From: Ruditapes philippinarum
Lineage: Eukaryota
Direction of reading: 5' to 3'
Assembly (NCBI RefSeq): GCF_026571515.1
Contig: NW_026864113.1
Location: 1 to 64,000 of the forward strand
DNA length: 64,000 bases
Part shown: piece by piece, positions 1-64,000 of the stretch
Layout of the letters: each line of letters begins with the position of its first letter
Position numbering within the stretch: the first letter of the stretch is position 1
The notes under the pieces: generated by a model
What the model saw: the letters and a program-made list of their open reading frames with translations, nothing else
What the model was told of the DNA's origin: nothing
Databases searched by the model: none
Translations under genes and position numbers: made by a program

Positions 1-603
1 GAATGCCGGCAGAGCCCCGGTAAATGCCTTGAAGGGCCCCGATGAATGCGGCAGAGCCCCGGAGGTGACGATCGAGCTAAGATTGATCACGAAGAGCCCC
101 GGCAAAACCCGTTTCATTTCAAAGGAATCACGCAATTTACGATGATTGCACTTATTTTCCTTCTGCCCAGTCTTGCATAAGGATTATTCAGAAAAATAAT
201 CATGAATTATTTATTAAATAGGAAGAAAAAATCATTTTAAATTGTCACAAATATATAAAATTAAAATTATGTATGAACGTCATCATTTTAGCGCGTTTTC
301 AATCCACCGTGGTTTTACCGGACTCGGCCGGGATCGTCCTTGGCTCTGCATAGATCGACCGGGGCTCTGCCGTCGTCATCCGCGAACGGCCAGGAAGCAC
401 CGGCATGAAAACGTAGCTTCACCTGGGCTCTGTTTGGAAGGTCTGGTGCATCTTCGTGTTAGTTTGGTATAAACTGTATTGCTGCCGGGTAAGTGTGACT
501 GCACCAATAATTTTCACCCCGGGTCGTCCCAGATCAACCCAGTAATTTACCGGGGGGGGGGGGAGGTCCTGGGCCTCTTCCGGGAGTAAGTGGGATCGCA
601 GCT
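1..603. mobile_element. Right part of a GC-rich non-autonomous DNA transposon (MITE; Harbinger- or Kolobok-like), truncated by the window start
   Basis: GC-rich island. The GGCAGAGCCCCGG subrepeat (8-20, 50-62) recurs inverted as CCGGGGCTCTGCC (359-371). The island ends ...AGTGGGATCGCAGCT followed by TTAA (604-607). Superfamily is inferred from the terminus only. Confidence 0.5.
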
Positions 604-1249
604 TTAATACCACGCGAGATATCTAATATCTACTGCTTTTTATGACTTGTTCTTATAAACGTCATTGCTTTGTGGTAAATTAATACTCACCTGTGTATAA
701 ATATCAAAATAAGATAGGAAGCAGGGGAAAATATAATTATCTAGCTTTCTGCAGCAATGAAAAATGATTGATAAGGTATAACTTGTGAACTACGAAAACA
801 CATTTTGTTAATTTTAAAATTAAAAATAATGATTGGTTTATAGCACAGGAAATGAATTCATTGTTAAAAAATATTCCATGTGGTTAATAATCGGTAGCTT
901 TTGTAATGTTAATATCTCAAAATAGAAACAATATCGCAGCGTGTCACACTGAGAATTGCACTTAAGAATCATTCTCTACCATTACTTGTGTTTTAATCAT
1001 CGTAAACTATACACATGTTTCATTATGGCGGAAATACTGAAACACGTGTTTAGAATAATTTTGAATGTGTTTTTCTTTTTCAAATATCACTTAAGTCATG
1101 TTTGTAAAATAGAAAGTACAAATTTGAATAACGTAGAATAAGCCATTTGGGAAACAGTAAAAACAGTAAAAGCACCCCGCCTGTGACAATCTATTTTCCC
1201 CATCCCCCGTTTTTTAAACAGAATGTCAACTTAAACATTCCCCCGGCGA

Positions 1250-4200
1250 ATATATGTATATTTTTCAAATATATCTCCCGTGTAAAAACCATTCTGTGGA
1301 GGAGTTTAAAAACAGTTTAGATGATATAGAAAATGTCATATGCAGATTTATTGATAAAGGTACAATTTTAGTCATGGGTGACTACAACACTGAAACTCCC
1401 TACAAGACAAGAAAAAATTCATTTTCAATTCGATAAAACGGGGAAACATGCTAGTGATCTCATGATCCGAAGTCAGCTAATTTGCCATTGAAGGATCGGA
1501 ACTGAGCTCTGGAGCAATGTACAGTAATGTACCGTATAATAGTGACGCGAGACACTTATTGATCACATATTAGTGCAGGCAGATAAGTTGAATTATATTG
1601 AATCATGCTAATATAATAGACGATGACAGCTTAAACGTATCGACACATCGTCCGATTATATGCACTGTGTTGATACCTCTTGTGCTATACAAGGAAGACA
1701 AGTCCGTTAAGCCGATTATTAACTGGAAAAATGTGAATGCAAATATCCAAGAATTGTATCGTAACAATTTAAACGAAAATTCTCAGTTAATGACTTTGCT
1801 GAATTCAGAAATTAGAACAAAAAACGATATAGATACACTGTACATTTCTATTGTTGAAATAGTGGAAGCAATATCAGAAAAATGTATACCAAAACCAAAA
1901 TTTAAACCCTATATTAAACCATATTGGAACAATGAACTTTCGAGACTTCATAAAGAGATGATTAAAAAGCGGCAATTATGGATGAGTGAAAATAGACCAA
2001 GAGACATAAATTGTCCTAGTTACATTGAATATAAGTCGTCTAAACGAGTTTTTCGACACATCCACAGAATGTATGTTACCGGCTACATAGAAAAATTAGA
2101 ACGCGAAATAGACACTGCTGCAGAGGTAGACAGCAACGAGTTCTGGAAACTGATTAACAAAAAAAGAAAATCAAAAAAAGAATGATCTTGTTTTTTGAAA
2201 TGGAATTTGATGGTGAGATGTGCAGTGACCCTACAAGTATAAATTCTGGATGGAAAAGCTATTTTGAAAAAGTTATATACGCCTACCCAAAACGACACTT
2301 TTAACAAAGAATATCTCTCAAAAATGTGAAAAAGGAACTGTGAAGACATTATTGGCTCAATTGAAAATACCAGTTTTGAGAAAATTAAGATTAATGAAAA
2401 TTTAGTCAAACAAGAAAACTAAAAACTTGTAAAAATGGAAAAGCTTGCGGGCACGATTCAATAAATTACGAACATATTAAATATGGCGCGGAACACTTTT
2501 GTTGTCTGTTATAACAAATTATATCAAGCCTATGTCGACTTCGTACACATACCCGATGAACTTAAGAAAGGTGTAATAACTACTTTATACGAAGGGTCAA
2601 ATAAAAATAAACGTAATCCAGAGAGTTAACGGGCTATATCGCTATGCTTAACAGTATTGAAATAATATGAAAAATGTATATTAACCTTCATGAATCGTGA
2701 AAATACAATGAAAGTAAATCCAATGCAAGGCGGGTTCCAGAATCATTTTAACTGCACAATGACATCATTTCTACTCGAGAAAGTATATTTTTCACAAACG
2801 AAAATAATGCAAAATTATTTACGTGCTTCTTAGACGCAAAACAAGCATTTGACCGCGTTTCTCATCCAGTTTTTGATGCTAAAATTATACAACACTGATA
2901 TTAATAAACATATATTTCAAAATAATATATGAAATGTTTCGAATGTTCAAAGCTGTGTAAGAACACAAGGACACACGTCTGAATGGTTCCAGATACTACA
3001 GGGAACAGGACATGGGTCAATGTACAAGTCCATTTATGTATTTGGGTCTTTATAGATGGTCTTATAATTAAAGTTGAAAGTTCTAGTCCATGTTTAAGCA
3101 TAGATGGTGTCAGCTTCGGTTGTCCTACTTCCGCTGATGACATGGTGCTGACGTCACTCACAAAAGACTGGTTTTAGACAGCTTAATTAATACATGTTAT
3201 GAATATTCAACTCACGAGCAATATTTGTATAATGCAAAGAAAAGTAATGTCGTCGTGTTTAATGAAACTGATAAAACATTACCAGAAAACTTCAAGAAAA
3301 TGGAAATTAGGCCCAGATAAAGTACTAGAAACAGATAATTATCTTCATTTAGGAATTCCGTGTAATAAGAATATGTGTCTCAATGAAAATATCAAAGAAG
3401 CATGTACAAAAACTGCGTAAAACGTATTTTAGTTTATCAGACTGTGGCTTGATAATTCTGGAATACATCCTATCTCAGCAAAACACCTCTATGAAAGATA
3501 GTATTACCTAGAGCTTTATTCGGTTGTGAACTTTGGTCCAATATAACAAAGACTCAAATAAAAATCGCTCCGAGGTTGTTCACCGACACATGTGTAAAAA
3601 ATATGCAGTCAATACCTCCGGTTTACACGAACAGACATCGCTTTAAGTCTTTTAGGTATACTTTCAATTGAACAAAGAAAATGACAAAAAAGAAAATGCT
3701 ATTCTCGGACAGCTGTGCAACTTAGACAAAGAGAAGAGAGTTTAAAAAATTATTTGACTTGCGCATTCAGAGTTTCATGAAACATCCGAGTAAAAACATT
3801 AGGGTTTATACCAGATATATACAGACTCTTAGGGGAAATACAGCTTAATACAATATTTTAACAATTACACCTTAAATGCAGTGTTTCTTCTAATAACGAT
3901 TGGAAACGAAAACTGTTAAAGCAACTGTTATTTAAGCATGCAAATTTCGAGTACAAGACCAGGTTAGAAAATGATGCTGCATTTATCTAGCTTTTTAAGT
4001 ATTCACATTGAGATACTTCCATGTAATGCCTGGCGATTCAGTCAACTATATCGTGATTACTTGCCATATTGTAGAACAATTGTATTTGTATTAGGTCAGT
4101 TGTTTTCTCATGATTATATTAGGATTATGTCCAGTATGTAGACGACTCTCACAATCTCGTGGTGCATCATGTATTGTTATTCTGCCCCTTAAATTTGACA

Positions 4201-4900
4201 TTTATAGACAAAACAATTGTGGGAAAAGATTCACAATTTCTTGGGCCTACGAAAATATACTTATTACTGCTCATTAAAACTATCATGAACAAAGTATTGA
4301 ACTGTTATCTGGGTTTCCATCCTTCAACATGGAAGATAGCACAGGGTGGCACTTTTAAAACTGTAGCTAGATCAATACATTACATGTCTGTTCCACTACA
4401 TACAGTATACGGATGAATAAGGGCTTGTGTTTTAGATATATTTGATAGAAGGTGTCTGCAATACATAGCTTTAAAAGAATTTGAAACGACAACAACTCGT
4501 GCTTGAAATACTTTGTTAACATTTAAATGTTATATGATGGTAAACAATTTTAATGCATTTTGTCCTATAACAAATTGTTAACGTTTTGCGTTTGGTATAA
4601 TTACGAATGTGGTGATTATCTTTACTAAGCATGTTAAAAACTCATTTTGTAATGATTACAAATATGAATTACGTGTAGTAATTACGTCTATCATTTGTTT
4701 GTAATGGGTTGTAAATATCCGCTTCTTAAACCTTATACCATTACAGGATGTATGAATATGTTTAAAACAATGTTAATATCATATAAAACTGTTATATATG
4801 TAACTGTAATATTTGTAAATATGTCACGATTATATTATATTTTTTACATAATTATGATATGCTCTTCTAAATGGAGGAAATAAAGAATATCTATCTATCA
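1250..4900 (+). mobile_element. LINE (non-LTR retrotransposon), RTE-X-like, 5'-truncated within the endonuclease
   Basis: APE motifs (IYLP...VMGDYN, LIDHILV, STHRPI). RT motifs (KACGHDSINYEHIKYG, QGGFQ, CFLDAKQAFDRV, SADDMVL, YLHLGI). C-terminal CPVC...HHVLLFC. 3' end is AATAAA (4879-4884) plus a (TATC)n tail. Clade assignment is tentative. Confidence 0.85.
1254..4416 (+). pseudogene. Frameshifted LINE ORF2 (apurinic endonuclease + reverse transcriptase + CCHC-like C-terminus)
   Basis: ORF fragments 1254-1436, 1598-2185, 2983-3177, 3199-3420 and 4159-4416 join into one ORF2 across many 1-nt indels. Confidence 0.85.
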
Positions 4901-5059
4901 ATCTTCTTACAGTTTCTTTATGCTGAAAGTTGCTATTACGGTGCCATAAAACCGGTCCATATGCACATGCATTATTGCTAACACGTTTTTTAACAGTTTA
5001 TAAAAGCATCACTACTTAATGAAATAATACAGATTATATTCAAGTTCGACTGTGCAAGA

Positions 5060-5190
5060 GGCTGTAAGAATATGTTCATGGAATCAACCAGTACTGAGCA
5101 ATGAGCGTTAAGTGCCTTACTTAAGCGTACAACGGTTTGCCCCTTACGGGAGATAAATCAAGCGGCAAGCTGACCTTTACCAATCGGCAT
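5060..5190 (-). mobile_element. CORE-type SINE fragment
   Basis: Reverse complement reads ...GGCACTTAACGCTCATTGCTCAGTACTGGTTGATTCC, which resembles the CORE domain of mollusc SINEs. Confidence 0.5.
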
Positions 5191-5679
5191 TTACCTAATA
5201 CAGTAAAGGAATGAAAAATGTCTGTTCAGCGCACGTAGATACATATCTGTAACTATGATTGATTAATAAAAAAGGCAGAAATTTTGAATTGGTCTTAACT
5301 ATGAGCATTCCTTCACGTTTATCTAAATATGTGAAATAACAACGTACGCCCAGGAAATGGCTGATAATTTAACATTATATAAAGCTCATTTTTAAAAAAA
5401 AAATCGGATTCTTGTAAGATTCAATATCAATGGAAATGTATTCAATATAAAAAGAAATGTCAAAGGGACAAAAGCAATACTAGTATACAAAAATGCCCGT
5501 TTTTATATTAATAACCAAATCAATGACAGTTTTTCTTTTAGTATTTACCCTTTTTTCCAAAAAGTTTTAAGTTATACAATAGTATAAGCAATAAACATCA
5601 GTTGAATGACTTCCCCATGCGCGTGAAATTTATTGTGAAAATAATTTGAACAATTAATACTTATATTACAATACGTTAA

Positions 5680-6240
5680 ACAAGATCAACAAGGAAGGAC
5701 GGCGTTCATTGAACGCAACCTCCACACGACCCAGCAACACATACCACGGGAATGAAACCCAGCAGGACCCTAAACCAAAACAGAACAGGGCACAAGGGGT
5801 ATTACTTGAATGATACATAATAGGAATTAATAAAATCCGACAAGGAAATTAAAGAGACGATTCATTAATAGGCATACAAACGTAAAGGGGTGTAGTGGAA
5901 AGAGACTAAAGGGTCAGGGAGGGGAGGTCAAAACTAGGGTCAAAGGGAAGATATTTACCCTTGACGATAAAACAAGCAGGGACACGAAATTGTCATCATA
6001 ATAGCATGAAACAACAAAGACATACATCTGAGGAACACAGAAGGGCGCCGCCATGGAACGATTAGCAGCATAAGCACTGTTGGGGAGTTTAAACAGGTTA
6101 ATGGTGCACCAAACCTCAACCCCTTAACCCCACGATGTTCCTTTAAACGAGACTATGTAAGTAAAACAAATCCCCAACAAGTGAAATTCTAACAGTTGTT
6201 ATGGTAACAAAGAGTGAAAAAAGTAAAACACAGACATGAT
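5680..6240 (-). mobile_element. Penelope-like (Naiad-type) 3' UTR/pseudo-LTR fragment
   Basis: Reverse complement of the non-coding part that follows the PLE ORF at 10,550-11,775 (shared GGTGCACCA...TTTAAACTCCCC, GGCGGCGCCC, CGTTCA.TGAACGCCG...CCTTGTTGATCTTGTTT). Confidence 0.7.
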
Positions 6241-7244
6241 CACATAGACACATATAAAAGTGATATATACATATAAAGAAGGGAACATAATATATACATA
6301 TATTTTTTATATAAACATATAAAGTTAATAAGCAGTTATGACCTGGCGAATTTACGATGTATTTGTACTTCATAAATTGAGTAAGATTAAAAAGTGTTAT
6401 TGAGAACTACAACTACACTCATCATAATTAGTAAAATTTCAAGAAATGGTATCTGGACACTTTTCATACATTTATTATACTAGAATAAGTTTGAGAAAGA
6501 GCTTAAACCCTCACCTAATAGTCTGTAATTAATGCTATTCACACTCCGAATAATTACCATGGACTGGCAATAAATGTCTGAAAGATTTACAATCCAATAG
6601 ATGTTGGTTCAACTGTAAGTAAATAACTACTTTGCTCTGAAAGTTTATCGAACGCTAATTTGCAGAGCTGATGTATTAATAGCCATCTTATGATAGTAAG
6701 GTTATAGCAGAGCATTCATAGAAAATACCATGAAAATTAAGTTGTTGAGTAAAACGAAGCTTTGGTTTTAAATGATGATAAGCAAGAGAGATGTTTATTT
6801 CATGTGAATTAGAAAGAAACAACATATAATAAATATTTAAATTAACTATTTTACTACGTATCCGAGGAACGCATGTTTTTTTAGTTATTTTCCGTAAAGC
6901 TGTAATGACAATAAAATATAGGAATTTTCAATAATTCAATTGATACATACACATCTTTATCCTGCCGTTTTACATTCGATCTGAAAATAATTAGAAAATT
7001 TAATCATACCGATAATAGCATATTTTTTTTGTTTTTTTGTTTTTTAATTTTAATTTTCAGTGTAAAGTTTAATTAGAACTCCCGACCCTCTTCCACAATT
7101 TCCTATTTCACTAATTAAGTTTGAAGTCTGTAAACTTTATTTAACGCAAAAGAAAACCTTTGCACATTGTCGATTTTACATTGAAATATTTTTCCTGAAA
7201 CTGGAAATATACGTAGATATATTTTTGTAATTTATAAATTACTT

Positions 7245-7345
7245 TCGAGTTCGCTTCCTGGAGCCAACCAGTACTGGTGTCATATGAAGAAACATAGTCC
7301 TAGCTTGAAAGCAGACACCATATCCACTAGACCAACGCTCCCCTT
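7245..7345 (-). mobile_element. tRNA-derived SINE remnant (head plus CORE-like tail, internally deleted)
   Basis: Minus strand begins GGGGAGCGTTGGTCTAGTGGATATGGTGTCTGC (Pol III A-box-like) and later has CAGTACTGGTTGGCTCCAGGAAGCGAACTCG. Confidence 0.55.
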
Positions 7346-7384
7346 AACATAATATTAAAAAAAATTGGACTTCAAAATGTTTAT

Positions 7385-7550
7385 CTTGTTTGGTTTTACG
7401 GCGCACTAACTCAATTGATATGGCGCCGAAACAGGAACAATGTGTTTGGCTTACTTCGGGTGTAACAAATCACCTCACCTGCTCCAGTAATTCGAACCCA
7501 TTTAGTCGCCTTTAACGATCGTGTAGGAATAAATTGGGATTACTATTCTG
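7385..7550 (-). mobile_element. Meta-type SINE fragment
   Basis: TTTAGTCGCCTTTAACGATC...CTATTCT core-like motif and a GTTTGGTTTTACGGCGCAC tail. A similar tail lies at ~9025-9070. Confidence 0.45.
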
Positions 7551-7629
7551 TTGCCTAAACGCTTAAGGGCAATCCCTCACCCAACTCCGGGCCACACCAT
7601 GAGTTCCAAACACCAGAATGGCTAACAAT

Positions 7630-7920
7630 TACTGTATAGTCAACAGAAACTTTCTGATCTTTTCTTAAATGAGTGGTACTTACATATTGAAAATACGAGC
7701 AAAAGTGCAAACTACAAACTGTTTAAAACAAAACTTGAATTTGAGAAAAACTTAATTAATGCACCACTAAATACTTAAGATATATGATTAACTTCCAAAC
7801 AAGAAGCCATAGACACCCTAAAGAAACTGGATCTTGTCACAGAATCCCATTATATCTTAGAACTTGTACGAAATGCAACAGTGGTATTGGCGATGAATTC
7901 CATTATCTTTTCGAATGTTT
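7630..7920 (+). mobile_element. LINE ORF2 C-terminal fragment (RTE-X-like zinc-knuckle region)
   Basis: Translates as EWYLHIENTSKSANYKLFKTKLEFEK.../INFQTRSHRHPKETG...RTCTKCNSGIGDEFHYLFEC. Confidence 0.75.
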
Positions 7921-7980
7921 TTGTTGGGTATTTGTAAGCGCCTGTTAAAAGCAAAATATTACAACCCGTTGTTATTATTG

Positions 7981-8345
7981 ATGGTGGTACGGTGGTAAAA
8001 GCGCGATGGTACGATGGTGAAAACGCGATGGCACGATGGCGAAAATGCGATTGTACGATGGTGAAAACGCGATGGTACTATGATGAAAACACAATGATTC
8101 GATGGTGAAAACGCGATGACACGATGGTGAAAACGCGATGGTACTATGATGAAAACACGATGGTACGATGGTAGAAACACGATCGTACGATGGTGAAAGC
8201 GCGATGGTACGATGGTGAAAGCGTGATGGTACGATGATGGATTCGCAATGGTACGATGGTGAAAACACAATGGCACGATGGTGAAAACGCGATGGTACGA
8301 TAGTGAAAGCGCGATGGTACGATGGTGAAAACACAATGGTAAAAC
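7981..8345. repeat. Minisatellite, ~16 copies of a 22-bp unit (ACGATGGTGAAAACGCGATGGT)
   Basis: Periodicity is directly visible. It explains the spurious ORFs 7959-8336 and 7975-8334. Confidence 0.95.
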
Positions 8346-9249
8346 GAGCCTACATCTCCATCATTTTTGCCGATAAGGACATGCTTTCGGGATTATTGTT
8401 TTCCCTATTTAATAGAACACCAATTTCATTATATATGTATTATGTCTAATATAGATGATATTTTATCTCTAAGTAGTATGTGTCAACCTTCATTACGCGT
8501 TAAATACAGTGAGTGTTGTGTAATTTTTTAAAGTCAAAAATGCGTTCAATATATAGTATATATTTTTTTACTGGATAATATTAATTATTTTATCTCCTAT
8601 TTTCTAAGCCTTTTATAACACATATGTGTGACAGAAACTGTAGGAAAAAAATAACCATTGGTGGTTTGTTTGCCTTTTACAAACTAGACTAGCTTGTCTG
8701 TCGAATGATCCGGTTAATAACCGATTATTTTTCTTAGAGTTGACCGGTTCATGACATTTTAAGTCACTGTTTTTTCTTCTTAAAAAGTGTTTATTAATCT
8801 ATTCTAATCAGCTTAACACTTCAGTAAACAGCTTAAAAGGCTCATTGTGTGTGTTGAGTCTTGTATTTTACTATTTTAGTTATAAATACTCTCGTACCGT
8901 CCATAAACAGGCTCAATCAAACCGAACCTTCAACTTTTTCAATTTTGTCGTTTAATCTAAGAATCCATTTTTCCCTATTTAAACAGTTTACTAGTGTCAT
9001 TGATTGCATAACAAAATATTCACTCGCTTGTTTGTTTGTTCGTTTGTTTGGGTTTCACGTCGACACTGTAACATGAACAGCCATACCGTGCCGAACAAAC
9101 TAATAAGTAGGCCTTAAATAAGTTGGTGTGCAAGTCAACAGAGGAACACCTTCTTCGACATTTGACGAAAAAATATATTTTGAGCATATTTTATGACGGC
9201 CTATCGGTGTAATTTCCTTTGGTTTGAAGAATTTGCCGCCATGACTTGG

Positions 9250-9520
9250 TTTAAATCTACTTTTCTAGCAGGAAATGTACATTTGGATGATACACAGGCT
9301 GCATACTGAAGAAAAAGTTGTTGTCGACGTAGATAAAAGAGGGTTCTTCTGTTCTTCTGTTCAACATGAAGACACTGTCGATGTTCGAAATGCGCCTTAT
9401 GCTACACGAAGGCCTTGATGATGTACATTATCGAGCATTGCGTAAGTATGATTTTCTAGTCAGGTCGTGAACTATAGAACCACAATCCATTGTTAGGATA
9501 CTTCTATATCGCTTCAATGT
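9250..9520 (-). mobile_element. Old I/Nimb-clade LINE RT C-terminal fragment (also at ~26,290-26,540 and ~34,710-34,960)
   Basis: Across frameshifts it reads YRSILTMDCGSIVH...RKSYL/MLDNVHHQGLRVA*GAFRTS...QYAA, matching the typical LDYGSIVY..ARKSYL..LD.IHHQGLRL.LGAFRTSP region. Confidence 0.7.
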
Positions 9521-9799
9521 AGTACAATAATTTGTTCCACGGTACATTCTAGGAAAAGCAATTAAGAAAGTTGATTTTTTGATAATATGGACAAATGGAG
9601 GAGAGTTACTCATCAAAATATAACTAAATTTATGAATTGAAATAATGTTGATTTATTGTTTTTATCAATTTGAAAAGTTGCTATTTTGTTAGGAGTGACA
9701 AAGATTTCACATTTGAAAGTTCCCATTACATATTAACAGCCTCATTTAATGTGATGAATCAGTAAATTAAATATCAAGTTTGTCGTTTCTATGCTTTAA

Positions 9800-11780
9800 G
9801 TTTTCTCAGTTAATAAGATTCGCTAGAGCTTGTAGCAACGTAAAGGATTTTAACGAGCGAAAAAAATTCATTACCGGTAAGCTACTCAAACAGGGCTACC
9901 GCTATTATAACTTACGTAAATATTTTACAAAATTTTACAATCGTAACTTTGATTTAATTTCAAAATTCAATAGTGATCTAAAAACTCTTCTGCGACAAGG
10001 GATTAGCCAGCCTGATTTTTACGGGGATGTTGTTTACAAACTTCGAAAGATGCTGGGTTTACAAACTTCTCCAATCAAACCGAGCCTGCAACAATTTCAA
10101 TTGTGTTGTGTTGGGCTTTCTTTAGGGATTCTGTATTTCTCTATTTCGTAAGATCTTGGGTCATTGTAATTTTTCTGTTGTCTTTACTAAAATTATTAAA
10201 CTTCTTTTTAAAAGGGGTTATGACCCTTCTATTTTAAGACATACCGCATGCTTGGTGTTCAACCCATTTACAGTTGGACGCTACGCTTTCCTCTTTTGAT
10301 TACATTTGACGGACCAAGTGGGAGACTCTATGATGGACAGTTCTTAAAGCCCTTTGGGATTTAATTGCCTTAATGTTCGTCTTCTGTCTTGCTTCGTCAG
10401 TCCCTTGTAGGTGACCTTCTTGTTGCTCCGTCTTCCTTTAAGACATTGAGTAATTTTGTTATAATGGTCATTGGGTTTTCTTTTGTATGTTTCTACATGA
10501 GCATGTCGATGTTTAACTTATTTCACCTTTTATAACCATGACAACTGTTAGAATTTCACTTAACGGGGATTCATTTTAATCAAACTGTCTCGTTTATAGG
10601 AACATGTTTGGGCTAAGGGTGAGGTTTGGTGCACCATTTACCAGTTTAAACTCCCCAGCAGTATTTAGCTGCTGACCGTTCCAAGGCGGCGCCCCTCTGT
10701 GGTCCTCAGATGTATGTCTATGTTGTTTTATTCAAACATTACAACTTGGGAATAAAGAAAAAGAGAAATCAGTTCAAAAAACGTACTAGTATTTATTTAT
10801 AAAAACGTGTTGGCATGAAAACGGCCATGGCTGGATAAAAGCATTTTAATTATTTAACCTATTTAACCTATTGAAATGTCTATGTGTTTCGAGTTAAAAC
10901 TACTAAATGTTTTTACTTTAACTGTTTTTGCCCCGGCAGCGGTTGCAAAATCGTGGTAGCACATGCTTCAACTCAAGGTTCACAGGTACAGATGATGAAA
11001 TCACTTTACATGTCTGTTTTAACAAAATGATCAGCTCCGATAAAGGTCGCTGAGAATTATAAGCATTCTCATGTTTCTGCATCTTTCTGTTCCAGCCATG
11101 ACGTGCTAATAGTGTTATCTGAAAACATAAAAAAGGAAGAAAGCAAAGAAATTGAACGGGTTGGGTTTGTGGTGGGATTCAAGATTTGAAATGTAAAATT
11201 AGATTATTTAACGATAATCTAGTCTACCTTGTCTATGGTGAGCCACGATTGAAAGACCGTTCCCAGAATTTTTCTGCTTTATATATGACATAATCCAGTG
11301 TTAGTTGTCTCCCCTGACAACTCGTTTGAGGCCCTACTGGGTGCTATTATAAAAATGTTAAGTTGTAAGATTTGAATAAAAGATTTAATAATCTAGCGGA
11401 TAAATCGTATATTATACTGTTTTGGTGACACTTTTGTGTCTCTTGTTGCTTTCTCGTCTACGGTAAGTATCTCCCCTTTGTCCCTAGTTTTTATTTATTT
11501 TATTTCCCCCACCCCCTTCCCCGGGTCTCATGTCCCCTTCCCCTGTGCCTTTTGATATTATAGGCCTAGTATTCAATCATTTATTTGTTTTCTTTAAGTT
11601 CCTTTTCAGTTACTATTTATTTATTCTTATGTAGTAGTTTGCCTGCCGTGCTCTGCCTTGTGCCCTGTCCTGATTTTGTTTGGGGCCTTCCTGGGCTCCT
11701 AGCCGCTAGCTCTTGTTACTGGGTCGGGTGGGGGCTGCGTTCATTGAACGCCGCTTTTCCTTGTTGATCTTGTTTATCAT
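9800..11780 (+). mobile_element. 5'-truncated Penelope-like element, Naiad-type (RT C-terminus + 3' pseudo-LTR), with nested insertions at ~10,070-10,145 and ~10,733-11,414
   Basis: SQLIRFARACS...KLLKQGY...KFYNR...GISQPDFYGDVVYKLRK / RKILG...KRGYDPSILRHTACLVFNPFTVGRYAFLF. The ORF ends after the RT with no C-terminal GIY-YIG. The element is absent from the paralogous sites (~18,560 and ~26,900). Confidence 0.8.
10325..10378 (+). promoter_or_regulatory. SECIS-like stem-loop (degenerate) at the end of the PLE ORF
   Basis: ATGA (10330-33), 11 nt, AAA (10346-48), GCCC/TTT/GGG mini-helix, then the 3' arm. The 3' core reads TAAT instead of TGAN. Confidence 0.4.
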
Positions 11781-14203
11781 ATTTCATCTAAATGTCAATG
11801 TTTTAATTACGATATTTTTGAATAATGCGGATTTTAATCACTTTTGTTATAAATTAAGCACATCAATATATAAGTTCACCTTTAATCATAATAAATCTTT
11901 GCAATCCCTTGTTTTCACGAGTAAAATGATATATTTAATTTTCTTCTAATTTATACGTTCATACATCACAGATCGTTATAATTATGGTTTAGATCGTGCC
12001 TAATGTTATAAATTTGATATGTTTTTATATATTATCTATATTCGTCATTAGGGAGTGACATCGCTCAGGTTAGGTTACATTTAGACCACTATGACGTCTG
12101 TGATTTCTAAATACAGATTGTTTGGATTTTTTAAAAACATTCACATTTCACTTATTTAAAGCATATTAAAATGAAAAGTCTTGAGATAATTAAAGTGACA
12201 TTAGGTCCATCCAAGGGTATATAGTGAGTGAACATGTAAATATATAACTAAGTTTTCATTTTGCAATAATTCCTTTTGATTTCATAATTGACTTTGAACA
12301 AAGAGTAAATAACGCAAGGATCCTAAAGAATTTTCTGTAAATATCCATAAGAATTTAAGTGTACCGTTCAGTTTATAAAAAGAGCGGGCAGTCTTTTTAT
12401 ATTTAAGGCAGATTTATAATTTTATCCTAAACATTTTTAAATATCACCTGTTGGTCTAATACCATTTTAATAGTCAATCTTTTGAAATATAAAGTCAATT
12501 TAGCTCAACCTGATTATGAAAATATGAGCATAATGTCACTTTATGTTAAATTTGTTTTACATGTTTTCAATTGTTTCATTGATGAATTACAATAAGCATT
12601 TTTAATCACAAATAAACGGTAAGTAGAGGATATTCTTTATTATGCTCCCGGACTAAAATAACATTGAAACAAATTATAGCTTGTTGTATAATATACTTAT
12701 AAGTAAATGCAATAGTCCTAACAGAATTAAGGTCAGATAATGTTCGGCTCGCCTTTGTTGAACCTCATCCTCATGCTATTTTTGTCAGACATCTTCTATC
12801 CAATACGTCGTCCGATAGTCTACGTATATCTTTCCTTAATTATCCAAATAAAATCAAGAGGGAGAGGGATGAAGATTCATCCAATTTCCATTTACAATAT
12901 CTTTAAAGTTTACTACAGCATCATCCTGGCGCGATCAGATACCTTCATTTTCGGATGAGATTGGTTCGGAATAAAGCACAGTCCTTGTAGACCATTATAC
13001 TTCAAAGTATTGCAGTTGATATAAATTGAATACGATACATCACTTTCCTAAAAGGGATTCCTATCTTGTCTAATGGGAATGTTCATGTAAGTTAATTTCA
13101 TTTTGATATTTCCAACTTTTAAACAAAGCAATAACTACCATGTCCCGACCGTTTGAACGTTTTGTTTGAATATTCTGTGCTTCAAAATATATGTATACAT
13201 ATATATATATATTTTCTGTGGCATTATACAGTCATATTATTTCAAAACAAATTTATATAACGGTAATAAAAATATAAATGTAGCTTCCACTACAAATGAA
13301 AACTTTAAATACAAAATGTATCGCGAAATCAACTGGTGATTAAGACTTCGTATTAAGTATGTTCCAGACACTATGATGAATTTAAATCGCTCAACACAGC
13401 AGCATGGTTTAGTCTATATACTTGTTTTTGTTTTTAAATAACTTGTAGTAGTCTATAAGAGCATCATACACACAAGCATTTGTTTAACTCCGTACTGTTG
13501 AAGTTCTATGTGCTGGAGGACGTAAATGCATATTGCTTTAAAAAGCAGAGGTATTTAATGACAACTACTGTAATGTACATGTAGTGTTGTACAATATGGC
13601 GGCTTATTGAAAAATCTATGTTCTGTGTTTTTTGACAAATCTGTTTGTGCCATACTTCATGCAATTTATGTAAGTTTAGGAAACTTTAAGGTAGAACACA
13701 ACCTTTTTTCCAACAAATTGTCCAAAGTCATGTTATGGCAATTGAAGCAGTTTGAAAGAATTTATGAATGAGATATTATGCTCCTCATGACACTTAAAAT
13801 AAATAGATAGGGAAATGTCTGGATGAAAACAAATTAATATTTAATGGAACATTTTAACGTTAAGTGATTCTCCCTGCGAGACTGGTTATTTTTGTTGTAT
13901 TATTGATACTTGTGTAGGTTTTTATTTGAGTTTTATACATGATAAATACTACACTAACTAGCTTACTGAAACGGTAAATGCTGATATCCGTTCTTAGCAC
14001 GTGCTTTTCATCCACAACAACAATTAAATATAAAAAGTCGACATAATCATTTAATAACTGTCAAGTATGCATTTCTAAAACAATGCCAGGTGTAACATTT
14101 TATAATTTTATTTAACTATTCTGTCAATGATTACATCAATCGGAATTGGAAAATAAAAGCAAAATATCTTCCTTACATCATACACTGACTGTCAAAATAA
14201 AGC

Positions 14204-14344
14204 NNNNNNNNNNNNNNNNNNNNNNNNNNNNNNNNNNNNNNNNNNNNNNNNNNNNNNNNNNNNNNNNNNNNNNNNNNNNNNNNNNNNNNNNNNNNNNNNN
14301 NNNNNNNNNNNNNNNNNNNNNNNNNNNNNNNNNNNNNNNNNNNN
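14204..14344. other. Assembly gap (141 N)
   Basis: Run of N at the position paralogous to the AT palindrome at 23,576-23,747. Confidence 0.97.
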
Positions 14345-17269
14345 TATATATATTATAATATAATTTGTAAGAACTTAACACTTAATCAACGGCACAGGAG
14401 TGTAATGAGCTCGTTTAAATAAAAAACAACAACAAAAAACAACCGATACCGGTAGAACACTAGTGTAATAACACTTTGAGTTGACGTCATTTGCGTAATA
14501 TACAAACAGCGTAAACGCGCGCCGATCATAACGTTACACTGTAGCCTAGGCAACGAAACATGACGTTTATTAACTATAAAACCTTTCCTTTTTTGATATT
14601 TCACCTTTTATGCTTGTTGCATCATAGAACACAATGAAATGTGGTTATATGCAATTCGTATATCAGGTGAAATAATTGTACTGAGTCAGCAGAAACAAAC
14701 AAGAGAGGCTAACTTCGCAACGTCAACTTACATATTTTTAACCAAACCTTCGCGTTTTTTCTACCCTAAAGGTAACATGGTAATAACACTCTGGCCAGGA
14801 CATTTTGAATGTGAAATATAAATGACTCATTGTATATTGAAAGGCATTTTCTTTTGATACCTGTTTAGTTGTATTGGTCATTTCAAATCATTTGTTATTT
14901 ATAGTACTTCTATATGAAATAAATTGCCTCAACCGTAGATCTATTTTTGACCCATGGAGCATACCTTATAGGAATGTTGTAGGGGCTTGATATATACGTA
15001 ACATTTGTATACATTCGGTATACAAGACTATGCTACCTGCCAGTGTTTATTATGAATGTGCTCTATTTTAAGCACGGTCGTTCAATGTCGCCCTATATAA
15101 TCAAAAGATTATTGCGGGTCGTTCAGCACAATAAGATTGATGAGGTATTATGCCCCCATGCCACCCTCAGGTTAGCTGCTTCTAATACTGTATAAGTGGT
15201 TAACTTTGCAACGCGGAATTATTTGCGGTTTTTGTGAATTGAAATTATTCGTAAATATTTGATCACGAAAATATTATTTCTTTTTAGGCAAGTGATATGA
15301 AAACACGTTTTCATACAGCATCTTACATGAATACGTGTGACTGTCTTGGTACTGAGATTTTTTTTCATTGCTTGCTTGTTTAAGTATGGTCTTAACTAAT
15401 CACAAATGCTTTAATGAAACAATAGAAACAATGTATGTGTTAATAACACAATAGGTGGTTCATATAACAAAAGAATGTTTCAAATTATAACAAATAAATG
15501 TGTGATCAGGTCCTTAATCAAACTAACATGACAAAATAACAATAACAAAGGTATTCAACAACTTAATAGAATAGTTACAATAACGGCACATTCTCAACTT
15601 GTACCTGCTTAATTAATGAAATCACAAAAACAGTATTTATTTCAAGAAATCATATTTTCGCAAAATTTTCCGCATGCAAAATAGCGACGCATAATTATCC
15701 ACTTATAAAGTATTCCTAAATGAATGCTGTTGAACCATCTAAGGATATGTTGTTTTTTTTGCTTTTTAAAATTGTCTTTTATTGTCTTGCCTGTAATATG
15801 TAGGTTTTGTAATCTTTGAGCCCCTTTAAAAATTTATTCCATTTTGTTTAGTTCTGCTCATTATTTTATGGTTTATTCCATATGCGTTGGAGACAAAATG
15901 TCGCTTTTCATGGAATGACATGGAAGTATGAACACATCTGCAGATGTTTTCAAATTCAAACATTTCACTACTTTCATAGTAAAGCAAGACTAAAAGTTAC
16001 ATATCATATTATCATCTCACTGTTTCCAAATTTTCACTCCTTTTCCAGGTATTTCTATTTGAAAATTGTATTATCACCTTTAAATTATGTTGCCTGCTTT
16101 TAAGATCTGTAATTTGATTATTTATTTGTGATATATATAATTCTTAACCTCTTGTTCCTTACAAAATTTTATTTATTTAGTTTCTCCCATTTTTCTTTGT
16201 TAAAGACACACGCTTTTGTTTTATTTTGGGACCATACACCAGTTTTTATTGAATGAAACTAACGTGCCACATCTCATGATGACCGCCGTATACTAAATAA
16301 ATCTAAAGTGTTTCTAGATTTGAACGTTAATCATAAACTCTGTCGATGCAAATGGGTATAAATTTCCAATATGTACGGTACATGATCAGGTTCAAAGAAA
16401 CCGAGTCTACAACTTTATCAATTTTGCTGATTAGAACATGCTTCCGTGATTATTGTTTTCCCCATTTTATAGAACATTAATTTTATAATGTATTTTTATA
16501 AACAATAAAGATAATATTCGATCTCTAAGTATAGGTGTAGGTTTTTAAAGTCGAAAATGCGTTCAATATATAGAATACAACGTATATTTTTTACATTATA
16601 ATATTAATTATTTTATTTCCTATTATGTAAACCGTATATAAAACAAATGTGTGACACAACCTGTGGGAAATAAATAACCATTGGTAGTTTGTTTGCCTTC
16701 AACAAAATAGATTAGCTTGCCTGTCGTATGATCAGGTTTATTAACGATAATTTTTTTAGAGTTGACCGGTTTATGACATTTTAAGTAACTTATTTTTCTT
16801 TCAGTATTGTTCTCTTTAGATAAGCTTAACACTTCAGTAAACAGCTTAAAAGATTCAGTGTGTGTGTTGAATCTTGTATTTTACTATTTTAGATCTCAAT
16901 ATTCCAGTACCGTCCATGAACAGGCTCAATCAAACCGACTCGGCAACTTTTTAATTTTGTTGTTTAAGGCGTTCTCTAAAAAAAAAATATTATTACGTGT
17001 ATTAGCTCGATAAAATCTATCACGAGCATGTACAAACATGACATTTAAGAATGTAATTGATAACAACACGGAGAGTGAATATGATAAAATCACAAATTTA
17101 TAACCAGTATGCTGTGAAGTGTATGACAATGCTAGATCAATGGCTTTCGCTTCAATAGTAAATGCAAAACATTATCAGGTAGTCTTTGCTAAGTCAAGAT
17201 ATTAAAAGATTTTCAAAGACGGCTGCACGTAGTAGCCAATCATCCAGTGAGCTGTAAATTTTAATAAAG

Positions 17270-18070
17270 AAATAACAAGAATAAAGATCAACAAGGCAAA
17301 GGCAACGTTCACAGGACGCCGCCCCCGGCTTACCCAAGCAGGACACCCAGAGGGCACCAAACAAGTACCTGGAGTGGAAACAAGGGCGAAAGGGGCGGGA
17401 CATGTAATGTGAAATAATATAAACAAAAACAGGCCCATAAGGGATTTAAAGGGAAAAGGGCTGTACGGGGGGAAGAGAAAATACCTACCGTCAACGACAA
17501 TCCAACGAGACAGACATCACAAAACATGTAAACATCCAAAAACAAGTAACAATACAGACAAGAAAAACACGTGAAGGAACACAAAGGTGTACCGCATTGG
17601 AACGGTCAGTGGTAGTTAAGCCACTGGGGAGTTTAAACCGGTTTTAGGCGCGCCAACCTCACTCTTAGCCCCAATATGTTCCTGAATGACACGAAATTGT
17701 ATACAAAATTTATCCCCGCCAAGTGAAATTCTAACAATGGTCATGGTTACATTAGACAAAATAAATAAAACACATACAAAATTATGTAAATCTGTAGAAA
17801 ACGTTACTGTCTAATGACCATTACCAAAGTACTCGATGCCTTAAAGGAAGGCAGAGTAACAAGAAAATCACCTACAAGGGGCCGACGAAGCAAGGCCGAA
17901 GACAAACATTAAGACAATTCAGTCCCCAAAGGGCTTTAAGAACTGTCCATCATAGAGTCTCCCACTTGGTCCGTCAGATGTAATCAAAAGAGGAAAGCGT
18001 AGCGACCAACTGTAAAAGGGTTGAACACCAAGCATGCGGTATGCCTTAAAATAATTGGGTCATAACCTCT
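17270..18070 (-). mobile_element. Second Naiad-type PLE 3' fragment (ORF end + pseudo-LTR)
   Basis: Minus strand encodes RGYDPIILRHTACLVFNPFTVGRYAFLF, followed by the same 3' UTR as 10,300-11,775. Empty site in the paralog at ~26,064 (AATAAAG|TTTTTATG). Confidence 0.82.
17908..17958 (-). promoter_or_regulatory. SECIS-like stem-loop, better-paired copy
   Basis: AUGA-U-GGACAGUUC-UU-AAA-GCCC-UUU-GGGG-ACU-GAAUUGUCU-UAAU: 9-bp helix, unpaired AAA and an apical mini-helix. The 3' GA of the core is AA. Confidence 0.45.
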
Positions 18071-20059
18071 AAGTTCATGTTTGTCTCACATTTGTTTGAA
18101 AAAAAGTCCTTTGAAAATTCCAAGAGGATTGGATGACTGTTTTAAATTGGAAAAATGATAACTTCTAGGTAAACTATTTTTTATCTTATGTGACTTCTAT
18201 ATAACTTCAATGTAGTACAAGAATTTGATCTCCGTTACGCTGTATCAAATATAACTCCCAAGAATTTTTCCTACTATTCGTTTACCATTATTTATAAAAA
18301 TAAATCATTAAAGTTTCGGGAAAAAAGAATGTAGTAACTCCTTACAATTAAATAAGTATTTTGTACCTTCTTGTGCTTATCTCGTTAATGAATTGAATAA
18401 ATATTGCTTTATTGTTTTTATTAATTTGGAAAGTGGTTATTTTGTGAGAAGTGACATAGGTTTTTTTAAATGTTTTCTTTACATTTTTACAGACAGGGGT
18501 AATGTTATGAATTTTTAAATAAAATATTCAGGCACGGTTGCGCTGTCTGTCGTTTCTATACTTTATATTTGTTCTTTTAGTAAACACTAACTTCATATAA
18601 ATGTCAATATTTTAATTACTGTAGCACATTATTTATTTTATGATTTATATGGATTGAAGTCACATTTGTTATAAATAAAACACATAAATATTTAAGTTCA
18701 CTTATAATTATAATAAATCTGCGCAATCCTTGTTTTCTCAAGTAAAATGATATATTTAATTTTCTTCTAATTTATAAGTTCATAATTTATATCACAGGTC
18801 GTTGTAATCATGGTGAAGATGGTGCCAATTGTTATAAATATGATACTTGTTTGTATAATTATGATCTATATTCTTTAGTAGGGAGTGGCATTACTACAAG
18901 TCAGTTTAAGTTCAGACGACTATGAAGTCTGTGGTTTTAATAAAAGGCAGATTGTATGGATCTTATGATATTCACATTTTACTTATTTAAAACATAAAAA
19001 AGCCTGGTGTTTTTTTTTTGTATTAAATGTGTTTTCATATGATTTCAACTGTTTTATTGAAGTATTGTAATATGTATTTTTAATCAAATATAAACGACTA
19101 GTAAATGATATTCTTGTTTATGGTCCCGGGCTAAAATAAAAATCAAACACGTTGAAACAAATTATAGCCTGTTATATAATATACTTAAGTAAATCCAATA
19201 GTCCTAACTTAATTAAGGTCAGATAATGTTCGACTCTCCTTTGTTGATCCTCGTCATCATGCTATTTTTGTAAGACATCTTATATAGAATACGTCGTCCG
19301 ATAGTCTACGTACATGTACATCCTTCCTTAATTATCCAAATAAAAGTAAAGGATATGGATGTAGATCAATCCAATTTCCATTTACAATATCTTTAAAGTC
19401 TGTTACAGCATCATCCTGGCGCGATCAGATACCTTCATCTTCGGATGAGAGTGGTTTGAAATAAAGCACAGTCCTTGTGGACCATTATACTTCAAAGTAA
19501 TGCAGTTGGAATAAATTGAATACGATACATTACTTCCCTTTTATTGATTCGTATCTTGTCTACTGGAAAAGTTCATATCAGATAATTTTATTGTGATATT
19601 TCCGACTTAAAAATAAAACAATAACTACAATGTTTCGACCGTTTGAACGTATACGATTGATCGTAGTTTGAACATTCTGTGTTTCAAAATCATGAGTTTA
19701 CATGTATATCTTTCTCGAGTACCGGTATATAGCATACACGTGACTTTTCTATGGCATTATATAGTCATATTATTTCAAAACGATTATTTGTAACGGTAAT
19801 AATAAAATGTCAATTAAGTTTCTACTACAAATGACAACTTAAAAAACGTGAAGTAAATGTCATGGATGAAAATGATGATTAAACGTTGCATTAAGTATTT
19901 TACAAAAAACACTATGATGGCATTTATTCGCGCTACATACGTTACTGTCCATTTTGACAAAATAGAGAAAAAAGAATTCCTTAAGAAAGCCCAACACGTC
20001 AAAATTGAAAATGTTGCAGACTCGGTTTGATTGAGCCTGTTCAATAATTAATTACCAGA

Positions 20060-20850
20060 ATATTCCTTGTTCAACATACCTAAAAGATTAATTTCGAGCA
20101 TTTTTGTACTGGTTATTGATGTGTAGCTTCATAAATATCTACCAAGTTGTTGATTGAGGAACAGATAGCGTAAAAATGATTCACCATGTTAAGCTCTGGC
20201 AGCAATTGTGGTTACCGAACCTGAACAATATAAATATAACAATATAAATACATATACAATGAACTACTATAGAGACGATGACGTTTCAATCTTATTCGTT
20301 TTTCAAGGCCTGGTGGCCTTATTGTTAAACGTTAAAGAACATATTCAACTATTTTTGTAGAAAATGGTATAATTATCATTGCTATACTGTTTAATAAAAA
20401 TATATTAGGAGGATTGTTCCTTGAAAAGCTTTGATATTCATGTTTATTCAGCGGACCTGAACTATTTGATCATTTTGCGTAAATGAACACTTTATTTTGT
20501 AATTTTAAGCGAGAATTGTAGACCGGAACTATTTAAGAAATTTAAGTTTAGGACTTTCTAGAAAACATTGTTGTGCAGTTTTATCAAAATCTACCAAGTG
20601 GTTGTTGAGAAAATGTCGGTAAAAGTGTTTCTTTCCATTTATAACTCTGGTGGCCATCTTGTTCAGTGGACCAGAACGTTTTGTTCATGTTTTGTAAATA
20701 GCCCCATAGGGATAATTTCTATTTAGTTTTATCATTTTGGGCCATTCAACTGAGAAGAACATGTCATTTATAGCCCTGGCAGCTATTGTGTTCAACACAT
20801 CGCAACTATTTGAAGGATCTTATATAAAGGGCCGACCAAGGTTTCTTTCT
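20060..20850 (+). repeat. Degenerate satellite-like core repeats of a bivalve MITE/Helentron-type element (copies at ~28,400-29,180 and ~36,820-38,130)
   Basis: Recurring CTCTGG(C/T)(A/G)GC.AT..TGTTCA and AA.T.TACCAAGT(G/T)GTT motifs. Confidence 0.45.
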
Positions 20851-23575
20851 TAAATCAGATTAATTATTTTCATGGCAGACAAAAGATTGATATATACACA
20901 TATATATATTCAAGATTATAAACAACAGAAGATTACAGATAAACTATAATGTTCGTAAACAATATTGCCAAGCAAAGTAACCAAATTTGGATAACTGCTG
21001 CAAAAAGATTGTTCATTTGGTTGGGCAGTGGTAGAGCCATTCAAGGTCAGATAATTAATTTCCTTGCAGCCTCAGACGAATATATTTATTTTCATATTTT
21101 TGAGGATTTATTATTTTCAAAATCTGCCAACCCGTGTCCCATTCCGATCAAAGTATCGTCCCCTGATTTGCTTAATCACTATTGGCAAGGTGGTTAAGAT
21201 GGAGATGCTGTTAAAGTCAATATGCTAACAATGGACTCGCTTAAATACATTAAATTTCATCAGTTTTCATTTCCTCTTAACAGTGTCACACAAAAATAAG
21301 AGTCTTTTGCGCATGAACCGTAACTGATACATGTATATTGACAACATCCTGCTTTCCACTTGTGACAGGAAAAAGTTAAAATTTGGAAAAAAATACAACG
21401 ACACAATAATAACATGAATGCCCGTAGAAAAATATCGTAATGATCGTGTTTCAGTTATGAATGTGTTAAGTAAATTCTTAAAAAACACACGCGGTAAGCC
21501 AATGTATTGAGAGAGCATCTGACGTCAGAAATCATAAAAATCCTTTAAATATAATTATGTAATTGTGCACTATAATAGTTATGTGATTGAAGACGTTTAT
21601 TACTTACAATTCAAAGTTATTAAACTTGTGCGTATAGGTATAACAATTTGATTGGTCATGTAAGATATAACATTTCAGACATCTTATTATATAGTTCACT
21701 TTTCTTCTTGTTAGGATATCAAAATTTTGTGTTGAAATTATGAAGGATTTTAAACCAAAACGCGCTCTGCTCTTATTTACATTACGTATAGGTGTAGATA
21801 AGGTTAAATTTAGCAAAGTTATCTTTTTAGAATGTTTTTGGTAGTTATTTCCCTTAAAGGCCAAACCAAATCTTTTGTGGTGTTATGTGTTCATGTTTTG
21901 TCTTTTGTCCCTTTGTTATAGGTGATTGAACTGTTTTTGCAAGTTGAGTGATGGATGATTGATTTTGGTATGCAAGTTATTTTTTAGATGATTTGGTTCT
22001 GAAATCTAATATCTCTTAATAACTGACCACTCCTTGTCTCGCTTTCGAAGTGTAAAGAACTATAAAACTAGTAAATTTTCAGTAATTTCTCTATACAAAT
22101 ATTTGCTTTTTAGTTATATTAATTATTAAATTAGAATCTCTTCTGTCAAAGCCTGGTACATTGTATGTATATTTGTATATATTTATTTATTTGTTTAAGT
22201 GTTTGTATTGTAATTTGAATTGTTGTGTAATATTTTGTATTATGCATTTTGTGAAATGTATTTGTCTTGTAAAATATTTTTTGTAATGTGATGTCTTATT
22301 GTTGTTTTATTTTATTAAAGGTTTTATTCTTGATAGAATAAATCTATAAACATCACCAAGTGTTTATCTTATAAACCCCACCACTACATAAATTAAATAC
22401 AAACAACACTTATAAAATTGACGAAAGCATGCTGCTATGGCAGAGGATTGAAAAAAAATTGTAACAATGAAGGAAACGGAACACTTTAATATTTTCGCAA
22501 CCCTCATAGGATCTGGTTGTACAGTTTTATATAATGTGATTATATAGCCTTAAATATAACTATCGAACTTGGGTAAAATAGATACTAAAATAATTTCAAA
22601 GATATGTGTTTGCATTATATTAACACACATGTTTAAAATGAAATAAATAGATGTGTGGGCACGTTATCAGCATGTTAGGATAATCTCGTGTCATTTATTT
22701 GAACTAATTACAGGCCAATTAGCATAAAGATGGCTACGAATTTAAACATTTCATAAAACCTGTAGACTGTTTGACTCCCATTCCAATATGTAATAAAATT
22801 AAATAGCAACCCCCAAGTAAGAAGGCTTTTAGCAAAGTTATTTGAACATTGTTTACGTTTATTTTACTGTTTCTGTAACTGATGATTCGCTATATTCGCG
22901 CATTTCATATGATGTTCGTAAACACCTTACTTAATACCGTGAATGCATGTCTGTACAAAAAATAATTGCTTCACTGCATGGAAGAAAACTGCTGAAATTT
23001 GTTCTTCGGTATTTTGCATTATGAAAAGTCATACATATTGCATGAGCATTGTTTCATTTATATTTTATTTGTGAAAAATACGCAGATGTAATTGATGTCT
23101 TCATCAACTATAACAATAAAATATTATTATAAAAATATTATTCTAAAATCTGCGAAGAAAAGTGGTATTTAATTCACACCATGATTGTGTAATAAATTAC
23201 ATGGTATCGCTATAAAAGTGTTCCATTTAATGGAACATTTTTACGTTAAGTGATTCTCTCTGCGTGACTCGTTATTTTTGTTGTATTATTGATACTTGTG
23301 TCGGTTATTTTTTGAGTTTTTTAACACTAACTAGCTTATTGAAACGATAAATGCTGATATCCGTTCTTAGCACGTGCTTTTCATCCACAACAACAATTAA
23401 ATATAAAAAGGCGACATAATCATTTAATCACTGTCAAGTATGCAATTTCTATACCAATGCCAGGTGTTACATTTCATAGTTTTATTTAACTATTCTATCA
23501 ATGATTACAGAATTGGAAAATAAAAGCAAAATATTTTCCTTACATCATACACCGACTGTCAAAATACAGCAATTT

Positions 23576-23659
23576 AATCAAACACAATATGATGATGATA
23601 ATAATAATGAAAATAATAAAAAGAATAATAAAAATAAAAAAAAATAATACTTATTATTA

Positions 23660-23709
<50 letters not shown>

Positions 23710-23760
23710 GTTATTATTATCATCATTATTATTATGAAATAATATAAATATAATTATAAT
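23576..23760. repeat. AT-rich quasi-palindrome: (AAT)n-like tract followed by (ATT)n
   Basis: Directly visible. Centre at ~23,650 (AATAATAC|TTATTATT). Confidence 0.85.
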
Positions 23761-26700
23761 ATAATTTGAAAAAAACTTAACACTTAATAAACGGCACAGG
23801 ATTGTAATGAGCTCGTTTAAAAAAAAAAAACAACAAGAAAAAACAACCCATACCGGTAATACACTAGTGTAATAACACTTTGAGTTGACGTCATTTGCGT
23901 TATATACAAACAGCGTAAACGCGCGCCGATATTTACGTTACATGTAGCAGGGGCAACAAAACATGACGTTTATTTAACTATAAAACCTTTCCTTTTTTGA
24001 TATTTTACCCTTTATGCTTGTTGCATCTTAGAACACAATGAAACGTGGTTATATGTTATTCGTATATCAGGTGAAATAATTATACTGAATTTGCCTACTG
24101 AGTCAGCAGAAACGAACAAGAGAGACTAATTTCGCAACGTCAACTTACATTTTTTTAACCAAACTTTCGCGTGTTCGCTACTCTAAAGGTCACATGGTAA
24201 TATCAATCTGACTAGGAAATTTTAAATGGAAAACAGAAGTGACTCATTGAATATTGAAATGCATTTTCATTGATATATGTTTTATATGTATTGATCATTT
24301 CACATAATTGGTTTCTAATAGTACATGTTTATGAAATAAATGGCCTCCATTGCAGACTATTTTTACCCAAGGAGCATGCCTTATAGGAATCTTGTAGTAG
24401 CATGATATATACATAGCATTTGTTATGGGTATACAAGGCAATGCTACCTGCCAGTTTTTTATAGTATAAATGTGCTCTTTTATTAAGCCTGGCTGTAAAA
24501 TGTCCCCCTATATAATCAAATATGTTATATTTTTAATTATTAAAGGTCTTTTAGCACGATATGATTGATGAGTATGCGCGTGTTTGGTGTAATAGTATCT
24601 ACTTTGATATTTTTTCCAGTTTAGGTGCTTCCTATATTCCTAAATGAATGTTCTCCCTTACATAATAAATTCCATTTTGTTTAGTTTTGCTCATTGTATT
24701 ATCGTTTTGGGCATACGCGTTCGTTTGCTTGGGGACAATATGTCGCTTTCATGAAATGGCATGAAAGTATGAACACATCTGCAGATGTTTCTAAATTTAA
24801 GATATTTCACCACTTTCATGGTTTCAAAATTGAATGTGGTGCAGGCTTGATTGAGCATGTTCATGGACGGTATTGGAAAATGCAAAGTAACGTCCATACC
24901 CTCTAGCACCGACAGAATTAAACATTTAAACACGAAAATAGTAAACCGAGATTGACACCTTTATACCATATCATTATTCCACTACTATCAAGTAGTCACC
25001 CTTTATCCAGGTATTTCTATTTGAATATTGTATAATAACCCTTAAAATATGTTGCCTGCTTTTTTTAAATTTATCGTTTGATGGCTTGTCTGTTGTATGC
25101 GTAATTCTTAACCTCTGGTCCCTTTTATTTCTCCCGTTTTTTTCTCGTAAAAAGACACACGCATTTGTTTTATTTGGGTACAATACGCCAATTGTTACGG
25201 AATGACACTGACGGTTTCCCGATGACAGCCGTATACAAAATGGGATGTTTCTTTATGTAAATGTTAATCGTTTCATGTTAAATTTGTAAATTTTGTCGAT
25301 GAGTAGGGATATGGATGACCGTTTGGATTTTCCAGTACAGTTCATGAATAGGCTCAATGAAACCGAGCCTACAACTTCATCAATAATGCCGTTTAGGAAT
25401 GCTTTCGGGTTTATTGTTTTTCCTATTTCATAGATTATTAATTTTATATCTAATAATTTAATGAAAGATATTTTTCTGTAGATCTGTCAACATTCATTAC
25501 GCGCTTAGAACTGTGTTGTGTAGGTTTTTAAATTCAATGTATAGAATATATTTTTTACTGGATAATAATAATTAATCTATTTGCTATTTTCTAAGGCTTA
25601 TATAGCACATATGTGTTACAAAAACTGTAGGAAATAAATAACCATTGTTGGTTTGTTTGCCTTCAACAAACTAGATTAGCTTGCCTGTCGTATTATCTGG
25701 TTCATAACCGATTATTTTTCTTAGAGTTGACCGGTTCCTGACATTTTAAGTCACTGACTTTTCTTAAAACGTGTTTATTGTTCTATTTGAATCGGTGTAT
25801 TCTGATACGCTAAACACTTTAGTAAACAGCTTAAAAGCTTTGATTTTTAATTGATAATAACATGGAGAGAGAATCTGATAACATTACAAATGTAAAACCA
25901 TTATGCTATGAAAATGAAGAGTTCAATGGCTTCCGTTTCAATAGTAAAGATAAATGCATTAGCAGGTAGTCAAATGTTAGTCCAGACATAAACGGATATT
26001 TTTTATAGACAGCTGCACCTACATTGCAACACTCCTTTGAGCTGTCCGTGTAAATTTCAATAAAGTTTTTATGTTTTTCTTATAACTTTGTAAAAATATG
26101 TCTTTTGAAAATTCCTAGAGAATTGGATGACTGTTTTAGAATTGAAACAATTGGGATATGCAAGTCCGCAGAGGAACATCTGTTTCAAAATTTAAAGGAA
26201 ATCTTTTTTATGACGTCCTAATGCTATAATTTACTTTAATTTGTTAACAATTTGCCTCTATTTTGTTTGGTTTAAAATTACTTTTCTAGCAGGAAATTCG
26301 ATGATACACTAGCTGCATACTAAAGACCAAGTTTTGTCGACGTAGAAAAAAAGAGGGTTTTTCTGCTTCAACATGAAGACATTCTACCTGCGATGTTCGA
26401 AATGTTACAAGTTCCACACGAATGCCTTGGTTATGTGTGGTATCGAACATTGTAAGTATGATTTTCTAGTCAAGCCGTGAACTATAGAGCCACAAAGTAA
26501 TTTTTATCTGAGGAGACTTCTATATAACTTCAATGCAGTACAATAATTTGATATACGTTACGTTCTAGAGAAAGCAATTAAGAAAGTTGAGGCTTTTTGA
26601 TTTTTAAAAAATAATTATGTGGACGAATGGAGGAGTGTTATTTTTATCAAATATAACTCCGAAGATTTTTACCTACTATTATTTTACCATTATTCTTTGA

Positions 26701-29700
26701 TTTAAAGCATGAAAATAAATCATCAAAGTTTCGGGAATGTAACTGATTACAATGTTATAAAAGTATTTCGTACCTTCTTGTGCTTACCCAGTAAATGAAT
26801 TGAATAAATATTGCTATATTGTTTTCATTAATTTGGAAATGTGATGAATTATTAAATAAAATATTCAGGCACGGTTAACACGATGTCTGTTGTTTTTATG
26901 CTTTATATTTGTTCTTTAAGTAAACACTAACTTCATCTAAAAGTCAATATTTTAATTACGGTAGCACATTATTTATTTTATGATTTATATTGATTTAGGT
27001 CACCTTTGTTATAAATAAAGCACATTTATATTTTAGTTTACCAGTAATCATAATAAATCTGCGCAATTCTTGTTTTCACAAGTAAATGATATATTTAATT
27101 TTCCTCTAATTTATACGTTCATATATCACAGATCGTTGTAATTATGGTGTAGATTGTGCCAACTGTTATAAATTTGATACGTTTGTTTGTATAATTATGA
27201 TCTATATTCTTTATTTGGGAGTGGCATTACTACAGATCAGTTTAAGTGCAGACCACTATGACGTCTGTTGGTTCTAAATTCAGATTTTATGGATCTTTTA
27301 ACATTCACATTTTACTTATTTAAAATATGAAATATAAGCCTGGTGATTTTTTGTATTAAATGTGTTTTCATATGATCTCAATTGTTTTATTGAAGTATTT
27401 TAATATTTATATTTATCAAACATAAACAACTAGTTAATGATATTCTTGTTTATGTTCCCGGGCTAAAATAATAATAATAAAAAACATGTTGAAACAAATT
27501 ATAGCCTGTTTTATAATATACTTAGGTAAATCCAATAGTCCTAACTCAATTATGGTAAGATAGTGTTCAGCGCTCCTAGATCCTCGTCCTCATGCTAATT
27601 TTGTCAGACATCTTATATACAATACGTACTCCGGTAGTCTATGTACATCCTTCCTTAATTATCCAAATTAAATCAAGGGATAGGGATGTAGATCCATCCA
27701 ATTTCCATTTACAATATCTTTAAAGTCTACTGCAGCATCATCCTGGCGCGATCAGAAACCTTCATCTTCGGATGAGAGTGGTTTTAAATAAAGCACAGTC
27801 CTTGTGGACCATTATACTTCAAAGTAATGCAGTTGGAATAAATTGAATACGATACATTACTTCCCTTTTATTGATTCGTATCTTGTCTACTGGAAAAGTT
27901 CATATCAGATAATTTTATTGTGATATTTCCGACTTAAAAATAAAACAATAACTACAATGTTTTGACCGTTTGAACGTATACGATTGATCGTAGTTTGAAC
28001 ATTCTGTGTTTCAAAATCATGAGTTTACATGTATATCTTTCTCGAGTACCGGTATATAGTTTACACATGACTTTTCTATGGAATTATATAGTCATATTAT
28101 TTCAAAACGATTATTTGTAACGGAAATAATAAAATGTCAATTATGTTTCTACTACAAAGGACAACTTAAAATACTTGAAGTAAATGTCATGGATGAAAAT
28201 GATGATTAAACGTTGAATTAAGTATTTTACAAAAAACTATGATGGCATTTAATCGCGCTACATACGTTACTGTCCATTTTGACAAAATAGAGAAAATAAG
28301 AATCCCTAAAGAAAGCCCAAACACGTCAAAATTGAAAATGTTGCAGACTCGGTTTGATTAAGCCTGATCAATAATTAATTACCAGAATATTCCTTGTTCA
28401 ACATACATGAAAGATTAATTTTTGAGCATTTTTGTACAGGACTGTTTAATGGTTATCGATGTGTAGCTTCATAAAAATCTACCAAGTTGTTGATTGAGGA
28501 ACAGATAGCGTAGAAATGATTCACCATGTTAAGCTCTGGTTACCGAACCTGAACAATATAAATATAACAATATAAATACATATACAATGAACTACTATAG
28601 AGACGATGACGTTTCAATCTTATTCGTTTTTCAAGCCTGGTGGCCTTATTGTTAAACGTTAAAGAACATATTCAACTATTTTTGTAGAAAATGGATATAA
28701 TTATCATTGCTATACTGTTTAATAAAAATATATTAGGAGGATTGTTCCTTGAAAAGCTTTGATATTCATGTTTGTTCAGCGGACCTGAACTATTTGATCA
28801 TTTTTGCGTAAATGAACACTTTATTTTGTAATTTTAAGCGAGAATTGTAGACCGGAACTATTTAAGAAATTTAAGTTTAGGACTTTCTAGAAAACATTGT
28901 TGTACAGTTTTATCAAAATCTACCAAGTGGTTGTTGAGAAAATGTCGGTAAAAGTGCTTCTTTCCATTTATAACTCTGGTGACCATCTTGTTCAGTGGAC
29001 CAGAACGTTTTGTTCATGTTTTGTAAATAGCCCCATAGGTGTAATTTCTATTTAGTTTTATCATTTTGGGCCATTCAACTGGGAAGGACATGTCATTTAT
29101 AGCCCTGGCGGCTATTGTGTTCAACACATCGCAACTATTTGAAGGATTTTATATAAAGGGCCGACCAAGGATTCTTTCTTAAATCAGATTAATTATTTTC
29201 ATGGCAGACAAAAAACTGATATATACCAGTATATATTCAAGATTATCAACAACAGAAGATTACAGATAAACTATAATGTTCGTAAACAATATTGCCAAGC
29301 AAAGTAACAAAATTTGGATAACTGCTGCAAAAAGATTGTTCATTGGGTTGGGCAGTGGTAGAGCCATTCAAGGTCAGATAATTAATTTCCTTGCAGCCTC
29401 AGACGAATATATTTATTTTTATATTTTTGAGGATTTATTATTTTCAAAATCTGCCAACCCGTGTCCCATTCCGATCAAAGTATCGTCCCCTGATTTGCTT
29501 AATCACTATTGGCCAAGTGGTTAAGATGGAGATGCTGTTAAAGTAAATATGCTCACAATGGACTCAGTTAAATACATTAAATTTCATTAGTTTTCATTTC
29601 CTCTTAACAGTGTCACACAAAAATAAGAGTCTTTTTCGCATGAACCGTAACTGATACATGTATATTGACAACATCCTGCTTTCAACTTGTGACAGTAATT

Positions 29701-31908
29701 GATAAAATTTGGGAAAAAAAATACAACGACACAATAATAACAAGAATGCCCGCATAAAAAATCGTAATGATCGTGTTTCGGTTATGAATGTGTTAAGTAA
29801 ATACTTAAAATACACACGAGGTAAGCCAATAGATTGAGAGAGCATCTGACGTCAGAAATCATAAATATCCTTTAAATATAATTATGTAATTGTGCACTAT
29901 AATAGTTATGTGATTGAAGACGGTTATAATATACAATTCAAAATTATTAAACATGTGCGTATAGGTATAACAATTTGATTGGTCATGTAAGATATAACAT
30001 TTCAGACATCTTATTATATAGTTCACTTTTCTTCTTGTTAGGATATCAAAATTTTGTGTTGAAATTATGAAGGATTTTAAACCAAAACGCGCTCTGCTCT
30101 TATTTACATTACGTATATGTGTAGATAAGGTTAAATTTAGCTAAGTTATCTTTTTAGAATGTTTTTGGTAGTTATTTCCCTTAAAGGCCAAACCAAATCT
30201 TTTGTGGTGTTATGTGTTCATGTTTGGTCTCTTGTCCCTTTGTTATAGGTGATTGAACTGTTTTTGCAAGTTGAGTGATGGATGATTGATTTTGGTATGC
30301 AAGTTATTTTTTAGATGATTTGGTTCTGAAATCTAATATCTCTTAATAACTGACCACTCCTTGTCTCGCTTTCGAAGTGTAAAGAACTATAAAACTAGTA
30401 AATTTTCAGTAATTTCTCTATACAAATATTTGCTTTTTAGTTATATTAATTATTAAATTAGAATCTCTTCTGTCAAGCCTGGTATGTATATTTGTATATA
30501 TTTATTTATTTGTTTAAGTGTTTGTATTGTAATTTGAATTGTTGTGTAATATTTTGTATTATGCATTTTGTGAAATGTATTTGTCTTGTAAAATATTTTT
30601 TGTAATGTGATGTCTTATTGTTGTTTTATTTTATTAAAGGTTTTATTCTTGATAGAATAAATCTATAAACATCACCAAGTGTTTATCTTATAAACCCCAC
30701 CACTACATAAATTAAATACAAACAACACTTATAAAATAGACGAAAGCATGCTGCTATGGCAGGGGATTGAAAAATAATTGTAACAATGAAGGAAACGGAA
30801 CACTTTAATATTTTCGCAACCATCATAGGATCTGGTTGTACAGTTTTATATAATGTGATTATATAGCCTTAAATATAACTATCGAACTTGGGTAAAATAG
30901 ATACTAAAATAATTTCAAAGATAATTATGTGTTTGCATTATATAAACACACATGTTTAAAATGAAATAAATAGATGTGTGGGCACGTTATCAACATGTTA
31001 GGATAATCTCGTGTCATTTATTTGAACTAATTTCAGACGAATTAGCTAAAAGATGGCTACGTTTTAAACATTTCATAAAACCTGTTGACTGTTTGACTCC
31101 CATTCCAATATGAAATGAAATTAAATAGCAAACCCTAAGTAAGAAGGCTTTTAGCAAAGTTATTTGAACATTGTTTACGTTTATTTTACTGTTTCTGTAA
31201 GTGATGAATCGCCATATTCGCGCATTTCATATGATGTTCGCATACACCTTACCTAATTCTGTGAAGGCATGTCAGTACAAAAAGAATAATTGCTTCACTG
31301 CATGAAAGAAAACTGCTGAAATTTGTTCTTCGGTATTTTGCATTATGAAAAGTCATACATATTGCATGAGCATTGTTTCATTTATATTTTATTTGTGAAA
31401 AATACGCAGATGTAATTGATGTCTTCATCAACATAACAATAACCTATTATTATAAAAATATTATTCTAAAATCTGCGAAGAATAGTGGTATTTAATTCAC
31501 ACCATGATTGTGTAATAAATTACATAGAATCGCTATAAAAGAGTTCCATTTAATGGAACATTTTTACCTTAAGTGATTCTCTCTGCGCGACTCGTTATTT
31601 TTGTTGTATTATTGGTACTTGTGTATGTTTTTTTTTTTAGTTTTTTAACACTTACTACTAAGCTTATTGAAACGATAAATGCTGATATTCTTAGCACGTG
31701 CTTTTCATTCACAACAACAATTAAATATAAAAAGTCGACATAATCATTTTATCACTGTCAAGTATGCAATTTCTATACCAACGCCAGGTGTTACATTTCA
31801 TAGTTTTATTTAACTATTCTATTAATGATTACATCAAACAGAATTGGAAAATAAAAAAAGCAAAATATTTTCCTTAAATCATACACCGACTGTCAAAATA
31901 CAGCAATT

Positions 31909-32096
31909 NNNNNNNNNNNNNNNNNNNNNNNNNNNNNNNNNNNNNNNNNNNNNNNNNNNNNNNNNNNNNNNNNNNNNNNNNNNNNNNNNNNNNNNNNNNN
32001 NNNNNNNNNNNNNNNNNNNNNNNNNNNNNNNNNNNNNNNNNNNNNNNNNNNNNNNNNNNNNNNNNNNNNNNNNNNNNNNNNNNNNNNNNNNNNNNN
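31909..32096. other. Assembly gap (188 N)
   Basis: Run of N with the same flanks as the AT palindrome at 23,576-23,747. Confidence 0.97.
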
Positions 32097-32935
32097 ATAT
32101 AATTATAATATAATTTGAAAGAACTTAACACTTAATCAACGGCACAGGAGTGTAATGAGCTCGTTTAAAAAAAATAAAAACAACAAGAAAACACAACCCA
32201 TACCGGTAATACACTTGTGTAATAACACTTTGAGTTGACGTCATTTGCGTTATATACAAACAGCGTAAACGCGCGCCGATATTTACGTTACATGTAGCAG
32301 GGGCAACAAAACATGACGTTTATTTAACTATAAAACCTTTCCTTTTTTGATATTTTACCCTTTATGCTTGTTGCATCTTAGAACACAATGAAACGTGGTT
32401 ATATGTAATTCGTATATCAGGTGAAATAATTATACTGAATTTGCCTACTGAGTCAGCAGAAACAAACAAGAGAGACTAATTTCGCAACGTCAACTTACAT
32501 TTTTTTAACCAAACTTTCGCGTGTTCGCTACTCTAAAGGTCACATGGTAATATCACTCTGACTAGGAAATTTTAAATGGAAAACAGAAGTGACTCATTGA
32601 ATATTGAAATGTATTTTCATTGATATATGTTTTATATGTATTGATCATTTCACATAATTGGTTTCCAATAGTACATGTTTATGAAATAAATGGCCTCCAT
32701 TGCAGGCTATTTTTACCCAAGGAACATGCCTTATAGGAATCTTGTAGGAGCATGATATATACATAGCATTTGTTATGGGTATACAAGGCAATGCTACCCG
32801 CCAGTGTTTTATAGTATAAATGTGCTCTTTTATTAAGCCTGGCTGTAAAATGTCCCCCTATATATTCAAATATGTAATATTTTTAATTATTAAAGGTCGT
32901 TTTGCACGATATGATTGATGAGTATGCGCGTGTTT

Positions 32936-33010
32936 GAGTAAGCGTGTGTCCGGGGGCGGCGTCCTGTGAACGTTGCCTTTGCCTTGTTGATTTTTTTGTT
33001 GTTATTTTGT
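32936..33010 (+). mobile_element. Short Naiad-type pseudo-LTR 3' end (similar pieces at ~45,470-45,530 + and ~43,355-43,495 -)
   Basis: CCGGGGGCGGCGTCCTGTGAACGTTGCCTTTGCCTTGTTGAT matches the reverse complement of ~17,287-17,328. Absent from the paralog at ~24,586. Confidence 0.7.
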
Positions 33011-36000
33011 GGTGTAATAGTATCTACTTTGATATTTTTCCAGTTTAGGTGCTTCCTTTATTCCTAAATGAATGTTCTCCCTTACATAATAAATTCCATT
33101 TTGTTTAGTTTTGCTCATTGTATTATCGTTTTGGGCATACGCGTTCGTTTGCTTGGGGACAATATGTCGCTTTCATGAAATGGCACGAAAGTATGAACAC
33201 ATCTGCAGATGTTTCTAAATTTAAGATATTTCACCACTTTCATGGTTTCAAAATTGAATGTGGTGCAGGCTTGATTGAGCATGTTCATGGACGGTATTGG
33301 AAAATGCAAAGTAACGTCCATACCCTCTAGCACCGACTGAATTAAACATTTAAACACGAAAATAGTAAACCGAGACTGAAACCTTTATACCATATCATTA
33401 TTCCACTACTATCAAGTAGTCACCCTTTATCCAGGTATTTCTATTTGAATATTGTATAATAGCCCTTACAATATGTTGCCTGCTTTTTTAAATTTATCGT
33501 TTGATGGCTTGTCTGTTGTATGCGTAATTCTTAACCTCTGGTCCCTTTTATTTCTCTCGTTTTTTTCTCGTAAAAAGACCCACGCATTTGTTTTATTTGG
33601 GGACAATACGCCAATTGTTACGGAATGACACTGACGGTTTCCTGATGACAGCCGTATACAAAATTGGATGTTTCTTTATTTAAATGTTAATCGTTTCATG
33701 TTAAATTTGTAAATTTTGTCGATGAGTAGGGATATGGATGACCGTTTGGATTTTCCAGTACAGTTCATGAATAGGCTCAATGAAACCGAGCCTTCAACTT
33801 CATCAACTATGCCGTTTAAGAATGCTTTCGGGTTTATTGTTTTTCCTAGTTCATAGATTATTAATTTTATATCTAATAATTTAATAAAACATATTTTTCT
33901 GTAGATCTGTCAACATTCATTACGCGCTTAGAACTGTGTTGTGTAGGTTTTTAAATTCAATGTATAGAATATATTTTTTACTGGATAATATTAATTAATC
34001 TATTTGCTATTTTCTAAGGCTTATATAGCACATATGTGTTACAAAAACTGTAGGAAATAAATAACCATTGTTGGTTTGTTTGCCTTCAACAAACTAGATT
34101 AGCTTGCCTGTCGTATTATCCGGTTCATAACCGATTATTTTTCTTAGAGTTGACCGGTTCCATTTAAGTCACTGATTTTTATTGTTTATTGTTCTATTTG
34201 AATCGGTGTATTCTGATACGCTAAACACTTTAGTAAACAGCTTAAAAGCTTTGATTTTTAATTGATAATTACATGGAGAGAGAATCTGATAACATTACAA
34301 CTCGTATAACCATTATGCTATGAAAATGAAGAGTTCAATGGCTTCCGTTTCAATAGTAAAGATAATTACATTAGCAGGTAGTCAAATGTAAGTCCAGACA
34401 TAAACGGATATTTTTTTATAGACAGCTGCACCTACTTTGCAACACTCCTTTGAGCTGTCCGTGTAAATGTTAATAAAGTTTTTATGTTTTTCTTATAACT
34501 TTGTAAAAATATGTCTTTTGAAAATTCCAAGAGAATTGGATGACTGTTTTAGAATTGTAAAAAAATTGGGATATGCAAGTCCGCAGAGGAACATCTTCTT
34601 CAAAATTTAAAGGAAATCTGTTTTGGCTTTTTTTATGACGTCCTTATGCTATAATTTCCTTTAATTTGTTAACAATTTGCCTCTATTTTGTTTGGTTTAA
34701 AATTACTTTTCTAGCAGGAAATTCGATGATACACAAGCTGCATACTAAAGACCAGGTTTTGTCGACGTAGATAAAAAGAGGGTTTTTCTGCTTTAACATG
34801 AAGAGATTCTACCTGCGATGTTCGAAATGTTCCAAGTTCCACACGAATGCCTTGGTTATGTATAGTATCGAACATTGTAAGTATGATTTTCTAGTCAAGC
34901 CGTGAACTATAGAGCCACAAAGTAATTTGAAGTATCTGAGGAGACTTCTATATAACTTCAATGTAGTACTATAATTTGATATACGTTACGTTCTAGAAAA
35001 AGCAATTAAGAAAGTTGAGGCTTTTTGATTTTTAAAAAATAATTATGTGGACGAATGGAGGAGTGTTATTTTTATCAAATATAACTCCGAAGATTTTTAC
35101 CTACTATTCTTTTACCATTATTCTTTGATTTAAAGCATGAAAATAAATCATCAAAGTTTCAGGAATGTAACTGATTACAATGTAATAAAAGTATTTCGTA
35201 CCTTCTTGTGCTTACCTAGTTAATGAATTGAATAAATATTGCTATATTGTTTTCATTTATTTGGAAATGTGATGAATTATTAAATAAAATATTCAGGCAC
35301 GGTTAACACGATGTCTGTTGATTTTATGCTTTATATTTGTTCTTTAAGTAAACACTAACTTCATCTAAAAGTCAATATTTTAATTACGGTAGCACATTAT
35401 TTATTTTATGATTTATATGGATTTAAGTCACCTTTGTTATAAATAAAGCACATTAATATTTTAGTAACCAGTAATCATAATAAATCTGCGCAATTCTTGT
35501 TTTCACAAGTAAATGATATATTTAATTTTCCTCTAATTTATACGTTCATATATCACAGATCGTTGTAATTATGGTGTAGATTCTGCCAACTGTTATAAAT
35601 TCGATACGTTTGTTTGTATAATTATGATCTATATTCTTTATTTGGGAGTGGCATTACTACAGATCAGTTTAAGTGCAGACCACTATGACGTCTGTTGGTT
35701 CTAAATTCAGATTTTATGGATCTTTTAACATTCACATTTTACTTATTTAAAATATGAAATATAAGCCTGGTGATTTTTTGTATTAAATGTGTTTTCATAT
35801 GATCTCAATTGTTTTATTGAAGTGTTTTAATATTTATTTTTATCAAACATAAACGACTTGTAAATGATATTCTTGTTTATGTTCCCGGGCTAAAATAATA
35901 ATAATAAAAAACATGTTGAAACAAATTATAGCCTGTTATATAATATACTTAGGTAAATCCAATAGTCCTAACTCAATTATGGTAAGATAGTGTTCAGCGC

Positions 36001-37409
36001 TCCTTGATCCTCGTCCTCATGCTAATTTTGACAGACATCTTATATACAATACGTAGTCCGGTAGTCTATGTATATCCTTCCTTTATTATCCAAATTAAAC
36101 CAAGGGATAGGGATGTAGACCAATCCAATTTCCATTTACAATATCTTTAAAGTCTACTACAGCATCATCCTGGCGCGATCAGATACCTTCATCTTCGGAT
36201 GAGAGTGGTTTTAAATAAAGCACAGTCCTTGTGGACCATTATACTTCAAAGTAATGCAGTTGGAATAAATTGAATACGATACATTACTTCCCTTTTATTG
36301 ATTCGTATCTTGTCTACTGGGAAAGTTCATATCAGATAATTTTAGTTTGATATTTCCGACTTTAAAATAAAACAATAACTAAAATGTTTCGACGGTTTGA
36401 ACGTATACGATTGATTGTAGTTTGAACATTCTGTGTTTCAAAATCATGAGTTTACATGTATATCATTCTCGAGTACCGGTATATAGTTTACACATGACTT
36501 TTCTATGGAATTATATAGTCATATTATTTCAAAACGATTATTTGTAACGGAAATAATAAAATGTCAATTATGTTTCTACTACAAATGACAACTTAAAATA
36601 CGTGAAGTAAATGTCATGGATGAAAATGATGATTAAACGTTGAATTAAGTATTTTACAAAAAACTATGATGGCATTTAATCGCGCTACATACGTTACTGT
36701 CCATTTTGACAAAATAGAGAAAATAAGAATCCCTAAAGAAAGCCCAACACGTCAAAATTGAAAATGTTGCAGACTCGGTTTGATTAAGCCTGATCAATAA
36801 TTAATTACCAGAATATTCCTTGTTCAACATACCTGAAAGATTAATTTTGAGCATTTTTGTACAGGACTGTTTAATGGTTATCGATGTGTAGCTTCATAAA
36901 AATCTACCAAGTTGTTGATTGAGGAACAGATAGCGTAGAAATGATTCACCATGTTAAGCTCTGGCAGCAATTGTGGTTACCGAACCTGAACAATATAAAT
37001 ATAACAATATAAATACATATATAATGAACTACTATAGAGACGATGACGTTTCAATCTTATTCGTTTTTCAAGGCCTGGTGGCCTTATTGTTAAACGTTAA
37101 AGAACATATTCAACTATTTTTGTAGAAAATGATATAATTATCATTGCTATACAGTTTAATAAAAATATATTAGGAGGATTGTTCCTTTAAAAGCTCTGAT
37201 ATTCATGTTTGTTCAGCGGATCATTTTCTTAAATGAACACTTTATTATATAATTTTAAGCGAGAATTGTAGACCGGAACTATTTAAGCAATTTAAGTTTA
37301 GGACTTTCTATTTAACATTGTTGTACAGTTTTATCAAAATCTACCAAGTGGTTGTTGAGTAAATGTGGGTAAAAGTGTTTCCTTCTATTTATAACTCTGT
37401 CGGCAATTT

Positions 37410-37965
37410 AATTCATGTTTTCCTTGAAGATCGTTCAGCACGACATTATTGTTGTGCTTTTGGTATTTTTAGTTTCAACTTTTCGGCATTTTCTATATGG
37501 GTGGTTCCAATATTCCTACTTGAATAATGTTGAATCACCCTTAGGATATGTTGCCTGCTTTTTAAATTTGTCTTTTGACGTCTTATCTGTGATACGCAGG
37601 CTTCATAACCTCTGATCCCCTTTCAAAATTCCATTTTATTTAGTTCCGCCCATTGTTTTCTCGTTTAGGGCACACGCTTTTTATTACTTGGGGATCATAC
37701 GCCGCTTTTCATGGAATGGCACGGAAGTGTCACATTGAAGGTTCCATGATAACCGCCGTATGAACACATCTGCGGATGTTTCTAAATTCAAAATTTTACT
37801 ATTTCACGTTTAAATGTTGAATTCTGCTTAAGCCGGTGCTAGGGGGCGTGGACGGTAATTTGCACTTTCCAGTACCGTCCATGAACAGGCTCAATCAAAC
37901 CGAGCCTGCAACATTTTCAATTTTGCCGTGTTGGGCTTTCTTTAGGGATTCTGTATTTATCTATT
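37410..37965 (+). mobile_element. Family A: unclassified ~620-bp non-autonomous interspersed repeat, near-complete copy
   Basis: Homologous to 42,110-42,758 and 51,670-52,093, and to many 3'-end fragments on both strands. Absent from the paralogous sites at ~20,650 and ~28,980. Confidence 0.8.
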
Positions 37966-40900
37966 GTAAATAGTCTCATAAGGATAATTTCTGTATAGTT
38001 TCATAACTTTGGGCCATTCGACTTAGAATAACATGTCATTTATAGCCCTGGTGGCTATCGTTTTTCAAGAAATCGCAACTATTTGAAGGATTGTATATAG
38101 GGGACCGCCCGAGGATCCTTTTTTTTTTAAAATCAGATTAATTATTTTCAGGGCAGACAAAAGATGTATACACACATATATATTCAAGATTATCAACAAC
38201 AGATGATTACAGATAAACTATAATGTTTGAAAAAAATATGCAAAGCAAATTAACAAAATAAGGAAAACTGCTTCAAAGATTGTTCATGGGGTTGTGTATT
38301 AGTAGTGCCATTCAAGGTCAGATAATTAATGTTCGTGTAGCCTCAGGCGAACATATTTATTTCAGTATTTTTTTAGGAAAGATTATTTTCAAAATCTGCC
38401 CCCTTTAAATCAAATTTTCCTTCCCTGATTTGTTTCATCACTATTGGCCAAGTGTTAAAGGAGGAGATGCTGTTTAAGCAAAAATGATATCGATGGACTC
38501 CAGTGAGTTAGATACATTAAAATTTCATTAGTTTTCATTTCCCCTTAACAGTGTCAGATTAGGTAACAACACACACATAAGAATTGTTTGCGCATGATCC
38601 GTAACTGATATATTGACAACATCCTGTATTCAACTTTGCGACAGTTATTCATAAAATTGGAGTGAAAATAAAACAAAAAATAATAAGAATGCCGGCATGA
38701 TAATAATCGTTATGATTTTGTTTTAGTTATGAATGTGTTAAGTAAATTCTTAAAATACTCATGAGGATAAGCAAAGACATTGAGAGAGCATCTGATGTCA
38801 GAAATCATAAAAATCTATTTTCTGGCGTTTATAACTTACAATTCAAAGTTATTAAGCTTTTGCGTATCGGTATAACAATTTTATTGGTTATGTAATATAT
38901 AACGTTTCAGTCATCTTATTTTTAAGTTCATTTTTCTTCTTGCAAGGTATGAAAATGTTGTGTTGAATAATGAAGTATTTTAAACTAAAACGCACTCTTC
39001 TCTTATTTACATTACGTACAAGTGTAATACAAACAACACTAATAAATAGACTAAAGCATGCTGCTATGGCAGAGGATTAACAATAAAAAATATATAAAAA
39101 ATTAACAATGAATGGAAACAGAAAACAGTAATATTAGTCTTTTCTTCACTATCATTCGTTTAAAGAAATAACAAAAACATAAATGCAATACCAGACGTGC
39201 GATTTATTTTGCAGAGAGGAACAAATTCAACAGCAGTTAATGAAGCTAAGCAGCTTTGATATTGCAAAAAATAATATAACCAAATATCCACGAGATCTCA
39301 AGTGAATGTATACGCTTCTTTTCTTAAAAGAGAAAAACACAAAGACTAGTCTGTGTATTACTGTTTTGAAAATTAATTACGCCGGAAAGGAAAGACAAAA
39401 ATATTAAGTATGCGAACCGACTCGCCCAGGAAAACAACAGAGATCAAAAACATTTAAAATAAATGAAATTTCTCTGAAAAACCTGTGCCCGTTTGTCAAA
39501 TGTCAGATCGCTTGAATGTCGGGCCCTCATTCCTTGTGGATATAAAGTTATGAACATTGCTTATTCAATATTCATTATGACAAATCTTGCCATTGAAAAC
39601 CATAAATAGATTTATCTAATTATTATTGTAAACATCTTTAAGTATGAATAATATAAAACAGTTAAATTCAACAACCTTATAGCATCATTTAAGCGCTTAT
39701 AGCCAATACACATATAAAAGAAAAATTATACTCATATTTATTTTTCTTCAAAAAAAAACAACATAATTTTCTAAAATATTATCAAAACCCTACTACCAAT
39801 TTTCAAAAAAGAAAAAAGATGTTTCTTAATGATTATATAATAACAATTGATACATGCATAAAATCTGATTTTAACTTATACAATAACGATTGATGTACAT
39901 GTATGTATAAAGTCTGATTTTTACTTTTACATTTTCAGCTAATGTTTTAAGACAATTAAAAAACATTATGTGCATATGCATATATTTCCACCCTATTATC
40001 TTTACTAGAAAATGTTGCTTGTACTGAATCGTCTGGTAGAATGAATATTTCATACACATAAACCTTTAAATACTACACTATCAAGCACGTAAAACTCGTG
40101 CACAAGTACTGACCAATACTTTACATAATAAACTATACACGTTACGAATAGACAAATATTTCACGCTTTACTAACGAAACGCGTGAAATAGATAAAACCT
40201 TCATAAGATCTGGCTGTACAATTTTGTATATTGTGATTATATGGCCTTAGATATAACTATCAAACTAGGGTAAAACAGACGCTAAAATAATTTCAAAGAT
40301 ATGTGTATGCATTATATAAAACACATATTTAAGATAAAATAAATAGAAGTGTGGGCACGTTATCAGCATGCTTGAATGTTCTCGTGTCATTTATTTGAAC
40401 TAATTACAGGCCAATTAGCGAAAAGATGGCTACGTTTTAAACATTTCATAAAACCTGTAGACTGTTTGACTCCCATTCCAATATGAAATAAAATTAAATA
40501 GCAACCCCCAAGCAAGAAGGCTTTTAGCAAAGTTGTTTGAACATTGTTTACGTTTATTGTACTGTTTCGGTAACTGATGAATTTCTATATTCGCGCATAC
40601 CATATGATTTTGGCATACATTTTACTTAATTCTATGACGGCATGTCAGTACAAAAATAATTGTTTGCTGAAATTTGTTCTTCGGTATTTTGCATTATGAA
40701 AAAGTATACATATTGTATGAGCATTGTTTCAATTATATTTTTTGCAAACATACGCAGATGTAAATTATGTCTTCAACAAATACTGAAATATTATTCTGAA
40801 ATCTGCGAGGAAAAGTGGAATTTAATTCACACAATGATTGTGTTATAAATCACATAGTATCGCTATAAAAGTGTTTCATTTAATGTAAACATTTTTACGT

Positions 40901-42109
40901 TAAGTGATTCTCTCTGTGTGACTTGTTATTATTGATGCTTGTGTAGCCTTTATGTAATTTTTCTTTATGATAAATACAACACTAACTAACTTACTTACAT
41001 AGTATATTACCAACTTACGTTATTAGCACGTGTTTTTCATCTTCAACAACAATTGAATATAAAAAGTTGACATAATAATTTAATCATTGAGAAATATGCC
41101 ATTTCTATAACAATGCCATGTGTTGGATTTTATATTTAACTATTCTTTGAATGATTACAGATAACAGAATTGAAAAATAACAACAAATATATTCCTTACA
41201 TCATGCACAATATAATGTAACATAATATAATATAAAAATAATACTAATTATAATAATAATACAATATAATATTTATAATATGATTTGAAATATAGTTACC
41301 CTTTACAACGACACAGGAGTTTAATGAGCCCATTTGAAAAAAAATAAAACAAACCATAAAACAATGATATTACACTTGTTTAATAACACCATTTTAAGTT
41401 GCTGTAATTTGCATTATATACAAACAACGTACGTTAAAGCACGCTATCATTTGCGTTTTATTATAGGCGCGCCAACGAAACATGAAGTGATTTTTTAAAG
41501 CTCAAAAGCATTTTATTAATGTATTAAAAGTAGATGTCTTTGTGAATAACTTAAAGGCCATATCTTTCTCACACACAACAAGTTAAGCTTATTTAAGTAA
41601 CAATTAACTAAGAAAAATCCTGTTATTAGTCTTATTTTAACAGGATATCAACCTCATTGAACCTATTGAAATGTATGTCTACGACTTATAAGACAATCTT
41701 TTCAATCAAAAATGTAAACGAGAAATATGTTAAGTAATGTCACACAAATAACTAAAATGTTTATACCCTATCTGATGCATTTATGCCTCACTTTGACAAT
41801 GAAATAGAGAAAAACAAAATCCCTGAAGAAAGCCATACACGGAAAAATTGTAAAATGTTGCAGTCTCGGTTTCATTGAGACTGTTCAGGGACAGTACTGG
41901 AAAGTGCAAGTTACCGTCCACGCCCACGACACGTTACTGACAAGTCGTATATCCTTGTTAAATAGTTTAAATGCAATTCGTTCAACAGGTAAAATAAACT
42001 GGATTAAGTATGTGTATTTGTTAAAATATAAATATTTGTTAAAATATTTGTAAGTGGAAATTGTATGAATGATTTTTAATATCTAACAAGAGCGTTTGTC
42101 AAAAAAAAA

Positions 42110-42758
42110 AATTCTGTTTTCACTATTTTATTGTTACAAACGTGTTATTTGTGCCGTGTTTCGGCTGTAAAAATTCTCCTCGTACATTTAATCAGTGATG
42201 TTACATTTTCGATCCTTGAAGATCGTTCAGCACGACATTATTGTTGTGTGTACATGTTAGATGGTATTTTAGTTTCTTGTACTTTGCCTGTTTCAACTTG
42301 GGTGGTTCCAATATTCCTACTTGAATAGTGTAAAATCACCCTTAGAATATGTTGCCTGCTTTTAATTTTTTTTGACGTCTTGTCTGTGATATGCACGCTT
42401 CGTTACCTCAGATCCCTTTTCAAAATTTCATTTTATTTAGTTCTGCCCACAGTGTAGGGCACACGCATTCTTTTAATTGGGGACCATACGCCGCTTTACA
42501 TGGAATCACACTACTGTGCCACATTGAAGGTTCCATGAAGAACGCCATATGAACACATCTGCGGATGTTTCTTAATTCAAAATTTCACTTTTTTGTGTAA
42601 AAATGTTGAATTCTGCTTAAGCCGGTGCCAGGGGGCGTTTACGATAACTTGCACTTTCAATACCGTCCATGAACAGGCTCAATCAAACCGAGCCTGCAAC
42701 ATTTTCAATTTTGACGTGTTGGACTTTCTTTAGAAATTTTGTTTTTCACTATTTTATT
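42110..42758 (+). mobile_element. Family A, longest copy, with a short terminal direct repeat
   Basis: Starts and ends with GTTTT(T)CACTATTTTATT. Flanked by inverted partial copies at ~41,800-41,930 and ~43,075-43,355. Confidence 0.8.
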
Positions 42759-44329
42759 AAACAAAATCTTAATAGAATAGTTGTTATTTTCTTTAAAACA
42801 TACTGCTATCATGATATATACGTGAAATAAAATTACTAATTTATGATCATATTAAATGTTAATACAATATTTGAATATTTAGTGTTAATAAAATTTTTGA
42901 AATAAGATTTAAATCCCAAAGTACATTGTATTGATTTTTTTTATCTCTTAAAGTATTGTCCCACACTTTTTCGGTTTAATTTTCCTTAAGCCAATTGGCA
43001 GTTATTCTTGCAGTCAAGGCAAGTATATCACGTGTCGAAGAAATCTGTACTTTACTAAGTGGCAGTACTTTTTAACATATCCTAAGGGTGATCCAACATT
43101 ATTCAAGTAAAAGTAGTGGAACAACCCAACTACAAAATGCCAAATAGTCAAAAATAAAAATACCAAAAACACAACAATAATGTCGTGCTGAACGATCTTT
43201 AAGGATCAGCAATATAACATCTCTGATTGAAATGGGCGACGTTTTACAGCCTCCACACAGCACAAACAACGCTGATGTTGCAATAAAATAGAAAAAATAA
43301 GACTCCCTAAAGAAAGTCAAACACGTAAAAATTGAAATTGTTGCAGACTCGGTTTCAGCAAAAACAAAAACCAAGAAAGGACACAAATGTGTTACCACAA
43401 GGGCATGACGCAATAGCATGACATACGTATAAGAACAAGAGTAGGACGCCGCCTTAGAACGATCAACAGCATACACACAGCTGGGTTTTTTAATTTATCC
43501 GGAAAAATACATGCGACAATTATGTTAAAGATGCTATACATTTTACAGAATTTCAATTCAGAGCGTGAAAAAGCACAACCTATCCCTTTAAATAATAAAT
43601 CCATTGATTTGAATTTGTAAATCATTTGGCAGGAATGAACGTTTTGAAGTATAACTGACTTCAACAATTGCAGAATGTATTAAAGTAGGAGCACATCTTA
43701 GCAATTTTAGATATTTCATTTATGGCAGGTTCTGAGTGCACTTGTCTTTTTCAATTATGCAAAACATGCAACGCTCATGTTCAAATCAATCAAGTCTGCT
43801 TATGAAATTTTGCAATTAATAAAGTTTACTTGTGATATTTGTTTACCTTTGAAATAAAGTTACTTTCTGTTATTTTTCATTTGCGTTAAAATATTCCAAT
43901 ATCTTTATCTGCATTGTGATATTGCATATTTGCAACAAATGCATAATAACAACATACATGAATAAAGTTTTTACACATATTGATAAAAATATATGATAAT
44001 ATTTAACACTTTAAGTTAATTTCGCATGACATCCCTAAAGTTTCATATAGTAATTCGGAGGGTTTCTTAACCGAAATTTGATAAACTGTACTTATAAGCT
44101 ATCCAACCACCCTTGTCACTGATACATTTTGTACTTGTTTTGCTAGATTGATATTTTATACACATGTCATCAGTTACTTGACAACATTTACCATTAAACT
44201 TAAATATTTCAGAATAAAGTGTAAACCGGTTTTTTCACTAATGCCTATTTCTGTTGTAGGCAGCACAGCATACGAGATAATCATATTTGCGTCATACATT
44301 CAATATTGTTAAACATGTACATGAAACCA

Positions 44330-47300
44330 GACAATAATGAAAATACTTATCTTGAAATTTGGAGGCTTTCTCTGATATCTTAGATTATAATCTAATAATA
44401 AGAAATGTTCAAAATTGATAATCCCAATTACACAGTTTCTAACGATATTAAAAGTAATTTTGTAAACATACGCAAATAACAAGCTGACGAAAATCACTGT
44501 AGTTAAAATAATTGAATAATAATACAGACTAATAATGAATAAGAAATAAAGCTGGCGCACACTCCTAGCAGGAATTCTTTTAGCTATGTAAAAACTGTAA
44601 GTCATCATGATTGGTTATAATTATCATATCTTTTCCGAAAAACTGACATTGACTCTGTTCATACTAAGCACGACACTGGCCCGACTGTCACATGAACAGG
44701 TTATTTATATTTAGGAACAAATAATGCGGAAGCGCAAGCTGGTCTGGATCCACGCTGGTCGCAAACCCATTTTGTTGGTTTTGTCGTTACGTGGTGCAGC
44801 TGGCATTCTTTGACAATAAATCGACGGAGACCGAATCTGCAAAGGTACATGTTTACATTAAGATAATGCTCCTTTTTGTACAGGTTGTTGTTAATATTTC
44901 ACTGTCAAACATTTCCTCCTTGAATGCCTTGATCTTGCATATGTTTGTGGTAGATATTATCGCGTAAATTCTCTTGCATTAGTTTGTGACTTCCAAACTT
45001 TGACTTCCAAAACTTTGATCGGCTACTTAATAAAATAAGCCTGTGACATAAGATTTAACTCATTCTTTCATTACTTAACCTTGTACTAACCCATTTTTGG
45101 TTTAAATAAATGTGTTTAAATGCACTGTTAAACCAAATTAAAAAAAAAACAAACAGTCTAAATCCTTAGATTAAACGCACTCATTTTTTTTTATAATTTA
45201 CAAACCTTTAAAGATTAAGGTATGGCCCCCTTAATGGGCACTTTAAGAAACTATTCAATTAGATTTAAACATATGTCAAGAGTGATCCGAGAAACACATG
45301 AATAATGTTAAAAGATAAAAAAGTCAATGTAGAGTTTAACTCGAACAAACGCGCAAAAAAACCTATTGTTGAGGTAGAGAATGTATCTCAAGAGAAAGAC
45401 ATTGATCTAAATAGTTCTGTACTGCAGATTCAACTATCTTTACCAACATCAGCTTAATAGATAAACTGTCTTGGTGAACGTCCTGTGAACGTTGCCTTTA
45501 CCCTGTTGATATCTATTCTTTCTTTTGTTTGGTCCTTGGCTTTTAACAAGCTTGTGTGCAACTAGAAATGAAATAGTTTGTTTGTACTTTTGACAGTGGA
45601 TTTTTTAACCGTAACTACAAATGTAGGGCAAGAATGGGAGGTTAAGTATGTGTAATGATTACCTCCACAGTTTGCACATTTGACCAAGTTACAGCTTTCA
45701 ATGTTTTTATGATTTATACCACATTTTGTCGACTCCACAGAGTAAAGTCACAAAAATCTTGACTTTTTTCAAAAAGTACTGGTGCCAGGTTATTCATGTC
45801 GAAACTATTTTTTCTTATATTACTCATGACTTTGAAATAAATCTTATAAGGGTTGACTTTATCTCAAGTACTTCTGCATGTGTCACATATTTTACGTTTG
45901 AATGATTTTGGCAGAGATATGACCCTTGAATAAAAAAGGAATTAATAAAGATTGTCCAGACTAACCCTCTGATACATCTGCAGTTTCAACAAAACTTTAC
46001 AGAAATGATCGGTAGCTCAAGTACCTGCTTATATTACAAATGTTTTCCGGTTGAATGAATTTGGCCGAATTATGGTTCTTTTTTGTGTTGTCAGCTATTC
46101 AGAAGCTTGTTTGGACTACACCTCAGAAAGTGCCAGTAGTGCCAGTGCATTTTTATCAAAATTTACAGGAATTATCAATACCAAGTCTTGTTTTCCATGT
46201 CATCGGAATTTTTTTCGGTTCGACGATTTTTGTCAGAGTTATGGCCCCTTATTTTTTGTATTTTTTAAATATGTCTGGAAAACTTCTCTTATATCACTAG
46301 TGCAATTTCAATTCAACTTTACAGTATTTGATCTATAGCTCAAGTACTTGCGTATATTACACGGACTTTCCAATTGAATTATTTTGGTTGAGTTATGGCC
46401 CTTGAAAGAAAGCCTTTTGCCTTAAAAATTACTTTTGATATCTGCTACAAAGAAGCTGCAACATGCAATCGGCTATCTAGGAGGCAACTGTGATCACTGA
46501 TCGCCTATATAGTGTGTCGTACACATTTTGTTGCGTGGGAACCGAACTAAAAGCATTTGCAACATTGTATTAGGTTTGAAACATATTCCTCAGTTGGAAC
46601 GCTGAGGTAGCCAACTCGAAGTGACGACGGGATTGTAAGTGTAGAAAACGTAACTATGTGCAGTTTGTTTGCGTTTATGTGTCGTTTCTAGCTGAAGAAA
46701 TATCCTTGACATTAGAATTCAGTTGTTCTGTCCGGACAACTTCTCGTATACTACTAATGCATTTTAAGCTAATGAACCTTGAATAAAAATACATTTTATA
46801 TTATTAAACATTTTGTGTTTCTGGTAAACAGTAGCTGTATCATGCTTCAAAGAAGCCTTGGCATATATGGAACGAACTTTGCAATCACCTTTCAATACAA
46901 CTGCCGAGGTGGCTATAATCTGGCGTTGCATGTTATCACTTATCGCTCTTGTTCTAATGTTTAAATACTCCTGACAAAAAGATAATTATAATAATTATAT
47001 AAACACCATTTTTATTTGAGGGGACAAAAGGAAATCAAACTAATGACAGGTTAATGGTATTTGCTTTCATTTTAATTTCCATTTAATCGAATGAAGAACA
47101 ATTTAAATTTTGGAAATAATGCCAATATAAAAAGCCTAAATACAATTGGCTGTACGTAGCCCTAGTATGCAATGGAACTAGAAAGGCAGAGCGAACAACA
47201 AAAAGCTATAAACAATGTCGTTTTAACAGTAATGAGGTAAACTCATTTGTTGTTCGTTTATTATCACGACTTTTCTGATATTTCAGTCTCATTGAAACCA

Positions 47301-50070
47301 CGATGATGAAAAGTAAAGGATACGATGGTAAAAAAATGAAAAAAAAAATATAACCCTTCTTACAACCGTGTATAATTTAATAACCTGCAATTAGTCCACA
47401 CAATTAACTTTCTGATTTGATTTAAATCAATTTTTATATAATATGTGTATGTTATTTCCCATGGTGCTACATGATATTTAGATGTTTAATCTCGTTCAGT
47501 TTGAGTTTCAGTTAAAAACTGTTAGACAAAGAATGTAAGAAATAATATAACAAATATTGTTTAACCTAAAATATTGCTATTGTGTACACAAGTCCAGTAC
47601 AGACGTCTACATATGGAACAAGACATGACACATTTTGTTCTAGAACACTTGTTTAAAAAGGTAAATGTTTGCTGGTAATTTTAACAAACCTAATCGAAAA
47701 AATAATTTCACCAGCATAGAACGCGTTAGTGTGGACATTCTGAACTAGATTTTTTAAAATACAGAAAAACAGAATATCTATATAAAAAAGGCACATATGG
47801 GTGGGGGCGATATTGAAAATGTTGCAGGCTCGGTTTAATGGAGAAAATGTTCGTCATTTCTCATATTGACACATTGTTAAAATTATATTTTAAATGATGT
47901 TTAATGTCGTTCACTTTAATTTCAATATAGCAAAGAAATAAACTCTAATACTTATAAAAGTAATCATAACATTACTTATACTAAATTACTACAATACATA
48001 TGTTTGAGTAATCGAGTAATCAAAATATGCCATTACTGAGAACAATGTTTTATAAAAGTTATAATATCATTTTACAGCGAAATGAATCATAGAAAGGAAT
48101 TAGAACGAGCATAATAAATATACCTTTCCGTAGGGATACAGTGTTTTGGGAGGAGTTTGTGTTTTGTTTTGAAGCTTGATTATGAAACATATGTCAAGTT
48201 CGAAATCAGTGTCTGTAAGCTGTATCCGGTACTTTACGGAATTGGCTCTGTGATATTACACCTAAATGCAGAACAGAAGTAGGGTACAATTGGATGTGTT
48301 ACAAAATTATAAATGTTCTTTTACTATCTTTAATAAATTTCACACGCACACGCACGCAAACACACATATGCGCAAGCACGCACTCACATACAGCAATACT
48401 GAAAATCTATAAATTAAAAACAGCAAATGTGCACCCACAATAATAAATATATATAATTTCTGCTTAAACTTATGATTTACATATACATGTATTGTTGTCG
48501 TACTAATTATAGGACCATGGTATTATAACTCTATTCCTAAATATTTTTGGCCGAAAAATGACCACAAAACCTCATCACTATAACACGCCGTTCACAAAAA
48601 TGTAGGAATCTCCCCTTAGCTAAATTCCGGAAAGTACAGCAAGTAACGGAACATTATATTAATTGTAAAGGAACATAACAAATTTTGAAGTTTTCTTACA
48701 TATAGACTTGTTACTTGCAATTAGTATATGTCCAAGAGAAGTGTTACTGTATACTTGTTTTGAAATTGGTGTGAGGCTGGATATAAAAAGTCATATCGTT
48801 TAACTTATATTCTGTCAGTGAACAATATAAACTTTTATACATTCATAACTAAAAAATAAACAAATTTGTAGCAATTCTAAAATACAATGATTGTAACTTT
48901 TTACATCACAATAACTACAACATTATGTATTTCGATAACCTATGTTATAACGTAAGGAAACAGGTTAGTTGAATAAAATGAAAACCAGTTTTCATTTTAT
49001 TTTCATTTTTATTAGTAGCCAGTGTTTTCTTACATGATCACAACGATATAAAAAATCGCTTAATGATATTTTGCGTTAACTATATATAGCCGCAAACAAA
49101 CTAAAAAATCTAAGAAATAAACAGTAAGCTTATAACATTGTATCAAATAAATTTACACTTGACCGAATTACAATCTAATTGATACATATCCTCTCTGCTT
49201 CCCTGATAGAATCTAATTATATTAACTCGAACTTAGTCTTGTAACTCATCAAGTAAGAATGTATCTTAAGTTCTAGAGGGAAAATAACTGGATATTTGAA
49301 AGAGTGCGTTTATGGATGACTTATTACATTATCTTTATCAACAGATTAAGCTTATATTTCATAGATAAAGATGAGAGAAACGGTAACGATGATATATATC
49401 ACTATTTTCGAAACTGGTGAATATGTAACATCAAATATAACGTTTTTGTTAGCAACGATATAATCACATACTCTTTTGTCTTTTAGCATATTATATGAAC
49501 CGGATTTGACGATGTTAAAGGTTATCGTAAGCTGATAATTTGACTTGAAGATACGACTGTAAAAATGCAATACATGTCGAGTTAATGCCGTTGATAATGC
49601 TGTAGATATTATTAAGTAAAACCAGGTCATTAAATATTTTATTTTCTATTTCATTTCTTCCGTGAATTTTGACAAACAAATTATTTAAACAAAAATTGTT
49701 TGGAAACATTTAAATTTAGTCATCGATGTCAAAGACCTTGAACACATAATCGTAGGTATAATCAATTTAAATCCAAATATTCTACTCATGGGAAACGATT
49801 GCAATTACATTTGTTGATACCACCACAAGATGGTGAATTACTTAGTTGAATTTAAGTTTTCTTTATTGATAGCCACGGTTAAATTTATTGTCAATCATCT
49901 GTTTTCTTCCTCTTAGAAACAGATACAAGCGAGTTATTTCGATTAAATGAAGAAGAGAAAAAAACACAGAACAAACACCAACAAGAGTATGCACCGCGTT
50001 ACATAATTGAAAATACATTTTTCTGCATTCTATACACTTCTTAAATATAATGCCTGGGTAATGTTTCAAA
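44330..50070 (-). pseudogene. Decayed multi-exon gene, probable Mab-21/cGAS-like nucleotidyltransferase (cGLR) pseudogene
   Basis: Motifs in order: FNIVKSGSY...CDYIV (~49,520-49,455); a 138-nt AG/GT-bounded exon 48,261-48,124 with FELDICFII; a phase-matched acceptor at 46,970; SYSL/*SVLL (~44,544-44,515); NCVIGIINFEHFLLLDYNL (44,437-44,381). Multiple stops and frameshifts. Confidence 0.5.
45780..46410 (+). repeat. Degenerate ~155-170-bp tandem core repeats (Helentron/HINE-like)
   Basis: (G/A)A(G/A)TTATGGCCC(C)TT-like motif at ~45,915, 46,068, 46,236 and 46,390, with repeated AGCTCAAGTAC(C/T)TGC. Confidence 0.55.
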
Positions 50071-51669
50071 TTTTAGTTTCTTTCAAGAAAAAGTTTGTAA
50101 TTTTCTTTATACAAGACACGCAAGGTTTTACTCACGCGCAAAATGGCTGTGAAGGATAGCCGAAAAAATTCTGCTAGACGAATGTCTTCTAGACTAGACG
50201 ATACGCGCAGTTGTTGAAATAAACAGGGAAGCGTTACGACATAAAAAAGCCATTATGTCAGTGCTAGTAGACTGTGATTGGACGGTACACTACAGTCAAT
50301 GTCGCATTGTGCCAGGAATCAAACACCAAGTATCTTATTAATATTTAGACTGTGTTGCTCGTCATGGTTCATTATAATGCCTTAAACATTAATTTATTAG
50401 TCATTTAGCAATTAAACGATTGATTTACTTAAAATAAGCAAATGACAAACGACAAACATCAAATTTGAACATAAACGTAGTATAGAAGACATTAAAGGCA
50501 TCAGACTAGTAACCAACTCTTACCAAATAAAAACGCACATGTGTGACCTCACTTTACTATACAAAATACTCTCATAAGAAAATACAAAATTTTAAAAGAT
50601 TGATCTTGTTTCCTAGTTATTTAAAGTCAACAAATATATATTGACAAATTCAGATTTTTGTACCGTTCTTACACCGATGCGTGATGTCCAAATGCGAAAC
50701 ATTTCCCCCTTTTAGATGAAGACAGAGTGTTTATGCATGTTTTAATTTTAGCCTGGTTAAACGATATTACATCTCGGTAAATTACAGACAGTTGCACAGG
50801 TCATTAGGTGTATACGAACATAAGGAAACATTGTATTTCTATTTGAAGAAAATGTAAATAAAAATGTTTTGCAACAAAGACAGAAATTTAAATTGGTCAT
50901 GAAGTGTAAAGCTGGTGGTTTTGTGTTTTTTGTTTATGTTTTTATGTAAATGCATATTTTCATTGACTCGAAAAATAAATCGTGTCAATCCGCAGTAAAT
51001 CATGCGCCTTATTAAATATCATATAAAAGAATCGGCTCAATTGATCAATTTTACCAGCTTACGAACGACCTTTTATCTTTTCTTCAAGTCATAAATTAGC
51101 CCACACTTTATGAGACATTTAACCGAAATAGCCATGTTCTGATCCGAAAAAAAAAATCACTTTCTAAATTGCTTTGTTATATAATGATAATCAAACATGA
51201 TAAATGTGATGAGTAAGGACGTCATTGCAAAAGATTTATTGCTAAAAACAATATGTGCCAACACATAATTATCGCTACATATCTGGTGCAATATTATTAT
51301 GTATACTAATTTATGTAAATTGCCAATTTTTAATTTCCTTATACACTTCTTGTGTAAATGTAGAAACCGGAGAAATTCTTATAAAATCCAGATAAGGCAT
51401 AAGTTGACCGTATAGTAGTTATTTAGGTTACCCACCGTGTTATATCGGTAAGAACATTCGTTTCAAGTGTAATATTCATAGGTCACTGTAATAGACGAAC
51501 GGGTATTGAATTACACTAGTGTGATGACAGTATGAATCAAATCCCTAACGGAATGAAAATGTATGTTATACATAAATATGCATATATTTATATAATTGAG
51601 AAATATCAATAATATGGTTGAGCATGCAACACTACATTATTGTTGTGTATGCATGTAATGTGGTATTTG

Positions 51670-52093
51670 AAGGTTTGTTTTCAACTTGGGTGATTCCAAT
51701 ATTCCTACGTGAATACTGTATAATCACCCGTTGGATATGATGTCTGCTTCTTAAATGTGTATTGTGGCGTCTTATCTGTGACATGCAGAACTCATAACCT
51801 CAGATTCCCTTTCAACATTCCATTTTACTTCATTCCACCCATTGTTTTTTCAGTCAAGGTACACATTTTTTTTACTTTTCACCGAATGGCAGTAACGTGT
51901 CACACTGGAAGTTCCTTGTTTAACGCCGTATGAAAACATCTTCAAAACCTGGTGTGTCTTAATTCAAAATATCACCATTTTCATATTGAAATGTAGAATT
52001 CTGCTTAAGCCGATGTCAGGGGGCGCGGACGGTAACCTGTACTTTTCAGTTCCGTCAAAGAACAGGTATAGTCAAACAGAGCCTGCAACATTT
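51670..52093 (+). mobile_element. Family A copy, interrupted; resumes at 62,738-62,790
   Basis: Ends GAGCCTGCAACATTT and continues ATTTTCAATTTTGTCG...AGGGATTCCG after the TIR element, restoring the family consensus. Confidence 0.85.
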
Positions 52094-52160
52094 CGTCGCC
52101 CTATTCTAAAAATGGTGTATCTACAATTTCCTCTTTTTTGGGAAAAAGGGGTTAAAGGTT

Positions 52161-52546
52161 TGTCATGTGGTCGATATTCGTGTTTTTGAATATCGTTTTC
52201 ATGTATCATTTTGTCCTTGTATTTGTATATATATCTCTTGTATTTGTCTGTTTACAGTCCGATATACAATCCATTATCCCATATCATCCCTATATCATTC
52301 CATTTCATCATCTCATTATAACAACTAATTTCTCATATTTCATTTTGACATTATTTGCATGCCGGGCCTCAGTTTTTACAAACTTCCCGGAAAATCCACC
52401 TCACGCATGCGCACTTTGATATAAATATTTCCTTGGTTTGCGCCAGAAATTGTTGTCTTATTTATTTATTTATTTATCAAGGCGTATGTTTATGTCCTTA
52501 CAGGCATAAACAGACCATTCATACATTAGAAAAGGACCATACGACA
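52161..52546 (+). repeat. 5' LTR (386 bp)
   Basis: TGTCATGTGG...CATACGACA, near-identical to 60,536-60,923. TATAAATA at 52,420-27. Confidence 0.97.
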
Positions 52547-52547
52547 T

Positions 52548-52562
52548 TGGTGGCCAGTGTGG
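52548..52562 (+). promoter_or_regulatory. Primer-binding site
   Basis: TGGTGGCCAGTGTGG starts one base after the LTR. It is complementary to a tRNA ending ...CUGGCCACCA (Ile-like is an inference). Confidence 0.75.
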
Positions 52563-54809
52563 ATTTTTATGTTTGGATTGGTATTTTTCATGGTACGAAT
52601 TTATTTGGGACGAAACAACGAACACAGAACAGTGACGTAGGGAATTCCCAACTACAGCCAATCAGAACGGCTTTTATATTTTTGGTTTACTTCCGGTGAC
52701 CGGGTACTCCCGAGGAATTCCTTCAAAACAAACAAAAGTTTCAACTAGTTATTTTTCTATTTCTTTTAAAGAGCTCAAACATTTAATTAATTAAAGGTAC
52801 TTATTCTTATTTATATATCAACGTTGGATCATTCACTTCTTCGGACCATTTAGACTACAGCAATATATTTCTGGACTTTGAACATTTGTAAACAAACAGT
52901 GTAATTTGTAAATTCTTTAAATTCAGTGTTTACATATTTTTGATAAGTGTCTTTTTCAATTTAATTAGTATCAAGTGCCATTTTATTGTTATATTGTAAA
53001 ATGTAGATCTGGGTTGATTTTTTCATTTATCTATATTGAGTGGTGTAAAATCTTGATCAAGATCTACATGTGAAAATCAATTTTTGTTTTGAACCAGAGA
53101 TATACATGTATATTATTATTTGATTTTGTATATTTTAGGTTGAATTCCACAAAGCCTTGTACTTCAGGCTTCTGTAATATTGATTTTATCCTGTTGCTGG
53201 CTTTTTGAAGATTGACACAGACATGTAGACACAGCATTTAACTATCAGGTGGTTGGTGAGCTAACACTCTGTCTCTTTTATCTTTCATCTTGGTCTGAAT
53301 AACTAGTGTATTACACCTGTCCCTATTTGAAGTTAATTCCACCCAGTCTGGTATTGTCCATTTACTGTAATAAATCCTATATTACCCCAGATATTATATA
53401 TCCAACAGCTGAATTATTTCAAATCCTATATAAGCAGGATTTGCTTGAGTTTTGCCTGAAGTAAGCATGTAGATTGTATAGTTTAGCACTTATAATAATT
53501 TTTATTATATAGGAACAGATCATTGTAGTTAACTTGTGAGTAAATATAAATAAAGTATACAAGTAGGTTTGAAATATTTATTCTTTGGTTAGAATAAATT
53601 GTTCAACCCGGGCAGTTAAAATCAATTATATTTAAAATTCTGTAAACTTAAAATAGCATTTCATTTAAAATACTGCGACGGTATCATGTAGCCGGTAAAA
53701 AGATTTGAAGTGAAATATTTATTCTTTAATTAGAATAAATTGTTCATTTTTAAATCTTGTTATTTTTATACACAGTTTGTGAGAACCGACACTAAACTTC
53801 TTCTTCATTTTCGAATAGTGAAGTGTTTTGTGCAAATGGTAATATATTTTCTTATATAGAATTATTCTATATTTACAAGAATTTAACATATATACAAATA
53901 GCAAATCAATTGTTGCTATTGTATCACAGTTGAAAAATTGATAATTTGGGTTCTACTCATTTAGTTATTATAGAAAGTCTGTTTATAGGCATATTATTTT
54001 ACTTTATGAACTGAAAATTAAACGTTTTGCGTTGAAATAATTGTCTAAATCAGAAGACAGAAAATTTACACATTTATTTATTCCGGTTAGCTTTGTGTGT
54101 ACTTGTATTAAGTTGAGTCCGTGCCTGCAAGGAAATTTATAGATAATCTATATACATGTAAGTTAGGTCTTTGGGATTTTTTTTCTGATATTGTATAGAG
54201 TACTGGACTGAACATTGTTTGCAATACAGAATTCCTGCATATAATTTCACAAGCCTGTGTGTCTCTTGCAATTACCATAAATTAGTTGAAATTTATATAT
54301 TATAGCAAGTAACTGAACAAGTGTCTGTGCATTTCACAATATAATTGTATAGACTTGTTACCTGTAACTTGACAATCTTAGGTGTTTGTTATTTATTTAG
54401 TAAGTTAAGCACTGAATATTATTCAGTTGAATTTAATACTGCTTTATAATAGAGACTGAATATCAGTGTTATTAGATCTATTGTTTTACAAACTTTGATC
54501 TAATTTACTGTATCTGGTACATATATTATTCAGGTGACCTTGAAATTGTGTGTAATGTATGGTGCACTGTGTGGGCCATAATTTGAATAAAGTTGATTGA
54601 TTATTTTCAAGTCTTTGTGTTTTTCTCTCGAAATAAAATTGTTTTATTTCTATTGTTTGTTTTTTATTACATCTATATAGACCTAAACTGGTTACTGATG
54701 TAAATCATTTTTTTTAGTGTATGGTGTATAATTTGGGCCATTTGAAATCCTGAATTTTAAGTCACGTTTTTTTTTTTTGGTCCAATCCATTTTTTTTTTT
54801 TTTCTCATC

Positions 54810-55970
54810 ATGGCGGATGGTACAACTCAGTCCTTAGACTATTCAGATGCAGATCTGGAATTTTTTGCTAGACAGTTACAAAAATCTGGTAAGTTTCAAG
54901 TTAATGCAATGGCAAGTACACCTCATACAGTACACTCAAGTCATACATTTAATGTTACACCTACTCCTATACGGGAACATATCAGCAGAACAAGTACACA
55001 TCAGGTTCACTTTCCTCCACCTATTTATAGCATTCCTCCACCCATGCCTAACCCTCAACCATACTTGTCTTTTGTGACAAATAGGGACTTGGTACATGCC
55101 CGTATCCCTGAGTTACCTTCTTTTTCAGGAGATGGGAAATACAACTCGTCAATGTTCGAGATATGGCGCTATGATGTCAATTGTGTCATTGATGAGGGTA
55201 ATTATCCACCATTTATTATCAGGGAGGCCATTCGTAAATCTTTGAAAGGCAGTGCCAGAGGTGTTCTTTTGCATTTAGGTGAAAATGCCACTGTTCCTGA
55301 GATCTTGAATGAGTTAGATGGCATTTATGGTAATGTTCATTCAACTGAAAGGTTGAAGGAACAGTTTTATAATGAACAGCAGAGGGTGGATGAGTCTGTT
55401 GCTGACTATAGTTTGCGTCTGGAGAGGTTGCTCAGCAGGATACCATGCAATCTTTATAGGATGTCCAAGGATGAGATGCTGCGGGGTAGGTTGTGGTCAG
55501 GCCTTCGTGATATAGAGCTTAAGAATGCCTCTCGATTTCTTTTTCAGAAGGACCTCAACTTCAATACTCTTCGAAAAGAGTTGAGAGCCATTGAGGAAGA
55601 CTTACGCTTGTCTCGGTTAGCCACTTCTCTCCCTCTTCCACCCAAGCAGGCAGCCCCTCAGGCCAATGTTTCTTTACCTTCTACTCCTAATGAGTCTGTT
55701 CCTGCACAGCAGTGTGTCACTACTGTAGATAGTAGACTTCTCCAGGAAATAAGGGCCCTTTCTAAGCAGATGGAAGGCATGGAGTCCAGGCTGTCTAGTA
55801 TGGAGAAGGAACTCAAGGGCTTGAAACAAGAGAGATCTTCCACTCAGGATGTCAAAGCCTCTGCCAGTCCTTTAAAACTACAGTCGACCTCCATCGCAGG
55901 GCAGATGAGAGGTCATACTTCCCCTTCTAATGACCCTGCTTTCTACATTTCCTCTAGTTGGCTCTTCTAA
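54810..55970 (+). CDS. gag: Gag, PNMA/Ma-like capsid (assembled ORF runs on into the start of pol)
   Basis: ATG at 54,810. LPSFSGD...FEIWRYDV...IRKSLKGSA...LDGIYG...QRVDESVADYSLRLE. C-terminal coiled coil; no CCHC knuckle seen. Confidence 0.88.
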   Translation: MADGTTQSLDYSDADLEFFARQLQKSGKFQVNAMASTPHTVHSSHTFNVTPTPIREHISRTSTHQVHFPPPIYSIPPPMPNPQPYLSFVTNRDLVHARIPELPSFSGDGKYNSSMFEIWRYDVNCVIDEGNYPPFIIREAIRKSLKGSARGVLLHLGENATVPEILNELDGIYGNVHSTERLKEQFYNEQQRVDESVADYSLRLERLLSRIPCNLYRMSKDEMLRGRLWSGLRDIELKNASRFLFQKDLNFNTLRKELRAIEEDLRLSRLATSLPLPPKQAAPQANVSLPSTPNESVPAQQCVTTVDSRLLQEIRALSKQMEGMESRLSSMEKELKGLKQERSSTQDVKASASPLKLQSTSIAGQMRGHTSPSNDPAFYISSSWLF

Positions 55971-58900
55971 TGAATCTGAAATTCTTATAAATGGTACTTC
56001 TACTATAGCTTTGATAGATACTGGCTCTATGATTTCATCTATTGGAATTTCATTCTTCAAATCTTTAAAGCCTCAGCCTGTCATGTCACAGTTGTCAGAT
56101 TTTATGTTGGATATTTCTTCTGCTAATGGTTCTAAGGTACCATATCTTGGATATTCAGTTCTTGATATTACTTTTCCTTCTCTTTCATCACAATCTTTTT
56201 CAGCTCCTATTCTGATTGTTCCAGACACAGAGTACTCCAGCAGAGTTCCTTTGATAATAGGCACCCAACATACTGAATGTTTTTGAAGTCATCAAGAACA
56301 GAATCAACATCATCTCCACTTTCAGACATCATATCTTCCTTGTCTGACATTTGTCACCAAACCTGTTACTCTTCTTTCATCATCAGACTGTCATTGTGAA
56401 GCCTTTTGAAACAACAACACTTGAGGGAAAGGTGAGACATATTGGCAACACATGTAATCTGGTGTTACAGAGTCTACTGATTCTCTTATGTTGAATGTGT
56501 CCCTAGATTGGTTAAATTTACAACCTGGTACTTCTTTTTGCAGGGTTCCAGTACGTGTTTGTAAACTTGACTGCTAGAGCTATTACCATTCATCCAAAGA
56601 ATGACTCTTTGTAACTTACATGATGTGTCTGTTGTTCGCACCATTGATCCTTCAGAGGGCGTTGCTGATAAATCCCACAATTCAGACAAGTCTCTTGATG
56701 ACCTTGGTATTTCTATTCCCACTGAAACTTTTAACTTCTGAACAGCAGGTTAAGGCAACTTCCTTCTTCAATCAGTGGAAACATATTTTCTCCTCTGGGC
56801 CTACTGATCTTGGTTCTACTGACTTGGTCGAACATGAAATCAATCTGTCTGATCCCACACCCTTTAAAGACCCTTATCGCCGAATACCACCAGGGATGTT
56901 TGAGGAGGTACGTGAGCATTTACGAGACATGATTTCCGCAGGAGCGATCCGTGAGTCCAAGAGTCCTTTTTCTCTAATGTTGTGTTTAGTAAAGAAAGAA
57001 GGACGGGTCTTTTTGCGTTTTTGTATCGATTACGCGGAAACTGTGACAATCAGGGGATGTCTTATGCCCCCTTCCTCGCATCGACGAAAACTAAGATTCT
57101 CTCATAGGTTCCACTATTTTCTCATAAGCTCGACCTACGCTCAGGTTACTGGGCAGGTCCCCAGTCAAAGAATCTGATAAGCAAAAGACTGCCTTTAGTG
57201 TTGGGCCTCTCCGGATTCTATGAGTGCAACAGGAATGGCTTTTGGTCTTACCAATGCCCTGCAACGTTTCAGCGTCTGATGGAGCGTTGTATGGGCGAAC
57301 TTCACCTTTGTGACTGCTTTTGATTTATCTTGATGACATTATCATCTTTCTGATTCTATTGGATATCATTTCCGTCGCCTTCAGTCTATTTCTTTCAACG
57401 TCTTGAGATGCACAATCTTAATACTAAAGGGTCCAAGTGTGAATTCTTTAGAAGCCGCAAGTCCAGTATTTGGGGTCAATTGTTAGTGCTGATGGTGTGA
57501 AGACGATCCTGAGAAGATTGAAGCACTCAAGACATATCCTGTCCTAAATTGCCTTAAGGAGTTGCGTAGCTTTTTAGGTTTTCTCAGGTTATTAACAGGA
57601 GGTTCATTAAAGACTACGCCACAGGATCGCCAAACCTTTGAATGACCTTCTTATTGTATTCTCCACTGCAAAAGTTTCTTTCTAAAGAAATCTAAAGTTC
57701 CTTTCAATGTTGGGGTGCAGATCAGCAGAATCTTTTGTTCTTTGATAGATAAACTTTCTTCTCCTCTCAGTCTTAGCTTTTGGCCTGACTAACAATAAAC
57801 CATTCATTCTTAATAGTTGATTGGCAGTACTAGCGTTTTTGGGAGCGGGTCTTTACCCAGGTTTGGGTGCTGGATGGTAAGGAGCCATGTTATTTCCTAT
57901 GCCCAGTAGGGGTTTGGAGAGCAGGAGAAAGACATATCTGCTCACAAACAGATTCTTGGGCTCTTTAAGTGGTCCTGTCTGTGAATAAGTTCATGATTAC
58001 TCTATGGTATTCTGTGGAAAGGTTAGACAGACAATAACCCAACTTACTATGTGTTTTCAATCTGCCGAAGCTTGGATGCACCAGTTCACAGGTGGTTATC
58101 CCCTTGTCTGCCTTAGTCGACATCAACTTGCGGTAGCAGAGCTGGTAAAGAGAACATCGACGGGGGCCCGGATAACCCCTGTCTAGAATTCTTCGCTTCT
58201 TCCTCTCCTGATTCTAACATTCTCCTTTCAAGATGCTGTAAGGCCTCCTTTCTCTGTTTTACATAAATCTGAAGGGTCCAGGTCAACTTCCAGCCGGGGT
58301 AGAATGTATTTCTTTTTAACCAAATGTTCTTTCTCTTAATCCAGAGACGAGGATCGAAGTCGGGGAAGCAGCCTTAAGTTTATTGATTGGAAGAAGGAGC
58401 AGGCAAGATGATCCAACACTTTCCGTTTAGTTAACTCTTTGAAATTGGTCATAGGTTAACTGAAGCGCAAAAGTCCAGCCATGAAAGGCAAGGTTCGGAT
58501 CGGGTTTCCTGGAAGGAAATGGAGCAACTTTAACTTTAAGGATTCAATTCTTACCGTAAAGGTACTTCAAATGGTTATCGCTGTTACTCAGCTTGTTCTC
58601 GCCTGAACATATGCTTGATTTCAGCTTCTCAGGGTTTGGCATGATGAAGGCAGGGGACACTCAAGGTTGTACAGAACGATTTCCTTGGTTCCGTTCACGT
58701 TTTCCCCTTTTGGCCTCAGTTAGAGGCAGTATATCGAACACAGGGGTTCGAAACTGCCCCCAGATGTTATCCGGAGAAAGTCATTTGGATGGCTGCTAAG
58801 CGTTAAATCCTATTCAGTCGAGTTATCCAATGGAAATTGTCTGTATGGATTTTCTTTCTCTGGAGATGTCTCGGGGTGGTTATGAAAACATCTTGATCAT

Positions 58901-60059
58901 TACTGATATTCATCGTTTTGCTCAGGCTATCCCTGCAAGAACCAAACTGCACATACTACCGCTAACTTCTCTTTGAAAATTTCGTTTGTCACTATGGTTT
59001 TCTAGTCGGTTCCATAGTGATCAAGAGCGAAAATTTTGAAAGTGAAGTTATCCGGGGTTGTGCAAGTGGCCAATATTACCAGGACTACTCGTATCCATCC
59101 ACAGGGTAATGGGATGCCTGAGCGGCTTTAACGAAAACCCTCTTGAAAGTTGGGGACCCTAGAAGATGACAAAGAAGGTCAATTGAAGTCCCATGTTCAC
59201 GCTCTTGTCCATGCCTATTAACTCTACTCCCCATTCTTCTACTGGTTATTCTCCCCACTTCCTCATGTTTGGTCGCCACCCTAGGCTTGCCATCGATGCG
59301 TTTCTTGGCATCGAACCAGACAAATCTCCTGTCAAGGACCATTCTTACGTCTCCGGTCTCCAGAACAGACTCAAATTTGCATATTCTGTTGCACTCCGAG
59401 AGGCCAAGAAACAAGGCAAGAAACATAAAAGGTACTATGACCTCCGTGTGAGAGAAGCGGAATTGAAGCCCGGGGATCGAGTACTGGTCCGAAATGTAGG
59501 TGTTAGGGGAAAATCCAAACTTGCCGATAGATGGAGAGAGGATGTTTACACCATTTCTTAGCCAGCCCACCTCTGGAATTCCCATCTATGAGGTGAAGAA
59601 GGAGAACAGCAAGGAAAGGTCCAGGGTTTTGCACAGGAACCTTTTACTTCCTTTATGGGATGCCCTTTGTGTAAAACAACTGAGTCTTATACAAGCCAGC
59701 TTCCTCTGACTTACATTCGGATCAGAACTCTTTCTCCAATCCCTCCTCTGATATTTCCCATTACAGCTCCGTTAGATTCAAATCCCTCACTTACATCAAG
59801 TCCATCAAATGTTTCACAAAGCAATTCTTCCACAATACATGATTCTAACAATTGTATGTCAACTTCTTTTACAGGAACATCAAACAGCAAACAAGATGCC
59901 ACGTCAACAAATAAAACATCTTATTCTATTACAGGTTCTAAATATGTCATTCCTGCACTGAGAAATCCATCTAAGGAGAACAACAACAATTTACAGAGGC
60001 AGAAGCGTACTAGAAAGAAACCCGGATGGATGCTAAATGACAACTGGAAATTAGATTAA
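55872..60059 (+). pseudogene. pol: Pol (protease, RT, RNase H, integrase), heavily frameshifted as assembled
   Basis: ALIDTGSMIS; HEINLSDPTPFKDPYRRIPP; LRFCIDY; IYLDDII (~57,325); GGYENILIITD; HSDQ; MFGRHPRLAID; LKPGDRVLVRN...KLADRW. Confidence 0.92.
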
Positions 60060-60521
60060 TGCTTTTCTTTATAGTCTAGGTGTGTTTCAACTTTGAAGCT
60101 AGGCGTTGCTTAGTACCTGATGTGTTTCGTTTTATGTTTTATACCATGTACCATATATTTTACCTTGATAATTTATAAATGTACTTTACAGTACTTTAGA
60201 AATAAAGGATTTATTGTTGAGAGTGCACCTCTTCAATGAATTCACAGTTCTACTGATAAATTAAAATTTTGTTTCCGCGTGACATATATTTTTTCGCGAT
60301 TCGCGGCATACGGTATTTTTTGTGGAACATGGCTTGAGTTTAAGGTATTTTGCCCGGGTATTATATATTTACTCACAGGTTGTAATTGCCTTAAGTATTT
60401 AGATTTAGTTATGTAGTACCCCTAGTAGTTTAGTTACTTTATGGTCTAAGCTTACTACTTGCAATGTCTGATTCAAGCTCTTCCTCTTTAATATTTTATG
60501 AATGTCGGGGCGACATTCCCC

Positions 60522-60535
60522 AAAGTGAGGAAGTA
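60522..60535 (+). promoter_or_regulatory. Polypurine tract
   Basis: AAAGTGAGGAAGTA lies immediately before the 3' LTR. Confidence 0.75.
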
Positions 60536-60923
60536 TGTCATGTGGTCGATATTCGTGTTTTTGAATATCGTTTTCATGTATCATTTTGTCCTTGTATTTG
60601 TATATATATCTCTTGTATTTGTCTGTTTACAGTCCGATATACAATCCATTATCCATATCATCCCTATATCATCGTCCATTTCATCATCTCATTATAACAA
60701 ACTAATTTCTCATATTTCATTTTGACATTATTTGCATGCCGGGCCTCAGTTTTTACAAACTTCCCGGAAAATCCACCTCACGCATGCGCACTTTGATATA
60801 AATATTTCCTTGGTTTGCGCCAGAAATTGTTGTCTTATTTATTTATTTATTTATCAAGGCGTATGTTTATGTCCTTACAGGCATAAACAGACCATTCATA
60901 CATTAGAAAAGGACCATACGACA
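60536..60923 (+). repeat. 3' LTR (388 bp)
   Basis: Differs from the 5' LTR by four small indels as far as I can see. Confidence 0.97.
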
Positions 60924-60927
60924 GGTT

Positions 60928-62372
60928 CAAGACTTTGTAACTTTTATTAAATAACTCCTAACAGTGTGGACTTCTGGATTGGTATTATTTATGTCAACAT
61001 GTGATGAAAGCACTTTATTATATACCCTTATAATTTGCAGTGATTGAAAAAAAAAATATTTGGAGATAGACCAAAAATCTTTATTTTTAGATAAAAACAT
61101 TACTCTAAAAATGAGTTTGCGGAGATATGACAAAGTAAGGCTGAAATTGTAAATACTTTTTGAGTTAGCATTTTTAAGAGTAATAAATTTACTATAGAAT
61201 ATTAGTAGATTTTTATATTCTAAAGAACATTTTAAGCCAGAGTGGTTGAACCGCTGACACTGAATCACTTTATCTTTGTAAATTACTATGTCAAAGTGTA
61301 AATTCATTCACGTGATCTCTAACTTGGGCCTTTCTCGATAATGACAATATATAGTGTGCCATAAAAAAAGGAAAACAAAATTTCACAAAATTTTTAATCA
61401 ATGAACTTGCTAAAACAAACTGACATATTTTGTACCATTATGAAAAATGAAATCATTGTAACCATCTCTAATATTTTAAATGAATACATATCCTAATTAT
61501 ATTAACAAGAACACCTTTTTTAATTCACACAATTAAAGTCAATACCACATGCATTTATACCGCCTCCCAAAGTCTCAAGTATTGTTGGTGGTTTAATATC
61601 AGCGTATGAAAAAATATCTGCTCAAGTTCTTAACAATCTTTCAAGATTGCAAAATCGTCGTTTTCAAGATTTTACATCCAGTGAATTTTGCGATCTCCCA
61701 TTTTGGTGTTTGTCGCACAACGTAGATACTGGACATTCTAATAATATCGTCCATGAACAGGCTAAATCAAACCGAGCCGGCAACATTTTAGATCATGCCG
61801 TATTGTGCTTTAAGAATTCTGCTATCATCTAATAAATATAATCATTGATGACCCGGAGAACACTGAAACTCGCATGCAAACTTAAAATCTATGTTTGGAC
61901 AAGACAGTGGTATTCCAATCCTATTGGAATGTTAAATATCTAAATCTTTTTTGAATATTTTAAGACTTGAAACAATGATTTATCTGATGACAAGTCAAAA
62001 TTTCCCCACAGACTTGATGTTGTTGATATAAAATTCCATAGTTTTGTGGAAGTTCTGCTAACTGCAGTCACAAGTTCTAAGAGACAACATTTCTGTAAGG
62101 ACAACGTCTGATAATATAAGTAAGTCTGACCTGAAATGGACAAAATAATAACATTAACAATTAAACAACAACAATGTTCGATACTCCAAATAGTTCCAAA
62201 TAGTTCATACGAATATCCGAATATGGCTATCCGAAATTATGTGATTGTCAAATTTTGAGAAATATATATAAAAGAATCATAATACGATGAAAAAAATACT
62301 AATGCAAAATATTAATTCACTTATAAAACGTATAAAAGCTAAAATATATTACTTACATTCTTCAGAAATCAT
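60928..62372 (-). pseudogene. F-box / leucine-rich-repeat (FBXL-like) pseudogene inside the TIR element
   Basis: After an acceptor (TTTCAG|62,130): SDLLILSDVVLTEMLS / LELVTAVSRTSTKLWNFISTTSSLWGNFDLS, an F-box pattern with one frameshift. LRR-like LENDDFAILKDC*ELEQI (~61,660-61,610) and LSYLRKLIFR. Candidate first exon ATGATTTCTGAAGAAT|GTAAGT at 62,372-62,357. Confidence 0.6.
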
Positions 62373-64000
62373 TTTTTAACTGTTACTTTCCTAGTTAGCT
62401 GGCTGATTTAGATACTATTGTTGTTGTTATCACTGGAGTTAGAACAATTATATTGTCAGGCCCCTTCAGGTCACATGACATATAATTTTCAATTTGATTG
62501 GCTGGCACGAAAGATTAGCCTAAAGTGTTACATGGGTGGGAGATACGACGAAAAAAGGTTAACAGCAAAGCTTTCCATTGGACATAGAACAAAATACAGA
62601 CGCTATATCTACAAAAGTATGACGTAAATCTTTACATGTTTTGTTTTGAAGATAGAACAAACTAATACTAAAATAATTGTGCAGTTATCTCATTTTTGGT
62701 AAAAATGGAGTTAGGACATTTTTAGAATAAGGCGACGATTTTCAATTTTGTCGTTTTGAGCGTTTTAAGGGATTCCGTTTTTCTTTACTTTCCTCTTCTT
62801 ATTGTGTATGTTTAAATGTTTGTGGCATTCCAGGGATAAAATATCAACATAACAAACAACGAAAAATCACATACATGTATATGAGTTTTTACATAAACCC
62901 AGTGACCCCAAGGTGGACCAATGTTGACCCCAGGGGCATGATTAATATCAGTTTTGCAGTGGTGAATGTCGTTTGTTGCCGTGTTAAAATAACGTGTAGA
63001 CAACAGTATTATAATATTACTGAACAAGCAAATCGGTGATGTTTTTGTCTTTATATATTGAGTTCATGAGTTCATTTTTTTGTTTGTTGCTTTTTTTTTT
63101 GGTCAAGTAAAACCTACCTATACAATCAATAGGAAGCCTACATTACGTTAAATACATTGTAAAAGTATATTTTCCTCAATTTAATTGAAGACAGAAGAAT
63201 ATTTTAGAGGCCAAGTTAAGTACAGTATATTTGAATTAATGATAATTGAACATATTGAGTCATTCACACAATCGTTTTTATTACCACCACAATAACTAAA
63301 CTAGGAGTTTTTATATAAATTTTACGATGAGAAAAGTATAGTAAGCAGATTTATTTCGAAATAATCCTGCAGGATTTTCTTAGAGAAGCCGTGAGGAAAT
63401 GTTTCAATTAGTGGGTAATCCTGTCAAAATAAGTTTATTTGATTGAATGTTCTTAGTTTATCTTTCCTAAACCTTTCCTAAATAAGATAACTGTATTTTA
63501 TATTAGATATATTTTTTGCTCTCAGTTATATCACGTTTGCCCTTGATATTATGGAACAACTTATATTGTGTGCATTTTCCCTTCATTATTTCGTAATGAA
63601 ACTAATCATGTATTAACAACAATCCATACCAATATCTGTTTAATACGTTAATACTTTATAGCTTTTGGAAATTCTTTCGATAATTTTAAATGATTTAATA
63701 TAACCTATTGTATTTTCAACAGAAACTTCTAAGAAGTAATAAGCCACCATGGTATATTGCTAATATTTTACTTTTACTTTACAGGCGTTGTTATTATACC
63801 CACGTAAGGTAAGTAGGTAAAGAAGTAGGTAAAGAAGAATAGATAAACCCAAAGAGGAAAATATGTTAGAATTTAGGTAATTGAAAAGACTCCGTCCATA
63901 AACAGATCAAAAGCAAGTCTGCAACAGTCCCCGTCTTGTGCGTTCTTTCCGAATTATGTTCTTCTCTATCTACTCAAATTAAGTATCAGCATTACAAACA

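Follow-up and report, generated by a model that had tools for sequence, protein, structure and literature searches.

A dead transposon copy in Ruditapes philippinarum and the Sola1-type lineage, with an F-box/LRR gene ahead of its transposase, from which it very probably derives

The transposon described here lies in a 64,000-nt stretch of the Ruditapes philippinarum genome (RefSeq assembly GCF_026571515.1, contig NW_026864113.1, positions 1 to 64,000 of the forward strand), referred to below as the window. It is very probably a deletion derivative, now dead and lacking a transposase, of a Sola1-type lineage of DNA transposons whose complete members have an F-box/LRR gene immediately ahead of the transposase gene. 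The copy in the window is itself unremarkable debris, and the finding is the lineage behind it. The explanation that best covers the whole, in which the element descends from this lineage and the gene would specify an SCF ubiquitin-ligase adaptor that removes a restraining host protein, is considered fairly probable.

The terminal inverted repeats (TIRs) and the ATTT target site duplication (TSD) reported by the first-pass annotation were confirmed, the 21-bp TIRs being identical at 20 of 21 bases and ATTT being present on both flanks. Two family A repeats without the insertion, at about 37.9 and 42.7 kb of the window, have a single ATTT at the insertion point, so the element splits a family A repeat cleanly, as had been claimed. 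Nested within it, 67 bp inside its left end, is a Gypsy-type element with a GGTT duplication, LTRs that are 99% identical, and a gag-like ORF with PNMA and Retrotrans_gag matches. This Gypsy was absent from the three other family copies checked, and is a later, unrelated insertion. Its removal in silico left a body of 1877 bp, in agreement with the 1.9 kb estimated earlier. The features of the element are:

52090..52093, plus strand: TSD ATTT, left copy, 4 bp
52094..52114, plus strand: TIR, element 3' end relative to the F-box gene
52094..52160, minus strand: final 67 bp of the non-autonomous element, severed by the Gypsy
52161..60923, plus strand: nested LTR retrotransposon of Gypsy type (LTRs 52161-52546 and 60536-60923, with GGTT duplicated; gag-like ORF 54732-55970; fragmented pol)
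60928..61440, minus strand: non-coding 3' part, 72-82% identical to L123, L082 and L134; no match to the transposase HMM
61440..62130, minus strand: exon 2 of the broken F-box/LRR gene, with an 11-bp deletion near 62084 and several stops or frameshifts; lower end approximate
61741..61826, plus strand: family A fragment inserted within the F-box/LRR gene, in 36 of 45 copies
62131..62356, minus strand: predicted intron (GT..AG) that splits the predicted AT/G start, conserved in relatives
62472..62501, minus strand: CCAAT box and E-box at 19-bp spacing, predicted promoter
62717..62737, minus strand: TIR, element 5' end; 24 of the outermost 36 bp agree with a published TIR of an insect Sola1
62738..62741, plus strand: TSD ATTT, right copy, 4 bp

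The gene in the window was identified by homology. It shows 76% DNA identity to an intact copy, the F-box/LRR family HMM matched at 62089-61892 (E=1.2e-9) and 61674-61471 (E=2.6e-4), and its F-box, when bridged with X, was 59% identical to that of an intact relative. The decayed F-box and LRR-like segments read earlier on the minus strand are upheld on this basis, but the Pfam F-box profile gave no match on the window copy, either in single frames or X-bridged, and 86 bp of the supposed LRR region (61741-61826) are non-coding family A sequence. The micro-exon suggested upstream was partly correct: its donor (62357/62356) and acceptor (62131/62130) are real and conserved in relatives, but its ATG (62372) does not share a frame with the F-box start, opens only a 16-codon ORF in the intact relative, and was rejected as the true start. 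Among the motifs noted further upstream, CCAAT and the E-box are conserved at their 19-bp spacing, but TGACGT occurred in only 3 of 12 F-box-bearing representatives.

The window element is one of about 60 non-autonomous copies with a broken F-box/LRR gene and no transposase. Its exact 21-mer TIR occurs 96 times in the 1.4-Gb assembly (0 for the reversed control), which corresponds by hand count to about 61 loci, some of them possibly haplotype duplicates. Both TIRs were present in 44 of the 57 loci fetched, and 37 of these 44 copies had a 4-bp TSD. Copies fall into length classes of about 1.87 or 2.29 kb, with a median identity of 96% among 42 aligned; the extra 410 bp of the longer subfamily resembles what we take to be a LINE 3' fragment. 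The F-box segment is retained by other copies, but broken in every one examined, the longest open stretch being 116 aa. Of 45 copies, 13 could not be scored for the 11-bp deletion, and 29 of the other 32 have it; the transposase HMM detected no transposase remnant in the copies examined. Since the gene is broken in all of these and a transposase is missing, the master copy was already dead at the time of spread; gene function would have been lost beforehand, and the family would have been mobilised in trans. Longer copies were sought among loci with an unpaired TIR (up to 10 kb fetched), but these were truncated, at contig ends, or mismatched in the TIR, and none held a transposase. A direct autonomous parent (>90% identical) was not found in the genome, where the nearest relative was 76-78% identical and truncated.

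Complete two-gene relatives are present in the genome, and bear out the earlier proposal that the element is a deletion derivative of a Sola1-type family equipped with an F-box gene as an accessory. With stops translated as X, a protein search turned up a relative (G000:C9819) that opens with a TIR of similar sequence, shares 76% identity with the window element across the 5' end, intron and gene, and carries a 233-aa F-box/LRR ORF followed, one base past its stop, by a truncated transposase ORF. When the genome was searched separately with both proteins, an F-box match lay less than 3 kb upstream and on the same strand for all 13 top transposase matches, and for at least 21 of the top 40, a lower bound because only 28 F-box coordinates were used. 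Profiles were then run against 72 loci (69 from this genome, one viral and two metagenomic), which were picked from search hit lists and so are not a random sample. An F-box and a transposase were found together in 42, a deubiquitinase-like domain and transposase in 12, and a PHD-like ORF and transposase in three, while eight had only a transposase, four only an F-box, and three nothing; no locus held two of the slot modules. Two of the F-box-only loci begin with a family TIR, one is a short match, and one (L113) is frameshifted. Complete F-box elements are 4.2-5.4 kb long, with CGT-type TIRs and 4-bp TSDs, and represent five or more families, whose copies are 96-99% identical. The 3' part of the window element is homologous to the 3' ends of its sisters, which means that it consists of a 5' end, the F-box gene and a 3' end, with the transposase deleted. 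An F-box-transposase fusion protein was unsupported, as the two reading frames differ or stops intervene between the ORFs.

The element is filed here as Sola1-type by its TSD, TIR and DDD transposase, rather than by a tree with named references. The transposase of the autonomous relatives (750-900 aa) matched only DUF7869 in Pfam, and had D302, D381 and D424 invariant in 60 sequences, together with a Cys/His cluster. In the predicted structure, the three Asp residues are placed on strands 1 and 4, and on the helix that comes next, of an RNase H topology, with best structure matches to TnsB, IstA and integrases; a PDB sequence search with the transposase profile gave no match. Homologues occur in molluscs, Hydra, an insect and a fish, all unnamed or 'uncharacterized', and we take the motif set to be that of Sola1. 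Sola3, Kolobok and piggyBac elements duplicate TTAA, which was seen in 0 of 37 TSDs of the window family. Zisupton/KDZ elements produce 8-bp duplications; those found here are 4 bp, and six full transposase ORFs of F-box elements had no KDZ-associated Pfam match. The first-pass annotation had called the element Sola1-like and given Sola1 TSDs as 4-bp AWWT, and the 4-bp length and the A..T tendency hold, but AWWT itself accounted for only 15 of 37, against ANNT in 29 and, by hand count, AWDT on either strand in 24. An AWWT/AWDT target is given as the Sola1 hallmark in the portion of the source available (PMC3845634), so the preference here is looser than a strict AWWT. The terminal 36 bp were identical at 24 of 36 positions to the Bombyx Sola1_NA TIR (PMC3845634; a hand count with no shuffle control). 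Further likenesses are the single-ORF DDD transposase of RNase H fold and the length, the eight curated bivalve Sola1 families averaging 5445 bp according to the accessible part of that curation (PMC10294476). As far as the available text of these descriptions goes, Sola1 has a transposase ORF alone, whereas the present lineage has a separate F-box/LRR gene upstream.

The slot before the transposase swaps among an F-box/LRR gene, a PHD-like finger and a herpes-type deubiquitinase-like domain, and never holds two at once. In a quick transposase tree (49 rows; loci with <180 aligned residues excluded), F-box elements formed two well separated clades. The clade-mates L099, L100 and L109 instead have a C4HC3 ORF of about 107 aa, with weak, below-cut-off PHD matches, whose end lies 2-7 nt ahead of the ATG of the transposase. 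In a third clade, Herpes_teg_N is found at the transposase N-terminus, scores above cut-off in three ORFs, and retains its Q-C and DPH motifs, presumably catalytic in role. The F-boxes of L077 and L088 are 59% identical and grouped at 99% support, while their transposases belong to different, well supported clades; an F-box gene has thus moved between distant transposase clades.

Joint expression of the two genes is predicted from sequence signals. A CCAAT box and an E-box 18-24 bp apart, mostly 19 bp, were found in 9 of 17 representatives (<2% in shuffles), and as two PHD-slot elements are included, the pair is likely to be the main promoter of the element. The start codon is likely to be split by the intron as AT/G: in the window element/L060, L070, L071, L074, L076 and L102, AT precedes the nearest GTAAGT donor and G follows the acceptor, in the F-box frame, and L082, L111 and L115 also fit. 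An ATG in exon 2 is present instead in L077, L085, L088, L106 and L131, and in L075 the donor is ambiguous. In seven of eight intact families, the distance from the F-box stop to the ATG of the transposase is between -14 and +9 nt (61 nt in the eighth), and in L088 stop and start overlap as TAATG. The CCAAT-N19-E-box promoter and split start would thus give a single two-gene transcript, on which the close spacing would allow termination-reinitiation. A second ORF that starts at or over the stop of the first is likewise found in the SART1 retrotransposon, where, in the part of the report at hand, UAAUG coupling was shown experimentally (PMC3894237); here the coupling is predicted, and in a DNA transposon. 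The predicted intron joint was absent from three RNA-like runs that cover the related L074 from TIR to TIR, and whose contigs read through the intron. One RNA-like run on L074 had a different, 487-nt GT-AG joint, which would truncate the protein and remove the LRRs, and which is not conserved in other families. These contigs start at the TIR, and may represent read-through or DNA; none of the datasets listed as containing the sequence is recorded as RNA.

The intact protein resembles the FBXL class of SCF adaptors. PF12937 (F-box-like) scored above cut-off in all nine intact ORFs, and Pfam LRR_4 below cut-off only. A predicted model of 236 aa (pLDDT 96.9) has F-box helices and a short LRR solenoid, and its top PDB fold matches were FBXL2, SKP2 and FBXL17, which share the order of an N-terminal F-box followed by an LRR solenoid. 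The transposon protein differs in being only about 235 aa long, 11-20% identical to these proteins, and transposon-borne, and its Skp1 binding is predicted. By this analogy the F-box would bind Skp1 and the short solenoid would capture a substrate, which would be a host silencing or chromatin factor that restrains the element. Such a role as an SCF adaptor against a host protein is given somewhat better than an even chance. A host factor is ranked first as substrate since the F-box module has passed between distantly related transposases and is replaced in other elements by further modules of ubiquitin or chromatin type.

The same tight stop-start coupling, which would yield both proteins together, could also serve a protein directed at the element's own transposase, either to keep its amount low or to remove it from the DNA once strand transfer is over. 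The strand-transfer complexes of DDE enzymes often have to be taken apart actively, Mu and ClpX being an example. However, the L077 and L088 F-boxes remain 59% identical despite their transposases falling in different clades, and close relatives have a PHD-like finger or nothing in the slot, so this target is regarded as unlikely. Less likely again is a decoy role, in which Skp1 or a chromatin partner would be bound but nothing degraded, so that a host SCF pathway is blunted or the transposase tethered. The LRR region is very short in a protein of 236 aa, and conservation is among the highest in the columns of the F-box motif, both in keeping with a decoy, but LRR-region columns are strongly conserved too, with S116, L118, F120 and C135 kept in at least 90% of 77 sequences.

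Judged from its substitution pattern, the F-box gene is as constrained as the transposase. Protein identity across nine families was 30-59%, and codon-position identity 48/65/34%. For six families, pN/pS was 0.43/0.80 in the F-box gene and 0.41/0.82 in the transposase core, and a codon model gave an omega of 0.03 for the F-box gene, of which only the direction is safe since synonymous sites are saturated. A Pack-type capture, in which a host F-box gene was acquired once and carried neutrally, had been raised as an alternative and would suit the broken gene of the window family (at most 116 aa open), but is highly improbable because no free-standing donor gene was found, the F-box-only loci described above included, and because intact ORFs at synonymous saturation, in a fixed position ahead of the transposase, are constrained across many families.

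The association of F-box gene and transposase recurs outside this genome. A profile search returned 84 clusters at E<=1e-30, most of about 230 aa and some being long LRR proteins; the 30 looked up included two from Tegillarca granosa, one from Mytilus coruscus and two from Owenia fusiformis. The gene models P0025 (Tegillarca) and P0045 (Mytilus coruscus) continue into a transposase N-terminus, and are probably annotation joins. The metagenomic element L131 spans 4274 bp and has both genes between its TIRs, together with a TSD, although in decayed form, and viral contigs gave one weak LRR-type match only. A wider proposal would combine these observations: Sola1-type transposons would have an exchangeable slot for a first gene, translated in coupling with the transposase from one spliced mRNA, and its ubiquitin or chromatin effector would be a PHD reader, a herpes-type deubiquitinase or an F-box E3 adaptor. 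The F-box version would be an SCF adaptor that has a host silencing factor degraded, in the manner of viral F-box proteins, and would have spread through bivalves and further lophotrochozoan groups. In this full form it is tentative, and is given somewhat less than an even chance.

Accessory anti-silencing genes in DNA transposons are known from plants, where VANDAL elements carry VANC. Fungal DNA transposons bearing TET/JBP genes provide another case, according to the part of the source available (PMC12730594). These elements likewise have an extra gene beside the transposase that is thought to counter host control, but in the present lineage it is a ubiquitin-system module, the F-box/LRR gene, whose slot is occupied in other elements by a PHD-like finger or a deubiquitinase-like domain. 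An F-box-containing isoform is attributed to Zisupton transposons (Bohne et al. 2012, as cited in the accessible text of PMC12062965); these too are DNA transposons with an F-box domain, but belong to another superfamily, and have it within an isoform of a large protein instead of a stand-alone F-box/LRR ORF with a 4-bp TSD. A literature search found no paper on a Sola/Sola1 or other DNA transposon with an accessory F-box gene, nor on a transposon with a herpesvirus tegument deubiquitinase, although Bao 2009, Bohne 2012 or Repbase Reports could already note such an ORF. F-box genes go unmentioned in the available parts of the bivalve Sola1 curation (PMC10294476), including 12 of its 33 supplements, and no mention of F-box occurred in the accessible portions of PMC12730594, PMC5751038 and bioRxiv 2021.09.26.461848. 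A telomeric retrotransposon has only short F-box gene fragments, as far as its available description goes (PMC13534243).

A 2025 study of F-box/TE fusions reported, in the part of its text available, no evidence that transposons capture F-box domains (PMC12062965). In the single DNA-transposon lineage described here, many independent families have maintained, between their TIRs, an F-box/LRR gene that is both intact and constrained. Few animal DNA transposons have a gene dedicated to counter-defence. A well-folded adaptor of 235 aa should be easy to express, and its substrate would name a host factor that restrains these elements. It also follows that a class of gene models annotated as 'F-box domain-containing protein' in molluscs and annelids is likely to consist of transposon genes.

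The Gypsy-type insertion nested in the window element (52161-60923) has LTRs that differ by three gaps and no substitutions, and it is young. Its pol region is split into many pieces, possibly through indel errors in the assembly. Elsewhere, the window carries a large tandem segmental repeat (about 12800-41000; period about 8.3-8.4 kb), with up to 99% likeness among copies, and a minisatellite of at least 14 units of 22 bp (7941-8402).

Copies in one subfamily of the window element measure 2.29 kb (loci L021-L036; e.g., G000:C3:136227-138522); this subfamily gained ~410 bp, which looks like a LINE 3' end, and amplified afterwards. In a second deletion-derivative family (3.3-4.3 kb; L102, L103, L114, L116-L121), the F-box gene persists in frameshifted form, and all that is left of the transposase is its C-terminus. 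In L074, an intact F-box element of a related family, one RNA-like run revealed a 487-nt GT-AG joint (3131/3619), covered at six times the depth of the unspliced part, that removes the LRR region and is restricted to the L074 family.

In three elements, the slot directly upstream of the transposase, where complete relatives hold the F-box/LRR gene, is occupied by a ~107-aa PHD-like C4HC3 ORF, ending 2-7 nt before the transposase ATG:
L099:3901-4224, PHD-like ORF
L100:5346-5675, minus strand, PHD-like ORF
L109, PHD-like ORF

Sister Sola1-type elements bear a Herpes_teg_N domain (PF04843) at or before the transposase N-terminus:
L090-L093, L096, L097, L101, L107, L136-L138, L140 (e.g., G000:C14537, C2674, C9993), Herpes_teg_N domain

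This domain is herpesvirus-type deubiquitinase-like and has Q-C and DPH motifs; a literature search found no publication describing it on such transposons. Sola1-type elements L094/L108 and L095/L098 (L095 being only 2.98 kb) have perfect CGA-type TIRs, and no accessory module was recognised in them. The F-box genes of L077/L083 and L088 share 59% identity and their transposases belong to different clades, which marks a module swap.
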